Origin: Methanothrix sp.
GTDB taxonomy: Archaea > Halobacteriota > Methanosarcinia > Methanotrichales > Methanotrichaceae
Length of the DNA: 64,000 nucleotides
Direction of reading: 5' to 3'
Assembly (NCBI GenBank): GCA_025361645.1
Contig: JANYKI010000026.1
Span: 18 to 64,017, forward strand
In this document: positions 1 to 64,000 of the stretch, one piece after another
How positions within the stretch are numbered: the stretch's first letter is position 1
Layout: each line of letters begins with the position of its first letter
Position numbers and translations under genes: made by a program
The notes under the pieces: generated by a model
Seen by the model: only the letters and a program-made list of their open reading frames with translations
Database searches by the model: none
What the model was told of the DNA's origin: nothing

Positions 1-536
1 AACCCGACAGGGATTGAAACCAGGAGGGCGATAGCTGCCCATTCGGAACGGGGGATGGTTGCAGCGCACTTGAAAACCCGACAGGGATTGAAACATAATA
101 CCCCTGAATCCTCTATATGGGAAGAAAAGTCAAAGTTGCAGCGCACTTGAAAACCCGACAGGGATTGAAACTGATCGATCACTAGGCGGGACCCCTTCGC
201 AAGGGCGTTGCAGCGCACTTGAAAACCCGACAGGGATTGAAACACTTTTTGTGTGTAGTTCCTGCTCGTCATTTCCTGAAGTTGCAGCGCACTTGAAAAC
301 CCGACAGGGATTGAAACAGCTTCCCGAAATGGTTTTCTGCTCCGAACGCGTTGATGTTGCAGCGCACTTGAAAACCCGACAGGGATTGAAACTGGAATCA
401 ACCGCGACGTTCAACGTATAATCGATTGTTGCAGCGCACTTGAAAACCCGACAGGGATTGAAACAGATTAGGACGCTTGCGCCCAGATCTCGGCCTGTCG
501 TTGCAGCGCACTTGAAAAACCGACAGGGATTGAAAC
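1..536 (+). CRISPR. CRISPR array, trailer end: 37-bp repeat GTTGCAGCGCACTTGAAAACCCGACAGGGATTGAAAC; 1 partial + 7 full repeats, 7 spacers
   Basis: Repeats at 1-20 (partial), 58-94, 135-171, 207-243, 281-317, 356-392, 428-464, 500-536; unique spacers of 37, 40, 35, 37, 38, 35, 35 bp. The last repeat has a substitution (AAAAACCG), as expected at a trailer. The ATTGAAAC 3' end implies + orientation. Confidence 0.98.
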
Positions 537-599
537 GCCCATGAGCCCAGGCAGGGGCTCACACGTGATGGATGGGAAACAAGATCAATCGACATTATG

Positions 600-631
600 A
601 ATTCAGTTTCCCATAGGAAACTTTCGGAAAA
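600..631 (+). repeat. 32-bp direct repeat, copy A (AATTCAGTTTCCCATAGGAAACTTTCGGAAAA)
   Basis: 29/32 identical to 1291-1322; contains the near-palindrome TTTCCCATAGGAAA. Confidence 0.85.
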
Positions 632-672
632 TAAGTAAGTTCGATTTCCTTTGCTGGATAAAGTGCAGTCTC

Positions 673-867
673 TCAATCGCCTTCTTGCATTTTACGACAT
701 AATGCTACTCCTTCCTTGCTCAGCGCATAAGTCATCTCTCCTCGGGTTGGATGCATTAAGACATATCCCAAGCTTATGAGCTTACGCAATGCTTTTTTAA
801 CCTCTCGTCCTGCCTCTGTGTGTCTGCGGGCGAAGGCCTTCTCTGGGACGTGAGCAGACTTGCTCAT
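673..867 (-). CDS. small hypothetical protein, possible winged-helix-like fold
   Basis: 64-aa ORF with EVKKALRKLISLGYV helix followed by a beta-hairpin-like segment; divergent from 904..1257 with a TATA-like sequence between them. Confidence 0.55.
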   Translation of the reverse strand: MSKSAHVPEKAFARRHTEAGREVKKALRKLISLGYVLMHPTRGEMTYALSKEGVALCRKMQEGD

Positions 868-903
868 CTATATTGATATACTTACAGAACGCTATTAGTA
901 AGC

Positions 904-1257
904 ATGCAGTCAAAAGCAAGACGTCCTGCAATCGAGAGAGCAAGGGACGCACGGCTGGAGAGGGGCGGCGATACCGATTATGAGCTATATGAACTGATTA
1001 GCGAACACTCTGGACAGGGCGCTTATGAGCTCTCTAAGCTGAATGGCTGGACTGCAGGCCGCACGCACTCATCAATATTGCGATTGGAGAAAAAAGGGCT
1101 CGTATTTGTGGAGCGTATTGTGCAGGGTGGGAGGACAAAGCTTGTAGTTCGCCCCAGGCCCTGGCAGGAGTTCTTCACTCCAAAGGAGCTTGAAGAAATG
1201 CGCCAGCCCGGATACTTCGATGAAGTCGAGAAAATGGTGAAGCGGACAGAGGACTGA
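904..1257 (+). CDS. winged helix-turn-helix protein
   Basis: 117 aa; YELSKLNGWTAGRTHSSILRLEKKGLV is a wHTH-type pattern. Confidence 0.7.
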   Translation: MQSKARRPAIERARDARLERGGDTDYELYELISEHSGQGAYELSKLNGWTAGRTHSSILRLEKKGLVFVERIVQGGRTKLVVRPRPWQEFFTPKELEEMRQPGYFDEVEKMVKRTED

Positions 1258-1290
1258 AGGGCCACATAATGGCATCTCTATCGACGTAAA

Positions 1291-1322
1291 AATTCAGTTT
1301 CCCATGGGAAAATTGCGGAAAA
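1291..1322 (+). repeat. 32-bp direct repeat, copy B (AATTCAGTTTCCCATGGGAAAATTGCGGAAAA)
   Basis: Matches 600-631; contains the perfect palindrome TTTCCCATGGGAAA at 1298-1311. Confidence 0.85.
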
Positions 1323-1361
1323 AAATAGTTACGGATCTTCGCGATTTTCAATTTTTAAAGG

Positions 1362-1417
1362 AGTCTCTGTGCGTCCTCTGTGTCTCTGTGGTGGAGTAGT
1401 CGTTAGCTGTTGGTTAT
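1362..1417 (-). repeat. core-only inverted copy of the CACAGAG composite repeat
   Basis: Reverse complement reads ATAACCAACAGCTAACGACTACTCCACCACAGAGACACAGAGGACGCACAGAGACT, matching the core ATAACCGAACAACTAACGATCTCACCACAGAGG... at 3548, 4518, 5447, 6428. Confidence 0.85.
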
Positions 1418-1515
1418 GGTCCAAATGGTCAACGGTACTACCACCTTTGCATGACACGGGAAGCGCACAAAGGACTTGATTTATTCCATGATCGGTTCGG
1501 CAGAGTTAACCAATC

Positions 1516-1905
1516 TCAGCGCGCGTCGCAGTACCTCACCTCATCCACATCCAGCATGAGGGGCGTACCGGGCTCAAAGTTGGTTATCTTTCTCACCCGG
1601 CCCACGGCCACAAGTTGCAGTTGTACTCTTGCCGCCTGAGACTCACGCTCTTCGTAGTAGTCCTCGTTTGATTGAACTGTGCGATGGGTAATGATCTGTA
1701 GAGCTCTTATGCTGGCGATGAGCCCCCCAGTTCCTGGAACTATATCCGGGGCACTGGACTGCGTAAGAAAGATCCGGTCTCCCGGCTGAACACGCAAAAG
1801 CGTAAAGAAGTTGTTGGGGCTACGAATCTCCACCGTCCTGACCCGAGCTGCAGTAAGCTCATTCATCACATGTCTTGCCAATCCCGTTAGCGCTATGTAG
1901 ATCAT
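1516..1905 (-). CDS. DUF473 family protein
   Basis: 129 aa; ALTGL...RTVEIRSPNNF pattern of the archaeal DUF473 family, adjacent to the PAC2 gene. Confidence 0.75.
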   Translation of the reverse strand: MIYIALTGLARHVMNELTAARVRTVEIRSPNNFFTLLRVQPGDRIFLTQSSAPDIVPGTGGLIASIRALQIITHRTVQSNEDYYEERESQAARVQLQLVAVGRVRKITNFEPGTPLMLDVDEVRYCDAR

Positions 1906-1911
1906 GAGGCA

Positions 1912-2655
1912 TCACCCGTACATGGGAAACTCTTTGGGCATCTGAGCTTGCTGTTCCTCGGAAGAGGTGGTTTTCATCTGCTGGGCCAGTTGCGCCATCT
2001 GCACCTCGATCTGCTCAGCCTGCTCGGAGAGCTTGGCCGTGTTTATCCCCAAATCGTAGATCTTATTAAGCGTCTCGATAGTGGCAATGGCCGCTTTTGG
2101 GTCGGGTTCCGCTGAAGCCGTCTCGCCCAAAAGGCAGATAGCGGGTAGATTTCTTATGCGGCACTCGTTCATGATGCTGCCGGTAATGCCGGTAATTGTC
2201 CCCATCTCAAAGATCTCGGCCTTGTCCTTTATCTTATCAAGCAAATCTTGCCGGCTTACTGCGCCAAAGACCCGGTGCAGGTCTCCCATCACCGTTATGC
2301 CAGCCAGGCAGACCATCTCTCGAGCGCCTATAGACTCTGCAAAGGATACAATCTCCTTTCCAATCTCATAAGAGGCCAGGGGATGTACGGGAATGTCGGC
2401 TGTGAGGATTACCAGGCCCTTGGCCACATCCTCATAAATGCGAACCGGCATGTTCACAACGCCGCCTGTGAGAACGGCCAGCGGAGGGAAGTACCGGGAG
2501 CTCATGGCCCCGAGATAGGTCATTTTCAGTTCGTTGACGATGTACTGGCTGGCAATGTTTCCTACCAGGCCAATTCCCGGGAATCCCTCGATCAAGAGTG
2601 GGTTCTTGACGGAGGGCTCATTCTCAAGGATTACCTGGACGATTTCCTTATCCAT
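1912..2655 (-). CDS. proteasome assembly chaperone (PAC2) family protein
   Basis: LIEGFPGIGLVGNIA N-terminal motif; ICLLGET...PDPKAA; C-terminal MYG. Confidence 0.9.
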   Translation of the reverse strand: MDKEIVQVILENEPSVKNPLLIEGFPGIGLVGNIASQYIVNELKMTYLGAMSSRYFPPLAVLTGGVVNMPVRIYEDVAKGLVILTADIPVHPLASYEIGKEIVSFAESIGAREMVCLAGITVMGDLHRVFGAVSRQDLLDKIKDKAEIFEMGTITGITGSIMNECRIRNLPAICLLGETASAEPDPKAAIATIETLNKIYDLGINTAKLSEQAEQIEVQMAQLAQQMKTTSSEEQQAQMPKEFPMYG

Positions 2656-3062
2656 GCAAAAATGTTAGGCATTTATCTGAGATAAGAGCATCGCTTCATG
2701 AAGGAGGATGACAAAAAGGATGACAAAAAATTTTTCCCCACAATTCGGGGGCTTTGCACATCATGCAAAACTATATTTGCCCATACTAACAACTCCACCT
2801 TAATGAATCGTAATGATTTTTTTAAGATTCTGGAATAATTTATGGTGATATAGATTTATCGGATATATAGATGAAGAAATCCATTCTGTTGGCAAAAGAA
2901 GAAAGCGTGGCGGACTTATAAAATCTGACCGGATATTAAGATTGATAGTAATGACGGGAAAAGCACTATTTGATAATAATGAGATTAAAAATTATAAAAA
3001 ATTTCTAAAACAATTATCAAGAAAAGTATTCACTCATTTAATCATTATTGTTGAATGTGGAA

Positions 3063-3164
3063 TCATGATGCTTGATCAATCACTTCACCGATGCCGGGTG
3101 CATCATAGATTCCTGCCACTAAACCCAAATGTCCAACTATGCATGCATAGATATCCACATTCAT
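3063..3164 (-). pseudogene. remnant of an IS1634-family transposase N-terminus (DUF4277-like)
   Basis: Hand translation MNVDIYACIVGHLGLVAGIYDAPGIGEVIDQAS*; GHLGLVAG...GIGEVID resembles the IS1634 transposase start; stops after 33 aa. Confidence 0.6.
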
Positions 3165-3235
3165 GCTACTGCCCCGAGATGATCTAATAGCCTTCTAATT
3201 AAAATATGTTATCTATATTACTGCGGATTGTGGGA

Positions 3236-3325
3236 CTTAACGACGGTTCAGGCAGTCCCCGGCTTGGCGATTCTTACGGGGCTACCGAAAGCAGCGCCCG
3301 GCATCCTGTGAGCAGCATCGTCGGC
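3236..3325 (+). repeat. composite repeat, tail-only copy
   Basis: CTTAACGACGGTTCAGG...AAGCAGCGCCCGGCA...GCAGCATCGTCGGC aligns with 4591-4681. Confidence 0.8.
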
Positions 3326-3499
3326 GGTGCTCCTGCTCGCCTTCCCGTTCGCCGCTTGTGGGCCGGGCCGTCCGGGGCTTGCTGCTCTGTCATCAGGGCG
3401 GTCTGGATTGCCTGACAAGCGCTCGTGCAAGGGGGGCCGGGAGGCCGGTCGGGCCTGAGAGCCAGGAAGAGCTGGACTCTGGCGAAGGCGGCTTCTCCG

Positions 3500-3682
3500 T
3501 GGGCTGGATTTTAGGAAACGATCGCCGTTTCTTATTATTATTAGCTTATAATTATAACCGAACAACTAACGATCCCACCACAGAGGCACAGAGGCACAGA
3601 GCGCACAGAGGACGCACGGAGATGGCTCTTTAACAAAGGTTCGGGACCATTGTCCGGCTTAGCAATTCTTGCGGGCTACCGG
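3500..3682 (+). repeat. composite repeat copy 1 (core, 5 heptamers, tail)
   Basis: GGATTTT...ATAATTATAACCGAACAACTAACGATC at 3548, CACAGAG-type heptamers, TTAACAAAGGTTCGGGAC...TTCTTGCGGGCTACCGG. Confidence 0.92.
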
Positions 3683-3776
3683 ATACCTGCGACCGTCTCT
3701 TCGGGGGGGGCAGGAGGCCGGGCGGGCCGGGATCAGGAGGTGCTTAAGGAATGCTGCCGATTACTAAAATAAATAG

Positions 3777-4319
3777 CTAGAGGGCGATCTTAGCTTTTAT
3801 TTGGGAGACGTCGGATTCTATTCTTATCAACCTGCCTTCCAGGTTTTCCTTTAGATCAACGCGAAGCTCTCTAATCTCGCTTACGACAGCATCGCGTGAC
3901 TCATTGATAGACTCATTAAGGTCTTCATGTGTCTCCGTCAATTCTTTGCGAGTTGCCTTTATTTCGTTCAATATCTTTTCGTTTACTACGATAAGCTTCG
4001 TGAGCAGTTCTGCTGCTACATCCAGTCTCTGATCCGTCTCGCCTCCGGATACAACCTTGACAAAGCTGTCAAAATCGCCTGTTGCAGGAGAATGCTTGCT
4101 CTTGATATCAACCACATTGATAATTGTGTTCTTGATAGCCAAAGCCGCCAGCAGGCTCTCCAGATCACACGCTTCGCCCTCCGCCACCACCTTGACTCGC
4201 CCATCATCCAGATTCTGCACGTAACCTTTCAGACCGAAGTCACGAGCAATGGTGAGAACTCTGGCTCTGTAGCCGGTCTTCTGGACCTTGCCGGAGACGT
4301 AAGCGGTTAGCCTTTGCAT
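3777..4319 (-). CDS. acylphosphatase-domain protein with C-terminal coiled-coil-like extension
   Basis: MQRLTAYVSGKVQKTGYR...GLKGYVQNLDDGRVKVVAEG is the acylphosphatase signature. Start set at ATG 4319; the track's upstream 72 codons come from the repeat. Confidence 0.85.
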   Translation of the reverse strand: MQRLTAYVSGKVQKTGYRARVLTIARDFGLKGYVQNLDDGRVKVVAEGEACDLESLLAALAIKNTIINVVDIKSKHSPATGDFDSFVKVVSGGETDQRLDVAAELLTKLIVVNEKILNEIKATRKELTETHEDLNESINESRDAVVSEIRELRVDLKENLEGRLIRIESDVSQIKAKIAL

Positions 4320-4376
4320 GAGGACATATGTTGCTCTCTTTTTATTTAAGCCTTTAACCCTTGGGCGGAGAACCAT

Positions 4377-4681
4377 TTTGCAGCAGGCTCCGGCCCGCAT
4401 GCGTGCGCTCGGGCGGAGGCGCTGCTGCCCGCGTGGGTAGCCTGCTGTGGGCTTGGCTGGGCGATCTTCCGGCGCGGGATTTTGGAAGATGCTGCATCTC
4501 GCTATTACTATTAGCCGATAATTATAACCGAACAACTAACGATCTCACCACAGAGGCACAGAGCGCACAAAGGACGCACAGAGACGACCTCTTAACGAAG
4601 GTTCGGGACAATTCTACAACTTGACGATCCTTGCGGGCTATCGGAAGCAGCGCCCGGCAGCCAGTGGGCAGCATCGTTGGC
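4377..4681 (+). repeat. composite repeat copy 2 (GC-rich arm, core, 4 heptamers, tail)
   Basis: Most complete copy; core at 4518. Confidence 0.95.
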
Positions 4682-4795
4682 AGGATACCGATTGCGCTTC
4701 TGTTTCGTTGCCCGAGGACCGGGCCATCCGGGACTGCGGCGCTGCTCGCCAGGCGGGCCTCGATGCCAGGTTGAAATATGTCTTTCGAATTGATG

Positions 4796-5011
4796 CTATC
4801 CGAGATGCTTCAAGAAATCCTCTTCAGTTATGTCCAACTGCTTGAGAATTTCGTAGAACAGCCAGTTGCCTATTTCGCTATTGCCGTGTACTGGAATCGT
4901 TGTCGCTCGACCGTCGGGGTGCTTCCATCTGGCGTGACTTCCTTTTTGCCTCACCATCTGAAATCCGAGCTTCTTTGCGACCTTTTGCAGGTCACGAGCT
5001 TTGGCAGGCAT
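4796..5011 (-). CDS. hicA: HicA family toxin
   Basis: LGFQMVRQKGSHARWKHPDGRATTIPVH; overlaps the upstream hicB. Confidence 0.92.
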   Translation of the reverse strand: MPAKARDLQKVAKKLGFQMVRQKGSHARWKHPDGRATTIPVHGNSEIGNWLFYEILKQLDITEEDFLKHLG

Positions 5012-5222
5012 GAACGGCCTTCACATCGATATCTTCCGGAAGCATGCGACCTTCTTCGTTGTACTCTTCCAGGATCATCTCGAAGACGTTTATCAGCTCA
5101 GATTGTGCCTCTTCGGGTGTTTGGCCCCAGGAGTGGCAGCCTGGAATAGCAGGGACGTAGGCTGCATAGGTGCCGTTGTCTTCAGGGCGGAGCACTATTG
5201 TGTAGTCATAAAGGCGTTTCAT
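4992..5222 (-). CDS. hicB: HicB family antitoxin (short form)
   Basis: YTIVLRPEDNGTYAAYVPAIPGCHSWGQTPEEA. Confidence 0.92.
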   Translation of the reverse strand: MKRLYDYTIVLRPEDNGTYAAYVPAIPGCHSWGQTPEEAQSELINVFEMILEEYNEEGRMLPEDIDVKAVHACQSS

Positions 5223-5320
5223 CAGGATTTACTCAGTCCTATTTGCATATAATACTACTCAATGATGTCTGCGCGTACAAAGATGCGATTCCACACCTTG
5301 GCAACACGAGAAAAGGATCG

Positions 5321-5578
5321 GCCCCGCATGCGTGCGCTCGGGCAGGGGGCGCTGCTGCCCGCGCGGGCCGCCGACTGCGGGCTTGGAAGGATGTTTTTCC
5401 GGGCGCGGGATTTTGGAAAGCAATGGCAATTGGTTATTATTATCTGATAATTATAACCGAACAACTAACGATCTCATCACAGAGGCACAGAGCGCACGGA
5501 GACGACCTCTTAACGAAGGTTCGGGACAATTCTACTGCTTGACGATCCTTGCTGGCTACCGGCAGCCGCGCCTGGCAG
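5321..5578 (+). repeat. composite repeat copy 3 (arm, core, 3 heptamers, tail)
   Basis: Core at 5447; tail CTCTTAACGAAGGTTCGGGACAATTCTAC identical to copy 2. Confidence 0.95.
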
Positions 5579-5720
5579 TTCGTCGCCCATGCAGAAGAGA
5601 AGGCACTGGTCCCGGATCGCTTTCCGTTCGCTGCCTGTGGGCCGGTCGTCCAGGTCCGTGTCGTCGTCTGCCTGCATATCGTTCAGGTCTTAATTTATGG
5701 TGCAGAGAAAAAGAGGATAG

Positions 5721-5942
5721 CTAATCTGCGAAGAGCCACTCATCACGAGTGATCTCACCTTCTCGAAGGATCTCAGAGATTAGATTTGTGCCAATCTCTC
5801 GTCGATGAGAGTTCGGTATGCGCACAAAATTATCACCGCGGACCATGAAGTCATGATCTGAACCGGGAAACGGTCCCTCAAATCCAATTTTTCTCAATCG
5901 CCTGATCAGCTTCGCCCTTGAAACCGGCACAAGTTTACTCAA
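5721..5942 (-). CDS. hicA: HicA family toxin
   Basis: LRKIGFEGPFPGSDHDFMVRG...VRIPNSH, a HicA-type dsRBD pattern. Confidence 0.85.
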   Translation of the reverse strand: MSKLVPVSRAKLIRRLRKIGFEGPFPGSDHDFMVRGDNFVRIPNSHRREIGTNLISEILREGEITRDEWLFAD

Positions 5943-6192
5943 TAGCGCTCACCGGTTCAATTGATGCAGTTATCAGGTGGCCGCCAATTGGTGGTATGGA
6001 CCGCCCCATGCGAAGCCTAAGAGCGATCCAGCCTTCAATAACCGAGATAAGCTCTTTGCGGGCCTCTTCAACCGTTTTGCCCGTAGCCCAGGCGCCATGA
6101 AGCTCTGGTACTGAAACAAAGATAGGATCCTCATCTTCGATGGTTTTGTAAACAGCCCTTTCCAGAGCCGCCTCAATATACTCGGCGAACAT
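5935..6192 (-). CDS. hicB: HicB family antitoxin (short form)
   Basis: IFVSVPELHGAWATGKTVEEARKEL...EGWI. Confidence 0.88.
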   Translation of the reverse strand: MFAEYIEAALERAVYKTIEDEDPIFVSVPELHGAWATGKTVEEARKELISVIEGWIALRLRMGRSIPPIGGHLITASIEPVSAIE

Positions 6193-6305
6193 ATTGAGCT
6201 TATATCGTGAGGTAAAGGAAATATACCTTGCGCCATTGCCTTTTGAAGCACATCGGAGCCGGCAAAGATGCTTGATGCCTGAACAGTTGCCGGGCCGCAG
6301 GGCAA

Positions 6306-6520
6306 GCGCCCGCGTGCGCTCGGGCGGGGGGCGCTTGTGCCTACGTGGGCAGCCGCTCGCTGTGGCCTGGCAGTTTTGCGGGCGCGGGATTTTGGAAGAT
6401 GCTGCATCTCGCTATTACTATTAACTGATAGTTATGACCGAACAACTAACGATCTCACCACAGAGGCACAGAGCGCACGGAGGACGCACAAAGACGATTC
6501 CATAATGAAGGTTTCGAGAC
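6306..6520 (+). repeat. composite repeat copy 4 (arm, core, 4 heptamers, truncated tail)
   Basis: Core ATAGTTATGACCGAACAACTAACGATC at 6428; the tail ends 6 bp before the stop codon of the 6526..7260 gene. Confidence 0.93.
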
Positions 6521-6525
6521 CCCGT

Positions 6526-7260
6526 TCAAACCTCGAATAACTTGAGTTCTATCCTTGGTGGTCCTTCGATTCTGTCATCTAATTTTATGGTGGATGCATT
6601 TCCATCATTGCCGTTACCTGGAATATAGCAGCGCTTCATAGCACCTTCTTTCTGTACGTGAGCAGAACAAGCTGATGCAATGCCATAATGGCAGAACTTC
6701 TTCATTGCGTCCGTTGATCTAAAGCCATGACCTCTGTGAATAAGATCAACAACAATCTTTGGCCTCCTTTTTATCAATGCATTCCTTATGCGCTCATTGA
6801 AAAGTTCTCCGCATAATAGGACGCCAACAAGCCCGCCTTCTGTCGTAAGAAGACGAACATCATCGTAGCTCTGCCGTTTAGCTTCCCATTGATTGTCGGT
6901 TAGTGTAATTGGCTGCCCACTCCGTTTATTCCAGTGTCTGGTAGATGATCTTTGTTCCCAACTATATGTCATTTTGTCAACTGGACTCCAGGCATATCCA
7001 TATGCTTGGGGCCAACTCTGATCGTCCACGCCAAAAACTACAGCACGCTCTAAGCTACGAGCTTCATCTATGAGCACATCTGCTATTTGTTGCCTTGATT
7101 TAAAGTTATTACCAACTACGAAGCCCCCGGGAAGTACTAATATATCCGCGCCCAATGATTTCGCCTTTGCCATCGCCAGTTTTCCGGCTTTTAGTCGGCC
7201 TTCATTTTTGGATTCGTCTTCAGGCCCTTTGCTCCCAACAGTAGTTATGGCAACCTTCAT
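6526..7260 (-). CDS. divergent carbon-nitrogen hydrolase (nitrilase-fold) protein
   Basis: KVAITTV N-terminal strand, ADILVLPG (PE motif has lost Glu), VGVLLCGEL (nucleophile Cys retained). Confidence 0.6.
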   Translation of the reverse strand: MKVAITTVGSKGPEDESKNEGRLKAGKLAMAKAKSLGADILVLPGGFVVGNNFKSRQQIADVLIDEARSLERAVVFGVDDQSWPQAYGYAWSPVDKMTYSWEQRSSTRHWNKRSGQPITLTDNQWEAKRQSYDDVRLLTTEGGLVGVLLCGELFNERIRNALIKRRPKIVVDLIHRGHGFRSTDAMKKFCHYGIASACSAHVQKEGAMKRCYIPGNGNDGNASTIKLDDRIEGPPRIELKLFEV

Positions 7261-7366
7261 TTTTATCCTCTCTGTGACTTGCTCACATAGCTATGAATAG
7301 TTATAGTGATTGCATTAAGGCCATTCATGAAAACATTTTAAAACGTTGGTGTATGAAGCGACCTTT

Positions 7367-8071
7367 ATGACAATTGCTGATGCAACTGATCAACAAGTTG
7401 AGACTTTAGTGGCAATGGCTAAAAATCTTCGAAACACATACAGAAAGGAATTGGAGTGCAAGAAGGAAAAAGGACATGCCACACTCAAGAGACCTGATTT
7501 CTTGTGGCATGAACTATTAGTGAGCTATTCAACTTGGGGCGGCATAAGCAGAAACGAAGGTATGATCACCGACAAAAATAGAAATCAGCAGATCACTTAT
7601 GATGAACTGAAGAACCTCAGCAATGAAGACCGTGTGAATAGGATTAGGCAAATCTTGAAGGATGCAAAGGTACACTACTACAAGAAAAAAGCTCCGATGC
7701 TTGCACGATGCTTTGAGATAATTGAAGAGATGGGTGGATTAGAGCAGGCCAATGCAATGCTGCTCAATAAAAAATGTGCAGCAGAAATGATTGAATTTCT
7801 GGACGATTTTCCGGGAATAGGTCCGAAGTATGCAAGAAATATTATGATGGATTGCCATCATCCGTTTTTCCGTGAAAAGATAGCGCTTGATTCACGCATC
7901 CGGTCCGTATCTAACGAATTGGGGCTGAATCTAAAGGCGTACCAGGATCATGAAAAATTCTACTTGAATATTGCAGAAGAAGCGGGAATAGAGGGATGGG
8001 AATTAGACCGATTGATTTTTGAACACAGAGACGAATTTCTAAATGCCTTAAGATCCACCTCCGAGCCTTAA
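7367..8071 (+). CDS. HhH-GPD-type DNA glycosylase/AP lyase-like protein
   Basis: FPGIGPKYARN helix-hairpin-helix with Lys, then IALDSRI Asp. Start is ATG 7367 or TTG 7346. Confidence 0.7.
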   Translation: MTIADATDQQVETLVAMAKNLRNTYRKELECKKEKGHATLKRPDFLWHELLVSYSTWGGISRNEGMITDKNRNQQITYDELKNLSNEDRVNRIRQILKDAKVHYYKKKAPMLARCFEIIEEMGGLEQANAMLLNKKCAAEMIEFLDDFPGIGPKYARNIMMDCHHPFFREKIALDSRIRSVSNELGLNLKAYQDHEKFYLNIAEEAGIEGWELDRLIFEHRDEFLNALRSTSEP

Positions 8072-8121
8072 TGCGTTACCATCTCCCAAACCTTTATCTC
8101 CTATCACCTCTTCCCTCCTTT

Positions 8122-8160
8122 AGTTCCGGAATGTGACCCGTTTTGGGTCGAACCGGTATG
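8122..8160 (+). promoter_or_regulatory. structured 5' leader of rpl15e, candidate ribosomal protein leader
   Basis: CCGG(8126-29)...GACCC GTTTT GGGTC...CCGG(8153-56) two-helix stem with an asymmetric internal loop, ending 15 nt before the ATG. Confidence 0.5.
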
Positions 8161-8171
8161 GGTGAAAAGAA

Positions 8172-8759
8172 ATGAAGTCTTTTTACAGTTATATCAGTGA
8201 TGCTTGGTCCTCTCCTCGAGAGGGATATGTTGGCGCACTGCGGCAGGACAGGCTCAAGGCCTGGCGCCAGGAAAGCACCGTGCAGAGGATAGATAAGCCC
8301 ACCCGCCTGGACAGGGCGCGCGCGCTCGGCTACAAGGCCAAGCAGGGCATTGTCATGGCACGTGTCAAGGTAAGACGCGGTGGACGGCGCAAGTCCCGTT
8401 ATGAGAGGAACCGAAAGACCAGCAAGATGGGCGTGAACGCCATCAGCATGGGCAAGTCCATTCAGAGGATCGCTGAGGAGCGGGCCGGAAGACGGTACCG
8501 CAACATGGAAGTTCTAAACTCTTACTGGGTGGCTGAGGATGGCAAGCAGAAGTTCTACGAGGTCATTTTAGTGGACCCGTGTGCTCCCTCCATCATGAAT
8601 GATAAGAACCTTAACTGGGTCTGCAATGATGTTCATCGCGGTAGGGCCGTGCGCGGCAAAACCAGCGCCGGTCGCAAGGGCAGAGGCCAGAGGCACAAGG
8701 GCTTCGGCACTGAGAAGACCAGGCCCGGCATCAGAGCCCACGACGGAAAAGGAAAGTAA
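8172..8759 (+). CDS. rpl15e: 50S ribosomal protein L15e
   Basis: [21 protein letters not shown]; [10 protein letters not shown]. Confidence 0.98.
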
Positions 8760-9176
8760 GTGATTGACAAGGTCTCTTTCCGGGCCTTTGTGGCAGCAAC
8801 GGAAGACGAGGGCCGCGTGCGCGAGGCGCTCGCTGTCTTCGTTCCTCTGGACCGGATATCAGGAGTTACTGCTGAAGGCCATTTCGGAAACGAGATAAAA
8901 ATACTGGAGGCGGAGCTGCGAAAGCGTGAGGCTGCCGCCTTCTTTCAAATTCTTCGCGAGCAGCTTCCAACGGAAGACCTGCAGAGGCTTCGCCGGGAGA
9001 TCCCGGACCGGTTGGAGGGCGAAAGCCACTTCCACCTGCGCCTGGACAAACAGGCCGCCTACAAAGGCCTGCTGCGCCTGACCGACTCCAAGGATGCCCT
9101 GGACACAACAGTTCTCGTCAAGACCTATCCCGCCCGGCGCGAGTCGGCCTTGAAGATTATCAGCGAGCTCATATGA
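8760..9176 (+). CDS. DUF54 family predicted RNA-binding protein
   Basis: ATEDEGRV...GHFGNEI...HLRLDKQAAY; conserved position between rpl15e and rnp3. Confidence 0.85.
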   Translation: MIDKVSFRAFVAATEDEGRVREALAVFVPLDRISGVTAEGHFGNEIKILEAELRKREAAAFFQILREQLPTEDLQRLRREIPDRLEGESHFHLRLDKQAAYKGLLRLTDSKDALDTTVLVKTYPARRESALKIISELI

Positions 9177-9850
9177 GTTTTTTCGAATGCTTGAACGCCT
9201 TTCCGGAAGGTGCAGCCTCAGCTAGCCGCATGGCTCTGACTGCCAAGGGACTGGGCTATCAGGGCATAATCATCTGCAACTCTGAGCCGGGCAGGATCTT
9301 CATGCCCCAGGCAGCCGAGATGATCAAGGGAATCGAAGTGGCCGTCGGCGTAGAGGTGACGGCGCCTGGCAGCAAGGCGCTGAAAAGCCGCATCTCAGCT
9401 CTGCGTTCCAGATATCCATTTATCGTGGTTCGGGCCGGATCGGATGAGACAATCCGGGCGGCCTCTGAAGACCCCAATGTGGACCTTCTCATGCATCCTT
9501 GCGACGTGCGGCGTCCTTTAGGCATCGCCACAGCCCGAGCCGCCAAGCTAAATCAGGTCTCCATCGGCTTTGACCTGAGTGGCCTGGTGCACCTAAGGGG
9601 TGCCTCGCGTTCTCGCTGGCTGCAAGCTGTTCGCCGCAATCTGCAGCTTGTGAGAAAGTTCGATCTACACCCGGTTATCACCGCGAGCGCGAATTCCCAC
9701 CTTGACCTGCATTCTCCCCGGGACCTGGTGGCTATGGCAGAGGTGGCGGGCTTTGAGCAGGATGAGGCTAAGGAAGCTCTCTCTCGGTCGGGAATACTGC
9801 TGGCCCTCAATCGCAGAAAATGGGTAGGCCCGGGAGTAGAGCTCCTATGA
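9173..9850 (+). CDS. rnp3: RNase P protein component 3 (Rpp30)
   Basis: PHP-like barrel pattern, ANSHLDLHSPRD; operon context. Confidence 0.9.
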   Translation: MSFFECLNAFPEGAASASRMALTAKGLGYQGIIICNSEPGRIFMPQAAEMIKGIEVAVGVEVTAPGSKALKSRISALRSRYPFIVVRAGSDETIRAASEDPNVDLLMHPCDVRRPLGIATARAAKLNQVSIGFDLSGLVHLRGASRSRWLQAVRRNLQLVRKFDLHPVITASANSHLDLHSPRDLVAMAEVAGFEQDEAKEALSRSGILLALNRRKWVGPGVELL

Positions 9851-10386
9851 GAAGCAGACTTCCCGTGCTGCGGGGCAGAAGACGGTACATGATCTTCGAG
9901 CTTGTGTCGGAAGGCGAAATTTCGCCTAAAGATCTGATGAGCGAGATTAACTCATCTCAGTTTTCCCTTTTCGGCGACGAGGGAGCCGCGAAAAACCATC
10001 TCAAAATGATCGCTTTCAATGGCCGCTATGGCCTGATCCGTTTTTCCCATATCCATGTTCAGGAGACACGGGCAACATTGGCCACGGTTCATTCCATTCA
10101 CGGGATTCGAGTCGCCATCCATACAAAAGGCGTCTCGGGAACAATCAAATCCGCTACAGAAAAGTATTTACCAAGACTGAGCAAAATATGTGCTGAAAGC
10201 GACAAAAGAAGAATCGAACTGAAAGACGTTTCCGGGTGTATTATCCGCACCCATGGTGTAAAAGTCGATCTATGTCCGGACGATCGCAATAAGTGCATAG
10301 GATCAGACACCCAATATTTGGGGCTGACCTCTTTTGATTTAAGTGGAGGACACGAGGATGCAGATGGCACCGCAGATGGGTTATGA
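9847..10386 (+). CDS. rnp2: RNase P protein component 2 (Pop5/Rpp14) with C-terminal extension
   Basis: [11 protein letters not shown]...GVSGTIK motif; ATG overlaps the rnp3 stop. Confidence 0.88.
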
Positions 10387-11134
10387 CAGGGCTATTACCG
10401 TATTCAGCCCTGACGGCAGATTATTTCAAGTTGAATATGCCCGCGAGGCCGTGCGAAGAGGAACGACGGCTGTGGGCATCAAGTCAAAAGACGGCGTGGC
10501 TGTACTGGTAGACAAGAGAATCACCAGCAGGCTCATGGAGCCCAAGTCCATTGAGAAGATCTTTCAGATAGACACGCACATCGGCGCCGCCACTTCTGGC
10601 CTGGTAGCAGACGCCAGAGTCCTGATCGACAGATCCCGGGTAGAGAGCCAGATAAACCGGCTGGTCTACGACGAGCCCATTGGTGTAGAGGCCCTGGCCA
10701 AGAAGATCTGCGACTTCAAGCAGCAATATACTCAGTACGGCGGAGTAAGGCCCTTTGGAACGGCGCTGCTCATCATTGGCGCAGAGGAGGATAGAACTCG
10801 CCTCTTTGAGACCGACCCGTCCGGCGCTTTATTGGAATACAAGGCAACGGGCATTGGAGCCGGCAGATCGTCAGTGATGGAGGTCTTCGAGGAGAAGTAT
10901 AGAGAAGACCTGACCATGGATGAGGCCGTGCTCTTGGGCCTGGAGGCGCTCTACAAGGCTGCGGAAGGCAAGGTAGAAGCGGCCACAACTGAGATTGGCA
11001 TCATCAAACTGGGCGACAAAAAGTTTTACAAATTGACGGAGAATGAAGTCGCCACTTATGTTGAACGTATGAAGGCAGCCGTCGCCGCCAGCAAAGTTGA
11101 GAAGGGAGAGAAAGGAGAAAAAGGAGAGGCATAG
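10358..11134 (+). CDS. psmA: proteasome subunit alpha
   Basis: [25 protein letters not shown]. Confidence 0.98.
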
Positions 11135-11136
11135 GA

Positions 11137-11835
11137 ATGGTCAGACTGGATGACGCAGTTCCTGCCAGACTCAAGACCCACGGAACCACCTTTGAGGTTT
11201 TAGTGGATCCCGATGGAGCCCTGGCCCTGAAGAGGGGGGACCGCGTCAACCTGGAAGATATCCTGGCAGTAGAGGATATCTTTGAAAATGCCTCTCGTGG
11301 AGACCGTAGCCCGGAAGAAGATCTGCAAAAGGCCTTCGGCACGTTGGAAGTCCTGCCCATTGCCGAGATCATCATTAAAAAGGGCGATATCAGCCTGACG
11401 GCTGAGCAGAGAAAACAGTTCATCGAGAATAAACGCCGCCAGGTCATAGAGGTCATAGCCAGAAATGCTATCAATCCCCAGACCAAAACACCTCACCCGC
11501 CTGGAAGAATCGAGCAGGCCATGACCGAGGCCCGCGTCAATATCGACCCCACGAAATCCATCGATGAGCTGGTCAAGATCGCCATGAAGGCCATCCGGCC
11601 TCTTATCCCCATAAGATTCGAGGAGGTTGAGGTGGCGGTAAAAATCCCTTCCGCGTATGCTCCCAAGGCTTACGGCGAAGTTGCAGCCTACGGCAAGCTC
11701 AGTCGGGAGGCATGGCAGAACGATGGCTCATGGATTGGCGTGGTCCAGATACCGGCAGGCATGCAGACCGAATTCTACGCCCTTATCAACCGGCTGACCA
11801 GAGGCGAAGCTGAGACGAAGCTTCTTAAGCATTGA
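11137..11835 (+). CDS. ribosome maturation factor, SBDS/Sdo1 family
   Basis: ARLKTHGTTFEVLVDP...INPQTKTPHPPGRIE. Confidence 0.95.
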   Translation: MVRLDDAVPARLKTHGTTFEVLVDPDGALALKRGDRVNLEDILAVEDIFENASRGDRSPEEDLQKAFGTLEVLPIAEIIIKKGDISLTAEQRKQFIENKRRQVIEVIARNAINPQTKTPHPPGRIEQAMTEARVNIDPTKSIDELVKIAMKAIRPLIPIRFEEVEVAVKIPSAYAPKAYGEVAAYGKLSREAWQNDGSWIGVVQIPAGMQTEFYALINRLTRGEAETKLLKH

Positions 11836-11854
11836 GGATGGGAGTTAAAAGCGC

Positions 11855-12520
11855 ATGGATCGCAAGGTGGTAGTACCAGGTGATCTTCTCTCTGAGGATG
11901 CCAAGAGGTCGGGCGAGGGGACGTATGTAAAGAATGGAAGCGTCTACTCCTTGCTATATGGTCTTGCGAACTTTAGGGATAAGATAAATGTCATACCCCT
12001 GGCGGGAAAGTATGTACCCGTACCGGGGGACAACGTCATAGGTGTCGTGAAGGATATAACCTTCTCCAATTGGATCGTGGATATAAACTCGCCCTACGAT
12101 GGGCTGCTGCACATCTCTGAGTTCCCAAAAAGGATCGAATCGGAAGAGATGTCCAAGCATTTGCACATTGGCAGCTCTATCATGACCCGGGTGACGGATG
12201 TAGATCCCACTATGAAGGTGGAGCTTACTTTGAACGACAAAAAGCTCGGCCTGATCAAGGCCGGCCAGGTCATCGAGATAAGCCATACAAGAGTTCCCAG
12301 GCTCATAGGCAAGGGCGGCTCCATGATCAGCATGCTGAAGAAAGAGGTAAACTGTAACATCTTCGTTGGCCAGAACGGCAGAATCTGGATCCACGGGGGT
12401 ACAGAGGATATGGATCTGGCTCTGAAGACCATAACTCTGATTGATCGGGAAGCCCATACCAATGGTCTCACGGACCGGATTGTGGACTTCCTAAAGACGG
12501 AGAAAGGGGCCAGAAGTTGA
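11855..12520 (+). CDS. rrp4: exosome RNA-binding protein Rrp4
   Basis: VVPGDLL N-terminus, S1 and KH domains ([10 protein letters not shown]). Confidence 0.95.
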
Positions 12521-12525
12521 TCGCT

Positions 12526-13278
12526 ATGGATGAGACTGATATATCATTTTTCAAAGATGGACTGCGCCTGGATGGCCGAAAGGCAGATCAGCTCCGACCT
12601 GTGAAAATCGAGGTGGGAGTCCTGGCCAGAGCAGACGGCTCATGCTACATCGAGATGGGTGGAAATAAGGTCATTGCGGCAGTATACGGGCCCAGGGAGG
12701 TACATCCCAGACACTTGCAGGAAGCTACCCGGGCTATTGTGCGCTACCGGTACAATATGGCCTCCTTCTCCGTTGAGGACCGAAAACGACCGGGGCCGGA
12801 CCGAAGGTCACAAGAGCTTTCCAAGGTCAGCCGGGAGGCACTGGAGCCTGTCATACTGACCAGCTTCTTCCCCCGATCGGTCATAGACGTCTTTGTAGAG
12901 GTGCTTCAAGCTGATGCGGGGACTAGGACTGCCGGTATAAATGCAGCGGCAGTGGCTCTAGCTGATGCAGGAATACCAATGAAGAGCATGATATCGTCCT
13001 GTGCGGCGGGAAAAGTGGCAGATACCATAATTCTTGATCCCATGAAAGAGGAGGACAACTTCGGCCAGGCAGACCTGCCCATTGCCATGACTCCCAACGG
13101 GGACATTACCTTGCTGCAAATGGACGGCGGCCTCACCCCGGACGAGTTTCAGAGAGCAGTGGAGATGGCCATGAAGGGGGCGAGAGACATCTACGAGCTG
13201 CAAAGAGATGCCCTGGTGAAGAAATACAGCCAGATGGTAGAACAGCCCGGGCGAGAGGAGGTGCATGTCTGTGACTAA
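12526..13278 (+). CDS. rrp41: exosome component Rrp41
   Basis: [16 protein letters not shown]...[13 protein letters not shown] RNase PH motifs. Confidence 0.96.
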
Positions 13279-14047
13279 CGTCATCTCCGAGATAAAAAAG
13301 GACTTTATTTACAACCTGCTGCTCAAAGGAGAGAGAATCGATGGCCGTACCTTTGATCAGTACCGGGAGATATCCATCCAGAGAGATGTGATCCGCAAGG
13401 CGGAAGGCAGTGCGCTTGTTAAATTAGGCTCCAGCCAGGTGCTGGTGGGCGTGAAGATGCAGCCCGGAGAGCCTTTCCAGGATACGCCCAATAAGGGTGT
13501 CATCATCACCAATGCTGAGCTGGTGCCGCTTGCCTCACCTTCCTTTGAGCCGGGTCCGCCCAATGAGATGGGAATTGAGCTGGCGCGCCTCGTGGATCGC
13601 GGCGTGCGCGAATCCAAGGCAGTGGATCTGGAGGCGCTTTGCATTATACCCGGTAAGCAGGTCTGGATCATATTCATAGATGTGCATATCCTGGATGACT
13701 GCGGAAATATCCTCGATGCTGCCTCGCTGGGCGCTATCGCCGCGCTAATGTCCACTAAGGTGCCTGCAGCTCGGTTTGGCCTGGGCGAGGACTACATCTT
13801 GCCCATAAGAGATATTCCCATAGCTACGACGGCCATTGAGTTCAATGACGTCTTGATGTTTGATCCCGGTGTGGATGAAGAGGCTATCGCCAACACCCGT
13901 CTCACAATTATATCTACGATGAACGGCAATATCTGCGGCTCACAGAAGAGCGGCACGGGAATGCTTAAACCTGAACAGGTCTACCGCATCATTGATATAG
14001 CATGTGAGAAAGCGAAAGAAATCCGGGAAAAGTTTCTGGAAGCATAA
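13265..14047 (+). CDS. rrp42: exosome component Rrp42
   Basis: [13 protein letters not shown]...[11 protein letters not shown]; RNase PH fold. Confidence 0.96.
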
Positions 14048-14062
14048 ACGGAAGTTACGATC

Positions 14063-14344
14063 ATGGCAAATCAGACTAAAAAAGGAAGGAAGAGCAGGTC
14101 CGCAGCCCGGTTTGGTCCCAGGTACGGCCGCAAATCGCGAAAGCAAGTGGCAGATTCGGAAGAGAAGAGCAAGGCTTCGTATGACTGCCCTTCGTGCAAT
14201 AGGAATAGAGTAAGAAGGACAAGCACAGCCATCTGGAGCTGCAGCAAATGCGGCTATACCTTTGCTGGCGGCTCTTTCCTGCCGGAGACGTCTCTGGGCC
14301 GTTCAGTGATAAGGTCTCTCAAGAAGACTCTTGAGGCGGATTAG
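14063..14344 (+). CDS. rpl37ae: 50S ribosomal protein L37Ae (eL43)
   Basis: RFGPRYG...CPSC...IWSCSKCGYTFAGG. Confidence 0.96.
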   Translation: MANQTKKGRKSRSAARFGPRYGRKSRKQVADSEEKSKASYDCPSCNRNRVRRTSTAIWSCSKCGYTFAGGSFLPETSLGRSVIRSLKKTLEAD

Positions 14345-14347
14345 AAG

Positions 14348-14485
14348 ATGGCTTATAAGTGCACCAGATGCAAGAAGACTGTGGAGGTTGATTACGAGTA
14401 CAGCGGCATACGCTGTCCGTATTGTGGGCATAGGATCCTGATGAAGGAGCGGCCCACCACGGTCAAGAAGATGCAAGCCGTCTGA
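14348..14485 (+). CDS. rpoP: RNA polymerase subunit P (Rpo12); absent from the ORF track
   Basis: Hand translation [45 protein letters not shown] (45 aa). Confidence 0.95.
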
Positions 14486-14898
14486 TGATCGTCACCACCT
14501 CGCGCGATCCTTCCAGCAAGGCGAGAAGGTTTGCTAGAGCCATGGCCTCGTTCCTGTCTCTGCCTTATGTGAATCGGGGAAAGCAAAAGACAGGAGAGGA
14601 CGAAACCTGGCTGGTGGTGATAGAGGACCACGGCAATCCGGCCGGTCTGGTCAAACGCTCCTCGGAAAAAGAGGAGCAATTGAGCTTCCGGCTCTCAGGA
14701 GAAACGGAGGCAAGACGGCTCAAGATGAGCGTGCCGAAGGTTGCCGGCAAAGGCATAGTCGCTCAATCAATTGCACAGTTCTTTGAGCTGGAGTGGCTTT
14801 GCGAGGCCGTTCCTGCTCAGGGGCGCATAATCTGGGTTGCACCTGGTAATATTGATTTCATAGATGAGGGCCAGGCCAAATTCAGGCTGAAAGTATGA
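14485..14898 (+). CDS. Brix/Imp4-like domain protein (short)
   Basis: [18 protein letters not shown]...YVNRGK; operon position. Confidence 0.8.
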   Translation: MIVTTSRDPSSKARRFARAMASFLSLPYVNRGKQKTGEDETWLVVIEDHGNPAGLVKRSSEKEEQLSFRLSGETEARRLKMSVPKVAGKGIVAQSIAQFFELEWLCEAVPAQGRIIWVAPGNIDFIDEGQAKFRLKV

Positions 14899-15122
14899 AG
14901 GGTTGTGCAGAGTTCGTGTTTGAAAGCGAGCATGCCCCTGTGATCTATCAGGCACTTCTGCCCGAACTTGGAGACGAGCTGCATAGGTCCAATGTATTAC
15001 TAGGCCTGGAAGACGGTTCTATTCGATTGGAGATCCGGGGCGAGGATACAGTCTCTCTCCGGGCAGCTTTAAATACCTGGATCAGGTTGGTTAAGATCGC
15101 ATTTGAGATGGTGAGTTTATGA
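14895..15122 (+). CDS. pcc1: KEOPS complex subunit Pcc1
   Basis: DTVSLRAALNTWIRLVKIA motif. Confidence 0.9.
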   Translation: MKGCAEFVFESEHAPVIYQALLPELGDELHRSNVLLGLEDGSIRLEIRGEDTVSLRAALNTWIRLVKIAFEMVSL

Positions 15123-15481
15123 GTGGCGAATTGCCTCCGCAGATACAAAATCAGTTGGCTCAGCTCCAGCAGCTCCAGCAGCAAGCTCAGGCTGTCATGG
15201 CTCAGAAGGGCCAGATCGAAGGTCTGATCAGGGAGACTGAAGCAGCGTTGAAGGAACTGGAGAAGAGTGCAGACGACGCCGTTATATACAAGAGCGTCGG
15301 GGAACTTCTCTTTAAAGCTGATAAGCAGAAGCTGATTGATGAGCTGAAAGAGAGAAAGGATATGAATGAAATCCGGAAAAAGAACATGGCCAATCAGGAA
15401 GAACGCATTCAGGGCCGGTTCACTCAGCTTCAAGAGCAGCTTAAAATGGCATTAGGTCAGGTGCCGCCCAAGGGCGGCTAA
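15119..15481 (+). CDS. pfdB: prefoldin subunit beta
   Basis: LPPQIQNQLAQLQQLQQQ...IYKSVGELL. Confidence 0.95.
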   Translation: MSGELPPQIQNQLAQLQQLQQQAQAVMAQKGQIEGLIRETEAALKELEKSADDAVIYKSVGELLFKADKQKLIDELKERKDMNEIRKKNMANQEERIQGRFTQLQEQLKMALGQVPPKGG

Positions 15482-15492
15482 AATCCATTTGC

Positions 15493-15569
<77 letters not shown>

Positions 15570-15601
15570 TTATTATTACTATTATTATTTTAGGAGGATT
15601 T

Positions 15602-15790
15602 ATGTGCGAACTTACGGTTTACCTTTTGAAAGGCAACTCTCGCGAAAGGGCAATGGAAGGCGTAGTCAGGCTCATGGCCCATAACGGCAAGGTGCTCATG
15701 GAAGGCATATTTGGCGATTCCATGGAAGTGGAAGGACGGCTGGCCGATGTAGATATCATGTCCCAGTCGGCGAATATCATCGCGAATTAG
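15602..15790 (+). CDS. CooT-family small protein
   Basis: MCELTVYL...MEGV...EGIFGDSMEVEG pattern. Confidence 0.8.
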   Translation: MCELTVYLLKGNSRERAMEGVVRLMAHNGKVLMEGIFGDSMEVEGRLADVDIMSQSANIIAN

Positions 15791-15967
15791 ATCAATCCAT
15801 ATACCGGTCTTCGCTTGTCTGGCCTGGCTGGTGGCAGGAAGGATCTGGGCCAGGGCCAGGAGATACGATGCCTAGACCGTGCCCCAACTTCTGGTAAATA
15901 AAAATCCATCCAAAAACTATTTCGCTGGGTACTCTAATGATGACAATCTATCATTAAGGAGTGGGCA

Positions 15968-16789
15968 ATGGCGAGAGGCGAAAGCAGCAATAATTCCGAG
16001 AGCAATGTGGCTATCCAGGTCATCGAGTCCACGCGGAGGGCCGCCACAGATAAGCTATGCAACAACCCGGAAAGAAAAAAGCAGATTAAAATATTGGGCC
16101 TGAATTTAGGCATTGCCGCCGCCGACATAATTACCTTAAAGCTAGGTCTACTAGGAGGCGGCGCATTGGGATTTGCCTTTGGCAGCACAATCATCTTCTT
16201 AAGCGCCGTCGGGGTAATCTACGGCAATTATAGGCTCTTTGCCGAACCTCAAAGATCAATCCCAATGCCACCGACGCCGGACAAATATATTATACTATTG
16301 GATAAGCATCGCGGGATTAAAACATTCGAAGAAGACATTGACCTGGCAAAAAATCAGATTGTGCGAATGCAGAGAAAGATTAAAACTATCCGAGATCTCA
16401 TTGCGCAGACCTTCGGTGGCTCAGAGATCACCTGCCATAAATTTATTGCGGTCATCAATGAGTTGGAGAAAGCGTTCTATATGAATATTCAAATTATAAT
16501 CAATAAATTAGATACATTTGATTTAGATACCTTTGATGGAAAAGATTTCATTTCAGAAAACGGATCAGGGGACGTTTCGCAGCAAATCATTGAAGCAAAG
16601 GGTAAAGTCCGTGACAAATATGTCAATTCCATTAAAGCCGCCACTGAAGAGAATGAACAGATTCTGTTGATGCTGGATAATCTGTTGTTTGGGATCTCAG
16701 AAATAGAAGACGGGGATCGCATCCCACCGGATCAAATTGTCGAAATGATCGATCGTCTGCTCGAAGATGTAAAAAAATATATTATGTGA
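15968..16789 (+). CDS. membrane-anchored helical protein, first gene of a vWA/TelA operon
   Basis: 273 aa; two hydrophobic segments near residues 45-85 followed by a helical domain. Confidence 0.7.
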   Translation: MARGESSNNSESNVAIQVIESTRRAATDKLCNNPERKKQIKILGLNLGIAAADIITLKLGLLGGGALGFAFGSTIIFLSAVGVIYGNYRLFAEPQRSIPMPPTPDKYIILLDKHRGIKTFEEDIDLAKNQIVRMQRKIKTIRDLIAQTFGGSEITCHKFIAVINELEKAFYMNIQIIINKLDTFDLDTFDGKDFISENGSGDVSQQIIEAKGKVRDKYVNSIKAATEENEQILLMLDNLLFGISEIEDGDRIPPDQIVEMIDRLLEDVKKYIM

Positions 16790-16810
16790 GGGGAGGAGGG
16801 AAATATCAAC

Positions 16811-18454
16811 ATGATGAGCGAACGCGACAAAAGAGTATTTTTGAAGATAATAGGAGCGGCAGTTATAGTATTTATCATAGTCTATATGTGGCCTATAGGA
16901 GATATCTACTCAACCATCAATGTGAATAAAGTCAAGCATACACCGGACCCAAATATTCCTCAACCCCTAGGCACGAAAGACATCTTGCCCGATATTAAAT
17001 CCGAATACCCGCCGCAGGTGAACGAAAGCACATCCAGCTACATCGAAATATTCTCCTCAACGGAAAAAGCGGGCAGCGGTACTGACGGCTGGCTGACAGA
17101 TGTGGCCAAAGACTTCAATAACGCAGCAATAATGATTGACGGCAAACGTGTATCGATAAGGCTCAGAGGAATCCCTTCCGGGGATGGTTACGATTATATC
17201 ACTTCCGGGAAGCATTTGCCGGATGCCTATACGCCGTCCAATGAACTCTGGGGCGAGATGATCACCTCTCGCGGGGTTAAAGCCCAGTTAGTGCAAAAGA
17301 GACTTGCCGGCAATGTGGCTGGGATACTGATCAGCAAAGCTAAGAAGGACGAGCTGGCAGCCAAATACGGGGCAATCAATATCAAGACGGTTGTCGATGC
17401 TGTCGCGAACAATGAACTGGTGATGGGCTACACCAATCCGTTTGCCAGTTCAACCGGGCTGAACTTCTTGATTTCAGCTTTACAGACATTTAACAGCAGC
17501 AACTTATTGAGCGATGAAGCAATAGCAGGATTTGAAAGCTTCCAGGCCAATATTCCAGTGGTCGCCTTAACTACTCTGCAATTGAGGGAATCGGCCAAAT
17601 CAGGTAAACTGGACGGTCTTATCCTGGAATACCAGACTTATATGAATACGCCGGATATCAGGTCTTACGAATTCATACCCTTTGGAGTCAGACATGACAA
17701 CCCGATGTATGCGATCGGCGAACCATCAGCGGATAAAATTAAAATCCTGAATAAGTTCGTCGAATTCACTCAACAGGAAAAGTACCAGAACCTGGCCACT
17801 AAATATGGTTTCAACGGCCTTGATCAATACCAACCCGAAGCGGAGGCCGTCAGTGGCGATGTGATCATCCAGGCCCAAAAATTCTGGAAAGAAAAGAAAA
17901 ACGCTGGCAAACCTATTTGCGCAGTCTTTGTGGCCGATGTCTCCGGCAGCATGGACGGTGAACCGCTGAATAAATTGAGACGTTCATTGATCGATGGTCA
18001 ATACTATATCGGCGAGGACAATCTGATTGGCCTGATTTCATATTCCAACGATGTCAATATCGATTTGCCGATTGCCAAATTCGACTTGAAACAGAGGTCC
18101 TTGTTTGCCGGAGCAGTTCGTGATTTGCAGGCCGGCGGCAGCACGTCAACCTTTGATGCCATTGCGATCGCCATGAAGATGCTCATAGATCAGAAGGCGG
18201 TAGGTCCTGATGCAGACCCCAATCTGAAACCGAAGATTTTCGTTCTCAGTGACGGCAAAAGCAATACAGGCCATTCACTGGACGACATTAGAAAAATCGT
18301 GAAGGAGCTGGGAATGCCTATATACACAATTGGCTATAATGCGAATCTCCCGGAGTTAAAAGAGATCTCCGATATAAATGAGGCTGTCTGTATTGACGCC
18401 GATACCGAGAATGTTGTGATTAAGATTCGCAATCTGTTTAATGCCGAATTGTAA
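16811..18454 (+). CDS. solute-binding-like protein with C-terminal vWA domain
   Basis: N-terminal TM/signal; MIDAS DVSGSM, ST.FDAI and LSDG motifs. Confidence 0.85.
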   Translation: MMSERDKRVFLKIIGAAVIVFIIVYMWPIGDIYSTINVNKVKHTPDPNIPQPLGTKDILPDIKSEYPPQVNESTSSYIEIFSSTEKAGSGTDGWLTDVAKDFNNAAIMIDGKRVSIRLRGIPSGDGYDYITSGKHLPDAYTPSNELWGEMITSRGVKAQLVQKRLAGNVAGILISKAKKDELAAKYGAINIKTVVDAVANNELVMGYTNPFASSTGLNFLISALQTFNSSNLLSDEAIAGFESFQANIPVVALTTLQLRESAKSGKLDGLILEYQTYMNTPDIRSYEFIPFGVRHDNPMYAIGEPSADKIKILNKFVEFTQQEKYQNLATKYGFNGLDQYQPEAEAVSGDVIIQAQKFWKEKKNAGKPICAVFVADVSGSMDGEPLNKLRRSLIDGQYYIGEDNLIGLISYSNDVNIDLPIAKFDLKQRSLFAGAVRDLQAGGSTSTFDAIAIAMKMLIDQKAVGPDADPNLKPKIFVLSDGKSNTGHSLDDIRKIVKELGMPIYTIGYNANLPELKEISDINEAVCIDADTENVVIKIRNLFNAEL

Positions 18455-18472
18455 TCCTGGGAGGAATTAAGA

Positions 18473-19666
18473 ATGGCCTTTACTATGGAAGTGCCCGATG
18501 GGGCGTCGATCAAGAAGGAGATCCAGGAACCTTTTACAATGAAGGTGCCCGATGAAGCGGTGATCAAGAAGGAGGTCTTGGATCATGACAAACCGGTACC
18601 CAAGGAAGTAACCCAGCTTCGGGATTTAGCGGAAAGCAACGTTGCGCAGATTATGACCCTGGATCTCGATGAATTTTCCAAAAAGAGGGATATACTCCAG
18701 TCAATCGAGTCTCTTGGCGCTGGCACAATGAAACACTCGGAAGCCGAAAATTATTTGCTGCAGAAGACAGTAGGGAAGTTGTCCAAAGACGGCGATGATG
18801 GCAGCCTTGTGGCAAAAGGTTTGGTGGATTTGCAGCGGGAATTTAGACGCCTGGATCCCAGCCTGATTGATTTCCCCAGGACCGGCATTTTAGGAAAGCT
18901 GATTGACCAGATCATGGACTATTGTGCCAAATACCAGAGAGCAGAATCGGCAATTACGAATATCACGGTCTCTTTGGACAGAGGGAGAAAAACTCTGGAA
19001 ACCGATAATACCACTCTGGAGATCGAACAGCAGACAATGTGCATTTTGATTAAAAAGCTGAAGAATGAGATTCAGCTCGCTACCCTGATGGACGAAGAGA
19101 TTGAAAAGCAGATTGAAGCTGCCAGAGCCAGGAAAGAAGACCAGGAAAAAATTGTATTTGTCACTGAAGAAGTCCTCTTTCCACTTCGGCAGCGGCTTAT
19201 GGATATGCAGACGATGATCGCCGTCAATCATCAGGGCGTAATGACTACAGAAGTTGTGATCAGAAATAATAAGGAACTGATACGCGGGGTAGAAAGGGCC
19301 AAAAATATAACAATTCCCGCTTTTCGATACTCAGTGATGATTGCCAGCGCTCTCTCTAACCAGAAGAATGTCCTGGAGAAGATTCTAGGATTCAAAGATA
19401 TCACTGAACGAATCATCATAGGCAACTCGAAAATGCTGAAGGAACAAGGGCCGGAAATCCAGAAACTAGCAATGCAAGCCAATATCTCTGTCGAGGCGAT
19501 AGAGACTGCCTTTGCCAATGTCACGGAAGCATTGGATTCCATCAGCAACTTTAGGCGGGACGCGCTGTCCAATATGCTGGATACTATCAATAAGTACAAG
19601 GAATTGACAGCCAAAGGCGAAGAGCAGATTCAAAAGCTGGAGAAGGGCCATAAACTGGCGCTGTAG
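18473..19666 (+). CDS. toxic anion resistance protein (TelA/KlaA family)
   Basis: Helical 397 aa; LFPLRQRLMDM...IRNNKELIRGVERA...ASAL..QKNVL pattern. Confidence 0.85.
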   Translation: MAFTMEVPDGASIKKEIQEPFTMKVPDEAVIKKEVLDHDKPVPKEVTQLRDLAESNVAQIMTLDLDEFSKKRDILQSIESLGAGTMKHSEAENYLLQKTVGKLSKDGDDGSLVAKGLVDLQREFRRLDPSLIDFPRTGILGKLIDQIMDYCAKYQRAESAITNITVSLDRGRKTLETDNTTLEIEQQTMCILIKKLKNEIQLATLMDEEIEKQIEAARARKEDQEKIVFVTEEVLFPLRQRLMDMQTMIAVNHQGVMTTEVVIRNNKELIRGVERAKNITIPAFRYSVMIASALSNQKNVLEKILGFKDITERIIIGNSKMLKEQGPEIQKLAMQANISVEAIETAFANVTEALDSISNFRRDALSNMLDTINKYKELTAKGEEQIQKLEKGHKLAL

Positions 19667-19742
19667 CTGAAAAGAAGCCGATGCCTGCCGGGGGGGGGCT
19701 GCTCAGGGATGGGATCGGTAGATATGCAATATTAAACGCCCC

Positions 19743-20615
19743 CTAATGCTTCATCAGCGGCACATACTCCACACCCGGCCGGCTCCTTCCCGCTTCCATG
19801 CGGTATAGGTCCATCAGGGCATAGACCTCTTCCGGGACATTGGTCTCTACGCATTCGCCCAGGAGAGATTGGGCCTGCTCGGCCATAAAGGGATGGTCGT
19901 GCGTATATTTTCCCGAGACGAACTCCTCGATGATGCCCTCCATCTTTTCGCCGTCGCACTTCCCATCCAGGATTTTTTTCAGGAGATTTCTCATCTGGTT
20001 CATGGCTTTTCGCGCCTCCTCGGCAAAGATAAGAGTCCTGTCGTCTATCTCATCGATCTTCTTCTTGCCGACGACTGCCAGGAGCGATGTGGCCGGATAA
20101 CTGCCCTGCATATCACCTAATTGAGGATCGACGGGGCCCAGGGCCGCGTGTGGGTCCATGATTATTCTGTCGGCGGCAAAAGCGATGAGAGTTCCGCCAC
20201 TCATGGCGTAGTGGGGCACAATTACCGTCTTTTTGGCGGGATGAGCCTTTAGCGCCATGGCGATTTGCGTGGCTGCCAGAGCCAGCCCTCCCGGTGTATG
20301 CAGAATGATGTCGATGGGTACATCCTTTTGCGCCGCGCGAATGGCCCTTAAGACCCGCTCGCTGTCATCAATATCAATGTAGCGGGCTAAAGGGATGCCA
20401 AGAAAGCTGATGGTCTCCTGGCGGTGGATGAGGGTTATGACTTGCGTGCCTCGCGTCTTGCCAAGCTTTGCCAGGACGCTCTTTCTTGCCATCTGCAAGT
20501 AGTACCTCTGCACCATGGGGACCAGAAAGAGAAATATGAATAAGAGAAACCAGATATTATTGATCAGAGTACTGGCGAATTCTCCGCCTATCTGGGCTTG
20601 AAGTATGTCCATCAT
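19743..20615 (-). CDS. ClpP-like serine protease (SDH/DUF114 family), membrane-anchored
   Basis: IDIILHTPGGL...VPHYAMSGGTLIA...LGPVDPQ. Confidence 0.88.
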   Translation of the reverse strand: MMDILQAQIGGEFASTLINNIWFLLFIFLFLVPMVQRYYLQMARKSVLAKLGKTRGTQVITLIHRQETISFLGIPLARYIDIDDSERVLRAIRAAQKDVPIDIILHTPGGLALAATQIAMALKAHPAKKTVIVPHYAMSGGTLIAFAADRIIMDPHAALGPVDPQLGDMQGSYPATSLLAVVGKKKIDEIDDRTLIFAEEARKAMNQMRNLLKKILDGKCDGEKMEGIIEEFVSGKYTHDHPFMAEQAQSLLGECVETNVPEEVYALMDLYRMEAGRSRPGVEYVPLMKH

Positions 20616-20676
20616 TCTCCAGTAAGTTCAATTCATATATTTAGCTTGTGGGATCGCTTCGGCAATCTATATTAAT

Positions 20677-21387
20677 ATGATAAGGGCTCAATTAGACCTG
20701 GCTCAAATGATTATAATGGAGGTTTGGGGCATGATGATCCGAAATTTTGGTTTAGTGGCAATTCTTCTTTTGACACTCTCTCTGTCCATATATTTGGTAC
20801 CGGCTCAGAATTCCACATCGATGGAAAATAATGCGACGACAAAAGAGGTCACGCCTACGACTTCTGCCAGCGCGCAGGGCATCTGGAAAGCCACTTTAGG
20901 AGAAAAGGAGATCATCATGGCCATGAATCAATCAGACCAATCTGTATTCGGCCTGGCCAAATTCGAGGGCGAAAATCCCTGGAATGGAGCCCTGGCGGGG
21001 TCTCTTTCTGCAAATGTCATCTCCTTCTCCCTGGCTGCCTTGGAGGGCGAGGCGCTGGCAGCCATCTACATAAGCGCTAGCTTGGAAGGCGACCGCATGT
21101 TGGGATTTTTCATCCGATCAGACAGCAACGGAAAAGCCAGCCGGGACGATTTCACCGCTACATTGATCAGCCCGGATACATCCGGCTACACCCCAGCCGT
21201 GGTCACAACAGCTCCTTTGCCGGCAGTCCAGATGGAGCCAGCGAGCACAGAGCAGAAGAATGAGTCTAATGCCAGTGAAGAGAACGAAAAGCCTGCTTTC
21301 GCGAAGAGCGAGAGTCGATTCAAGGATGTTACAAAGCTGGCAAAGGGAATCAATCCCGACATATTGCCCAGGATGGCTCCACTGTAG
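20677..21387 (+). CDS. secreted hypothetical protein
   Basis: Signal-peptide-like stretch, beta-rich middle, low-complexity linker. Confidence 0.7.
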   Translation: MIRAQLDLAQMIIMEVWGMMIRNFGLVAILLLTLSLSIYLVPAQNSTSMENNATTKEVTPTTSASAQGIWKATLGEKEIIMAMNQSDQSVFGLAKFEGENPWNGALAGSLSANVISFSLAALEGEALAAIYISASLEGDRMLGFFIRSDSNGKASRDDFTATLISPDTSGYTPAVVTTAPLPAVQMEPASTEQKNESNASEENEKPAFAKSESRFKDVTKLAKGINPDILPRMAPL

Positions 21388-22014
21388 GTGATAATAGTGA
21401 TATTGGCAAAAGACAGATACTTCTCAACTCATTTTTTGCTTGGCCTGGCACTTTGTCTGGCACTCTTCCTTACCATGCAGGTACAAGGTTCGATGATGGA
21501 TGAATTGTCCGTCACTTCCGTCTCCGAGGACAGCGGCAAGTGGAAGGTTGCCTTCAACTGGTCGGAGATGGACGAGTACAAAAGCAGCGTGTCGCATGGA
21601 GACAGCACTTCAGGAAAAACGGCCATCGCGACAGATGCATTGACTCTGGCGTCGCCGTCCGATAAGACCAAGATTTTGAAGGTATCGGTCATAATGTACT
21701 CCAAGGACGATGCATCTCTTATCAACCAATCCAGCTTGATGGCCTTTGCCAACGGTACCCTCACCAAATCCAAAGTATGCAAAGATATCAATGTAACAAC
21801 GAGAGTGATAGACGGTCGATCGGGGATATTTGCCCGCGGCCTGAAGTGTCCAATGAATGAGCCGGTCTACATTGCGGTCTATCCTGTAGAATATCACCTG
21901 GATCGACCGGGAGGTGTTCTGGCATCCACGGCAGTAGGATTGATTCTCTCTACCTATAGTCAAGAAGCCACAGAACGATTTATCAATTCGGTTAAAATCC
22001 TGCAAATAAAGTAG
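21388..22014 (+). CDS. secreted hypothetical protein
   Basis: Signal-peptide-like N-terminus; abuts the previous gene. Confidence 0.7.
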   Translation: MIIVILAKDRYFSTHFLLGLALCLALFLTMQVQGSMMDELSVTSVSEDSGKWKVAFNWSEMDEYKSSVSHGDSTSGKTAIATDALTLASPSDKTKILKVSVIMYSKDDASLINQSSLMAFANGTLTKSKVCKDINVTTRVIDGRSGIFARGLKCPMNEPVYIAVYPVEYHLDRPGGVLASTAVGLILSTYSQEATERFINSVKILQIK

Positions 22015-22103
22015 TGGAAACCGGGGTTGGTCTAGGCATCAAGCTGCATTGAAATCTATGATGAATAGTCCACTCCCAGGCAGCGCAAGCGAGGAGATAA
22101 AAA

Positions 22104-22415
22104 ATGCCCGAGTTTCTTAACCCATTCAGCGGTAAAGTGCCAGAAAGAAAGCTGACCATGCAAGAACTGATCCGAGCCATCCGCCTTGATCTGGCCGCAG
22201 AGCATGAAGCAGTTCACCTCTACATGGCCCATGCCGAGGCCACGGACAATCCATTGGCCAAGAAGGTGTTAATCGATATCGCCAATGAGGAGCGGGTTCA
22301 TGTGGGTGAGTTTGCTCGGCTGATCTCAATTCTCACTGGAGATGAAGATGCTCTGCTGGCAAAGGGAGCAAAAGAGGTCGATGAGATGGCGGCCGAGACT
22401 TCATCGCCTCGATGA
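22104..22415 (+). CDS. short ferritin-like protein (encapsulin-cargo Flp type)
   Basis: AEHEAVHLY and NEERVHVGEF di-iron helices; RBS GGAG upstream. Confidence 0.85.
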   Translation: MPEFLNPFSGKVPERKLTMQELIRAIRLDLAAEHEAVHLYMAHAEATDNPLAKKVLIDIANEERVHVGEFARLISILTGDEDALLAKGAKEVDEMAAETSSPR

Positions 22416-22561
22416 AAATTCAAAGCAATAAGCCCATTCCCTACACGCAAAGCTAGGCACGGCTTAGCAGTCCCTTTTAAGTTGTGATCTCGCCAGATGT
22501 GCTAAGTGCTAAATAAGGAAAATAACCCAGGGAAATCCAGTAGATGAAAAAGCATTATTGC

Positions 22562-22735
22562 CTAAGGCCAGAGGCCAAAGGCGATATTCAGTCCCATTAC
22601 TGTCGCGCCTGCACCGATACAGGCTCCCAGCACCATCTTAGGATTGAGCTTTATTGCAGTATCATCCGCCTCGAAGTACCTCATGAGGCCTGCTGATGAC
22701 TGAAGACCGCTGCCTTCATTCTTTTTCTTTGCCAT
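22562..22735 (-). CDS. secG: preprotein translocase subunit Sec61beta/SecG; absent from the ORF track
   Basis: Hand translation MAKKKNEGSGLQSSAGLMRYFEADDTAIKLNPKMVLGACIGAGATVMGLNIAFGLWP (57 aa); SSAGLMRYF...IKLNP motif plus one TM helix. Confidence 0.92.
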   Translation of the reverse strand: MAKKKNEGSGLQSSAGLMRYFEADDTAIKLNPKMVLGACIGAGATVMGLNIAFGLWP

Positions 22736-22776
22736 ATACAACTCCTTATTTCTTCATCATCTTAAGTATTGCGGCT

Positions 22777-24774
22777 TCAAGCGGCGGCTGCCCTCAGCCA
22801 GCCGCTCTCATCCTGGAAGGGATAGTTGTCCAGCATGCTTCCGCCTTTGATCATCCTTGGCCAATCCTGACTGGGATTGCCTTTGGCCACGTGACCCTTC
22901 CAGTAGTTGCCGCCTGTGACATTGCCCTCGTCCCAGCGATTGCTGCCGCCAATATCCTGCGAATGCTCCTGATTGCCGAGGAAGTTATTGTGGAATATTT
23001 TGTTTCCTGTAGAGAGCATTACCTGCAGGCCCAGTGGATTGCGGCTGATGTTATTCTGATATACCTGGTTATCATGGGAGAGGTTTAGCCAGATACCTGT
23101 GGCTGCATTTTCATTTGCCACATTGTCGCGAATGATGTTCTGGTTGCTGGATAGGAGCGATATGCCGTTCTGGTTGTTTCGCGAGGCATTATTTCCGGCA
23201 ATTTGGTTTAAATCCGAGGCATATAGGAACATGCCACTAAATTTATTGCCAATCAGGCGATTATCTGATATCTCATTTTCATTGGACTGCACAAGACGCA
23301 TGCCAAAGCTCCCGGTGATGTTGTTCTCCAGGATCCGGTTATTCTTTGAATCGAAGAGGAATATGGCATCGTTGGTGATGACCGTATTCTTTACAGTGAC
23401 ATTTTCACAGTACGCTAATGTGAGGTGAGCAATATTCCTATCCTGAATCTGCTCGCCAAAATGGCCAAAGAGATAGACTATGGGGACAAAATCCACTACA
23501 TTGGATTCATCTATGGAATTATTAAAGCCCTCCTTTGTCTCAGCCTCTATGTAAAGGCTCCACTCTACATTCTGGAAGCGATTAGCCACCAGCTTATTGA
23601 CGGATGATTCCAATAAGATGATCCCTTTAGAACTATCTGTGATCCGATTGCCGGAGAGGGTGTTTTCGTTAGAGGATGTAATCTGTACCGCAGTGTCCGT
23701 TATGCCAAAGAACTGATTTTCGGAAATATTGTTCTGTTTGCTTGTGCCCAGGTCAAAGCCAACGGTGCCGTTTTCTATCTTGTTTTGATGCAAGGAATTT
23801 CGGCTGGAATTTTCCATCCTTATGCCGTATTCCATCGCAATAATGCTGTTATTTTTCAGCTCCTCCGAGTCTGAGTCCTTGATAAAAACGGCATTTTTGC
23901 TGCGGAAAATCGCGTTATCCATCAGTTTGTTGTTATTACTGCTTAAAATGAGCAGACCAAAGGTCGCGTCATTGATAACATTACCCAGCAATATAGTTCC
24001 ACTGGCATTCGCGAGATTTATGCCTTGTGCGATGCCGGAGGCAGAACTTCGGATACTGACTATATTTTGGGAAATATTAACGTAGCTGCTGTTTAAAACC
24101 CACATGCCGTATCTTTTGCTTTGTATATCGTTGCTTTCGATCTGGCAGCTCCCGGCATGATCAAGCCAGATACCCCAGTAAGCATCCGATATTTTGTTAT
24201 TAAGGATTTTATTTTCCGCAGCTTCCCGCACGACAATGGACACATTGCAGCCTACGATATCGTTTTCAAAAACCAGGGTTTGGGTGGAGTTCTCCCAGAG
24301 GGCCACGCCGCCCTGGCTGTCCATTATTGTATTTCCGGCAATGGTGTTCTCATGCGAGCCGCGCACCAGTATGGCGGGATTGGCGTTTTTCAACACGTTT
24401 TCCTTGATGGAGTTTCGACTGGATTGAACATATATCGCCGGCCCGGTAAAGTCCTGCATGGTTAGCCCCTGCAGAGAGCAGCCATCTGCGGTTATAGTGA
24501 TCCCTGTCTTCAGGCCGCCATCTCCTTTGAGGATTATGGGCTCGTTCTCGCCGGTGAGGGGCATTAGCTTCAGGCTCTTGTTCAGGATTACCTCTTCATT
24601 ATACTCGCCAGGCTTGATGTATATGGTATCTCCATTACTGGCAGCAACAACGGCCTCTTGAATGGTATTAAAATTGGCAAAGCCGCTGTCGTCAACGATA
24701 TACGTTCTTGCTCCTTCGATTGGCATAAGCCAGATGAGCAAGGCCATGAAGATGATCATCGGAATTCTAAGCAT
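22777..24774 (-). CDS. secreted right-handed beta-helix (NosD/CASH) repeat protein
   Basis: Signal peptide from ATG 24774; FNTIQEAV..ASNGDTIYIKPGEYNE; many GI.L..S.NN.I..N repeats; GGNYW C-terminus. Confidence 0.9.
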   Translation of the reverse strand: MLRIPMIIFMALLIWLMPIEGARTYIVDDSGFANFNTIQEAVVAASNGDTIYIKPGEYNEEVILNKSLKLMPLTGENEPIILKGDGGLKTGITITADGCSLQGLTMQDFTGPAIYVQSSRNSIKENVLKNANPAILVRGSHENTIAGNTIMDSQGGVALWENSTQTLVFENDIVGCNVSIVVREAAENKILNNKISDAYWGIWLDHAGSCQIESNDIQSKRYGMWVLNSSYVNISQNIVSIRSSASGIAQGINLANASGTILLGNVINDATFGLLILSSNNNKLMDNAIFRSKNAVFIKDSDSEELKNNSIIAMEYGIRMENSSRNSLHQNKIENGTVGFDLGTSKQNNISENQFFGITDTAVQITSSNENTLSGNRITDSSKGIILLESSVNKLVANRFQNVEWSLYIEAETKEGFNNSIDESNVVDFVPIVYLFGHFGEQIQDRNIAHLTLAYCENVTVKNTVITNDAIFLFDSKNNRILENNITGSFGMRLVQSNENEISDNRLIGNKFSGMFLYASDLNQIAGNNASRNNQNGISLLSSNQNIIRDNVANENAATGIWLNLSHDNQVYQNNISRNPLGLQVMLSTGNKIFHNNFLGNQEHSQDIGGSNRWDEGNVTGGNYWKGHVAKGNPSQDWPRMIKGGSMLDNYPFQDESGWLRAAAA

Positions 24775-25068
24775 GAGAAGTTGATTTGCCCGGAACCTTT
24801 TATAGTTAATGCAAAATCTGGGCGAAATATCCTCACGATCAACCCCTTTATTTCCAGTGGAAAAATAATCCCCGAATTTTTTCTTCATTGAAAGAAGGAC
24901 CGCCACGAAAAATACCAAACTGTATGATTGTGTATATTATGTTATTTTAAAAGTCATATATATCTTAAGCATGACAACAGGCAGAGTCACTTTTCCCTGC
25001 CCAAGGGCGGCGGTGGTCAGGGCAAAACCTTATTTACTCTCTCTTCTAAAGCCGTTTATGGTGATAGG

Positions 25069-25263
25069 ATGACAGATATTATGCCGCATAAACACTGCAT
25101 GGTCTGCGGCAATGCCGTGCGTCCGGACGAGAACTTCTGCGATGAGCTATGCGAGTCGAAGTTCAAATCGGCTCAAAGAAAGCAGCAGCTCTTATTTCTA
25201 GCATTTCTTGCCATAATGGGACTGGTATTGTTCCTGCCATCGATCCTTAAGATGTATGGGTGA
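25069..25263 (+). CDS. DUF2116 family Zn-ribbon membrane protein
   Basis: PHKHCMVCG...FCDELC followed by a TM helix; start set at ATG 25069. Confidence 0.85.
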   Translation: MTDIMPHKHCMVCGNAVRPDENFCDELCESKFKSAQRKQQLLFLAFLAIMGLVLFLPSILKMYG

Positions 25264-25266
25264 AGG

Positions 25267-25731
25267 ATGCGCCGCCTAGCTGCAATTTTTGCCTTTTTTA
25301 CTCTCTTTGCTTTATCTGCCGGTTCAGCCGATGGCATCGAGTACCTCGACATAAAGGAAGTGACTATGCGTCTCGAGGGCGAAAATGCCACTTTTGAGCT
25401 GAACTACACCCTGGATACTTTTACTCGCTTCTATGTATCGGCTCTGGGATGCAGATATCTGGAGCCGGAATTGATATCTTTCCTGGGAGGATACAGCGAT
25501 GTTATGCTCATAAAGGCGGATATTGAAGGCGCGGCCCTGCTGGTAGTGGGTGCGGGCAAATATAATAGCGGCTATTATCTCTTCGATTCCATGCCTTTCG
25601 GCAGCAAGGACAAGCCCCTGAATGAAAGCATTGCCCGATTCTCGGTTGTGTATCCGGGGGGGCGGGTCAGGACTTTTTATAATGTAACCGCCACGCAAAA
25701 CGTCTTTTCCCAGGCGGCGAAGCCATTATAA
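25267..25731 (+). CDS. secreted hypothetical protein
   Basis: Signal peptide; co-oriented with the DUF2116 gene. Confidence 0.7.
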   Translation: MRRLAAIFAFFTLFALSAGSADGIEYLDIKEVTMRLEGENATFELNYTLDTFTRFYVSALGCRYLEPELISFLGGYSDVMLIKADIEGAALLVVGAGKYNSGYYLFDSMPFGSKDKPLNESIARFSVVYPGGRVRTFYNVTATQNVFSQAAKPL

Positions 25732-25791
25732 TTTTGACGCGCAAGTATTTATCGAATGCTTGACCTTAACTATTACCAAGGTGATTTAAAA

Positions 25792-26196
25792 ATGGTAAAG
25801 ATGCCCGCGGAAGTTAAAGAGACATTGGAGAAGCAAAAGCCCATACCCATTGCCACAGCCAGCAAGGCCGGCATGCCCAATGTGGTATTTGTGGGACTGA
25901 TGAAGATCATAGACGATGAGACGATTATGCTCGCGGACAACTTCTTCTACAAGACCGCCCAGAACCTGGCCGAGAATCCCAAGATCTCCATTCTCTGCTA
26001 CAACGGAGACACCAAGAAGTCCTTCCAGATCAAGGGCAATGTCACTGTGACCAAGGAAGGACCAGACTTCGAGGCCATGCGGGCCTGGGTGCACGGCATC
26101 AACAACAAGCTGCCGGCCAAGAGCTGCGCCGTGGTCAAGATCACGGAGATCTACAACGCCATGTGGGGACCGGCGGCGGGGAAACAGGTGGCTTGA
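25792..26196 (+). CDS. pyridoxamine 5'-phosphate oxidase-like FMN-binding protein
   Basis: IATASKAGMPNV...ADNFFYKTAQNLAENP...FQIKG. Confidence 0.9.
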   Translation: MVKMPAEVKETLEKQKPIPIATASKAGMPNVVFVGLMKIIDDETIMLADNFFYKTAQNLAENPKISILCYNGDTKKSFQIKGNVTVTKEGPDFEAMRAWVHGINNKLPAKSCAVVKITEIYNAMWGPAAGKQVA

Positions 26197-26329
26197 GCCG
26201 TTCTCGTTCGACTTGGACCTGAAGACTCAGTTAGAGTGGAGGTTGAGTTGATCATACCTCCGATCTAATTTTAAGAATAGTCTTGATTTGGATTTCAAGC
26301 TTTGATTATGGAAAATTTCGAAGGATTCG

Positions 26330-28140
26330 ATGAACGTCTCAGAGCTGTTTCAAATTGTCGGAGAGCAATACCCCGTCCTCACCAAATATCCGTTTTGGGT
26401 AGTTGCTATTCTAGCCATCGCAGCTATTATAATTATAATGATTAGCGAGGTAGCGAAAAAAGCTGCTGTCGATATTTATGATAAATCCAAAGAGGTTCTA
26501 AAAGCAACAAACATATCAAGAGAACCCGCCTCACCTCCAATTGAGATTGAACCGACAAAACCCCTTCAATTGACCTTTGCATTGTCACAACGAAATCCCA
26601 ACTTCACCGGCAGAGAGGATATTCTAGCTGAATTAAGAGCCGCTCTTACATCAGGACTGGTTGCTGGGTGGAAGCAAGTTTTGACAGGCCTAGGCGGAAC
26701 AGGTAAGAGCCAGATCGCAGTGGAATACGCTTACCGTCATAAGGAAGAGTACAAATTTATCTGGTGGCTGCAATCGGAAGAACCTGCGGCGTTAGCCTCG
26801 AACTATGCTGGTTTGGCCAAGGAACTTTATTTGCCGGAAAAAAGTTGTGCTGATCAGACTGCAATCATTGTCGCTGTGAAACGATGGCTGGGAGACAACA
26901 GCAATTGGCTGCTCATTTTCGATAACGCCAAGAGTTCCGATGACATCGAGCAATACTTTCCCAGGGAGGGCACAGGCCATATAATAATCACTTCTCGCAA
27001 TCCCAATTGGGGGCACTTAGCAGGAGTTTTGCCAATCCAGGTGTTTAAACGAAGTGAATCGGTGGACTTTCTTATCAAGCGGACGAAAAAAGGGAACCAG
27101 GAATCTGCAGACAAGTTGGCTGATGCCTTGGGCGACCTGCCCCTGGCATTAGAGCAGGCAGGAGCTTACATCGAAGAGACTGCCACATCCTTTGCTGATT
27201 ATCTAAAGCTCTTCCTGGAGCAGCGAAGCAAGATTTTGAAACGAGGCAAGTCTACTGCTTATCCCGAAACCATCGCTACTACCTGGGACATTTCTTTCCA
27301 GGCCATAAAAAAAGATTTCCCAGAGGCTATCGATCTGCTTAAGCTCTTTGCTTTCCTAGCTCCAGATAATATTCCAAGATCCCTTTGATTGAAGGAGCTG
27401 CAAATCTGCCCGAACCATTGAGCTCTGTCTTGCAGGATGGCATAAAGCTCAATGATGCTGTCGCGGCTCTGAGGCGATACTCGCTGATCAATGTCACAGA
27501 CGATATGTTTTCCGTCCATCGACTCGTGCAAGCGGTGACGTTGGACAGGTTGGACGAAAATGAGAAAAAAAGATGGGCAGAGGCTGCTGTAAAGCTTGTG
27601 AACAAGGCTTTCCCCTTTTACAGTGATGATGTCACGACCTGGCCCGCTTGTTCCTTGTTGCTGGCCCATGCTTTGACTTCGACAAAACTCGCAGAAAAAC
27701 TTGAAGTAGCTCCAGAGACAACGGGACGCCTTCTGAATCAGGCCGGCATATATTTGAAAGGAAGGGCAGATCTTTTGGATGCCAAAGCGCTTCACGAGCG
27801 GGCTCTGGCCATCGGTGAGAAAGTATACGGTCCCGATCATCCCCAAGTAGCCATTTATGCTAACAACCTCGGCTTAGTGCTGCAATCGCTGGGCGATCTG
27901 CAGGGAGCAAAAAAACATTACGAGCGGGCTCTGGCCATCGATGAGAAGGTCTACGGTCCCGATCATCCTGATGTAGCTATTGACGTTAACAACCTCGGCT
28001 TCGTGCTGAAATCGCTGGACGATCTGCAGGGAGCAAAAAAACATTACGAGCGGGCGCTTAAGATTTTCCAGAAAAGCTTGGGTGATCGTCATCCTAATAC
28101 GAAGACGGTACAAAATAACCTAAATTCGCTTGAAAAATAG
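26330..28140 (+). pseudogene. frameshifted NB-ARC (STAND) NTPase with C-terminal TPRs and an N-terminal TM segment
   Basis: RNPNFTGRE, GLGGTGKS (Walker A), LLIFDNA (Walker B), IIITSR. ORFs 26330..27388 and 27385..28140 fuse if one T is added to TTT at 27384-27386. 42-aa TPR repeats. Confidence 0.85.
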
Positions 28141-28162
28141 GAATAAAAACGAAATCAATGCC

Positions 28163-28453
28163 CTAAATCACCACGCTCATCATATCCCAGCCCACAATGG
28201 TGGGCGCTCCGGACCGCTCAATCACCTGTTCGGCCATCTCGTCCTCGCATCCCTGTGCCTGCGGGTAGAGGTGGGTGAGTACCACGCGCTTAACGCCCAG
28301 GTTCTTGATCATGCTGCCCTGTTTTTTGGGCGTCGTGTGGTTGGTTACATCAAAGGGCTCAGGAAATGAGCACTCGTGAATGAGCAGGTCGGCCTCCTTC
28401 GCCAGAGCAGCCACGCGTGGGCAGGGCTCAGTGTCTCCGGAGTAGACCACCAC
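28163..28453 (-). pseudogene. C-terminal fragment of an RNase Z/MBL-fold hydrolase
   Basis: VYSGDT...ADLLIHECSF...HTTP...VVLTHLYP; no intact N-terminal HxHxDH half upstream. Confidence 0.75.
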
Positions 28454-28652
28454 ATTCTCTTCAGCCAGAAACAGGCAGCAATAAAGGCGGCTGGATTGTT
28501 ACTCGTCGGGGATATGTGGTCCCTCTCGATAAGGGAATAGAAGGTATACATAAAAAGTTTGATGAGATATTGAGCACCTCTCCCGATTAAATTGAGCAGG
28601 AAGACCAAGCCCGCATATGAGCAACTTCAAAATCATGCATGAACAAGAAAAG

Positions 28653-28754
28653 CGCCGAGGGTGAGATTCGAACTCACGAGACCCTTGCGGATCACCAGCT
28701 ATCCAGGAGAACTAATCACTCCAGGCTGGCGCCCTACCGCTAGACGACCTCGGC
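28653..28754 (-). tRNA. tRNA-Ser (anticodon GGA) with an 18-nt intron at 37/38 (28701-28718)
   Basis: Acceptor GCCGAGG/CCTCGGC plus discriminator G; anticodon stem CCAGC/GCTGG enclosing 25 nt; long variable arm GATCC-GCAA-GGGTC; T arm GTGAG-TTCGAAT-CTCAC. Confidence 0.93.
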
Positions 28755-28762
28755 ATCAGGTT

Positions 28763-29950
28763 TTAGCGCTTGGCAGCTATTTTCGCTGCCTGGGAAGCGT
28801 CCCTCTCGGCCAGCTTCCACGCCTTGGGATACGTGCCCGGCTCCATTATTACCCTTTCGGTCAGAACGGCAATGCCCGTCTTGCCGTCGAGCATCTGCCG
28901 GCTGTTCATATCGGCCCGACCAATGCCTACAGCTTCTCCTTTCAGGGTAAAGAGGGCAACAATGTCGCCCTTACTTATATCTGTCTCCAGGCGAAGCAGC
29001 CCGGGCAGGGCCAGGGGCGCGCCGTGACAAATGGCATCCACGGCATTGTCAGCAATGACCAGCCGGGGCAGATGGCGCAAAGCCGCCTCTACGGGCAGTA
29101 TGACGCGCCGAAGGCCAGTCTCATCACCCGTCTCCTTCCAGGTCGCATAGGCATCAATGAGTTGATGCAAAGTGACCAGCGTCTCATCCTCTCGGAAGGG
29201 ACCGGCGCGCGTACGACGCAGCTCCTCCATGTTCGCGCCCGTGCCTAAAGCGAGACCAATATCAAAGCAAAGCTTGCGGATGTAGGTGCCCGCCTGGCAG
29301 CCCACGCGCATGAGCACGCGCTGCTCCTCAATCTCCAGGACATCCAGATAATAAATGGTGCGAATGCGTCGCTCTTTTACCACTGAGCTCTTCAGGGGCG
29401 GCTTTTGGAAAATGGGGCCCATGAACTCTACGCAAACGTCGAAGAGGCGTTTCTTGGGCTGGGGCTTATGCACCCGCATGAGGCAGATGTACTCCTTTCC
29501 TGCCAGGAGAAGAGTATCCATAATCCTCGTCGCGTCTCCCAGGAGAACGGGCAAAATTCCCGTCACCTTGGGATCGAGAGTGCCGCTGTGCCCCGCCTTC
29601 TCTACCTCCAAAATGCGTTTCACCCAGGCGGCCACCTCATGGCTGGTCGGCCCAGAGGTCTTGTCCAGATTGATGGCCCCCAAAGACATGTGCATCTCTA
29701 GGCTACGCTTCTCGGGCGGGATGCCATAGGCAGAATTGGTCTTGCCGCTTCGTTTTACCAGCACAGATCGAACCCTGTCGGATGGAAGAATTTGCGGATA
29801 TTTGGAAACTGATGAAGACGAAGCATTGGACGAAGTCACGGGTGAAGCAGAGAACGGCGCGGCGGGCGAACTAGCGGAAGAGCGCGGTGATCCGCGATCA
29901 GGTCTTTTCTCAGCGATCGTTGCCCTCTCGGCGCGATGGATCACGGACAC
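28763..29950 (-). CDS. cbf5: H/ACA pseudouridine synthase Cbf5 (TruB family) with PUA domain
   Basis: GPTSHEV...GHSGTLDPKVTGILP; start uncertain because of a Ser-rich N-terminal ~55 aa. Confidence 0.95.
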   Translation of the reverse strand: MSVIHRAERATIAEKRPDRGSPRSSASSPAAPFSASPVTSSNASSSSVSKYPQILPSDRVRSVLVKRSGKTNSAYGIPPEKRSLEMHMSLGAINLDKTSGPTSHEVAAWVKRILEVEKAGHSGTLDPKVTGILPVLLGDATRIMDTLLLAGKEYICLMRVHKPQPKKRLFDVCVEFMGPIFQKPPLKSSVVKERRIRTIYYLDVLEIEEQRVLMRVGCQAGTYIRKLCFDIGLALGTGANMEELRRTRAGPFREDETLVTLHQLIDAYATWKETGDETGLRRVILPVEAALRHLPRLVIADNAVDAICHGAPLALPGLLRLETDISKGDIVALFTLKGEAVGIGRADMNSRQMLDGKTGIAVLTERVIMEPGTYPKAWKLAERDASQAAKIAAKR

Positions 29951-30465
29951 GGGCGGCCCCTCACTGCTGCCAGCACAATTGCCAGCGTGGCTGCCTCATC
30001 GAACTTGCCGCTATCCACTACCAGATCATAAGCGGAAAAGTCGCTGATATCTATGTTGTAGTACATTTTATACCGCCGCCCCTCGCTCTCTTCACGATGG
30101 CGTGTCTCCTGCATGGCGTCCTCAGTCAGCTTTGCCTCGCGTTTGGCGATGCGCTCAGCTCTTGTGCGTAATTCTGCCTTTAAAAGAACCTTCAAATCAG
30201 CCGGCAGCAGATGCCCGGACAGCCGGCCCTCAAAGATGCCGCCCCCCTCCCTGGCCAGGACCTTCTGAGCATCATCAATGAGATAGTCGATCTCTGGACC
30301 CTTCTCAGCCTGACGGTTCATCTCCCGAACGGAGATATCCTTCTCGTCGGCGATCTTGCGAAAGAGATCCCCGGAGTTGATCCAGCGTAGTTTGAGCTCT
30401 TGGGAGAGAGAACGAGCAAGAGTTGAGGTGCCCGTTCCCGGCGCACCGCTGATGGTTACTATCAT
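29941..30465 (-). CDS. cmk: cytidylate kinase
   Basis: IVTISGAPGTGTST...EGRLSG. Confidence 0.93.
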   Translation of the reverse strand: MIVTISGAPGTGTSTLARSLSQELKLRWINSGDLFRKIADEKDISVREMNRQAEKGPEIDYLIDDAQKVLAREGGGIFEGRLSGHLLPADLKVLLKAELRTRAERIAKREAKLTEDAMQETRHREESEGRRYKMYYNIDISDFSAYDLVVDSGKFDEAATLAIVLAAVRGRPCP

Positions 30466-30467
30466 CT

Positions 30468-31076
30468 CTAGCTCATGCTCCCAATGTCCAGAGCCTTACG
30501 GATGATCTGCGATACAGGCAGTGAGCAGATAAAGTACCAGTAGAACCAGTAAAGGATCGGCCCCAAGACCGTGGCATTGATGGGATGTGTTCCCCAGAAG
30601 GGAAAGGTCATCATCATGTTTGGGTTAGCGGATATGAAACTGTAAGCCCACATGAAGAGTGGTATGGAGACGATGCCGATATAGAGCATGGGCTTAAACT
30701 GCATCTGCATCATCTTGCCCTGATCGGCTACCGCCTTCATCTGCTCGTTTTGCATGGCTTGAATTCTAGACTGATCTCCGGATAGCTGCGCTTCTTTCAT
30801 ATTTCTTTGCAGCGTCTTCATCTTCTCCTGAGAATTTCGGAGGTACTCCCAGTCCATGGTGTACTTCTGAATCAGGCTGGCGTATAGACCCGTGACGGCA
30901 GCCAAAATAAAGAGCACCACGTGGAAAGGCAGAATCTCGGGAAGCCATCCCAGCAAATGGCCGGTAGCCACTCCCAGGCCAGTTCTAAGCTCTGTACTGA
31001 TCATTACCCCAAAAAAAAGGACAAAGCCCACCGCCATGGCAGCTTTGTCCAGGGACTTGGTTAGCTTCTCATTCAT
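30468..31076 (-). CDS. DUF106 (EMC3/TMCO1, Oxa1 superfamily) membrane protein
   Basis: TM-coiled coil-TM layout; MQFKPM...WYFICS; position after secY. Confidence 0.9.
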   Translation of the reverse strand: MNEKLTKSLDKAAMAVGFVLFFGVMISTELRTGLGVATGHLLGWLPEILPFHVVLFILAAVTGLYASLIQKYTMDWEYLRNSQEKMKTLQRNMKEAQLSGDQSRIQAMQNEQMKAVADQGKMMQMQFKPMLYIGIVSIPLFMWAYSFISANPNMMMTFPFWGTHPINATVLGPILYWFYWYFICSLPVSQIIRKALDIGSMS

Positions 31077-32683
31077 GCCGACGCTCCGAAGAACTTCTGC
31101 ATCATGGGATACATCTCCTGAATCTGCTCGCTGGCTACCTGCTCATAGAGCCGATAGACAATGCTCACAGCCAGGAGCAGCCCCGTGCCGCCCGCGCCTC
31201 CCAGTGTGCCCAAAAGGCTGGCGATCAAGGTTAAAACGCCAATGATCACGCCGCCAATCACAGTCACCTTGGGGATATACCTCTCCATCAGCTTCTCAAT
31301 GGAGGCCGGGTTTCTTCTGTAGCCCGGAACCTGTAGGCCAGAGTTGTGAATCTTGGCAGCCACACTCTTGGGGCCCATGCCGGTGGTCTCAATCCAGAAA
31401 ATGGCGAAAATAATGCCGCCAATGATCAGGAATGAAGCGTCCACGATCACATGCAGAAATATCTGCCAGCCAGCCAGAGCCGCGAATCCCAATTCCGTCA
31501 TGCCAGGATGGATTTGCACCATTCCCGGCATCCAGTCACTGGGGCCACGCAAGGCAGATAGATAGTACATCAAGCCCGATACCGGCTGAGGTGACGAGCC
31601 GCTCATGGCCACGCCCGTAACTGAATTAATTTTAGCCGACGAGACGAATGTTCCCAGAATGCTGGAGTAGCCGGTATAAATCGTGGTTACGCCCTGGCCG
31701 GTTACCGTGGCCGAGGTTATCGTGCCGATCTTTGCTGCCAGCAATGCTCCCACCATCTCGATATTGGCCTGAATGGCCCGCACCAGGATCATGGGAAGAA
31801 CTGAGGCGTAAACCAGCTTGACCGGGAAGCGCCCCCGCGCGCCCCGCACGCGGCTGTGGGCCAGTGGTATCTCAATTCTGGTAGACTCCACCAAGACGAC
31901 CAGCAAAATGATCATTATGGTAGATATGAGCGCCAGAATTCCTCCGGTTATCAGAATGAACTTCAGCCCTTCCGATGTGAAGAGGGTATCAAAGCCAATG
32001 AGTTGCAGCCTGATGATATCGATCCATTTGGGTATGATGCCCACCGGAAGCCCCCCGTCGCCAGTCGCCGGATTGATGATGCCCGTGACCAGCTGCTGGC
32101 TAATTCCAGCTACGATAAAGAGCCCCACACCCGAGCCGACGCCCCATTTTGAGACGACCTCATCCATATAGACGATGAGCGATCCGCCTACGAAGACCTG
32201 AATAAAGATCAATAATGATATCATGCCCAGGGAAACGCCCAGAGTACCAGCTAAACCGGCATCCGGCAACAGATAGCCCCCCAACACCTGCGGCAGGGCC
32301 TCAACTGCGACCATCACAAATACCAGCGCTTTTTGCGTGCCCTGGTAAATGGCCTGATCCCTGGGTTCGCTCAGATTGAGCTTGATGATCTGGGCGCCCA
32401 CGAGAAGCTGCAATACGATGGATGCGGTAACAATTGGACCGATGCCAAGGAGCATCATCGAGCCGAAGGATCCGGCAAAGAAGGCACGATAAGAACTGAA
32501 AATATCTATGGATGCTGCGGAAAGCCCAAAGAGGGGTATGTTTCCCAGGATGAAGTAGAGAATCAGTATGGCTAAAGTCCAGCTTAGCTTTCTCTTAAAA
32601 TGGACGTGCCCAGTGGGCCGCTCCACGGAGGGGAGTCGGCGCACAAAGGGCTCTATCGCATAAAAGAAACTCTGCTGGTTCAT
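31073..32683 (-). CDS. secY: preprotein translocase subunit SecY
   Basis: LGIGPIVTASIVLQLL; GVGSGVGLFIVAG; GTGLLLAVSI. Confidence 0.98.
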   Translation of the reverse strand: MNQQSFFYAIEPFVRRLPSVERPTGHVHFKRKLSWTLAILILYFILGNIPLFGLSAASIDIFSSYRAFFAGSFGSMMLLGIGPIVTASIVLQLLVGAQIIKLNLSEPRDQAIYQGTQKALVFVMVAVEALPQVLGGYLLPDAGLAGTLGVSLGMISLLIFIQVFVGGSLIVYMDEVVSKWGVGSGVGLFIVAGISQQLVTGIINPATGDGGLPVGIIPKWIDIIRLQLIGFDTLFTSEGLKFILITGGILALISTIMIILLVVLVESTRIEIPLAHSRVRGARGRFPVKLVYASVLPMILVRAIQANIEMVGALLAAKIGTITSATVTGQGVTTIYTGYSSILGTFVSSAKINSVTGVAMSGSSPQPVSGLMYYLSALRGPSDWMPGMVQIHPGMTELGFAALAGWQIFLHVIVDASFLIIGGIIFAIFWIETTGMGPKSVAAKIHNSGLQVPGYRRNPASIEKLMERYIPKVTVIGGVIIGVLTLIASLLGTLGGAGGTGLLLAVSIVYRLYEQVASEQIQEMYPMMQKFFGASA

Positions 32684-33057
32684 ACTACTACTGCCTGACC
32701 ACCAGCAGCCTCAATTTTGCTCTTTGCCGTCGCAGTGAATCCAGCCGCGCTAACGTTAAGCGTTCTGGTTACCTTGCCGCGACCCAGCACCTTCATCTCG
32801 GAAAGCTCAATTTTGCCATCCGGGCCTGCCATCTGGTCCAGCACGTCCACGTTGACTACCTCTAGCTCCACGGCAAGAGGCAGCTTGACGAACCCATGCT
32901 TGCCCATCTGAGTTCCGAGAAGCATAGAGCGCATGAAGTGATGTTTGCACTTCCCAGAATCTCCGCGACCGCCGCGAGACCCGCCTCCGCGCGCATTCTT
33001 ATGCTTGCCGTGGTAGGTTCTGTGCCCTCTTTTTTCCTTCGTCTTTGGTCTAACCAT
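32680..33057 (-). CDS. rpl15: 50S ribosomal protein L15 (uL15)
   Basis: RGHRTYHG...RGGGSRGGRG; KVLGRG. Confidence 0.95.
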   Translation of the reverse strand: MVRPKTKEKRGHRTYHGKHKNARGGGSRGGRGDSGKCKHHFMRSMLLGTQMGKHGFVKLPLAVELEVVNVDVLDQMAGPDGKIELSEMKVLGRGKVTRTLNVSAAGFTATAKSKIEAAGGQAVVV

Positions 33058-33061
33058 GGTT

Positions 33062-33517
33062 CTACCTCATCCTCTTGATAAGATCCGCCAAATCCGTGCG
33101 AAAGCCCAGATCTCCGCCCTGTTGCGCGGTCTTCTTGATGGTCTTTAAACCCTTGCGGGCCGGATGGAGCCGGAAAATGGGCTTGATTTCCAGATCCTTC
33201 AGGCTTGTTGCCCCAGAGGTGATGGCACGGGCCAATTCTTGGAAGGAGCCATAGGATGTATTCTCTTTCAAGAACTGCTCTGTCAGCCGCCTGTTTGCAC
33301 TCAGTCGTCCCCGCTTCTCCAGAAGCAAGGCCAGCGTGTCATCGTCTATCTTGCCCCAGGCCACATAGTCCTTTACCTTCTGGATCATGCCCTGGTAATG
33401 CGCATCTTCTTTGACGACGATGCAATGGTTGACTCTGTGGATATGCAGCATCGCTAAAGTTGACTTGATCCCTGGCCGAACGTTCAACTCGCCTCTCAAT
33501 CTCACTATGGCAAACAT
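33062..33517 (-). CDS. rpl30: 50S ribosomal protein L30 (uL30)
   Basis: MFAIVRLRG...FRLHPARKG; start set at ATG 33517. Confidence 0.96.
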   Translation of the reverse strand: MFAIVRLRGELNVRPGIKSTLAMLHIHRVNHCIVVKEDAHYQGMIQKVKDYVAWGKIDDDTLALLLEKRGRLSANRRLTEQFLKENTSYGSFQELARAITSGATSLKDLEIKPIFRLHPARKGLKTIKKTAQQGGDLGFRTDLADLIKRMR

Positions 33518-33519
33518 CT

Positions 33520-34143
33520 TCAAGCCCTCACAGTTACAGTATTGATGAGTGCATTGTAGGTGGCCTTGGCGAAATTGATAGTAGTCCTGGTCGAACCTGC
33601 CGTTCTTGTCCACACATCCTTGATGCCGGCCATGTCCATGACCTTCTTGGATGTGTCGCCGGCAGCAATGCCTAACCCTCTAGGCGCCGGAATAAGTACG
33701 ACTCTGACGCTTCCTGACTCGCCAATTACCTGATAAGGCACAGTGTGCGCCTGGCCGCAGCCGCATTCCCAGCTACCGCAACCTCGCTTCACCTTCATGA
33801 TATTCCGCTTGGCACTATCGATGCCCTTCTTGATGGCTTTGCCCACCTGGACATCCTTTCCTTCGCCAAGTCCAATGTAGCCGTCTCTGTTTCCCACAAT
33901 TACCGTGGTTCTGAATTTGACTCTCCTTCCGGAGTCTGTCATCCTCTGAACCATGTTGATATCCAGAACTTCATCCTCAAGTCCCGGTATCAGCACATCT
34001 ATCAGGCCGGCCTCCTTAATAGGCAGACCTGAGGCAATTGCCTCATCGAAGGAGGTTACTTGGCCCTCAAAGACGAGCTTGCCCAGCCTTGTCTTGGGGA
34101 TCCACTCTTCCTGGTAAAAATCACGCTTCTTTTTTCGATCCAT
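33520..34143 (-). CDS. rps5: 30S ribosomal protein S5 (uS5)
   Basis: [11 protein letters not shown]; [10 protein letters not shown]. Confidence 0.97.
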
Positions 34144-34147
34144 AAGT

Positions 34148-34657
34148 TCACCCCAGTATCTTCTCTCGAACCTGCTCGAATTGGGCCACGATATCTACTC
34201 CCGTGTGCTTCTTTATGTGCTCGCCAGAAATCCTCTTCTCATCGGGGAAGATCTCCGGGCCATGAGGCACATTTACACCAGCATCTACGATGCCTTTAAT
34301 GGCCGCATAGATTCTGTTGCCTTTAGTGGAGGCATGCAGACCAATATCTGCGATACCCTCATCAATGCCCAGGGCCAGCATCTTCTTGCCGAAGATAAGG
34401 CCGGTAAGATAGGCAGCAGGTACATTGCTCCTGCTAAAGGTATATCCAAAGTTCAACAGCTCTCGGGAATTAACCGTCAGGAGTGTTTTATCGCCTTTCT
34501 GCTCCGCCACTACCAATTGCAGCAATGTGTTGGCATTGCTCTTCCGGACAACAACACGGGGTTTCTTCGATAGTATTAGCTTATATCTAACGTGATAGTT
34601 GGTTTTGCCCTCTCTTCTTCTTCGGAAGGGGACTCTATATCTCGGTCCTGTAGCCAA
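34148..34657 (-). CDS. rpl18: 50S ribosomal protein L18 (uL18)
   Basis: [20 protein letters not shown]; TTG start at 34657. Confidence 0.96.
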
Positions 34658-34658
34658 G

Positions 34659-35120
34659 TTATTCACTCCTGGCAAGGCCCTTAGCCTTGATGAATGAGTT
34701 CATGTGCGCCAAACTTCTGTACTCGCCGCCCTTGGATTTGCGATAAAGCAAGCGGTAGGCATGGCGATCTATCTGGCCGCCTTCACGAAGCTCGCAAAGC
34801 TTCTTTCGCAGAGCCCGGATCTTGGTCATCCACTGCTTTTTTCTTGGGGATCGGGCACCTTTGGCGCCTCTTCTATGTCCCGCTCCTTTGCAATGACCAT
34901 AGGCACGCTTTGCTGCTCTGGCCCGAATTCTGCCTCGGCTGTTGCCCTTCTTGGGCTTGGCCTTGATATTTCCGGCCTCTACCTGGGAACGAATGTCCTC
35001 TCGGGTAATGGCATCGGAAAGCTCGCTTGCCACTTCTGGATCGGGATTGATCCAGACCCGGCTCTCGCCAATTTTAAGCTCGGCTGCGGCCAGGCGCCGC
35101 TGCGTTGTTAAGCCCGGCAT
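34659..35120 (-). CDS. rpl19e: 50S ribosomal protein L19e
   Basis: QRRLAA...RVWI...WMTKIRALR. Confidence 0.97.
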   Translation of the reverse strand: MPGLTTQRRLAAAELKIGESRVWINPDPEVASELSDAITREDIRSQVEAGNIKAKPKKGNSRGRIRARAAKRAYGHCKGAGHRRGAKGARSPRKKQWMTKIRALRKKLCELREGGQIDRHAYRLLYRKSKGGEYRSLAHMNSFIKAKGLARSE

Positions 35121-35122
35121 TT

Positions 35123-35506
35123 CTAGGCACCACCCTTGGGATTGAGCACCCTAAGGCCTGCCTCAGCCGCTTTTGCCTGCATCTCCAGGCGCTTCTTCAT
35201 GCCAACGCCCGATGCTATGCGTACAACAAAGCCCTGTGCCTTCAGCACCTCGGCCACGTTATTAACCAGTACCTCAGGAAGGCCGCAGGGATGAAATCCC
35301 TTAACAGCCCTGGGGCTTCCATAGCCGACTCTAACCAGCTTGCCTTTAGCAGCAATCTGCTGCCGGAGCTTGTTGTGCAGGCCGCGAGGCTTTCGCCAGC
35401 TGGTGCCAAGCCGCTTCTTTTTGTGTGAATCATGAAGGTTGAACTCAGGCTTCTTTGATTTCTGCCGGGTTCTTACTCTCAGCAACCTCTCTGCCATCCT
35501 TGTCAC
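35123..35506 (-). CDS. rpl32e: 50S ribosomal protein L32e
   Basis: WRKPRGLHNKLR...GYGSP...HPCGL. Confidence 0.96.
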   Translation of the reverse strand: MTRMAERLLRVRTRQKSKKPEFNLHDSHKKKRLGTSWRKPRGLHNKLRQQIAAKGKLVRVGYGSPRAVKGFHPCGLPEVLVNNVAEVLKAQGFVVRIASGVGMKKRLEMQAKAAEAGLRVLNPKGGA

Positions 35507-36042
35507 CTCTTGTCCACCAGGTATATCCCGTCTTGGAATATCCTGATATCGAAACCACGCACCCTGGTAGCCTGCTCAATATTGGCCATCGTCTGGCCAA
35601 CTTGCTCCTTGTCGATGCCTGTGATCGTTACTTCATCTTTGCCGATCTCGACCTTCGCACCCGGTAGAATCTTGGCGCATCGAGACTTCCTTTCACCCAG
35701 GAAATTGGTTATAATGAGCTCGTTGGAAGCTTCCTTGAGCTGTATGGGGAAGTGAGAGTACACGACCTTCATCTTGTACTCATAACCTCGGCTTACGCCT
35801 GCAATCATATTGCTGATGTGCGCGGCCAGTGTCCCCACCATCGCCCGGTGCTGCTTTCTATCGAGCCTGGAATTCACGATCAGTTGAGATTCCTCATTCT
35901 TGATCTCTATCTCAGGATAGCTAAGCTGCCTGCTGACCTCACCTTTTGGCCCCTTAACGGTGACGGTATTCCCGTCTACGGTTACGGCAACTCCTTCTGG
36001 GATCTCTACCGCTCGTGCAATCTCTTTGACCATTGCGACCAC
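35503..36042 (-). CDS. rpl6: 50S ribosomal protein L6 (uL6)
   Basis: VVYSHFPI...FDIRIFQDGIY. Confidence 0.97.
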   Translation of the reverse strand: MVAMVKEIARAVEIPEGVAVTVDGNTVTVKGPKGEVSRQLSYPEIEIKNEESQLIVNSRLDRKQHRAMVGTLAAHISNMIAGVSRGYEYKMKVVYSHFPIQLKEASNELIITNFLGERKSRCAKILPGAKVEIGKDEVTITGIDKEQVGQTMANIEQATRVRGFDIRIFQDGIYLVDKR

Positions 36043-36441
36043 CTAATATACGTAAGCCAGGAGCTGCCCGCCAAGGAATTGGTTCCTGGCATCAGAATGG
36101 GCCATGACTCCCTTACTGGTGCTCAATATCAGAACACCGAAGTTCCTGGCGGGGAGGAATCGCTTCTCCCATTTCTCCATCTCGGTCACCTTGGTTGAAA
36201 ACCGGGGCTTAATTACGCCACATCGGTTGATCCTTCCCAGGAGCTTCACTCGGAACATTCCCGACTTTCCGTCGTCAACAAATTCAAACTCGCCTATATA
36301 TCCTCTATCCGCCATAACCTTCAGAGCTCTTCCTATGAGCTTGGAGGCGGGATGAATGATACATTCAGGCTTGCCTACGCTCTCCGCATTCTTTATTACG
36401 GATAGGGCATCGGCCAGTGGATCCAATAACAATGCAACCAC
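36043..36441 (-). CDS. rps8: 30S ribosomal protein S8 (uS8)
   Basis: DPLADAL...[11 protein letters not shown]...GGQLLAYVY. Confidence 0.97.
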
Positions 36442-36594
36442 CTACGAATATTTTTCAAAACCCATCTCAGGGGCGATCTCTCGGAAGCACTGCCGGCAAA
36501 TGTATATCCCGTACTTTCTTATCAGGCCGTTTTTATTTCCACAGCGCTTGCACGGGTTTGCACCTCTTCCGAAGATCTTTTTTCCTTTCTTCAT
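36442..36594 (-). CDS. rps14: 30S ribosomal protein S14 (uS14); absent from the ORF track
   Basis: Hand translation [50 protein letters not shown] (50 aa). Confidence 0.96.
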
Positions 36595-37106
36595 GCTGCC
36601 TCCAAGATCTCAATGCCGAACTTCTTTGAGACGAACTCGATAGTATCGTCTTTATTCAGCCTCTGCCGGCTGGGAAGTTTCTTTTGCGCCACGCGCCGCA
36701 TTGCAATCCTATAGCCGGCTCTCTTCAAGGCCACAGATACGTCCATGCCGAATATGCCTATATCCGGATCGTATCGCATGCCTGGAAAGTCGGTGTGCTC
36801 CTCAATGCCGAAAGAGAAGTTGCCTTGCATGTCGAACTGGCTCCTTTTCAAGCTATTTCCTGTAGCCTTTAGGGCTATGATCAGGAAATCTTCCGCCGCT
36901 TTTCCTCGCAAGGTAAGCTTTGCACCGATAGGCTCATTCTTTTTGATCCCGAAGGTAGGTAGAGTCTTCTTGGCAATAGAACGAACGGGCTGTTGTTTGG
37001 TAATAGCCTTCATGATGGTTTCAGCATTTACCAGCCTTTGACCGCTCTCTCCTACGCCCACATGCACGACAACCTTGTTGACGCGGGGAATTAGATTGGC
37101 ATTCAT
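36591..37106 (-). CDS. rpl5: 50S ribosomal protein L5 (uL5)
   Basis: [11 protein letters not shown]...[10 protein letters not shown]...IGIFGMD. Confidence 0.97.
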
Positions 37107-37808
37107 CTAAACTGCCCCCAGCTTGATGACAGGCTGATCTTTTCCGATCATGTAAACGTAATCCTTGATAGTCTCAAACTCCTTGTCGCCCGATATGATG
37201 ATGCGATTATGCTGGGAGCTCTTCACGGTTATGATCTCTTTGATCTTCCCCGTTTGGCCTGTATGCTTTCCGCCTACGACCATGGCCAGATTACCGATCT
37301 CAAAGCCGATCCGGTCTTCAATATTCTTATCTGGCAATGAGAGGACCAGAGAATCGCCAACCTTAAACTCGCCTTCTGCCAGCTTATTTGAGCCGTCGGA
37401 GAGGTTGAGCTGCTGCTTTTTGCCTGAGATTATGGTTTTATTCTCAATTCGGGCCAGCTTTTTCACGTCGTCCGTCTCAATAGGACGAAGATAGAACATT
37501 CCCTTCTCATCTTTGAGCATTCTATATTGCAGGTTGCTCGAGGGGACGGATATGACATCGAATATGCCTACAGGCAGCTTGTAATCCTTCTGGGTTTTTC
37601 CATCCACCAGTACCTTGCCCTCGTACAGAGCCCTCTTTGCCTCGCGGGCATTATCTACCAGCTTAAGCATATCTCGGATTACCATCACGAGAGGCATGCT
37701 ATCCTCTGCGCAATGAGGCCCGGGACTGGTCTTGGCAACCCATGAGTGGGTCTTTCTTGCAATAGGCCAGCTTACGGGAACCGTTACTCTCTTTTGATGT
37801 CTGCTCAT
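37107..37808 (-). CDS. rps4e: 30S ribosomal protein S4e
   Basis: HQKR...WPI.RK...PGPH; GGKHTG. Confidence 0.97.
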
Positions 37809-38173
37809 TCTGATCGCCTCGCGAAGATCTTTTCCCTCTCTGCGTCTTCAAGAATGAGCTTGATTATCATGACGTTGGAGGGATGGATAGTTCTCGGCAC
37901 TTCAGTTCCGTCAGCCCGGTAGTTGCTCACGCCTGCTACTTTGATGGTGCACCTCTTAAGGTCCACATCTTCGACCTCTCCTTCGGTGCCGGCATGATCG
38001 CCACGCATAACCTTGACGGTGTCGCCCTTGCGAAGCTGTGCATTGCGCCTCTTCAGCTCCTCACGCAAAGCTTTGCTCAAGGGTGCGTGCATGTACTTTT
38101 GACGCCTATGCAGCGGTGCAGTATACCTCGCTTTCCGCTGCTTCCTTGGCTGTTTTGTAATCATAATCATCAC
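37805..38173 (-). CDS. rpl24: 50S ribosomal protein L24 (uL24)
   Basis: [10 protein letters not shown]...[10 protein letters not shown]...IHPSNV. Confidence 0.97.
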
Positions 38174-38568
38174 ACAATCATGGACGCCGCGGAAGCGATC
38201 TTGCTAAATCTTTCCGCTACCTCGCGGGCCACTGGTCCCTTAACCTCAGAACCCTTGGGAACGCCCTCGTCATCTACTATAACGGCGGCATTATCCTCGA
38301 ATTTTACCCTGAGGCCGTCAGGCCTTCTAAACTCTTTTCTCTGCCGGATGATGACAGCTTTAAAGATCTGTTTTCTCATCTCCGGACTTCCTTTTTTTAC
38401 AGATACTACTACTACGTCCCCAATCCCTGCGCGGGGCTGTCTATTTTTCACGCCTCGATAATTCTTGACTGCGATGACGTGTAGCGTCCGCGCACCTGTA
38501 TTGTCTACACAATCCAGGTATGCGCCAGTGTTGATCGCCCTTGGGATCTTGGCCTTTTGTCCTTTCAT
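38170..38568 (-). CDS. rpl14: 50S ribosomal protein L14 (uL14)
   Basis: CVDNTGA...FEDNAAV...KGPVAREV. Confidence 0.98.
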
Positions 38569-38894
38569 TTCAAGACCTCCACTACTACGTAGGATTTGGT
38601 CCTGGAAAGGGGCCTACACTCCGCTATCTTGACACGATCCCCTGACTTGGCATCAATGCAAGGGGGGTTGTGCGCATGGATTTTGGACTGCCTCTTCTCG
38701 AATCGTTCATACTTCGTTGCTTTCTTCTCGAACTTACGCATGACTACCACGGTACTGTCCATCTTGTCGCTGACCACGGTGCAACTGAAGACCTGGCCGC
38801 GCACAGGGAGAGTACCATGGAAGGGACACTTTGGATCATTGCACTCCTTTTCCGGCGCGCTAACGTCCAGTCCGATATCCCTCATAACTTCCAC
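38565..38894 (-). CDS. rps17: 30S ribosomal protein S17 (uS17)
   Basis: [10 protein letters not shown]...ECRPLSRTK. Confidence 0.97.
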
Positions 38895-39175
38895 CTCGTT
38901 CTCTGCATTCTCTTGCTTATTCTGTTCTCTGGCTGTGAGATCAAGATTGAGCCGTAGACCCTCACGTTTTGCCCATCGGGCAATGTGAAGATAAGGCTCG
39001 TATTCCTTTTGGCAAGGCGCAAAACCTTGGCTTTCGTCTCCAAAAGGAACGTATTCCTGGTCTCGTCCACAACCTGGCCCTTAAGCCCGATCTGGCTCGA
39101 GTTGCTGCTTGTAACAACTCGCACCTCAAGGCCGATCAGCTCGTGCCTTGCCAGGCTTTCAGGATTTAGGTCCAC
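38882..39175 (-). CDS. rnp1: RNase P protein component 1 (Rpp29)
   Basis: HELIGL...[10 protein letters not shown]...QPENR. Confidence 0.95.
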
Positions 39176-39401
39176 TTACTTCGCTCCGTTTGGATCGTCT
39201 CGATCCCCTTCGCTCCGTTTGGACCGTCTTGATCCTGGCGACCGTTCTGCGTATGTCTCTGATTCTCCCCGGCTTTTCCGGGGCGCCACCTGCAGTAACG
39301 ATGCCTCTCTCTCGGATGAGCTCACTTTGAAGCTTTCTTAGCTCCTCTGTAATCTCCTCCGCGTTCATGTTTCTGATCTCATCAATCTTAAAGATCGCCA
39401 T
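39159..39401 (-). CDS. rpl29: 50S ribosomal protein L29 (uL29) with a duplication-derived C-terminal tail
   Basis: EIRNM...[22 protein letters not shown]. Confidence 0.95.
39180..39237 (-). repeat. 29-bp-period tandem duplication at the 3' end of rpl29
   Basis: Minus strand: GGATCAAGACGGTCCAAACGGAGCGAA-GG-GGATCGAGACGATCCAAACGGAGCGAA; 2 mismatches between copies. Confidence 0.9.
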
Positions 39402-39407
39402 ATTGGA

Positions 39408-40226
39408 TCACTCTTCCTTGGCAGAAAGCTCACTATCTGCGTTCTCTTCGATGAGAGGCGCATCCTCTGTCACGCCTTCGGCCCTTGCCGGCTCATCCAG
39501 GGGGACGGGCGCAGCCACAGGCTCAGACTCTAAGAGCTGATCCAGATCGCTCTTTATCTCGAGAGCGGGCGTTGCCACGGGCACCGACTGCTTAGCCGCG
39601 GGCTTTGTTTCCACGACAGGCACAACGACCGGCGGTTTTTCAATCCGGAAGTCATCGGGAAGTCGCACGTCGGGCGGGATGATCCTGACCTGGCAGCCAA
39701 TTACGCCCAGTTTCTTCACGGCTACAGAGTAGCCTTTATCCACGAGATCAATAGCCGGCTTGCCGGAGTGCTTGATGTATCCGGAGATGAATTTCTCGGT
39801 TCGGGAGCGCGGACCTGTTAATTTGCCGCTGATCACAATCTCGCAGCCTAAAGCGCCCGCATCCATCACTCTTCTCATCATGGACTGACCTGCCTTTCGG
39901 AAGTACCAGCCACGCTCCAGAGAGGACGCGAGACGATTGGCCACAACTCTGCCGTTCAGGTCACCGCGGCCCACATCCTGCACATCAATCTGAGGATTAT
40001 CCAGATGGAATTTGCGATCCAGGTCGCGGGTGATCTTCCTGATCAATTTGCCGCCTTTTCCGATGACCATGCCCGGCTTTTCCGCATAGACAGTAATCTG
40101 AGTGCCCATGGGAGTACGGTTCATGACCATGCCGCCGTATCCTGCGCGTTCCAGCTCTTCCGCCAGATACTCATTGACGAGAGCTTTGGAGAGGCCCTCT
40201 GCTACGAACTTCTTTTCTACGGACAT
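39408..40226 (-). CDS. rps3: 30S ribosomal protein S3 (uS3)
   Basis: RTPMGTQI...PGMVIGKGG; acidic Pro-rich tail. Confidence 0.98.
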
Positions 40227-40693
40227 CAGCTCTTCACCTCAGTGAGGACCATCTCCACAGAGACCGTCTCTGTGTTCTTGGGGGTGGCTCTTCCCATGGC
40301 GCGAGGCATCCATCCCTGGATGGTCCTGCCCTTCTTTGTACCAGCATGGAAGATCCTCATCTTCTCGGACTCCATCCCCTTGTACTCGGCATTGGCAAGT
40401 GCATTATCCAGGACGATCAAGACTGCCTTGGCGGCCTTTTCCGGATATCTGCCTGCATCCCATCCCACCAGGCCGTGCCTGTGGGCCACATTTCTTCTGT
40501 AGCGCTTGAAGGGAATAGCCCTCTTAAGAGCTATTACATCTTCCAGATAGGCACGGGCGAGGTTAGCCCTCATGCCTTTTAGCGTCCTGCAGATCTCGTG
40601 GGCGTGCTTAGGTGAGATGTGAAGCTCCATCCCCATGGCCCTTGAAGAGCGTCCTGCAGGCGTAAGCGAATAATTCAATCTGCCCAATCTCAC
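40226..40693 (-). CDS. rpl22: 50S ribosomal protein L22 (uL22)
   Basis: [10 protein letters not shown]...GRYPEKAA...MPRAMGRA. Confidence 0.97.
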
Positions 40694-40696
40694 ACC

Positions 40697-41107
40697 TCAC
40701 TTCAGCGGCACATACTTGCTTGATCTGGTAGCGCCCACGCCCGCGGCGCCGTGCTGCACGCGACCGCGCGTGAGCGAAAACTCGCCGAAGAAGTGCCCGA
40801 TCATCTCGGGCATGACCTCTACCTTTTCGAAGCTCTTGCCGTTGTAGATCTCGAGATTCTTGCCCACCATATCAGGCATAACTATCATATTCCTGATGTG
40901 GGTTCGAACCGAGTCCTTGTTCTTCAGGCTCGTCAGGAGATTCTTGTTATCCTTGACAAGGCCTCTTTTGATCGATCTGCGTTGCCGCGCTGGTAAGAGC
41001 CCGGCAAGCTCCTCTATACTCAACTTGGCGAGGTCGGCAACCTTCCGGCCCCGATACAAGAATTCTTCCTTTCTCTTAGGAAGCTTGGACCCTGCTTTTT
41101 TAGCCAA
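40697..41107 (-). CDS. rps19: 30S ribosomal protein S19 (uS19)
   Basis: RTHIRNM...MIGHFFGEF...GATRSSKYVPLK. Confidence 0.98.
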   Translation of the reverse strand: MAKKAGSKLPKRKEEFLYRGRKVADLAKLSIEELAGLLPARQRRSIKRGLVKDNKNLLTSLKNKDSVRTHIRNMIVMPDMVGKNLEIYNGKSFEKVEVMPEMIGHFFGEFSLTRGRVQHGAAGVGATRSSKYVPLK

Positions 41108-41117
41108 AACCTTTCAC

Positions 41118-41831
41118 CTAGCGCTTACCGGTTCTTTTTGCGGCAATTGAACCTACCTTTCGGCCAGGGGGTGCATTCCTGCTGACTGTCTTTGGCCGCC
41201 CTGGATGCTGACGTCCGCCGCCACCGAAGGGGTGGTCTACGGCGTTCATTGCAACGCCTCTGACGATGGGCCATTTCTTGGCTTTGGACTGGAACTTAAA
41301 GAAGCTCTTGCCTGCTTTGACCAGAGGCTTGTCCAGACGGCCTCCTCCGGCAACGACCCCGATGGTCGCCATGCATTTCGGGCTAAGCCATTTCATCTCA
41401 CCGCTGGGCAACTGGACGACGGTTTGACCCGCATCATGAGCTACGAGAATGGCGCACACTCCTGAAGCTCGGGCAAACTGGCCACCGTGACCCGGCTGCG
41501 ATTCGACGTTACAGATTGGTATGCCCTCGGGAATCTCCGCCAGATGCAGAGTGTTTCCCGGCTCTATGGGGGCCGATATGCCGCATGAGACTTCCTGGCC
41601 CACATACATGCCCTCGGGAACCAGGATGTATCTCATCTCACCGTTGCTTAAGGCCATGAGCGCAACAGGAGCTGTTCTCGCGGGATCGCGCATTATTTCC
41701 TGGACCACGCCTTTTATGGTCTCATCGCTATCGACTTTTATGTGCTTGATGTCCGCCCTGTACCTATGAGAGGGTGCCCTGTACGTAGGACCACCTGCAC
41801 CTCTGTTCTGAGATATGATTCGATGTCCCAT
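41118..41831 (-). CDS. rpl2: 50S ribosomal protein L2 (uL2)
   Basis: VRGVAMNAVDHPFGGG...PPGRKVG. Confidence 0.98.
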   Translation of the reverse strand: MGHRIISQNRGAGGPTYRAPSHRYRADIKHIKVDSDETIKGVVQEIMRDPARTAPVALMALSNGEMRYILVPEGMYVGQEVSCGISAPIEPGNTLHLAEIPEGIPICNVESQPGHGGQFARASGVCAILVAHDAGQTVVQLPSGEMKWLSPKCMATIGVVAGGGRLDKPLVKAGKSFFKFQSKAKKWPIVRGVAMNAVDHPFGGGGRQHPGRPKTVSRNAPPGRKVGSIAAKRTGKR

Positions 41832-41842
41832 ATTTTACCCAC

Positions 41843-42091
41843 CTACAGCAGTCCTAGCCTCGTGGCAAGCTCGTTCGCACTGCCCTCTTTCGCCAGCTTC
41901 ACGATGGCCTTCTTTTCTCCCCGGGAGGTTATCATGGTCCTGACTGCCAGGATATCGATATCATAAAGATCTTCCAGGGCTTTCTTGATCTCCGGCTTGG
42001 TGGATCTCATGTTCACCAGGAATTCTATGGTATCATTGGAGTCGATCATGCCGGTGACCTTCTCTGTGACGTAGGGACTCTTGATTATCAT
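41843..42091 (-). CDS. rpl23: 50S ribosomal protein L23 (uL23)
   Basis: PYVTEK...GEKKAIVKL. Confidence 0.96.
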
Positions 42092-42861
42092 TGTACTGCC
42101 TCCGGGCTGCCCTTTTTGGCCAGCATTTCCAGGGAAGACTCAGTCCAAACGGTCAGCCTTCCGGCTTTGGTCCCAGGGGCAAGCAGCTCAGCGTTCAGCC
42201 TCTCCACGGTGACGAAGTCCACACCGGGAAGATTTCGGGCGGCTTTTCCCAGTCCCAAATCGTTTCCGACAACAATGAGCACGCTCTTGCGGCTTTTATA
42301 TTTCCTTCCCCGCAGTTTGCCCTTGCCGGCACGAATATGTCTTCCATCCTTTGCCCTCTGAACGTCATCCCAGAGGCCCGCTGCCACCAGGAACTTGATG
42401 ACGTCTGTGGTCTTGCTCAAGGATTCGAGGTCGTTCTTGACCACAACAGGGAGCTCTCTCGTAAACCTGTGACCTCTTGCCTCGACCAGTCCCGACGAGG
42501 CCGTAGCGGCGATCGCAGAGCGGATGGCTTTGCGCCTCTCCTTTTTGTTGACCTTTTCGGTATAGTCTGCATTAGGCTGGGGGGCGTGAGACCGGCGGCC
42601 GCCTACGGCCATGGGTACGCCTGCAGCCTTTCTGCCGTTCTTCAATCTGGGAACTCTGGAGACGCCGTGTCCCGGACCCCATGACTGGGCAGAGGTATTC
42701 ATGCCCGCATAGAAGTGAGGTCCATAAGCCTGGAGTCTGTTGGCCTGTGCAGCTAGGACGGCCCTCTTGATTATATCCGGCCGGTATTCCTCCTCGAAGA
42801 CAGGAGGCAGCTCAATCTGGCCGCTTTCATTTCCCGATAGATCAATGATATTTGCCTTCAT
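42088..42861 (-). CDS. rpl4: 50S ribosomal protein L4 (uL4)
   Basis: YRPDIIKRA...[13 protein letters not shown]...[10 protein letters not shown]. Confidence 0.98.
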
Positions 42862-42864
42862 CGC

Positions 42865-43869
42865 CTAGACCCCCTGCTTGGACTCTTGGCTCACATAGAG
42901 AAACTCGGGCACTTTCACGAAGTTCTTTCCGGGTCTTATGGCGTGTCTTATTCTGACCATCCTCTTGATGGGACCGGGAACGCTTCCCTTGATCAGGATA
43001 TATTGATTTCTAACTAGGCCATAGCCGGGAAATCCGCCTTTCGGATTTATTTGTGCGCCGTCGGTTCCGATGAACATGAGTCTTTTGTTGAACTCTGTCC
43101 TCTGGTGGTAGCCCATCTGGCCGAGTTGTGGAACGCGCCAGCTGATATGGGATGGGTGCCAGGGACCGAGGTTGCCCACGTGCCGCAATTTGCCGGTACG
43201 GGCGTGCTTTCTCTTGGCGATGGCAATTCCCCAGCGTCGCACTGGACCCTGGGTGCCCTTGCCTTTGGTGACGGCAGATGCATCCATTAGATCTCCCAGC
43301 TCAAATACGCTGGAGATGGGGATCTGCTGGCCCAGCAACTTCTGGGCAAAAGCGAGACGATCCAGCATGGAGCCGCCGCTCACCGGCATTTCCATGAGCT
43401 CTGGAACCTTCTTGGGAATTCCGGTTATGAGCATGGGATTGGTGTGTACCAGTACTCTAACATCTACGATATCGTCGCCCAGAGCCCGCAGGTCGTCGGC
43501 TGATGTCCCGCGAGTCTTCTTGGGAACGGTCAGAGCGCGAGCTAGTTCAGGGCTCAGGTTCTCGGACCAGGCCTCGCCGGCAGGCCGAAGGCCACCGTTG
43601 TAGTTCTCGTAGGCGCGCACAGCCACCACATTCATGGGGGGCACCTCCAGAACTGTTACGGGCATGGAGATCTCCACGCCCTCGGTGAGGCTCCTCGGTC
43701 GATCGTCGATCATCATGATGTGGGTCATGCCGGCCTTGTAACCGGCAAAGCCTGCCATCCTGGCCTTGTCCTCCTCGGGCCAGCTTCTAATTCTTGGGAC
43801 CTCGCTCTTGGCCCTCTTTCTTGGGCTGTAGGCCAGCGAACCTCGTCTTGGTCGGTGTATTGTTGCCAT
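42865..43869 (-). CDS. rpl3: 50S ribosomal protein L3 (uL3)
   Basis: HRPRRGSL...FAGYKAGMTH...GQMGYHQRTE. Confidence 0.98.
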   Translation of the reverse strand: MATIHRPRRGSLAYSPRKRAKSEVPRIRSWPEEDKARMAGFAGYKAGMTHIMMIDDRPRSLTEGVEISMPVTVLEVPPMNVVAVRAYENYNGGLRPAGEAWSENLSPELARALTVPKKTRGTSADDLRALGDDIVDVRVLVHTNPMLITGIPKKVPELMEMPVSGGSMLDRLAFAQKLLGQQIPISSVFELGDLMDASAVTKGKGTQGPVRRWGIAIAKRKHARTGKLRHVGNLGPWHPSHISWRVPQLGQMGYHQRTEFNKRLMFIGTDGAQINPKGGFPGYGLVRNQYILIKGSVPGPIKRMVRIRHAIRPGKNFVKVPEFLYVSQESKQGV

Positions 43870-44715
43870 TTAGTCCTCCAAACGCACCAGGTTGAGCAGG
43901 GCTAAAGTGGCAAAGACAGCCTCTTCCACGCGAACCGTCTCAGTTCCTTGATGCGGGATGGTGTTGATCATTTCATATCTGTCCATTGATTCCTTACTCA
44001 AGAAGGCATCTACGCCTCGTGCCGGTGAGCCGAAGACCACCGCAAGATCGCGCTTCTGGCCCTGTTGAACCATTTGAGAGAGGATTTCAGGCGTCAGGCC
44101 TTTTCCGTACCGGGAGGTAAGAACCACGTAGCCGCCTTGCTCATGCTTTGTAGCCAGGTAAGCTTCAAGGCCCTCCACTACTTCGGTCTCGTATCCCCAG
44201 TAATGAGGGATATCCTTGGGGTCCACAGGCTCAGCGGCGAGCGGTTCATGCGAAAAGATTCTGACATTTAGGCGCTGCCCCACCGGGATTCTTTCCTCGG
44301 TACGAAGGGGAATTGGGCGATTGATTCCGATTTCCACCCAGACGCCATTATCAGATCCGACGCTTTCAACGACTGCTCCGACGCGAAACTCGCCAATCTT
44401 GAGCGATTCTGATTTTGAGTTTATGGGATGATGAGCCGTACGTAGCGGCGGCAGAGTTCCGACATGACATAGCTCTTCCCGGCGCGGGATGAGCATCCGT
44501 CGCAGGTACTGCGGCGTTTCCATGTAGCGCAGCACCATAGCCATGAACCGCGAGTCATTACGCTCTGGATCGCGATAGATCACGATGCGGTTCATTTGGA
44601 AGACCGCTGCTGCCCGGGCGATTTGGCCAACCTTGAGCGTGTTGACACGCGAATCCCTACTCTCCATGGTGAGAGAGGACGGGATAAGGATGGCTCTCTC
44701 GCGGTGTCCGGTCAT
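43870..44715 (-). CDS. SPOUT-class RNA methyltransferase (DUF171 family)
   Basis: KVGQIARAAAVF...ETPQYLR...QGTETVRVEEA; conserved position upstream of rpl3. Confidence 0.9.
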   Translation of the reverse strand: MTGHRERAILIPSSLTMESRDSRVNTLKVGQIARAAAVFQMNRIVIYRDPERNDSRFMAMVLRYMETPQYLRRMLIPRREELCHVGTLPPLRTAHHPINSKSESLKIGEFRVGAVVESVGSDNGVWVEIGINRPIPLRTEERIPVGQRLNVRIFSHEPLAAEPVDPKDIPHYWGYETEVVEGLEAYLATKHEQGGYVVLTSRYGKGLTPEILSQMVQQGQKRDLAVVFGSPARGVDAFLSKESMDRYEMINTIPHQGTETVRVEEAVFATLALLNLVRLED

Positions 44716-44745
44716 CAGGTTTCCCTACTCTGAAGAGAGAGGAGG

Positions 44746-44760
44746 TATAAAAAGGTTTGG
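44746..44760 (-). promoter_or_regulatory. putative BRE/TATA promoter of the SPOUT-rpl3 operon
   Basis: Minus strand CCAAACCTTTTTATA about 31 nt upstream of the ATG at 44715; a similar CCAAACCTTTAT lies upstream of rpl15e. Confidence 0.5.
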
Positions 44761-44804
44761 AGAAGGAGAGGAGCGATCTCGATGTCAGGAAGGCGGAGCG
44801 TAGG

Positions 44805-47091
44805 TCAGTCTTTGGAGAAGGCGGCCTGGATCAGGCTTAGGCCCCGGTCCCTCTTGTAGGCTTCGGCTACTTCCTTTAGCATGGCTTCGATCTGCACTTG
44901 AGTATATTTGAGTTCCGATGCCATGCCGGATAAAGCGTTGATGTCGCTTTCTGTTTCTGCGTGTCCAATAGACGCATCAATAACGCAGCTTAAAGCCACT
45001 AGCCTTAATCCCTCCTTCAACCGGCCTTGCTCCCTTGCTAGGAAGCCAAGCTGGTGGAATGTCGCAGCTTCGCACACCCGGTCGCCGATCTGCTGCACGA
45101 TTTTCATGGCCTTCTCGAAGTTTTCACGTGCAGCTTCGTAATCGCCTTTCTCCAAGTCGATATAGGCCAATTGATGCCAGATTAGGGCCTCACCCGCCAG
45201 ATTACCGATCTGTTCCCAGATTTTCATGGCCTTCCCGAAGTTTTCACGCGCTCCTTCGTAATCGATCTTCTTCAGATTGATCGTGCCCAGAGAATGCCAG
45301 GTCGCAGCTTCGCCCGTCCGGTCGCCGATTTGTTGCACGATTTTCATGGCTTTCCCGAAGTTTTCACGCGCTGCTTCGTAATCGCCCTTCTCCAAGTCGA
45401 TCGAGGCTAATCCGTGCAAGGCGAATCCGACTTCTTTTTGATTCAAGCCTACAGAAGCATCGATGCTGCTTTGATACCAGATTCGGGCTGAATCATACCC
45501 CCCTTGATCTGCAAAAGTTCTCGCTATCCAGATCATTGGCAAAGGATGCCGTGCCGGTCAGCCTCTTCCAGATTTGACTCAAAGTTGTCTAGCAGCAGTA
45601 GGAAGCGCCCTTCATTCAGAGCAGCAACTGCATCATGCAGTCTGCTTTCCACCGAGATCTTGGGATTATTCAGATTCTCGGCCAGGACTGCAAGCTCATC
45701 GGCCTTTTGCGTATTTCCCCGAGCTTTATGCATTCTTGCCGCTTTCCGGAAAGCATCACCAAAGGCCTGCAGCAGACGCGCCGAGTTCAAAGGATTCTCT
45801 TTGGAGCTGGGGACAGGGATCAGGATGAAACCGCTGGTTTCCAGCTTGCGAGCCAATCTGGTGGCCAGGGTGCTCTTGCCGCTGCCTCCCTGGCCGGTGA
45901 TGATCACGACCTGCAAATCACCGCTTCGCAGGGCGGGCAGGAGGCGCTGCTGCTCGCCCCTTCGACCAACAAAGTGCTCGGCGTGACCCTCTTTCATGCC
46001 GGGCAGAGCCTCCAGAACCATGTTTTGCCGAGTTAAAACTTCGGCTGGCTTATCGGGATCGAAGATCTGGATCTGATTGGTGGCGACATAGATAACGGGC
46101 AAGGTCTAGGATGGATCGCCTCGCTTTTCGCAGGCCTTCCAAGCTTCCTGGCGAGCCAAAAGGAGGGCACGGTCCACCGGCAGGCCGTCTTTGAGCGTTC
46201 TGTAAAACGTGCGGGCGAAATTGGTGGCCAGGTCGTCGGCGATGGAGGCGGCCTAGCCCACGGCCAGAGGCACCTCGGCACCTACCAGGCTCTGGCAGAT
46301 GCCGCTCAAAGCCTGCAAGGGCGCCTTGCCCGACTGGCAACCGCTCACAAAAACGCACTGCACGCCCGAACCAGCCAAAAACAGGCGCAGATCTTCCGAG
46401 GGGACGAGATCTGCGATGCCATCTTCTTTCTCGAAGGCAAAGCGACCCTGGCCATCCAGGACTGCGCCGTGCCCGGTCAGGTGGACAACGTGGGGCTTGA
46501 ACTCGCTCACCTTCTCCTTTAGCTCCTCAAAGGTGCCCAGGTCGCAAGAATCGAAGGCTACGTCCTGATCGTAAATGGCCCGGAATAACGCCTCCTCTTC
46601 CCGTTCGTAGTCCAGAGTCGGCTGATCCGAAGGAGAGCAGGCCATGAAGAGCAGGCGCAAAGGCCGGGCACGAAGCTCTCCTGTGAAAGGGGGCCATCTG
46701 CTTGACGGAGGAAGGAAAACGGCGGATTCTGAAGAGTGGATTGATGCCCAGGAAGTCACTATCCGGAGGAAGCAAGAGCTCCCAGGGGAGGTTAAGGATC
46801 TCAGGGATCTCCGAGGCGATGACCAGGAACCGAAGAGAGCCCACAGGAACTGCAGCCTTGATCTTCTCCCAGGACTCGCTAGGCGTCAGCATCTTTTTCC
46901 GGCCTGCAGCCCTGCTCGAAAAGGGCACCAAAGCCACGAGAGATCTCCCGCACTGCCTGAGAGTCAGGCAGGGAAAGGCTCTGGTTGCTGTGGAGAGCTT
47001 TTCCATCGAGCAGGATATGAAAGAGATAAGCGGTATTGGGACGCTCTCCTGATTCTTTTATGAACAATGTGATGATTGGCTCCTGGCCCAT
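44805..47091 (-). pseudogene. multiply disrupted CHAT (caspase-like) protease-STAND NTPase-TPR gene
   Basis: CHAT motifs LNLPWEL, HLTGHG, FVSGCQS; in-frame TAG at 46253-46255 between VPLAVG and AASIADD; P-loop GQGGSGKS, LLLLDNFE; TPRs in 44805..45542; frame breaks near 46880, 46680 and 45540. Confidence 0.85.
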
Positions 47092-47168
47092 GGTCTTGCC
47101 TCCGGCGCATAGATTCCAGAAGCAACATTTCAGGACAGCTAAATAAGGTTCACGATCGTTCTCCGAAA

Positions 47169-47306
47169 CTACGCTACCTGGTATGAGACTCCGAAAGCCT
47201 GAAACTCCTCGGTTTCCTGGCGCTCCAGCTTGGCCTTGATCTGCTCGAATCTCCTCACAATCTCCTGCGAGTACAGCCTCTCTTTGCAGCGCAGGCAGAC
47301 CTCTGC
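47169..47306 (-). pseudogene. C-terminal half of a YgiT-type zinc-finger protein
   Basis: Hand translation AEVCLRCKERLYSQEIVRRFEQIKAKLERQETEEFQAFGVSYQVA*; first CxxC and start codon missing. Confidence 0.7.
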
Positions 47307-47315
47307 ACAGAATCT

Positions 47316-47786
47316 TCAGATCAACGGCTCAAACGTCCTGGCATCCAGCCGGATCCTGTTCTGGCAGTAGCTGCTGATCGTCTCCAGCCACCCGGCCCCG
47401 GCCAGCGCCTCCTCTACCTCCTCCTGGGGCGTGAGATATTGTGTCATCTCCTCCCCGCATTTGGGATTGATCACCTTCGGCCACTCCAGCCGGGAGAGCT
47501 CTCGCAGGGTCTTGATGAGCAGGCCGACGGCATCGGCATATCTCTCCTCCCGGAATACCAGAGGCCGCATGTGCTCGATGAGGAAGGGCAACGCGGCTCC
47601 CTCCTCCAGCAGGGGGATGATGAGCATATCCAGGCCCCGGGCCAGGCCGATCTCCTGGCAGACCTCTGGCCTAAACTCCGCACCTTTTAATAACCAGGTT
47701 TGCCTCGATAGGAATTCCGATTTTGATATCTCCGTTAGCTTCCATTTTCCTCCGACTTTGACCGCCCTGAGCTTCGCCAGTTCCAT
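47316..47786 (-). pseudogene. chimeric ORF: excisionase-like HTH fragment joined to a TIR-like C-terminal fragment
   Basis: KLRAVKVGGKWK resembles an HTH_17 wing; QEIGLARG.DMLIIPLLEEG..LP resembles the second half of a TIR-type domain; base composition shifts near 47690. Confidence 0.45.
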
Positions 47787-48016
47787 AAGAATCTAATGGA
47801 TGTGATATCGAATATCAGAGTCTCGTCCTCACCGGCTATCAAGGAATTGTAGAATTATGTCGTGGCAGCGTCTTTGGTGGACAATCGCTCCAGGAACCTT
47901 GAGAGCCACTGAGAGCTGAACGATTCTTTTAATGAGTACATCTCCGGCAAGAATGAGTCCTCTAGAACGTGGCGAAGGTTCTTGAGAGAGGTTTGATGAA
48001 GCAATCTACTCGAAGC

Positions 48017-48150
48017 TAATAGCGAGATGCAGCATCTTCCAAAATCCCGCGCCCGGAAGATCGCCCCGCCAAGCCCACAGGCGGCTGCCCACATAGGCAC
48101 AAGCGCCCCCGCCCGAGCGCACGCACGCGGGGCCGGAACCTGCTGCAAAA
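48017..48150 (-). repeat. inverted copy of the GC-rich arm of the composite repeat
   Basis: Reverse complement TTTTGCAGCAGGTTCCGGCCCCGCGTGCGTGCGCTCGGGC...GCGCGGGATTTTGGAAGATGCTGCATCTCGCTATTA aligns closely with 4377-4508. Confidence 0.93.
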
Positions 48151-48191
48151 TATGACTTGGCCGCTCTCCGATGGGATTATATACTCAGTAC

Positions 48192-48208
48192 TGACTAACA
48201 CTAGGTCA
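48192..48208. promoter_or_regulatory. putative TetR operator (imperfect), upstream of tetR
   Basis: TGACTAACACTAGGTCA; same TGAC-N9-GTCA frame as 48927-48943. Confidence 0.55.
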
Positions 48209-48238
48209 CTGACTTGTGCATAGTCTGCAGGAGACAAG

Positions 48239-48892
48239 ATGACCAGGATTGTAAAAGAACCCGAAGAGAGACGAAAAGAGCTGATAGACACGGCTGAACG
48301 CCTGTTTATAGCAGAGGGCTACGATCAGACCTCTGTAAGCGACATAGTAAAAGAGGTCAATGTATCTCAGGGCGCTTTTTACTACTACTTCGACTCAAAG
48401 GAAGACGTCCTGGTGGCGGTGATGGAGAAGCAGATAGCTTTGATGGAAACTGATTTCATCCGCATTGCAAATAATAGCGACCTGGATGAGGCTGCCAAAC
48501 TCAATTCCATGATCAATCGCCTTCTAAGCGTTTCTGCATCCAGAAAAAATATCATGAGCGATATCCATCAGGCCAAAAATGCCACGCTTCATATGAAGCT
48601 GATAAGGATGAGGCCATTTGCCAGGATCGCCCCAGTTATGGCGGAGGTAATCGTCAAGGGCTGCAAAAATGATCGTTTTCATGTAGAGCACCCCCTGGAG
48701 ACATCCTATCTCATACTCGTGCTGGTGGGATCGGCACATCAGATGCTCTCTCATAAAAATGATGATCCAGTCAATTCAAAAAATGCGGATCAGGCAGATA
48801 GGGAATCTTTTGAGAATATGCGTGCGGCCATGGAGGATCTCCTGGGCAGAGTGTTTGGAGTTAGCGATTACAGATTCATCCTGCAGATTTAG
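48239..48892 (+). CDS. TetR/AcrR family transcriptional regulator
   Basis: LIDTAERLF...TSVSDIVKEVNVSQGAFYYYFDSKEDV. Confidence 0.95.
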   Translation: MTRIVKEPEERRKELIDTAERLFIAEGYDQTSVSDIVKEVNVSQGAFYYYFDSKEDVLVAVMEKQIALMETDFIRIANNSDLDEAAKLNSMINRLLSVSASRKNIMSDIHQAKNATLHMKLIRMRPFARIAPVMAEVIVKGCKNDRFHVEHPLETSYLILVLVGSAHQMLSHKNDDPVNSKNADQADRESFENMRAAMEDLLGRVFGVSDYRFILQI

Positions 48893-48926
48893 GTTGCAGG
48901 GGAAGAGAAGAATGCGCACCGATTAC

Positions 48927-48943
48927 TGACTTATAGTAAGTCA
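48927..48943. promoter_or_regulatory. putative TetR operator (perfect 7-bp inverted repeat), upstream of the ABC operon
   Basis: TGACTTA-TAG-TAAGTCA, 40 nt upstream of the GTG at 48983. Confidence 0.65.
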
Positions 48944-48982
48944 ATAGACATTGAATTGAGAAGGTGAACACACATTTCCAAA

Positions 48983-49651
48983 GTGATAGTGCTGAAGGAC
49001 ATCGAGAAAACCTACCGCATCGGCGAGGCAAAGTACCCTGTGCTAAAGGGAATAGATCTGGAGATCGAATCGGGTGAGTTCATTGCCCTCATGGGGCCAT
49101 CCGGCAGCGGCAAGTCCACTCTCTTGAACATCGTGGGCTGCCTGGACCGGCCATCTGGTGGCCGTTTCCTGCTCTTGGGCCAGGACATCAGCCTGACATC
49201 AGACGATGAGTTGGCACGGGTGAGACGGGAGGAGCTGGGTTTCATCTTCCAGACCTTCAACCTCATCGGGCGTATATCCGTGCAAAAGAACGTGGAGGTG
49301 CCCATGATGCTCAGCGGTGTTCCTCGTGATGAGCGAAAGACTCGCGCCATAAAATTGCTCAAATCCCTGGACATAGCTCACCGCATCAACTTTTGCCCTG
49401 TGAATATCTCAGGCGGAGAGCGCCAGAGAGTCGCAATTGCCCGGGCCCTGGCCAATGATCCCAAGATCATTATCGCCGATGAGCCCACAGGCAACCTGGA
49501 CCTGAAGAACAGCAGCGAGGTCATGAACATCCTCACCAAATTGAATAAAGACGGTCGAACCATTATCATGGTCACTCATAATCCCGAGATAACCGAGAAT
49601 TGCAGCCGCGTCATCCGTCTCAGAGACGGGCGCATCCTGGAGAACGCATAA
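48983..49651 (+). CDS. ABC transporter ATP-binding protein (LolD/MacB type)
   Basis: GPSGSGKS, ISGGERQRVAIARAL, IIADEPTGNLD. Confidence 0.96.
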   Translation: MIVLKDIEKTYRIGEAKYPVLKGIDLEIESGEFIALMGPSGSGKSTLLNIVGCLDRPSGGRFLLLGQDISLTSDDELARVRREELGFIFQTFNLIGRISVQKNVEVPMMLSGVPRDERKTRAIKLLKSLDIAHRINFCPVNISGGERQRVAIARALANDPKIIIADEPTGNLDLKNSSEVMNILTKLNKDGRTIIMVTHNPEITENCSRVIRLRDGRILENA

Positions 49652-50551
49652 ATGAATAAGTATCTTCAATTTTTCTTCCTGCTTCTGCTGGTGGCAGACT
49701 CAGCAGCCGCTTATGAATATCGCATGCCTGTCAATGTACAATGCACATCAAATCCCGCCGTGCTCATGCCCGGCGACGAGGCCCTGCTGGCTGTCGAGAT
49801 GCAGAGCGGGTCTGCATCCTACGGCGTGGGAAAAGATGCCGGATCGGGCAGCACGGCTCAGAGTGCTCTCTTGTCCACGCCCATCAATAAGACGGTCCTC
49901 AAAGGCACACAAAACCTGAAGGTGCTCACAGCCGACTACACCAATCTGGGCATGATTGGCCCAGACGACAAGATCACTGCCTACTACAAGATCAAGGCCT
50001 CCGACAACATCACCAGCGGGACATATCTGCTGGGCTTCCAGGTTGAAGGCGGCTACGACATGATCACCATAAACCGCGAGCTTCCCATCAAGGTTGATTT
50101 TGCAACCGTGAACATGGCTCGCGCCGAGGCCTCGACCACCAAGCAGATCTTCAACCTGAATGTGGCCAACCCACGCGAGAATACTCTCAACGCTGTGACC
50201 ATCGTGCCGTCGGCCAAGGAAATCAAGTTCTCGCCGGACGAGTACTACATCGGCACCATGGATCCGGACGAAGTATTCACCATCAGTTTCAGCCTGGAGT
50301 CCCTAGATCCATCCAAGCAGATCAAGGGCGCGACAAACGTCAGCTTTGTAGCCAAGTTCAAGAACGGGGATACATGGCACCAGTCTCTGCCTTATGTTAG
50401 CAGCTATACTCCGCCGGTGGATAATACCAATCAGAATAGCTACCTTATACCCGCAGGCATTGTGGTCGTGATCTTATTTGCTGCCGGTGTATATCTGTAT
50501 CGCAAGAATAAGCTCCCCATCAAGCCAAAGAATGGATCCTGCCAGACTTGA
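49652..50551 (+). CDS. secreted, C-terminally anchored accessory protein (COG1361-like)
   Basis: Signal peptide, Ig-like beta content, C-terminal TM plus basic tail; within the ABC operon. Confidence 0.75.
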   Translation: MNKYLQFFFLLLLVADSAAAYEYRMPVNVQCTSNPAVLMPGDEALLAVEMQSGSASYGVGKDAGSGSTAQSALLSTPINKTVLKGTQNLKVLTADYTNLGMIGPDDKITAYYKIKASDNITSGTYLLGFQVEGGYDMITINRELPIKVDFATVNMARAEASTTKQIFNLNVANPRENTLNAVTIVPSAKEIKFSPDEYYIGTMDPDEVFTISFSLESLDPSKQIKGATNVSFVAKFKNGDTWHQSLPYVSSYTPPVDNTNQNSYLIPAGIVVVILFAAGVYLYRKNKLPIKPKNGSCQT

Positions 50552-50568
50552 ACTAATGGAGGACGCAA

Positions 50569-51783
50569 ATGAAAATACCTGATATGCTGGAGTTCATTGC
50601 CGTAGGCTTCAAGGCCGACAGGTTCAAGACGCTCATGTCCTCCCTCGGGATCATCATAGGCGTCATGGCCATTGTGGTGATGATGTCGATAGGCGAAGGG
50701 CTTTACTCTGGTGTATCTTCGCAGTTTTCCAGCCTTGATCTGGATGTGATTTATGTGGTACCGGGAAATTTCGACGGACCCGGCCAGTTCAACAAAAATC
50801 TGGCGGAACCTGCCAAGTTCACAGACAAGGACACGAAGGTGCTGGAGAATGTGGTGGGAGTCAAGAATGTGGCTCCTGAGACATCGGCCAACGTTGTAGT
50901 GGCCTTTCGCAACACAAATGCATCTGCCAGCCTTACAGGCGTGGATCCGGACAAGGAGACGGCGATCAAAGAAAAAGTGGTGCAGGGAAAGTTCCTGACA
51001 TCATCCGATTACAAATCGATCGTCATCGGCCAAGGCGTGTCGCAGAAGCTCTTCCGCATGAAGATAACGCCTGGAAACAAGATCCGCCTTTACCACAAAG
51101 ATCGCTACATGGACTTCAAGGTGGTCGGCGTGCTGGAGGAAGCAAAGCAGACCTCCTTTGGCGGCCCGGGCAGCGACGAGAACAACCTGATGTACATCAC
51201 GCATAAAGCCATGGATGAACTGATAGGCGAAGACAATTACTACTATGGCATTTTCAAGGTGACGGTCGAGGACCCAGAACAGGTTGACAATATCATTGAG
51301 AAGATCAAGAGCAACCTTAAGAGGTATCACAAGAATGAGGCATATGATGCCACCACAGCGCGCGATATGCTCGCCTCGCTCATGAGCGTCCTCTCCATGA
51401 TCAAGTATGCTCTGGCTGGAATCGGGGCCATATCGCTGGTGGTGGGGGGAATTGGCATTGCCAACGTCATGATGCTGACCGTGAAAGAGCGCATCCGGGA
51501 GATAGGCGTTATGAAGGCTCTCGGTGCGACGATGCGTGATATCAGGATGCAGTATCTGCTCGAAGCCGGTGTGCTGGGCGTCGTGAGCAGCGTCATCGGA
51601 ATTGTCGTTGGCGTGATCATATCTTCTGCTATTGGATCGTTAGCAGGGTTCCCTTCGGCAATTACGCCCACGTCCATCCTGCTTGGGCTCTTGTTCGGCG
51701 TGCTAACGACCACAATTGCAGGGGTTTATCCGGCCAACAAGGCGGCCAAGCTCGACCCTATTGAGGCGCTGCGAGCGGAGTAG
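50569..51783 (+). CDS. ABC transporter permease (MacB/FtsX family)
   Basis: SSLGIIIGV; VGGIGIANVMMLTVKERIREIGVMKALGA; PANKAAKLDPIEALR. Confidence 0.96.
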   Translation: MKIPDMLEFIAVGFKADRFKTLMSSLGIIIGVMAIVVMMSIGEGLYSGVSSQFSSLDLDVIYVVPGNFDGPGQFNKNLAEPAKFTDKDTKVLENVVGVKNVAPETSANVVVAFRNTNASASLTGVDPDKETAIKEKVVQGKFLTSSDYKSIVIGQGVSQKLFRMKITPGNKIRLYHKDRYMDFKVVGVLEEAKQTSFGGPGSDENNLMYITHKAMDELIGEDNYYYGIFKVTVEDPEQVDNIIEKIKSNLKRYHKNEAYDATTARDMLASLMSVLSMIKYALAGIGAISLVVGGIGIANVMMLTVKERIREIGVMKALGATMRDIRMQYLLEAGVLGVVSSVIGIVVGVIISSAIGSLAGFPSAITPTSILLGLLFGVLTTTIAGVYPANKAAKLDPIEALRAE

Positions 51784-51937
51784 AGCCTTTCATTCTTGCC
51801 GCACAAAACACGGCAAACTGTTTATATAATCGTTATAGATAAAGAGCGGTTGGAGGGAAAGGCTATTAGAGCATCGTCCACCACCTGAGAAGGCTCGGCC
51901 AAAGACACCTGTTCTGGCCGATGGAGCTCTGAAAAAA

Positions 51938-52171
51938 TTGGCTAAGAAAGCTAAGCATAGTGATGCCATCATGACCGGCATTCTCGTTACCAAGTTCAAG
52001 ATGGGCCAGATAAATGTAGAAGATCTGGTGCGGATGGCAGCCGATGCCACCAAGGTAGAGAGGTGCTCGGCGGCAAAGAAGGTTCTGGAAGCGGTGAGGG
52101 ACTCGCCCGACTTTCTGCGCCAAGAAGCTTTGCTGGCAAACAGAGAGGAATTAATTGGAGAACCGCGATAG
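51938..52171 (+). CDS. small hypothetical protein
   Basis: 77-aa ORF with protein-like composition and host codon style, in an intergenic slot. Confidence 0.55.
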   Translation: MAKKAKHSDAIMTGILVTKFKMGQINVEDLVRMAADATKVERCSAAKKVLEAVRDSPDFLRQEALLANREELIGEPR

Positions 52172-52303
52172 GCGGAGAAGTTGTGGAGTTTAAAACCGTG
52201 GGGTTTCTCTGCCCCCCGCACCCCAACCATCCTAAAAAAGTATAGCCATATCTGAAGAATTGGAAATGAGAACGCATTCCACCAACGGAACGCCTTCTCT
52301 ATA

Positions 52304-53758
52304 CTATTTCTTGGATGCTTGCTTCGTGCACTTGCCCAGGGCTACCACGACCAAAATCCCCTGTCTCTTCAGCTCTTCGCTAACCACAGCCTCCACCTCG
52401 TCCTCAGAAGAGGGCAGCTCCAGACGGCGCGTCGGCACCAGCGCTTCCACCAGCTTCGTCAGGTCGGGCGCTTCCTGCCCACCAGTCATGGCCGCCACAT
52501 CGTTCTTGAGGACGATGACGAGAACATCGCGCTTCTGCCAGACGGCATTGATCAGGCCCTGCAGACCCGAGTGGGCCAGAGCATAGTCACCCACCACGGC
52601 AATGCCCTTTTTGGCAAAACCCGAGGCTACGCCCACCGATGACCCCAGGCCGTAGACCACGTCCACTGATTGGTAGGGCTCGCGTGTGGCACGAATGGCG
52701 CAGCCCGCATCCCCGGCTACGGTGACGTCGATTTTGCCCAGCGCCCGGAAAAGGGATATGAAGGGACAGTCCTCACAAACGCCCGTGTAGCCCCTTTCTG
52801 CCAGGCTCTCGTAGACCTCTGGCTTTTTCTCCGGTGTCTCTTCCAAACCCTCCAGCGCCCGGATGATGTCTGCCCTCCCCAGAGGCCCGCGAGGCAGGTG
52901 GCCGGTGAGCTTGCCTTTGACTTTCGGGCTCATGGCAAGCTGCGACTCAATGAAAGGCTCCGGCTCCTCTGCCACCAGGATAAGACGATGACCATCTATG
53001 AAGCGGCGCAGGAGCTTTACCGGCAGAGGGTTGCTGTAGCCTACACAGAGCAGCGAGACTCCCAGGCCTTCGGCGAGAGCCGCCGGGCGGCCGCCGGCTA
53101 TGATGCCCACGTCCCCGGATATCGCCATCCTGTTTAGGCTCGTGGACTCGGAGGCATACTCTGCATCGGCCAGGATGCGGTCGTGGTGCCTCTGATGCCG
53201 GCCGCGCATGGTCAACTCCAGGGCCCCTTTCTCGAACTGCTGGGCAGCACCCTTGTTGGGCTGCGCCGGGATTAATGGCCCCTCGTCGGCCAGAAGGCGT
53301 GCTGTCACCCGGACGATAACCGGAATTCTCAGCCGCTCGGAGAGGGTAAAGGACTCCAGAATAGATGCGTGCAAAGCGGCCGGGCTGCAGGGATCAAGCA
53401 CCGGAATCTCAGATAGTGGCCCATAGAATCTGCTATCCATCTCCGCCTGTGAAAACCTCGGCCCCAGATCATCTCCGGCGATGATCACCAGCCCCGAGCC
53501 AATGGTGTGCGTGGCCGAGATGACCAGTGGATCGGCCAGAATATTCATGCCCACCTGCTTGACGATGACCAGGGCGCGTCGGCCCGTAGCTGACGCCCCC
53601 AGGGCGATTTCCAGGGCCACCTTTTCATTAACCGAGATCTCGGCCTTAAGAGCGGCCGCCAGATCAGTTATGGGATAACCGGGAACGTAGGTTCGAACCC
53701 ATGCTGCTGCATCTTCAGCCGCCTGGACCGCTGCCCACAGGCCGTTCATCGACTTCAT
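52304..53758 (-). CDS. indolepyruvate:ferredoxin oxidoreductase alpha-like TPP-binding protein
   Basis: YVPGYPIT...NEKVALE...KQVGMNILADP; GDAGC; GDYALAHSG; no beta subunit adjacent. Confidence 0.85.
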   Translation of the reverse strand: MKSMNGLWAAVQAAEDAAAWVRTYVPGYPITDLAAALKAEISVNEKVALEIALGASATGRRALVIVKQVGMNILADPLVISATHTIGSGLVIIAGDDLGPRFSQAEMDSRFYGPLSEIPVLDPCSPAALHASILESFTLSERLRIPVIVRVTARLLADEGPLIPAQPNKGAAQQFEKGALELTMRGRHQRHHDRILADAEYASESTSLNRMAISGDVGIIAGGRPAALAEGLGVSLLCVGYSNPLPVKLLRRFIDGHRLILVAEEPEPFIESQLAMSPKVKGKLTGHLPRGPLGRADIIRALEGLEETPEKKPEVYESLAERGYTGVCEDCPFISLFRALGKIDVTVAGDAGCAIRATREPYQSVDVVYGLGSSVGVASGFAKKGIAVVGDYALAHSGLQGLINAVWQKRDVLVIVLKNDVAAMTGGQEAPDLTKLVEALVPTRRLELPSSEDEVEAVVSEELKRQGILVVVALGKCTKQASKK

Positions 53759-54654
53759 GGAATTGCAGGCACAATGGACTCATCCGGCTGAGCAGAGAAG
53801 GGCAATGCCGCCACGGCACCAATCAATCCCTGGCCGTCCATCATGATCTGAACTCCATTCTCCCGTGCCGCTTCCAGAGCATCCTCGTACTGCACCCTCT
53901 CTCGCTTGCACCTCTGGCCAAAGGCCAGAAGAGAGATGGGATCAAAGTCCCGGAAGACGGCCATGCCCGTCTGTTCGGAGACGGAATACTTCCTCAGCAG
54001 TGCTTTGAAATCAGAGAGCATGGCTTCTGCTTGGCCGGGCAGGCAGGCGAACTCCACTGCCGTGGAGACGCAGTTCTGGGTCTTTGTCGGCACGGGAAAG
54101 AGCTGTACCAGGGAGTGAGAGATATAGCGCGCCATAGGTCGATCAACCTTGCGAGAGATGTTGTGAATAAGAGACCATGTCGCTCCCTCTGTCTTGGAAT
54201 CAGTATCATCAACTCCAATGATCAGCCTCTCTCTTCGAGGCATTACGATGGTGCCGCGGGCGACGCGCCCTCCGCCGCACTCCGTTACATCATAGCGCAA
54301 GACGTCCTCCGCCTTTGCACGGGAGAGGGTAGCGCCTACGCCGCCCCCGCCTAGACCGGCATAAGTCACCTCCACCTCCTTGCTGTTGACGATTACCGAC
54401 TCGATGCCCGCCGATCTCTTGGAGGAGACAAGATCCAAATCGACCTTGCCAGGTGTTATCATATAGCGGAACCATTCGCCCAAATTGCGAGAGCTTTTCA
54501 CCAAGGGTCCCTTAGAGTAATGGTATCTGGCCCAGGCTGATCCACCGTAGCAACGGGAGCGTTCCATGAGCTCTACCCGGCTGCCTTCATCATCAACCAC
54601 GGCATGGATCTGCTTGTAGACCACAACGTATGGATCATCTAATTCTAGTTGCAA
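53755..54654 (-). CDS. methanogenesis marker protein 11 (TiaS-related)
   Basis: DPYVVVYKQI...GGSAW..YHY...LIIGVDDTDSKTEGATW...KTQNCVS; TTG start at 54654. Confidence 0.85.
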   Translation of the reverse strand: MQLELDDPYVVVYKQIHAVVDDEGSRVELMERSRCYGGSAWARYHYSKGPLVKSSRNLGEWFRYMITPGKVDLDLVSSKRSAGIESVIVNSKEVEVTYAGLGGGGVGATLSRAKAEDVLRYDVTECGGGRVARGTIVMPRRERLIIGVDDTDSKTEGATWSLIHNISRKVDRPMARYISHSLVQLFPVPTKTQNCVSTAVEFACLPGQAEAMLSDFKALLRKYSVSEQTGMAVFRDFDPISLLAFGQRCKRERVQYEDALEAARENGVQIMMDGQGLIGAVAALPFSAQPDESIVPAIP

Positions 54655-55931
54655 GGCACATTCCTCTTCATATACTCTCTCAATACTACTGTGGCATAGC
54701 TTCCTTTGGGCAGAACGAACTGCAGCTCTGCTCGGTTTTCCTCTACAGTGATTTGCGGTTTGACAGGGCATTGGGCAGCGCGCCTTGTGCCTCTTGAACC
54801 CAGGTCCAAATTTTCCGGAATATTAAAATTCTCAGGTGAAATGCCTTCTGCCCTAAGGATATCCCTCTCGATTTCACCCTGTGCGCCTTCCGCCAAAATT
54901 GTCTCAAATCCGATAAGCGGAAGAGTGAGAAATGCTCTGCCCCTCCCGGCCAGCCGGTCTATGGCTTCCAGGTTTTCAGTGGTTACTTTCTGCACTTTAT
55001 CCATATCAGGCATGCCGTCTTTGGCAAAGCAGACCACATCGCCCACCACTGCCCTATGCAGCGGCATTGCAGCAGCCAGACGGCAACTGAGAATCCGATT
55101 GAAGAGATAGGACTGGTAAGCATGTACAAAGAGTCGCTTTAAATTGACGGAAAGAACATCAAAAGAGTGAGCATAATCGCCGGGATGCTCCGCCAAAAAG
55201 TTTAGCATGGCCACCTCGTAACGCAGGTACTCAGGGAACTCCTTTAGGGCGGCAGGAATGTCTCGATTGACCCAGAGCTTCTCCCGGGCCTCCCTCGTCC
55301 GATCCAGCTCGCCGGGAAAAGGCAGAGCCAGATAGATAAAGACCGCTTCTTCGATATTGCCTCTTGCCAGAGCCTCGCCTACTTTATGGGTGACTGGCCT
55401 GATGTCCCCGAACCTCTGCACGCCGAAGTAGTTGGGAACGCCCCTTTGTTTCTCTATCTCCTCGGTGATGCCAGTCATTCGGGCGGCAGGATCCGGGCAA
55501 CATAGCTCTCTAATCGTGATGCGAAAACTATTGCCCAGTAGATCTCCCAGGCCCACAGCCCGGTTTGTCCTGCCGAGCACCTTTATTTTCAGATCAGGCA
55601 AGTTAATCTTTGTGAGCTCCGATTCATCCAGGTTCATGATGCTGATGCGCTGGCTTGTTACCGCCCTTTTGTCTTTGGTGCCGGCCCAGCCGAATCTCTT
55701 CTGGCTGATACGAAGCTTTCTGGCCATCTCCCGGACGAGGTGATGCATATCCCAGTTGGTCTTCTCCACATCTAAGACCAGATACCTTCCGCCTTCGTAG
55801 CCCAGCTCTTCGAATACCTCAGAAACTTGGAAGTCCTCAGCACAGCTCTTAATGACGCCCCCGCAGCCAAGGCTATCTGTGATGTAATAATCCATGCCCA
55901 AGGCACGGTCCCAATCACTTGCCGAAATCAT
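54645..55931 (-). CDS. truD: tRNA pseudouridine(13) synthase TruD
   Basis: GWAGTKDKRAVT; PNYFGVQRFG; LPKGSYATVVLRE. Confidence 0.96.
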   Translation of the reverse strand: MISASDWDRALGMDYYITDSLGCGGVIKSCAEDFQVSEVFEELGYEGGRYLVLDVEKTNWDMHHLVREMARKLRISQKRFGWAGTKDKRAVTSQRISIMNLDESELTKINLPDLKIKVLGRTNRAVGLGDLLGNSFRITIRELCCPDPAARMTGITEEIEKQRGVPNYFGVQRFGDIRPVTHKVGEALARGNIEEAVFIYLALPFPGELDRTREAREKLWVNRDIPAALKEFPEYLRYEVAMLNFLAEHPGDYAHSFDVLSVNLKRLFVHAYQSYLFNRILSCRLAAAMPLHRAVVGDVVCFAKDGMPDMDKVQKVTTENLEAIDRLAGRGRAFLTLPLIGFETILAEGAQGEIERDILRAEGISPENFNIPENLDLGSRGTRRAAQCPVKPQITVEENRAELQFVLPKGSYATVVLREYMKRNVPCN

Positions 55932-55966
55932 TCACGCCTCGGAGATCAAAAATGTCATCATGCGCA

Positions 55967-56320
55967 TCAGACAAGCTTGAGCTTGCTCGTCACTTTGTCC
56001 ATCAACTTTCCGCGAGCCGGACCCAGGCCCAGTGCGGTTATGGTACCGGCAGGAATCTCGGTCAGCCCGGCATCGGCAACAATGGCACAGGCTATCCCCG
56101 CCCTCTCTGCGTCCTCTCGCAATCGGAAAAGGTCGGGCACCCCCGGCACCTTCAGAACAACCTTTTTTTGGCCCTCAGCCTTCCATTCCGAGACCGTGGA
56201 TCGGTCCATTTTTTCAGCTCTTTCTACAGCCATAACTGCAGCATGGGCCACCTGCACTGCCAGCTTTCCCGCCGAGAGCTTCAGATCCTCTCTAATCACA
56301 ATGCATTGCTTGAACTCCAT
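55967..56320 (-). CDS. pth2: peptidyl-tRNA hydrolase Pth2
   Basis: GKLAVQVAHAA...GQKKVVLK...DAGLTEI..GT.TALGLGP. Confidence 0.96.
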   Translation of the reverse strand: MEFKQCIVIREDLKLSAGKLAVQVAHAAVMAVERAEKMDRSTVSEWKAEGQKKVVLKVPGVPDLFRLREDAERAGIACAIVADAGLTEIPAGTITALGLGPARGKLMDKVTSKLKLV

Positions 56321-56379
56321 CAGATGTAACCTCACTTACAAAAATGTGCTAAAAAGGTGAAGGAAAAGAGGCGAGAATG

Positions 56380-57711
56380 CTAAGCCTCTTTGGTTAGAAC
56401 CTTAACGCAGGACGGGCTCTTGGCAATATTTCCCATCTTGGCGCCGATGAGATATTCCAGGCCCTTATCCGCAGCTATGTCTAAGATGCGCTGCGTTACG
56501 ACGCCATCGAAGATCACGCCGTTCACGTCCCCATTTGTTTCCTTCAGTTCTCTGGCCAGATCTCTTACTGCTACCTCCCGAAGGACATTTTGATTTCGAT
56601 CCATTATCCTGGCACAAAGAGTTCCATCCAGTTCATCTACATGCTGTCGGAACCATTCTCTCGGTGGCTCGGGCTCAGGAACAGGTTCAGAAGCCGCAAC
56701 AATTACTTCTTCTATTACGGGGACCAGAGCTGGGACAAATTTAGGCACGACTTCGCGAGGCACGACCCGACGCGGCGCGATGGCCTCGGCCCTCTCCGCC
56801 GTGTTTCGCACGCAGAAGGGCTTCTCGCGGATGAGGCTCTTTCTCTTGGTGGTGATCTCACGCCTTTTCTTTGGTTGGTTTTTGATCTTATATTGATCCA
56901 GCACCTGCTCCACAGGGATCTTCTGGCGCAGCGCCCGGACAATCTCTTTTTGGGTCATGTCCTCTACGCTCTTTCCCTCCGGAGCCCTGGCCACAAAGTC
57001 GATGTCTGCTACCTGAAGAAGCTCTTTAATGATCAGCTCTCCGCCCCGGTCGCCATCAGTGAAGGCGGTAACGACCTTCTTAGCACACAGATCGGCGATG
57101 GTTGGCGGCACATTGGTTCCGCCTACGGCCACGGCGTTCTTGATGCCGTACTTGAGCAGATTAAGCACATCCGCCCGACCCTCAACCACTAGAATGGCAT
57201 CGGAGTCCAGTACATTGGGACCGGCAGGCAAGTTGTCTTTGCCCAGGTGAGTTATCTCCTCCACGCGAACGGACTGCTTTATCTCCTCGGTGATCTCTTC
57301 CGTCTCCAGGATGTTCTCGTCGAACATCTCCACCAGGATGCGCTTGGCCCGTTCTATGACATATCTCCTCTTGGCGGCGCGCACATCTTCGATGCGATTT
57401 ACAGCGATGCGAGCGATGCAGGGTCCCACTCGGTCTATGGTCTCCAGGGCGGCAGCCAATATGGCCGTCTCGACCTTATCAAAGCTGGAAGGAATAGAAA
57501 TGGTGCCGCTGGACTTTCCGCCGCTGGATGTAATCTGGACGTCGATCCTGCCTAACCTTCCCGTTTTTTGGAGATCCCTTAGATCAAGGTCGCTTCCCAG
57601 AAGGCCCTCGGTCTGGCCGAAGATAGCGCCGACCACGTCCGGCCGCTCCACTATCCCCTCCGCCGTTATATCCGCATAAATAACATATTTAGTTGTATCA
57701 ACATTTTGCAT
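56380..57711 (-). CDS. dnaG: archaeal DnaG
   Basis: [15 protein letters not shown]; [14 protein letters not shown]...DGDRGG. Confidence 0.97.
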
Positions 57712-58121
57712 ATAAGACACCTCTTATTTTAAAATAGATAGATAAAATTCACACTCAAACCCAAAGAGCCAAAGCTATCTGCGGCCTACAGAGGCCAATT
57801 CGCGACTCATTGTCGCAATTGTAGCCATGCCGTATTACAGGCAGGCAGTAAGCAGTGAATGATGGTGAATATGAGGTTCATCTAACTATTTCAGTGTCCA
57901 TTTACCAATATCATGGAGCATCTGATAGAAATGCCCACACATGAGCCATTTTATCCCCACTTAGCTGGCATTCCATCGCCCAAAGTTCCACCCAGGGCTT
58001 AATTATCATGTGATTTGTTGCTCAAATGCGTGCTTCTACCACTTAAAAATGTACGAAACTAGTTTAAGAACCTTGTGGTGGATATAGAGTCTGCAAACTT
58101 AATCCCGATAGATAAAAGTTA

Positions 58122-59162
58122 CTACAATACTATAAATCCATCCGCTGTTCTTACTACCTTTACCTCTTCTCCGGGCTCAACCTGCAAATCCCTGGGACGA
58201 GCCGCGAAAGCTGTCCTGTAAGTCTCCGGATCCATGATCTCCAGAACGTCATCATCTTTGGATATCACAGTCGCTGCTAGCGCATCGGCAGTATTCCCCA
58301 AAATCACTACCGTCTCTGAGTCCTCCTCGTTCATGGAAGACCTGCGGCGCTCTCGAAGAGAGGAGATGAGCGTCGCTTTGCCGTCAAAGCCGGCCACAGA
58401 GAAGAACGATCCCCGGAAAGATACAATGTCACCTCGCTTAAGTCTTGGTAACCTGATCAACAGGGTAGAGCGGTACACATTGCGACTGTCCTTTTTGCCT
58501 ACCAGCTTGGCAGTTTCCAGGAGCCTGCCGCCAAAGCGCTCGACAAATGCACGGGCCATGCGTCTGCCTAGCTGCGTTGAGCCCAGGATGATATCCAAGC
58601 CGCCTTTGACCTCCTTCATCTCCTGGATAAAGGATAGATGGTCTCCCCCGTGATAACCGGAGTTTGCCATATCCTGGGCGGTCTTCTTGCCCTCTTCAAT
58701 CTCTCTTTGTGTCATGGATCGGACGGTATTTCCGCGTAGTTGGACTGTGGACTGGAAGTACTTGCCGGCCATGCGGCTACAGCGATCGCAGGCCATCAGT
58801 TTAATGCGGACAGGAATTTCGCATTGCTCACTTATGCTCTGGCCCCTGAAACTGCCATTGATATTGATTTTTGCCAGATATCGGGTGGCTCCAACTTTTC
58901 GGAGGTCAAGCTCAATCTGCGGCTCTGCTAACTCTTTATGAAGACAAAGTGCATCTATTGCCGCTTGATGGGCCTGCTCCTCCACAGAGCGGCTGTCTGG
59001 AAGCTGCCACCTGGCTTTTGCCTGCCGGGCGCCGCAAACGGAACAGATGACCACTTCGACCTGGTCGGGACAGATAACCATCTTTGCTTTTTCCAGGGTG
59101 CATTGTCGGCAGAGCCCTTCATCAGTTGGCAGGCCGCACCGGTGACAGATGGCTTGCATCAC
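58122..59162 (-). CDS. nmd3: NMD3-family ribosomal export/maturation protein
   Basis: CHRCG...C, CSVCGA, CDRCSR..GKYFQSTVQLR. Confidence 0.92.
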   Translation of the reverse strand: MMQAICHRCGLPTDEGLCRQCTLEKAKMVICPDQVEVVICSVCGARQAKARWQLPDSRSVEEQAHQAAIDALCLHKELAEPQIELDLRKVGATRYLAKININGSFRGQSISEQCEIPVRIKLMACDRCSRMAGKYFQSTVQLRGNTVRSMTQREIEEGKKTAQDMANSGYHGGDHLSFIQEMKEVKGGLDIILGSTQLGRRMARAFVERFGGRLLETAKLVGKKDSRNVYRSTLLIRLPRLKRGDIVSFRGSFFSVAGFDGKATLISSLRERRRSSMNEEDSETVVILGNTADALAATVISKDDDVLEIMDPETYRTAFAARPRDLQVEPGEEVKVVRTADGFIVL

Positions 59163-59494
59163 ATTCTCACCATCTGAGCGTAAAGAACTCCATTGATGGA
59201 GAGGACACAGTCTCTCTCCACGTAGCCCAGGGAGATGGCATGCTCGACGGTTTTGCAGCCCACGAAGTTGGCCATTGTTGCCGCAGCGAGTGCCGCTTCA
59301 ACCTCGGTACTAGAGGCCTTTTCGCCTCCAAAAAAATCAGGGCTGACATCTATGCACAAATGGCCCTCGGAAAATTTCTTTCCCATGATATCGCAGTCAC
59401 AGACTGCAATGAGGGTATGTGCTCCATGTTGGTGGCTTTTCAAATACATCTCTTTCCTTTCCGTCTCTTCAGGCATATCGGACATGGCAATCAT
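59159..59494 (-). CDS. DUF424 family protein
   Basis: IAVCDCDIMGK...FFGG...ANFVG. Confidence 0.9.
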   Translation of the reverse strand: MIAMSDMPEETERKEMYLKSHQHGAHTLIAVCDCDIMGKKFSEGHLCIDVSPDFFGGEKASSTEVEAALAAATMANFVGCKTVEHAISLGYVERDCVLSINGVLYAQMVRM

Positions 59495-59576
59495 GATGAA
59501 TTAGTTTATTGGCTCTTATTTGCCGTTTTTTAGTTTCCGGCTCTATGAGATACCACAATCATTCCTTTGCTTGTAT

Positions 59577-62156
59577 TTAAGGCAGCTTGAGCATTCCCGG
59601 TCGGGGCTCAAATACATCCCCATCTCTTCTCATGCGGTCGATGATCTCTTCCGCTTTAGCTCTTTCTATGCCAAGCTCCACGGCTCTGTCCAGGACGGCG
59701 TCCCTGGGGGCCGGGCCCTGTTGCTCACGGCTCACATCCCTTATGATGTCGATCACCGATTTAGTTCTATCTCTGCTGCTCTTGGTGGTGCCTGAGGCAA
59801 TGATGTCCGCATCCAAAAAGCCCGTCTCCGGATCGACGCCAACTTTCCGCAGACATGCTTCCAGGATCTTGACTACCCGCTTGGCATCATCCAGGGTGAC
59901 TTTATCGGAGAGGCGAAGGCGAGCGCTGGCCTCACCCAGGCGTATGAGCGCCTCCAGTTGCCGGGCGGTGACGGGCACAGGCTTGTTGGAGTCCTGGCCC
60001 TGGCTCCGGAGACCGACGTAGTACTTGAGGAAGTAATCTTTGGCCCCATCACTCAAGGTTGGGAATATGTTCTTTCGGGCATAGGCCACATACTTTCGCA
60101 GCATCTCCGGATCAATGACCGGCATTATCACCATCAGGGCGTTGTCGATGTCCTCTTGAGATATATCCGGGTTCCAGGCGGCTTGGGTGGCCAGCTCACC
60201 CGCATAGTTGCTCTTCAGGATGTGTTGAGCGATGGCCGAATCCCTCTTGGTGTCCGGATCGTCGGTCAAAACGAAGATCAGATCGAAACGGGACATGAGT
60301 GCAGGGGTGAGGTTGATCTGGGGGGCGATGGGCTCGAACTTGTCGAAGCGGCCAAGCTTGGGATTGGCGGCGGCGAGCAGTGAGCAGCGCGACTTAAGGG
60401 TGGCCATGACACCGGCCTTGGCGACGCTGATCGTGTTATGGAGAACAAGGCCCTGGGAGATGAAGGTATGGGTGGGCTCGACGGTTACATCATAAACGAA
60501 ATCGGTAAAGTGCTCGCCCTGATTTGCGACTACTTTAACATCAATGATTTTCAGAGATCCTATCTCATTTGATTTCAATGCAGGGACGATATCTCCTGCT
60601 TTTATCTGGCAGGCTGGGATGCAAGCGATCCCATCTTTAGCAACATAAACGGGGTGTTCAGGGGTAACCAAGATCTCTTTGCCATTGGAGAAAGTTATAG
60701 CAATGAAATGGTCTGGGGCCCCGTGCCTGCTCACTCTATCAACCGGCAGATCGAAGATTCGGCTCATGTCGGTGCTTTTTATTTTAACATCCTCATGGAG
60801 CGGCAGTATCTCGCAGTCCTTTCCGGGAATTATCTCTAAAGGCCGGTCCGCCATCATCCGGTCTATAAACTCGCCGATCTGCACCTTTCGCCCGTCGGCT
60901 AGCTGGATCTCTGTTAGAGGATGATAGCTCTGCTGCTCCATGGCCTCGTGCAGTGCGCTCTTGTCCTCGTTGTCCATCTTGTCCATCTCGTCTATGGCGG
61001 CGATGCCCTTGTCCGCCAGGACCAGTGCTCCGGCCTCGATGGTCCATCGTCCGTCGCCCAGCTCATCCTTGACCGCAGTGGCTGTCAGGCCGGCGGAGGT
61101 GGAGCTCTTGCCCGAAGTGTAGATGCCGCGAGGCGAGATCTTGATCATGTAACGCAAAAGCTGAGATTTGGCTATCCCAGGATCGCCCACCAGCAAGATG
61201 TGGATGTCGCCACGGATGCGCGCTCCGTCCGGCAGGTGCTTTTCGAAGCCCGAGACCAACTGCAGCGCTAACGCCTCTTTCACATCGTCGTAGCCGTAGA
61301 TGGAGGGAGCGATGGATCCCCTGATCTTTTCGTAGATCTCCGGATCACAGGACATCTCCATGATCTGCCTCTCCTCCTCGGGATCGATCTCAATATCCTC
61401 GAACTCCTGCTCCGTCATCTCCACACTGATGCCTTTGTGAACGAGGTCGAAGTAGGTGCTCTTGCCCTGCTGAGGAGATGAGCGCTGATAGGACCGGAGT
61501 ATGCCGTTGACGATAACGCGGTCGCCGGGAAAGATCCTGCCGGCCAGGTCGTCCTCCAGCTCGACGTCGAGCGTCTGCGGCTGCGCTCCGCCCCGCAGGT
61601 CCTCAGGGGACTCCTGCACCCTGATCTTCTGGGCATCCACGAACTTGGACTGGGCCAGCAAGAGCTTGAAGGGGCCGCCCCGGTCACAGGCCTGGTTCAT
61701 GCACTTGAGACTCTGGTCCTCGAATTTGTTGCCCGCCTGCTCCTTGAAGAAGGTGAAGCCGCACCTCTGGCACTGGAAGGCGGCAGAGATGATTTTGGGC
61801 CGGACCTCGGTGGCGGTGCGCACCAGCCCGTCGATGGCCAGCAATTTGCCGATGTGGTCGGAACGAAGCTCCCGGGTTTTGAAATGACGAGGCAACTCCG
61901 CGATGCGCACATGGGCCCGGTCCATGTAAACATCCATGGGCAGGTCCAGCTCCAGGAGGGCAGCGTGGGCCGCTTCCAGGATCTGCTCCGGATTTTCCAG
62001 CAGCTCCTCGGCGAATTCGGAATCGAACTTGTCAATGTCAGAGAAGCGAATCTTCAGGCTGCGCTCGTCGGGGTAAGAGTCGGCCAGCTTCAGCAGCTCA
62101 TCCCAGTAACGGGAGCGGAGGAACTCCGCCCATTTGGCAACAGGATCGGCGGGCAT
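59577..62156 (-). CDS. mcm: replicative helicase MCM, containing one intein
   Basis: HILLVGDPGIAKSQLL, IDEMDKM, SRFDLIF, RQLEALIR. Confidence 0.98.
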   Translation of the reverse strand: MPADPVAKWAEFLRSRYWDELLKLADSYPDERSLKIRFSDIDKFDSEFAEELLENPEQILEAAHAALLELDLPMDVYMDRAHVRIAELPRHFKTRELRSDHIGKLLAIDGLVRTATEVRPKIISAAFQCQRCGFTFFKEQAGNKFEDQSLKCMNQACDRGGPFKLLLAQSKFVDAQKIRVQESPEDLRGGAQPQTLDVELEDDLAGRIFPGDRVIVNGILRSYQRSSPQQGKSTYFDLVHKGISVEMTEQEFEDIEIDPEEERQIMEMSCDPEIYEKIRGSIAPSIYGYDDVKEALALQLVSGFEKHLPDGARIRGDIHILLVGDPGIAKSQLLRYMIKISPRGIYTSGKSSTSAGLTATAVKDELGDGRWTIEAGALVLADKGIAAIDEMDKMDNEDKSALHEAMEQQSYHPLTEIQLADGRKVQIGEFIDRMMADRPLEIIPGKDCEILPLHEDVKIKSTDMSRIFDLPVDRVSRHGAPDHFIAITFSNGKEILVTPEHPVYVAKDGIACIPACQIKAGDIVPALKSNEIGSLKIIDVKVVANQGEHFTDFVYDVTVEPTHTFISQGLVLHNTISVAKAGVMATLKSRCSLLAAANPKLGRFDKFEPIAPQINLTPALMSRFDLIFVLTDDPDTKRDSAIAQHILKSNYAGELATQAAWNPDISQEDIDNALMVIMPVIDPEMLRKYVAYARKNIFPTLSDGAKDYFLKYYVGLRSQGQDSNKPVPVTARQLEALIRLGEASARLRLSDKVTLDDAKRVVKILEACLRKVGVDPETGFLDADIIASGTTKSSRDRTKSVIDIIRDVSREQQGPAPRDAVLDRAVELGIERAKAEEIIDRMRRDGDVFEPRPGMLKLP
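60435..60929 (-). mobile_element. 165-aa mini-intein in MCM, inserted at EAMEQQ|TISVAKAG
   Basis: Begins SYHPLTEI (Ser1); block B VTPEHPV; block F VYDVTV; ends LVLHN before Thr+1; too short for a LAGLIDADG domain. Confidence 0.95.
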
Positions 62157-62243
62157 TATCAGAGTGGTGGTAAGAAGACAAAGTATCTAAAGCTATGCGG
62201 TGCGGGGCGAAGGTAACCACTCTTTGCAAGACCTACTTTTTGG

Positions 62244-62669
62244 TTAACCTAAGCCAAAAATAATATCTTTCTTTTCTCTTAAATAATTTCCGGGACCGGT
62301 TGTCACATATGCTGCGACAAGTATTTTCTCAAGAGCATTTTGTATGTTGTCCTTGGACTCAATCCTGTCTGCAAGGAGCTTAAGCCCATCGCAAATCTCT
62401 TCAAAAAGAATATCATCAAGCGGTACAGTTTTATCGCCGGCCTTGAGACGATTTAGCCTATCTGTCAGAAGGTTGTATGCACCCTGGAGGACAAAATCAG
62501 CTAAAAGGAAGTCTTTGGTGAAGGAATATCTGAATGTCCTGCTGGTTATGCCATATGCTGCCGAAAAGTAGTATATCTTTTTTTCAACTGAGCTTTCACG
62601 CCGCATTAAATTCTCAACACGCCTAAGCTCCTGTACGAGCTCTCTCCGGAAAAAATCATCATGCTGCAT
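62244..62669 (-). CDS. helical hypothetical protein
   Basis: 141 aa; start overlaps the upstream wHTH gene; AT-rich islet. Confidence 0.7.
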   Translation of the reverse strand: MQHDDFFRRELVQELRRVENLMRRESSVEKKIYYFSAAYGITSRTFRYSFTKDFLLADFVLQGAYNLLTDRLNRLKAGDKTVPLDDILFEEICDGLKLLADRIESKDNIQNALEKILVAAYVTTGPGNYLREKKDIIFGLG

Positions 62670-63162
62670 CTGTTACACCCATCGTAATTATGCTGTTCGG
62701 AAAATCCCGAGCATCTCTGAAGATTGCACTCTCCTTTACCTCGGTCTGACTTTCGAATGGTTCCCTAATCCAGCTTGCAACCTCCTCTGAGAGGGGCAGG
62801 GGCTTAGGAGTGCAAACCGGAGTATGATGCATTCTGTATTCTCCGATCTGGTATAGCATCTCTTCACCCAGCATCTGCTCTACCAAGCGATTGTTGAGAT
62901 TCTCGAATACTTCAATAAAGTCCGAGTTTTCATTCAAGGAGTAATATTTGGTTCTGCCATGTGTGCTAGCAACCTTCATCAATCCCCATTTCGCGAACTT
63001 TTTTACTATGCGATCCACTGTGGGCCTGGATACACTAATCTCCTCCGATAGCTCAGATAGATTAAACTCCAATCCCTTTAACGGGAGAAGAAATTCGATT
63101 ATCTTTAGCTCGCAGCCATTTCCCAGCAGGCCCTCGAAAGGCATTGCCACTAGTCTCACCAA
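62659..63162 (-). CDS. winged-helix (ArsR-like) regulator
   Basis: NLSELSEEISVSRPTVDRIVKKFAKWGL...RTKYYSLN. Confidence 0.8.
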   Translation of the reverse strand: MVRLVAMPFEGLLGNGCELKIIEFLLPLKGLEFNLSELSEEISVSRPTVDRIVKKFAKWGLMKVASTHGRTKYYSLNENSDFIEVFENLNNRLVEQMLGEEMLYQIGEYRMHHTPVCTPKPLPLSEEVASWIREPFESQTEVKESAIFRDARDFPNSIITMGVTDAA

Positions 63163-63217
63163 ATGAACCTTATCTTTTTTTAGTATATAGCTATTTTGCT
63201 ATTATGTAAAATCAATT

Positions 63218-63505
63218 TTACAATCTCCTGATCCGCCCTTGTGTTACTGAGTAGTCATGCTGAGCAAGCGCAGAAAATGCTTTTGGTTTGTCACAAATGT
63301 AATATTTGGGAGGACTTTTTCCTATCGACGATAGATAGCCCTCATTTACAAGTCTCTTAATGACGTCCTTCGCATCTTTGTTGAACTTTTTCCGAAAGAG
63401 CTTGTTCAGTTTATCTGAATGATAGCCGGCATCCGATTTAAAATTGCGCTTTAAATAGAGCAGATTTATGATAAATAATTCCTCATCACCCAAGTTACAA
63501 GTCAT
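63218..63505 (-). CDS. small basic hypothetical protein, possible winged-helix-like fold
   Basis: 95 aa; DAKDVIKRLVNEGYL...KYYI. Confidence 0.65.
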   Translation of the reverse strand: MTCNLGDEELFIINLLYLKRNFKSDAGYHSDKLNKLFRKKFNKDAKDVIKRLVNEGYLSSIGKSPPKYYICDKPKAFSALAQHDYSVTQGRIRRL

Positions 63506-63587
63506 TATTTCCAGCCATTGTTCTTCAAATTCTCTTTACATATTTAATTAGCGATGCGGCGGGCGAAATCCATGCCCACCCCCTGCT

Positions 63588-64000
63588 TTACCCGCCCCCC
63601 AATATCTCCCTAATCGCCCTCTGGCTCTCTTCAGGCGTCCCTCTGGTGTTGACCTCATGTACCTTTGCTCGGGCAAAGAGTGCCTGGAAGAAGTGGCTTC
63701 GGAGGTGCATCTTGAAGTCGCTTTTTACCAGCAAATGAGGATTAAAGTAGCCGTTTGCTTCCAGTATAGCCAGCGCCTCCTTGCCGTCCAGCTCGCGCAC
63801 AGTCTCCTCCTGGCTGGGATCGCGCCTCAGCAGGATCACATTCTCCAGCGTCGTCAGTGGCAGGATGCGACCCTTGCCGATTACCCAGCGTAGATCCACC
63901 ACCGCCCGCCCCAAATCATCGAAGACGGCTTTATCGACCAGCCCGGAAAATTCCTTCCAGATATCGGCCAGATCGGCACGAATGTAGAAGTTCTTCTCCG
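63588..64000 (-). CDS. C-terminal part of an HPr-kinase-related P-loop protein; start lies beyond the window
   Basis: Open frame EKNFYIR...VILLRRDP...FNPHLL to the stop at 63588. Confidence 0.6.
   Translation of the reverse strand, partial: EKNFYIRADLADIWKEFSGLVDKAVFDDLGRAVVDLRWVIGKGRILPLTTLENVILLRRDPSQEETVRELDGKEALAILEANGYFNPHLLVKSDFKMHLRSHFFQALFARAKVHEVNTRGTPEESQRAIREILGGG

Follow-up and report, generated by a model that had tools for sequence, protein, structure and literature searches.

A Methanothrix-specific mosaic repeat separates reshuffled toxin-antitoxin modules in cassette-like arrays

What separates, and possibly moves, the small unrelated genes that lie at regular intervals near rpl15e in a Methanothrix genome? 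An earlier note on the 64,000-nucleotide stretch analysed here (the window; window coordinates equal those of contig C33 minus 17) had described a core sequence recurring at four sites between such genes and had read the locus as a cassette capture or shuffling system. The recurrence is real: the 18-mer ACCGAACAACTAACGATC is identical in all four copies (3557, 4527, 5456 and 6437), with 0.06 matches expected by chance and four or more found in none of 100 shuffled sequences, and the spacing of 970, 929 and 981 bp is likewise confirmed. The 27-mer originally noticed is perfect in three copies and agrees at 25 of 27 positions in the other (ATAGTTATGACC...).

The cores belong to four direct composite repeats of 270-360 bp each, accompanied by one tail-only copy (Table 1; extents were set by nhmmer profile matches). 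R1 combines an 'A1'-type GC-rich arm, an AT-rich palindromic centre, five CACAGAG-type units and an internally deleted tail, and R2 is flanked by the acylphosphatase gene (5' end) and by hicA1 (3' end). The tail of R4 is truncated by the 3' end of the 244-amino-acid gene p244, which overlaps it rather than ending 6 bp away as had been proposed. The tail-only copy, 87% identical to 4635-4681, is present as described, but it directly abuts the GC-rich arm of R1 and is not followed by a gene-free interval; an AT-rich, gene-poor interval (2656-3235) lies on its far side.

Pfam matches uphold the unrelated minus-strand cargo between the copies, i.e. an acylphosphatase gene and two unrelated hicBA pairs, the latter forming the minus-strand operons hicB1-hicA1 (4796-5222) and hicB2-hicA2 (5721-6192). 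A TATA-like box of its own precedes the ATG of the acylphosphatase gene by about 25 nt. Among array cargo other than toxin-antitoxin (TA) genes, relatives of this gene are the commonest, with 10 members at 9 loci, and stretches homologous to this cargo occur at about 10 places in the source genome. The fixed end of the array is formed by p244 and p241, a divergent pair that is single copy in the genome. The 'nitrilase-fold' label given to p244 was too firm: the gene has no Pfam match and its similarity to CN hydrolases is weak (E 0.008-0.2).

Table 1. Repeat copies and genes in the window
Feature	Position	Strand	Evidence
Isolated repeat core	1356-1417	-	nhmmer 22.9 bits
Tail-only (module C) copy	3236-3326	+	nhmmer, model positions 223-314
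R1, composite copy 1	3400-3759	+	nhmmer 301 bits
Cargo 1, acylphosphatase domain with C-terminal coiled coil	3777-4322	-	PF00708, E 5e-19
R2, composite copy 2	4373-4713	+	nhmmer 348 bits
Cargo 2, hicA1	4796-5011	-	HicA, PF07927, E 2e-20
Cargo 2, hicB1	4992-5222	-	HicB, PF15919, E 6e-9
R3, composite copy 3	5302-5636	+	nhmmer 336 bits
Cargo 3, hicA2 (HicA-like)	5721-5942	-	PF07927, E 3e-5, below Pfam cut-off
Cargo 3, hicB2 (UPF0150/HicB)	5935-6192	-	PF21748, E 1.5e-25
R4, composite copy 4	6287-6557	+	nhmmer 243 bits, model positions 3-265
p244, 244-aa CN-hydrolase-like gene	6526-7260	-	weak family match
p241, 241-aa HhH glycosylase-like gene	7346-8071	+	weak family match
Half copy, GC-rich arm only, beside TetR gene	48017-48151	-	89% identity to R2 arm

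The repeat is a mosaic intergenic family specific to Methanothrix. Units are about 300-400 bp long, and a first model located 76 copies on 33 contigs of the source genome, rising to about 96 on 38 contigs upon iteration. Repeats are found in 20 of 25 sampled Methanothrix genomes and in none of 16 sampled others of the same class. When 185,579 species genomes were scanned with a sequence pattern, matches came from Methanothrix/Methanotrichaceae only, and no match was obtained among the viral contigs, plasmids or phages searched. Many copies had been anticipated, and they exist both genome-wide and across the genus. The association with accessory TA modules is also strong in the source genome and beyond this locus. 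Most of the 79 inter-repeat gaps measure 600-1300 nt, and array cargo comprises HicAB, HepT/MNT, UPF0175 with DUF3368-PIN, PIN, ParE, DUF4258, TumE and acylphosphatase families. Most modules are type II TA pairs and appear to carry their own promoters; the genome contains 57 TA or acylphosphatase homologues, 20 of which have a repeat no more than 1 kb away. Each cargo type is largely constant in its orientation relative to the repeat, while this orientation differs among types.

Every unit follows one plan, in which GC-rich arms, composed of several modules that can replace one another, surround a highly conserved centre consisting of an AT-rich palindrome (ATAATTAT/GGTTATAACC) and, after it, a run of 4-5 CACAGAG-type units. 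The arms evolve fast (55-77% identity among repeats) whereas the centres (92-99%) evolve in concert: in the G046 genome paralogous centres (99%) are closer to each other than orthologous centres (94%). Across species, conservation of the centre exceeds that of adjacent coding genes, which suggests protein binding or another function beyond what the explanation preferred below accounts for.

Comparison of related genomes demonstrates that cargo order and content at the rpl15e locus differ between species and strains. Reading outward from rpl15e, the source genome and JAYSOE01 carry p241, p244 / hicBA2 / hicBA1 / AcP (the acylphosphatase gene), G046 and L110 carry p241, p244 / hicBA1 / AcP / hicB2 / Band_7, and G015 carries p241, p244 / AcP / hicBA2. 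L107 and L112 retain the G046 order minus p241/p244, one junction of this absence falling inside the repeat tail; G041 and L109 show still other arrangements, and in seven further species the site lacks the repeat. Cassettes are also common to different loci. The hicBA1 module resides in a different array in G012, and on the metagenome contig L114 a full repeat, hicB1 and another HicBA module precede an orthologous TetR gene (93.6% identity), where the source genome has a half-repeat scar only; this half copy is what remains of a second array site. These differing orders and absences, together with an identical HicB1 protein in at least five different neighbourhoods, support cassette-like gain, loss and reshuffling of modules.

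It is very improbable that the different orders merely reflect assemblies scrambled at the repeats, in the source and in other metagenome-assembled genomes (MAGs). The compared genomes are mostly MAGs, repeat arrays are hard to assemble and k=31 unitigs break at each repeat centre, but the stretches common to copies span only about 40-50 nt and copy-specific variants are present at every junction. The order of the source array recurs identically in the public MAG contig JAYSOE010000158.1, and alternative orders occur on 98-100 kb contigs with names in long-read style, a style also seen in the contig names of G046 and G012, and recur in several samples.

We consider it unlikely that the modules are moved by a dedicated site-specific system, integron-like or pdif/Xer-like. 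Such a system would excise and insert them by means of a recombinase or nuclease that has escaped recognition, its target being either the centre, with the CACAGAG run and a 28-bp imperfect palindrome (TTATTAGCTTATAATTATAACCGAACAA), or some site within the GC-rich arm. The strongly conserved centre does have a dif-like geometry, with two imperfect 11-bp inverted arms and a 6-bp spacer, cargo types mostly hold their orientation, and the three best-resolved arrays differ beside the fixed end at p244, a pattern in line with addition of new cassettes there. Yet neither tyrosine (PF00589) nor serine (PF00239) recombinases were detected in the 97%-complete source genome, and in the 3-kb neighbourhood of the repeats no gene for an enzyme turns up repeatedly. 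The co-occurring recombinase that had been expected is likewise not seen across Methanothrix, where tyrosine recombinases are patchy, occurring in repeat-free genomes and being missing or fragmentary in the repeat-rich G012, G019, G046 and G016. Searches for attC-like sites gave none, the repeats contain no attC-type motif pair, and they are direct copies, unlike the alternating sites of pdif modules. Moreover, a fixed breakpoint in the repeat, which had also been predicted, was not found, and the multi-part mosaic junctions cross over at varied positions. R4 joins a hicB2-linked repeat on the left to the p244-linked repeat of L110 on the right through a crossover within the arm, and R3 is a four-part mosaic when mapped against L110 Rc, G000 R2 and G015 Rw. 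As 37 of 59 cassettes have their arm-side (left) repeat edge between model positions 0 and 40, and as two crossovers (R4 and the TetR/L114 site) map to the same region, the arm may contain a preferred crossover site; in the centre, homogenisation erases the signal by which a fixed crossover could be located. Thus a real, reshuffled cassette-like array stands, while the system proposed to drive it has neither a dedicated enzyme nor a site of its own that we could find, and an integron-like dedicated system is not supported.

Even less probable is transposition, in which the repeats would be MITE-like ends or derivatives, and a transposase acting in trans would move them with the enclosed cargo in the manner of a composite transposon. 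The conserved core is indeed half of a dispersed, MITE-like palindromic element of about 155 bp with inverted CTCTGTG/CACAGAG arms of about 40 nt, present as at least 10 stand-alone near-full copies in the source genome and dozens in relatives, and the orthologous UbiX locus contains it in three genomes, lacks it in five and has it truncated in two. This element is unlinked to cargo and matches no known IS. The objection raised in advance, that the repeats might be IS or MITE ends, applies in part. A target-site duplication could not be assigned unambiguously to the element, and sites scored as 'empty' retain a flank-matching piece and may therefore be deletions. Array copies are one-armed and direct, leaving the cassettes without inverted ends, and the source genome contains no IS-sized pair of element ends. 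The sole core-adjacent DDE transposase has unrelated inverted repeats and was merely inserted into a core, and the single Y1 transposase locus bears no similarity to the repeat. About as doubtful as a dedicated enzyme is the proposal that the repeat is a functional unit, i.e. a promoter/terminator insulator or a small-RNA gene kept for TA regulation, with mobility as a by-product and the array arising from tandem duplication and subsequent gene replacement, a scheme compatible with our preferred explanation. Conservation of the centre far above the arms, its palindromic TATA-like box, a CACAGAG run ending in TTTTT in several copies, the short GC hairpin with TTTT just upstream of the centre in many, and metatranscriptome assemblies spanning a copy in G005 (3,008,626-bp chromosome) are in line with this proposal. 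Against it, the repeat matches no Rfam family, RNAalifold gave no consensus structure for 38-104 copies on either strand, local hairpins barely exceed shuffled sequences (mean z -0.9), and the transcript contigs are flat in depth with no discrete unit. Repeat orientation relative to cargo varies among cargo types, isolated cores are found between convergent genes, as at 1356-1417 between wHTH117 and DUF473 (an arrangement repeated in G015), and the varied orders of unrelated cargo call for more than regulation.

As neither an integrase nor a fixed recombination site is found, the reshuffling is most likely due to ordinary recombination between repeats. We therefore favour, at somewhat better than even chances, a BIME-like mosaic repeat serving as portable homology, which lets gene conversion and homologous recombination shuffle TA modules that bring their own promoters. 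In accessory islands, repeat units sit between small modules with apparent promoters of their own, each flanking repeat supplying 300-400 bp of portable homology. Host recombination could remove a module when the direct repeats on its two sides cross over, and the excised circle could re-insert at any other repeat, in its own array or in another, while gene conversion would homogenise the centres. Crossovers would be due to homologous recombination between 300-bp repeats of 80-90% identity rather than to an unknown enzyme, circular intermediates presumably exist, and the conserved centre probably has a role for the cell. The outcome would be an integron-like cassette array minus the integron mechanism.

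Archaeal integrons were reportedly described in 2022 (bioRxiv 10.1101/2022.02.06.479319), and the integron family includes sedentary chromosomal integrons and CALINs, i.e. attC clusters without an integrase. The Methanothrix arrays resemble integron arrays in their gene-site-gene layout, small unrelated cargo, enrichment in self-promoted TA modules, strain-variable order and content, and cargo orientation mostly fixed per cassette. They differ in having no IntI or other tyrosine recombinase (source genome), a repeat of 300-400 bp compared to 57-141 bp for attC, no RYYYAAC...GTTRRRY pair, single crossover point or attI/Pc platform, and cargo in both orientations with its own promoters. The pdif modules of Acinetobacter plasmids, which depend on XerC/D and 28-bp dif-like sites and often carry TA genes, are likewise discrete small TA-bearing modules bounded by short conserved sites, and the 28-bp palindrome of the Methanothrix centre shares their geometry. 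However, pdif sites alternate and need Xer, whereas the direct repeats of the source genome occur without any Xer-type enzyme, and the conserved unit is far larger and chromosomal. Enterobacterial BIMEs/REP and Neisseria Correia (NEMIS) elements are genus-restricted intergenic repeats with dozens to hundreds of copies. Like the Methanothrix repeat they are palindrome-centred mosaics of few modules that act as substrates for recombination and rearrangement and may hold promoter or terminator signals, but they are not known to form regular spacers between TA cassettes, and the Methanothrix repeat is archaeal and has a CACAGAG run. No counterpart of the REP-associated (RAYT) transposase was found for it. 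Both bacterial groups have been reviewed (PMC3184786, PMC10969869). Variable regions of Sulfolobales, rich in vapBC loci, MITEs and IS elements (PMC3718332, PMC3119797), are also archaeal and strain-variable and cluster TA loci with small mobile repeats, yet have no regular repeat-cargo-repeat period or common composite repeat flanking the modules.

The distal end of the array adjoins PAC2 in two assemblies only, that of the source genome and one near-identical MAG. In the others, rpl15e and PAC2 are on separate contigs or at least hundreds of kb apart. Logan contigs of four runs, which are assembled contigs rather than raw reads and probably derive from the source samples, hence being partly dependent, span 536-4296 unbroken, demonstrating that the junction between PAC2 and the array is not a binning artefact.

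The window carries four direct copies (R1-R4) of one composite repeat, as found both by reading the sequence and with a repeat finder. The 18-mer ACCGAACAACTAACGATC occurs exactly at 3557, 4527, 5456 and 6437, where 0.06 matches would be expected by chance, and the recurring core described in the earlier note is confirmed as a 27-mer that is exact in three of the four copies and identical at 25 of 27 positions in the remaining one. The copies are 270-360 bp long and share one order of parts, i.e. a GC-rich arm, an AT-rich centre containing the perfect palindrome ATAATTAT, a run of three to five CACAGAG-type units, the count differing among copies, and a GC-rich tail. All four window copies and most array copies elsewhere are arranged as direct repeats.

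Features of the window and of related loci. Plain numbers are window positions; C plus number denotes a contig of the genome holding the window (G000), or of G012 where so prefixed.
Feature	Location	Remarks
CRISPR array	1-536	37-nt repeats (GTTGCAGCGCACTTGAAAACCCGACAGGGATTGAAAC on + strand), Rfam CRISPR-DR60-like on minus strand; clipped by the window start, final repeat degenerate
Divergent 64-aa/117-aa pair	589-1430	117-aa gene wHTH-like, no Pfam match; pair flanked by 32-35 bp direct repeats
AT-rich stretch	2656-3235	no called gene; bridges the PAC2/DUF473 block and the array
Tail-only repeat piece	3236-3326	HMM from the copies
Repeat copy R1	3400-3759	HMM from the copies
Repeat copy R2	4373-4713	HMM from the copies
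Repeat copy R3	5302-5636	HMM from the copies
Repeat copy R4	6287-6557	HMM from the copies
Cargo (AcP): acylphosphatase-domain protein with coiled-coil tail		minus strand
Cargo (hicBA1): HicB/HicA pair		minus strand
Cargo (hicBA2): second pair, UPF0150-HicB/HicA-like, unrelated to the first		minus strand
p244 and p241 genes	6526-8071	CN-hydrolase-like, 244 aa; HhH glycosylase-like, 241 aa; no Pfam family
Half-repeat at TetR gene	48017-48151	no other repeat part retained
Free-standing element	C28:3007-3133	
Free-standing element	C37:5538-5664	
Free-standing element	C30:27932-28066	
IS4/IS5-type element	C86:12747-14260	437-aa DDE transposase, inverted repeats CATTGGTCATCGGTTAAG; inserted at a repeat-core centre
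Inverted half-elements	C73:4271-4347 and 17703-17776	13.4 kb apart, ordinary housekeeping genes between
GT2 glycosyltransferase gene fragments	C27:4000-13700	recur between facing repeat-core pairs
TnpB/OrfB-like gene at array L048	G012:C3:37687-38460	at one end of the array
TnpB/OrfB-like gene at array L049	G012:C3:278434-279408	at one end of the array

Three cargoes, every one encoded on the minus strand, lie between the repeat copies. Direct reading of the sequence agrees with the earlier note that each has its own TATA-like element, an AT-rich box ~25 nt 5' of the start codon. In G000 and the arrays fetched from ten relatives, the stretches that separate neighbouring repeats (79 gaps) are mostly 600-1300 nt long, and the recurrent cargo clusters comprise HicA/HicB, HepT/MNT, UPF0175 with DUF3368-PIN, PIN (three families), ParE, DUF4258 with a zinc-ribbon partner, TumE and acylphosphatase-coiled-coil genes, the last being the commonest cargo outside the toxin-antitoxin (TA) modules (10 members at 9 loci). 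Members of one cargo type mostly face the same way with respect to the repeat, and among types both orientations are found. The predicted association of repeats with accessory genes is strong, not exclusive: 20 of the 57 homologues of cargo genes in G000 sit ≤1 kb from a repeat, and by a rough estimate the zones within this distance make up less than 10% of the genome. Stretches homologous to AcP and its coiled coil occur at ~10 places in G000, some with a 'MLDKQD'-type repetitive coiled coil, and just two AcP-homologous stretches there lie near repeats, in contrast to the prominence of this cargo in the arrays of relatives. GC-rich ORFs within the repeats (18 members) were rejected as genes, because these Arg/Ala/Gly-rich read-throughs shift frame between copies.

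The repeat belongs to a large family. In G000 (141 contigs, 97% complete) the first HMM gave 76 matches on 33 contigs and one further iteration 96 on 38 contigs, so that many copies exist genome-wide as anticipated, with further arrays on contigs C30, C38, C27, C125 and C132. Of the 25 genus genomes sampled, 20 carry the repeat, compared with 0 of 16 taken from the class outside this genus, and a pattern scan of 185,579 species, one genome each, matched only Methanothrix/Methanotrichaceae MAGs. Cultured M. soehngenii has copies as well. Searches of viral contigs, plasmids and phages returned zero matches, and a viral or plasmid origin was rejected on this ground. A literature search found no description of this repeat family. 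Among 205 aligned copies the ~85-nt centre is the most frequently present and most conserved part, while the arms are found in about half.

The strongest evidence for exchange of modules comes from the rpl15e locus, where at least six arrangements are found across strains and species.

Gene order outward from rpl15e.
Genome or contig	Order
G000 and MAG contig JAYSOE010000158.1	p241, p244, hicBA2, hicBA1, AcP, PAC2
G046 and contig L110	p241, p244, hicBA1, AcP, hicB2, Band_7
L107 and L112	G046 order minus p241/p244
G015	p241, p244, AcP, hicBA2
G041	AcP-like gene, AcP
L109	497-aa gene, hicB2-like gene, hicB1, third HicB
G020 and G024	p241, p244, repeats, nothing more
Seven other species	site empty

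The HicB1 protein is identical in every context found. In G012 hicBA1 lies in another array, with a PIN module on one side and a UPF0175/PIN module on the other, and on metagenome contig L114 it adjoins a TetR gene, whose window orthologue (93.6% identity) keeps the isolated half-repeat. The p241-p244 genes are present or absent as a pair among near-identical strains and constitute an insertion/deletion, one junction of which lies within the repeat tail, directly 3' of TAACGAAGGTT. These comparisons show that modules come and go, change their order and are swapped between loci. The cassette shuffling put forward in the earlier note thus stands, and our confidence that the cassette-like polymorphism is genuine is high.

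The distal end of the array adjoins PAC2 solely in G000 and the near-identical MAG; in relatives holding both PAC2 and rpl15e the two are on separate contigs or ~0.3 to 1.8 Mb apart on one. As homology to the window ends at 2717-2749 in all those relatives, the AT-rich stretch next to the array is a rearrangement junction. Logan contigs from four runs holding the locus span 536-4296 unbroken. The arrays mark breaks in gene order.

The mapped junction repeats are mosaic, with crossovers at differing coordinates. The left part of R4 is hicB2-linked and its right part p244-linked, the crossover falling within a 95-nt stretch of the arm, and R3 is made up of four pieces from differing sources (global pairwise identity profiles proved too crude for locating cassette edges). 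Identity among repeats amounts to 92-99% in the centres and 55-77% in the arms. For G046, identity is 99% between two paralogous centres and 94% between orthologues, which indicates concerted evolution via gene conversion or repeated crossover. Mosaics and homogenised centres are the traces expected of homologous recombination on dispersed 300-400 bp homology and look unlike those of conservative single-site exchange. We lean towards homologous recombination and gene conversion between repeats as the mechanism, in which the dispersed repeats would supply the homology on which recombination acts. A dedicated enzyme driving cassette exchange, which would make the array considerably more important, seems unlikely. 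Two observations leave it some room: the arm-side repeat edge varies little, 37 of 59 lying within 40 nt, and homogenisation of the centre by gene conversion could mask a fixed crossover there. However, the junction repeats are mosaic and an attC-type motif pair is absent: the pattern RYYYAAC-N40-130-GTTRRRY gave no match on either strand of 3200-6600, where shuffled sequences average 0.38. Nor does the gene content of G000 point to such an enzyme. This 97%-complete genome contains no match to the tyrosine recombinase family PF00589, found in all 14 control genomes, and no serine recombinase, found in 12 of 14. Tyrosine recombinases have a patchy distribution over 31 genomes of the genus and are uncorrelated with the repeat, being present in repeat-free G008, G014 and G023 and absent or fragmentary in repeat-rich G012, G019, G016 and G046; for this family the suggested co-occurrence is not borne out. 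Within 3 kb of the repeats there is no recurrent enzyme-like gene. The p241/p244 pair was rejected as the array enzyme, as it is single-copy, confined to this locus and variably present. Its family matches are limited to weak glycosylase and CN-hydrolase similarities, so that the 'nitrilase-fold' assignment of p244 retains a weak similarity but lacks a Pfam match; moreover, the 3' end of p244 reaches into the truncated tail of R4 rather than ending 6 bp from it.

In behaviour the array resembles an integron array or CALIN: self-promoted TA cassettes are separated by a common site and shuffled, and cassette order and content vary between strains at one locus. Integrons and CALINs, however, depend on an IntI-type tyrosine recombinase beside the array or elsewhere, which G000 lacks, and attC sites are imperfect palindromes of 57-141 bp with R''(RYYYAAC) and R'(GTTRRRY) boxes, so the site is indeed unlike attC, given the length of the repeats and the missing motif pair. 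Modules of the pdif/Xer type combine an Xer-type recombinase with 28-bp sites alternating in orientation, unlike the direct repeats seen here. By every sequence-level feature considered, the array would thus fall outside both integrons and Xer-dependent pdif modules. The centre is dif-like, but an Xer/dif system was rejected for want of a tyrosine recombinase in G000; the study of archaeal dif sites that was consulted offers no Methanothrix site for comparison. An IS200/IS605 (PATE) origin was likewise discarded, as the sole Y1 transposase locus shows no similarity to the repeat and TnpB copies are not array-specific. We also consider improbable a hitherto undescribed, integrase-independent Methanothrix platform for cassette capture and shuffling, in which a protein would recognise either the centre, with its palindrome and CACAGAG run, or part of the GC-rich arm, and would excise and insert TA and other small modules. 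Such a platform, if real, would do in archaea what integrons do, with a different site and enzyme.

The centre also exists as a free-standing, ~155-bp palindromic element composed of a CTCTGTG run, the centre GGTTATAACC and a CACAGAG run. This element is small, non-coding and multi-copy, with ~40-nt inverted arms; at least ten near-full stand-alone copies are present in G000 and dozens in several relatives including G044 and G009 (80-90% identity). Array copies contain one palindrome arm only, fused to GC-rich modules. At an orthologous intergenic site near UbiX, G000, G012 and G041 carry the element, G001 and G016 retain its left end only, and it is absent from G013, G046, G015, G011 and G006. 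A possible TATT duplication is seen in an AT-rich context, but the 'empty' sites keep TATTCTATT, which also matches the flank of the element, and may be deletions. The stand-alone palindromic copies and the states of the UbiX site make the element resemble a MITE. Whether the repeats are ends of a known IS or MITE with duplications, as the earlier note had considered, is answered in part: the core is MITE-like in its inverted arms and copy number, but no partner IS was found in G000. G000 contains no IS-sized inverted pair of element ends, and the ends of its DDE and Y1 transposase loci are unrelated to the element. The DDE transposase on C86 was rejected as a partner, having unrelated inverted repeats and being itself inserted into a core. 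The half-elements on C73, each broken near the palindrome centre, could mark an inversion. Together with the insertion on C86 they hint at fragility in the centre of the palindrome.

The arm types A1 and A2, the centre, the tail and a CACGCGAAGGCGCGAAG module combine variably among copies. As in BIMEs, units confined to one lineage are pieced together in various ways from a few modules set around a palindrome. The closest in kind are the BIME/REP mosaic intergenic repeats and Correia-type MITEs, which act as recombination substrates, along with the Sulfolobales variable regions rich in TA modules and MITEs. An Rfam scan of 1-12000 matched only the CRISPR repeats, and in no segment of the HMM-aligned copies did RNAalifold recover a consensus structure, whichever strand was folded, so a structured small-RNA gene family was rejected; local hairpins 5' of the centre are only weakly better than shuffles. 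None of the RNA runs contains the window's repeat, and metatranscriptome contigs over a copy in G005 show flat depth, with transcript ends not resolvable. The TATA-like palindrome, the upstream hairpin-TTTT and, in some copies, TTTTT after the run are compatible with promoter/terminator activity.

Methanothrix is among the most abundant methanogens of sediments, wetlands and digesters, and to our knowledge its genome dynamics are poorly described. The repeat family offers a concrete, testable account of how an integron-less archaeon builds up and reshuffles a stock of TA and other small accessory modules, and could explain gene-order breaks at islands and the fragmentation of MAGs there. It also cautions that portable homology alone can yield an integron-like layout. 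The sharply conserved centre provides a defined DNA probe for finding any protein that binds it.

Further observations concern the neighbourhood of the arrays. Between the CRISPR array and DUF473, the 64-aa/117-aa module is followed by an isolated repeat core. The same module is found in G015, whereas G011 lacks it and its CRISPR repeats start ~280 nt past DUF473. The TnpB/OrfB-like genes of G012 each terminate a large array, while the TnpB copies of G000 lie mostly at contig ends and do not adjoin arrays. The facing cores around the glycosyltransferase fragments on C27 carry a ~100-nt extra insert, shared with the hicB2-linked repeats of G015 and G046.

Follow-up and report, generated by a model that had tools for sequence, protein, structure and literature searches.

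Repeats and cassettes upstream of rpl15e

The window (the whole 64,000-nt stretch of DNA analysed here) comes from a species of Methanothrix, a key aceticlastic methanogen genus known mostly via MAGs. Upstream of rpl15e it carries three small cassettes on the minus strand, with copies of one non-coding repeat family between them. Cassette 1 (3777..4319) codes for a 180-aa protein with an acylphosphatase domain (PF00708, 68.7 bits) and has its own TATA-like box upstream. Cassette 2 is a toxin-antitoxin (TA) pair of a HicA toxin (4796-5011; PF07927, 72.8 bits) and a HicB antitoxin (4992-5222; PF15919, 36.5 bits). Cassette 3 includes a HicA-like gene (5721-5942; PF07927, 24.5 bits, just below the cut-off) and a UPF0150/HicB-like gene (5935-6192; PF21748, 89.3 bits).

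The window holds four units of the repeat, each 300-430 nt long. Within them an AT core followed by heptamers, ~65 nt together, makes up one arm of a dispersed module. Arrays of CACRRAG heptamers occupy 3579-3621 (five heptamers), 4549-4583 (four), 5478-5501 (three) and 6459-6493 (four) on the plus strand, and a fifth array of three lies on the minus strand at 1390-1365. The counts given in the earlier note (5, 4, 3 and 4, plus 3 at 1362-1390) were all recovered. Heptamers are gained and lost among the window copies as whole units of 8, 9 or 11 nt. Profile R1, a sequence-only profile built from 20 modules of other families (alignment A2), has exactly five matches in the window (E 8e-15 to 3e-9): the four cores and 1365-1418.

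All four core modules are on the plus strand. Copy 1 (3551..3621, E 4.2e-12) consists of the AT core, the spacer CGAACAACTAACGATCCCAC and five heptamers, and copy 2 (4521..4583, E 8.2e-15) of ATTATAACC, a spacer and four heptamers. Copy 3 (5450..5502, E 2.6e-9) has three heptamers and lacks one 11-nt unit. Copy 4 (6437..6493, E 7.1e-14), which has four heptamers, a degenerate AT palindrome and no right arm, has an orthologous copy in genomes G020, G046 and G015. A self-complementary AT motif had been reported about 25 nt before the heptamers. It is present at ~27 nt in copies 1-3; in copy 2, ATAATTAT lies at 4518-4525 and TTATAA at 4522-4527, with the first heptamer 27 nt downstream. The claim does not extend to copy 4, where both motifs are broken (ATAGTTAT and TTATGA).

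The arms flanking the cores have a GC content of 0.62-0.75 (GC profile of 62 copies). An uninterrupted, cassette-free GC-rich unit at 3236..3520 (plus strand) joins right-arm-like sequence directly to a left-arm end (...GGGCTGGATTTT), and the right arms R1, R2 and R3 as well as the left arm L3 align to it (BLAST). Compared with 3236-3520, the right arm of copy 1 (3622..3776, plus strand) is shortened by an internal deletion. In copy 2, the left arm (4375..4492, plus strand) contains a GCCCG...CGGGC repeat and GGGATTTTGG, and the right arm spans 4584..4775 (plus strand). A solo left arm on the minus strand at 48017..48160 adjoins a divergent TetR-like gene and terminates at ...GCTATTAG; it gives a 79-nt inverted match to copy 2 at 86%, and its end falls within the AT core. 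Across the genus this multi-copy, non-coding GC-arm family was collected 62 times, with ~16 copies in the source genome, and it shows presence/absence polymorphism upstream of rpl15e and tgt.

Three descriptions of these sequences were discarded. The left and right GC arms are not inverted repeats of each other; as the units stand in tandem, they are often directly similar. The open frame that crosses the core (NYNRTTNDLTTEAQ...) is not coding: each change of unit destroys it, and one open frame is imposed by the AT sequence of the core. Nor do 1365-1418 and 48017-48160 represent a single site broken in two within the AT core, since the former belongs to another family (family A, below).

The heptamer module within and outside Methanothrix

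The module consensus starts with a lead-in, (T)TATAACC-N5-CTAACGA-N5-CAC, followed by three to five CRCRRAG words at steps of 8, 9 and 11 nt. The words fall into four classes (CACAGAG, CACAAAG, CGCAGAG and CGCGAAG), and their dominant spacings are (8,9,11), (9,9,11) and (8,8). The CAC..AG columns are invariant across module families, and 73% of word pairs within an array are identical, compared with 25% after shuffling. Since the columns are invariant, the spacing stereotyped and the arrays homotypic, it is plausible that the heptamers constitute a protein-binding array, as was suggested earlier from the sequence.

Profile R1 has 91 matches in the source genome. The genome contains 112 CRCRRAG arrays; CACRRAG arrays of at least three units number 63, of which 61 are intergenic, and the modal number of heptamers per array is four. 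Copy number varies widely between Methanothrix genomes, from at least 110 R1 matches in each of four species to none in five species, and genome G015 contains near-identical module copies. No R1 matches were found in 18 genomes of other, neighbouring families. The word array itself is shared with Acidobacteriota, Planctomycetota and other bacteria from many phyla, and the word order of the Methanothrix module matches exactly that of soil and sediment bacteria.

Orthologous gene boundaries illustrate this variation. Most species have no module upstream of the SepRS gene; three species share one variant there, G016 has another and G015 retains a remnant. Upstream of tgt, differing modules occupy one boundary in different species. 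The module is homologous across its contexts, differs widely in copy number between species and occupies a given orthologous site in some species but not in others. The word "portable", applied to it in the earlier note, is therefore well chosen: the ~91 modules of the source genome are found in several unrelated flanking contexts. The repeat is best framed as a portable module whose copy number is hugely variable within one methanogen genus.

Carriers of the module and order of cassettes

The element at 1333..1512 is a decayed palindromic MITE (strand not assigned) which aligns with family A. It includes a terminal inverted repeat (TIR) at 1333-1348 (16.6 bits with the TIR matrix), reversed heptamers at 1365-1390 (R1 match 1365-1418, minus strand, E 2.6e-11), the centre GGTTATGG and a degenerate forward arm. 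Among the window elements it is the only foldback, i.e., inverted pair of arms; the four cores are single plus-strand arms with no partner. Family A elements are bounded by 22-nt TIRs, GGYTCYTCGCTRTTTCSAGTGG on one side and ...GGAAATAGCGAAGAGCC on the opposite side (C28, C37 and C117), and all three complete copies are flanked by AT-rich 8-bp target site duplications (TSDs): GATCTTTT, AAAAATT[A/G] and AAAAAAGA. These TIRs are identical to those of an autonomous ISL3 element in the same genome (C22:11937-13241; TIR GGTTCCTCGC.., perfect TSD AGAAAATT, NF033550 319.7 bits). As this autonomous element is free of heptamers, the heptamer words are unnecessary for ISL3 transposition.

The TIR motif is enriched, e.g., 54 matches versus 3 in the control for G005, and ISL3 transposase genes lie ~40 nt from TIR matches in several genomes. 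At a threshold of 12 bits the TIR matrix is unspecific across the source genome (108 matches versus 111 for the control in reverse), and its use was therefore restricted to enrichment by proximity. A recognisable TIR occurs within 200 nt of only 16 of the 112 arrays. In the GC-arm family, the segment TGCATCTCGCTATTAC (4493..4508, plus strand) is colinear with a MITE end in G005 and may, weakly, represent a decayed ISL3-type TIR. Left TIR-like remnants of this family score 7.2 bits at most (4493..4508 and copy 4), with a mean of -0.9 over 59 copies versus -6.4 in control windows. On the right side the mean TIR score is -6.9, no copy exceeds 8 bits and no TSD was seen.

Two other insertion sequences were considered as partners and rejected. 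A 2073-bp unit in G005 resembled an IS with heptamer-bearing ends, which made IS1634 a candidate. The IS1634-family element, however, is bounded by separate TIRs (CCCACATTCCGCA) and a 5-bp TSD and is simply nested in a MITE; its copies in G043 and G046 are free of heptamers, and G005:502600-503200 represents the site in uninterrupted form. For TnpB/IS605 beside arrays in G012, the ends of the element exclude the repeat.

Modules also cluster at genes for GxxExxY proteins (PF13366), small nucleases of the PD-(D/E)XK type. They are found on both sides of the gene at all eight loci in the genus, with 50 matches in 25 kb compared with 0.037 per kb genome-wide. The bracketing arms are tandem CRCRRAG words with the conserved lead-in (alignment A2, profile R1). 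In the source genome a module arm abuts the 3' end of the GxxExxY gene (TIGR04256, 148.5 bits). The phyletic link between GxxExxY genes and modules is not significant (Fisher ~0.16), and modules are numerous in G016, G019 and G020, where no GxxExxY gene was detected.

The order of the cassettes upstream of rpl15e differs among species. It is acylphosphatase-HicAB-cassette 3 in G000, cassette 3-acylphosphatase-HicAB in G046 and cassette 3-acylphosphatase in G015, cassette 3 thus being located upstream of cassette 1 in the latter two. Cassette 1 is found at other positions in G041, G046, G015 and G010, and in G010 the arms are fused and the core is missing.

Overall, we think it rather probable that the repeat is mosaic non-coding repetitive DNA with a mobile heptamer-array core, and not an RNA gene. 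The heptamer-array module would be selfish, mobile DNA of the genus Methanothrix. It occurs there in three forms: (a) inverted arms on either side of the small GxxExxY nuclease gene, (b) gene-less inverted pairs, some of them within ISL3-family MITEs with 22-nt TIRs and 8-bp TSDs, and (c) a single arm between GC-rich arms, giving the unit of 300-430 nt that has four copies in the window. For form (b) the TIRs, the TSDs and the autonomous ISL3 partner are observed directly, as are the clustering of modules at GxxExxY genes and the different cassette orders. The number of heptamers presumably changes via slippage of whole units. Judging from the species comparisons, long similar copies of the repeat may serve as substrates for homologous recombination, with loop-out and re-integration, and such recombination would have reshuffled the TA cassettes upstream of rpl15e. 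The heptamers themselves may be the recognition words of a protein involved in the spread of the module. The GxxExxY nuclease would be the best candidate for this reader, and this is the weakest step of the scheme.

If taken further, the scheme leads to a bolder proposal, which is tentative and in our opinion rather unlikely. CRCRRAG arrays would be the recognition sites of the GxxExxY PD-(D/E)XK nuclease, the two forming a self-propagating enzyme-repeat pair that spans Bacteria and Archaea and is analogous, though unrelated, to RAYT/REPIN; ISL3 MITEs and the GC-arm mosaic that organises TA islands would have captured the arrays secondarily. Were this true, the word classes could be specificity variants, a very common family of "hypothetical" proteins would acquire a function, and a second enzyme-repeat system, one crossing the domain boundary, would stand beside RAYT/REPIN. 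A link to the Y1 (RAYT-like) transposase itself was rejected, as PF01797 turns up in genomes whether or not they have modules, and in the source genome it does not lie beside any module.

Such repeats would explain contig breaks, variable islands and shuffled TA cassettes in Methanothrix, and they may be useful as markers in strain-level genomics.

Alternative readings and known systems

The module could instead be a portable promoter or small-RNA unit, with the AT palindrome as a TATA box and transcription starting at the first heptamer. The product would be a U-free leader or a ~45-nt small RNA ending at a T-run, its words binding a regulator or an RNA-binding protein. In families A and B, TTATAA indeed lies 27-29 nt ahead of the first heptamer, the palindromic core could fire in both directions, and the array strand is T-free and often followed by T5-6, although window copies 2 and 3 lack the T-run. 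Some modules are located 29-64 nt before the ATG of housekeeping genes (SepRS, RpiA, TtuA-like), where the insertion parts an older AT-rich upstream sequence from the gene. However, arrays show no bias in orientation (30 point toward the 5' end of a gene and 24 toward the 3' end), several module families have no TATA-like box and five Methanothrix species do without modules altogether. With a BRE/TATA matrix (GAAAGGTTTAAATA) derived from 37 tRNA upstream regions of the source genome, the window cores score 0.3-2.4 nats, under the 99.9th genome percentile (5.3). The share of regions above 2.5 nats is 0.29 upstream of arrays, the same as in random intergenic DNA (0.30), compared with 0.61 upstream of true genes. 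The bidirectional promoter suggested earlier is thus not borne out by these sequence-level tests, and we consider the promoter or small-RNA reading improbable.

A host-exapted array, read by a chromosomal protein (regulator, nucleoid protein or boundary factor) and retained for its function, would account for the invariant word positions and fixed spacing across diverged families, for homotypic arrays, as expected of a multimer reading identical sites, and for the presence of the same array in distant phyla. It fits poorly with a range of zero to at least 110 copies within one genus and with orthologous sites that are filled or empty; moreover, the near identity of the G015 copies points to a burst in the recent past, and the position of arrays relative to genes is not conserved. 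As the main explanation it seems to us quite improbable. A host function (promoter, small RNA or boundary element) could nevertheless coexist with the mobile module.

It is very unlikely that the repeats are attC-like sites at which a dedicated recombinase moves TA cassettes, as in an integron. The window does have the look of one: small unrelated promoter-bearing cassettes with a single repeat family between them, dominated by TA genes as in chromosomal integrons, permuted in order between species and accompanied by a partial copy at 48 kb that terminates within the AT core. Against this, cassette orientation relative to the repeat is variable (cassettes and repeat run the same way in C30 but in opposite directions in C38 and the window), no integrase was seen among the ORFs neighbouring the arrays, the 300-430-nt repeats have no attC fold, Y1 transposases have no phyletic link, and arm-to-arm fusions and internal deletions resemble homologous or illegitimate recombination.

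The earlier note also proposed structural selection on an RNA or ssDNA, citing a hairpin that changes in sequence while its pairing is kept. Small inverted repeats can be drawn in every window copy (GAAACG/CGTTTC at 3515-3531 in copy 1, AGATGC/GCATCT at 4487-4499 in copy 2, CAAT/ATTG in copy 3), and TGCATCTCGCTATTAC is the 3' half of that hairpin in copy 2. They occupy differing registers within an alignable, homologous segment, and the conserved pairing does not stand. Across 54 distinct family members, folding is no stronger than in dinucleotide shuffles (mean z +0.23), and RNAalifold predicts no consensus pairs for 49 copies. The stem named in the note pairs in 54.3% of cells, which is the level of the controls (52.6% after shuffling, 59.9% after a shift by one column). 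The GCCCG...CGGGC sequence is present in copies 2-4 and the 48-kb copy (4393-4397/4410-4414 in copy 2); elsewhere it mutates, its 3' half being CGTGC in 6 of ~16 homologous left arms of other species with no compensating change. Both strands of the whole 416-nt unit fold no better than shuffles (z +0.96 and +0.61). A search of Rfam across the window yielded no match at gathering score, and relaxing the limit to E 1 for 1200-6700 yielded none either. A structured element maintained by compensatory change is therefore extremely unlikely. With the covarying hairpin absent and the promoter not demonstrated, a false lead is removed.

The reading we prefer, a mobile module within a repetitive mosaic, invites comparison with several known systems. 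Our literature search for the array strings, for Methanothrix repeats and for GxxExxY-linked heptamer-array foldback elements found none of them described. Family A carriers resemble ISL3-derived MITEs in being short, non-coding and numerous, with 22-nt TIRs, 8-bp TSDs and presence/absence polymorphism. They differ in that the heptamer module is cargo which the autonomous IS does not carry. Members of the GC-arm family show neither a clear pair of TIRs nor a TSD, and most arrays have no nearby TIR.

Chromosomal integrons (attC/VCR) likewise have one repeat family separating small, promoter-bearing, TA-rich cassettes whose order varies among relatives, whereas the Methanothrix arrays lack an integrase, the attC fold and a fixed orientation, and their repeats are three times longer. 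In the intergenic mosaic and Correia elements of Neisseria, repeat arrays separate variable cassettes, with a proposed role in recombination and in the exchange of cassettes. Methanothrix shares with them the repeats between variable cassettes and the MITE-like units inside intergenic mosaics, but it is an archaeon, its repeats are unrelated to theirs in sequence and they have GC-rich arms.

Further comparisons are with the heptameric intergenic tandem repeats (GGGNATC) of Xanthomonas and Nostoc (Rehm et al. 2015; PMC4692102) and with cyanobacterial STRR. Those of Xanthomonas and Nostoc are transcribed and consist of contiguous G-rich units proposed to form G-quadruplexes. A modal number of four is common to these repeats and the Methanothrix arrays, whereas CACAGAG words are spaced by 8, 9 or 11 nt, cannot form G4, follow a conserved lead-in and occur in inverted arms.

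The REP/BIME/REPIN sequences of E. coli and Pseudomonas, with their RAYT transposases, are likewise short intergenic repeats. Like the heptamer modules they stand alone, pair in inverted orientation or join other motifs in mosaic clusters, their copy numbers are species-specific, and they are candidate partners of a single dedicated enzyme gene, which has the repeats on either side. Unlike these, the Methanothrix arms are tandem heptamer words instead of one imperfect palindrome, the gene associated with them is a GxxExxY PD-(D/E)XK gene and not a Y1 HUH transposase, and the heptamer word array spans two domains of life.

Layout of the composite repeat and its cassettes

The composite repeat is present in four + strand copies between positions 3236 and 6520 of the window, which is a part of contig C33 of an archaeal MAG (2.43 Mb, 141 contigs, 51.6% GC). 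Each copy consists of a GC-rich left arm ending with GGGATTTTGG, a less conserved segment of 20 nt, TATTAYTATTAGCYGATAATTATAACC, the spacer GAACAACTAACGATCYCAC, three to five heptamers and a GC-rich right arm. The AT core and the CACRRAG-type heptamer array, together referred to as the module, occupy 3551-3621, 4521-4583, 5450-5502 and 6437-6493. Over 62 copies from several genomes, GC content averages 0.62-0.75 in the arms and 0.19 in the core. The heptamer counts (5, 4, 3 and 4 in the array copies, 3 at a fifth site) given in the earlier note were recounted and are correct. In the window copies they differ by whole units, as expected from slippage or unequal exchange; copy 1 has an additional 8-nt unit CACAGAGG and copy 3 lacks the 11-nt unit GACGCACAGAG. 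The AT palindrome noted in the core is present in copies 1-3 but broken in copy 4.

Two solo GC units, on contigs C40 and C128, have about 430 nt in common. In these the GC unit extends from a core as far as the following GGGATTTT; the units are therefore essentially tandem, with cassettes (small genes between repeat copies) residing inside the GC unit. Each copy of this GC-arm family carries a single module arm. The segment preceding the AT core runs colinear with the end of a MITE in a related genome (G005) and may be a decayed terminal inverted repeat (TIR); as such, copies 2 and 4 score only 7.2 bits. Neither a right TIR nor a target-site duplication (TSD) was seen in the GC-arm family.

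The cassettes of the window are located on the - strand and code for an acylphosphatase-domain protein, a HicA/HicB toxin-antitoxin pair and a HicA-like/UPF0150 pair (the third cassette, cas3 below), each having its own TATA-like box near the start codon. Other genomes do not have the flanking PAC2 (1912-2655) and rpl15e (8172-8759) genes linked: G020, a complete genome, has rpl15e at position 6475 and the PAC2-like gene about 2.7 Mb away. The window region between them (approximately 2700-8100) is a species-variable island. The same cassettes are found upstream of rpl15e in a different order and number: acyl-HicAB-cas3-ORF244 in the genome under study (G000), cas3-acyl-HicAB-ORF244 in G046, cas3-acyl-ORF244 in G015, acyl only in G041, and copy 4 with ORF244 only in G020. 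In G010 arms are fused without a core, and there is also a core from which the heptamers have been deleted. ORF244 (244 aa, 6526-7260, at the array end) matched no Pfam family at E up to 0.001 and is kept beside an HhH glycosylase-like gene in G020, G046, G015, G010 and G024. Arrays differ in how their cassettes are oriented with respect to the repeat, and no integrase is located near them. The simplest mechanism of cassette reshuffling would be homologous recombination between the 300-430-nt direct repeats. TnpB genes (IS605-type) at the edges of two GC-arm arrays (loci L011 and L012, G012:C3) were considered as well, but their presence is apparently coincidental, as the same IS has other flanks at C121:30850-31749 of G000.

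The window also includes repeats of other kinds. A CRISPR array at 1-540 has at least seven 37-nt repeats GTTGCAGCGCACTTGAAAACCCGACAGGGATTGAAAC with spacers of about 35-40 nt, one change in the last repeat and a leader-like AT-richer stretch after it. Tandem direct repeats at 45061-45420 (120 nt, three copies, 70-86% identity) and 27769-28020 (126 nt, two copies, 81% identity) are probably located within repeat-domain genes.

Distribution and turnover of the heptamer module

CACRRAG arrays of at least three words are found 63 times in the genome under study, 61 of them in intergenic regions. Ahead of them lies a conserved lead-in, (T)TATAACC-N5-CTAACGA-N5-CAC, but their flanks belong to several unrelated families. 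When 20 modules from outside the GC-arm family were made into a profile based on sequence alone, it matched the 64-kb window at exactly five places (E from 8e-15 to 3e-9), namely at the four cores and, on the - strand, at 1365-1418. This profile finds 91 modules in the whole genome and at least 110 in each of four species; five Methanothrix species have none, and neither do 18 genomes of the same class that belong to other families. Methanothrix soehngenii GP6 has about 59 modules. At the orthologous SepRS genes, the upstream sequence of most species is a short AT-rich spacer without heptamers; one module variant is present there in G000, G013 and G010, another in G016, and remnants in G015 and G020. 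At the upstream boundary of tgt, G000 and G012 have different modules. This site polymorphism and the copy-number spread point to mobile or rapidly turning-over DNA rather than a conserved regulatory site, so that the description of the module as portable holds.

In G015, at least 12 module pairs on many contigs share the same profile scores (69.7 and 65.1 bits), which suggests that one palindromic element has multiplied very recently in this species. The distant species G023 lacks profile-detectable modules; directly before its SepRS start (locus L053) a 14-nt unit TCACAAAGTCAAGG, repeated four to five times in tandem, contains the CACAAAG word in a different arrangement.

Columns C-A-C-.-.-A-G are invariant over diverged families while spacers vary, with the spacings (8,9,11), (9,9,11) and (8,8) prevailing. 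Arrays are homotypic: within-array word pairs are identical in 73% of cases vs 25% in shuffles. Four word classes were found, CACAGAG (41 arrays), CGCGAAG (34), CACAAAG (29) and CGCAGAG (8). CGCGAAG replaces CACAGAG in the GC-arm core on C132, and arrays of this word terminate many GC units. Invariant columns, set spacing and homotypic words are the signature of a putative phased protein-recognition array. A second abundant array family, TCA-CGCGAAGG-CGCGAAGC-CGCGAAG, occurs singly or as inverted pairs at 33 sites of the same genome (e.g., C38:21786, C97:748, C107:9342 and C132:22962).

It is unlikely that the modules serve as portable promoters, as the earlier note had proposed, or as small-RNA units. 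TTATAA is at the right distance for a transcription start at the first heptamer, and some modules are located 29-64 nt upstream of housekeeping genes. However, array orientation is neutral (30:24), the AT centre is absent from other module families, and the cores score only 0.3-2.4 nats on a BRE/TATA matrix learned from 37 tRNA genes of the same genome, with the score distribution upstream of arrays equal to that of random intergenic DNA. The promoter reading is unproven and disfavoured.

Structural selection on RNA or ssDNA, suggested by an apparent hairpin with changing sequence and preserved pairing, is rejected. The variable segment can be aligned over 49 copies (consensus GGAAACRATG..GCNGTTTGC), and the small inverted repeats found in the window copies occupy differing registers within it. 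Mean folding z is +0.23 over 54 distinct copies, similar to control windows in the arms, RNAalifold predicts no consensus pairs in the segment, and the named stem is paired in 54.3% of cells vs 52.6% after shuffling and 59.9% after sliding by one column. The GCCCG...CGGGC arm stem does exist in the window, but 6 of about 16 homologous arms in other species have ...CGTGC without compensation. On neither strand does the full 416-nt unit fold better than its shuffles, and Rfam gave no match even at E up to 1. What stands of the original observation is the counts, the palindrome in three copies and the arm stem in the window, but not the hairpin.

MITE carriers and the GxxExxY association

One of three settings of the module is family A, a palindromic MITE of 226-256 nt organised as (CTCTGTG)n-GGTTATAACC-(CACAGAG)n; the others are the surroundings of GxxExxY genes and the GC-arm family described above. 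All three complete copies have 22-nt TIRs and 8-bp TSDs; the window holds a decayed member at 1333-1512. The TIR motif is strongly enriched over the reversed control in six genomes and falls at the ends of transposase genes of the ISL3 family. The ISL3 copy of the genome under study (C22:11937-13241; 423-aa ORF, NF033550 at 319.7 bits) carries TIRs GGTTCCTCGC... and is flanked by a perfect TSD, AGAAAATT. Since this element contains no heptamers, the module is a cargo of the MITE.

Variants of the ISL3 TIR (GGCTCTTCGCG...) have a core whose reverse complement is CGCGAAG, and on C78 an array of the second, CGCGAAG-bearing family follows a TIR after 17 nt. In G005, the TTAA centre of a heptamer-bearing MITE is interrupted by an element of the IS1634 family with TIR CCCACATTCCGCA and a 537-aa transposase that scores 387.7 bits on NF033559 (positions 325-2397 of locus L102, G005:C1:2374800-2377500); the uninterrupted counterpart is located at G005:502600-503200.

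Genes of the GxxExxY nuclease family (PF13366) are present in 9 of 31 Methanothrix genomes. In all eight loci fetched, modules are located on both sides within about 220 nt, with 50 matches in 25 kb vs 0.037 per kb genome-wide. In the GxxExxY gene of the genome under study (C27:1172-1585; TIGR04256 at 148.5 bits), a module arm abuts the stop codon and a remnant lies upstream of the start.

Heptamer arrays in other taxa

Exact occurrences of CACAGAGNCACAGAGNNCACRGAGNACNCACAGAG, sought in one genome per species, number at least 119 stretches. Outside Methanothrix, the matches listed include Pyrinomonadaceae, Blastocatellia, Vicinamibacterales, Phycisphaerae, Gemmataceae, Isosphaeraceae, Gemmatimonadales, Chlamydiia, Omnitrophica and a Thermoplasmatales archaeon. 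The three bacterial loci inspected are intergenic foldbacks built from the same heptamer words. The array strings were not found in the open papers searched.

In kind, the element is a MITE-borne or REP-like mosaic repeat, and such kinds are already known; its unusual feature is the cross-domain heptamer-array module associated with GxxExxY genes. Of the printed parallels read, the class of heptamer repeats in Xanthomonas and Nostoc comes nearest to the Methanothrix arrays; it is intergenic, transcribed and has a modal number of four units (PMC4692102).
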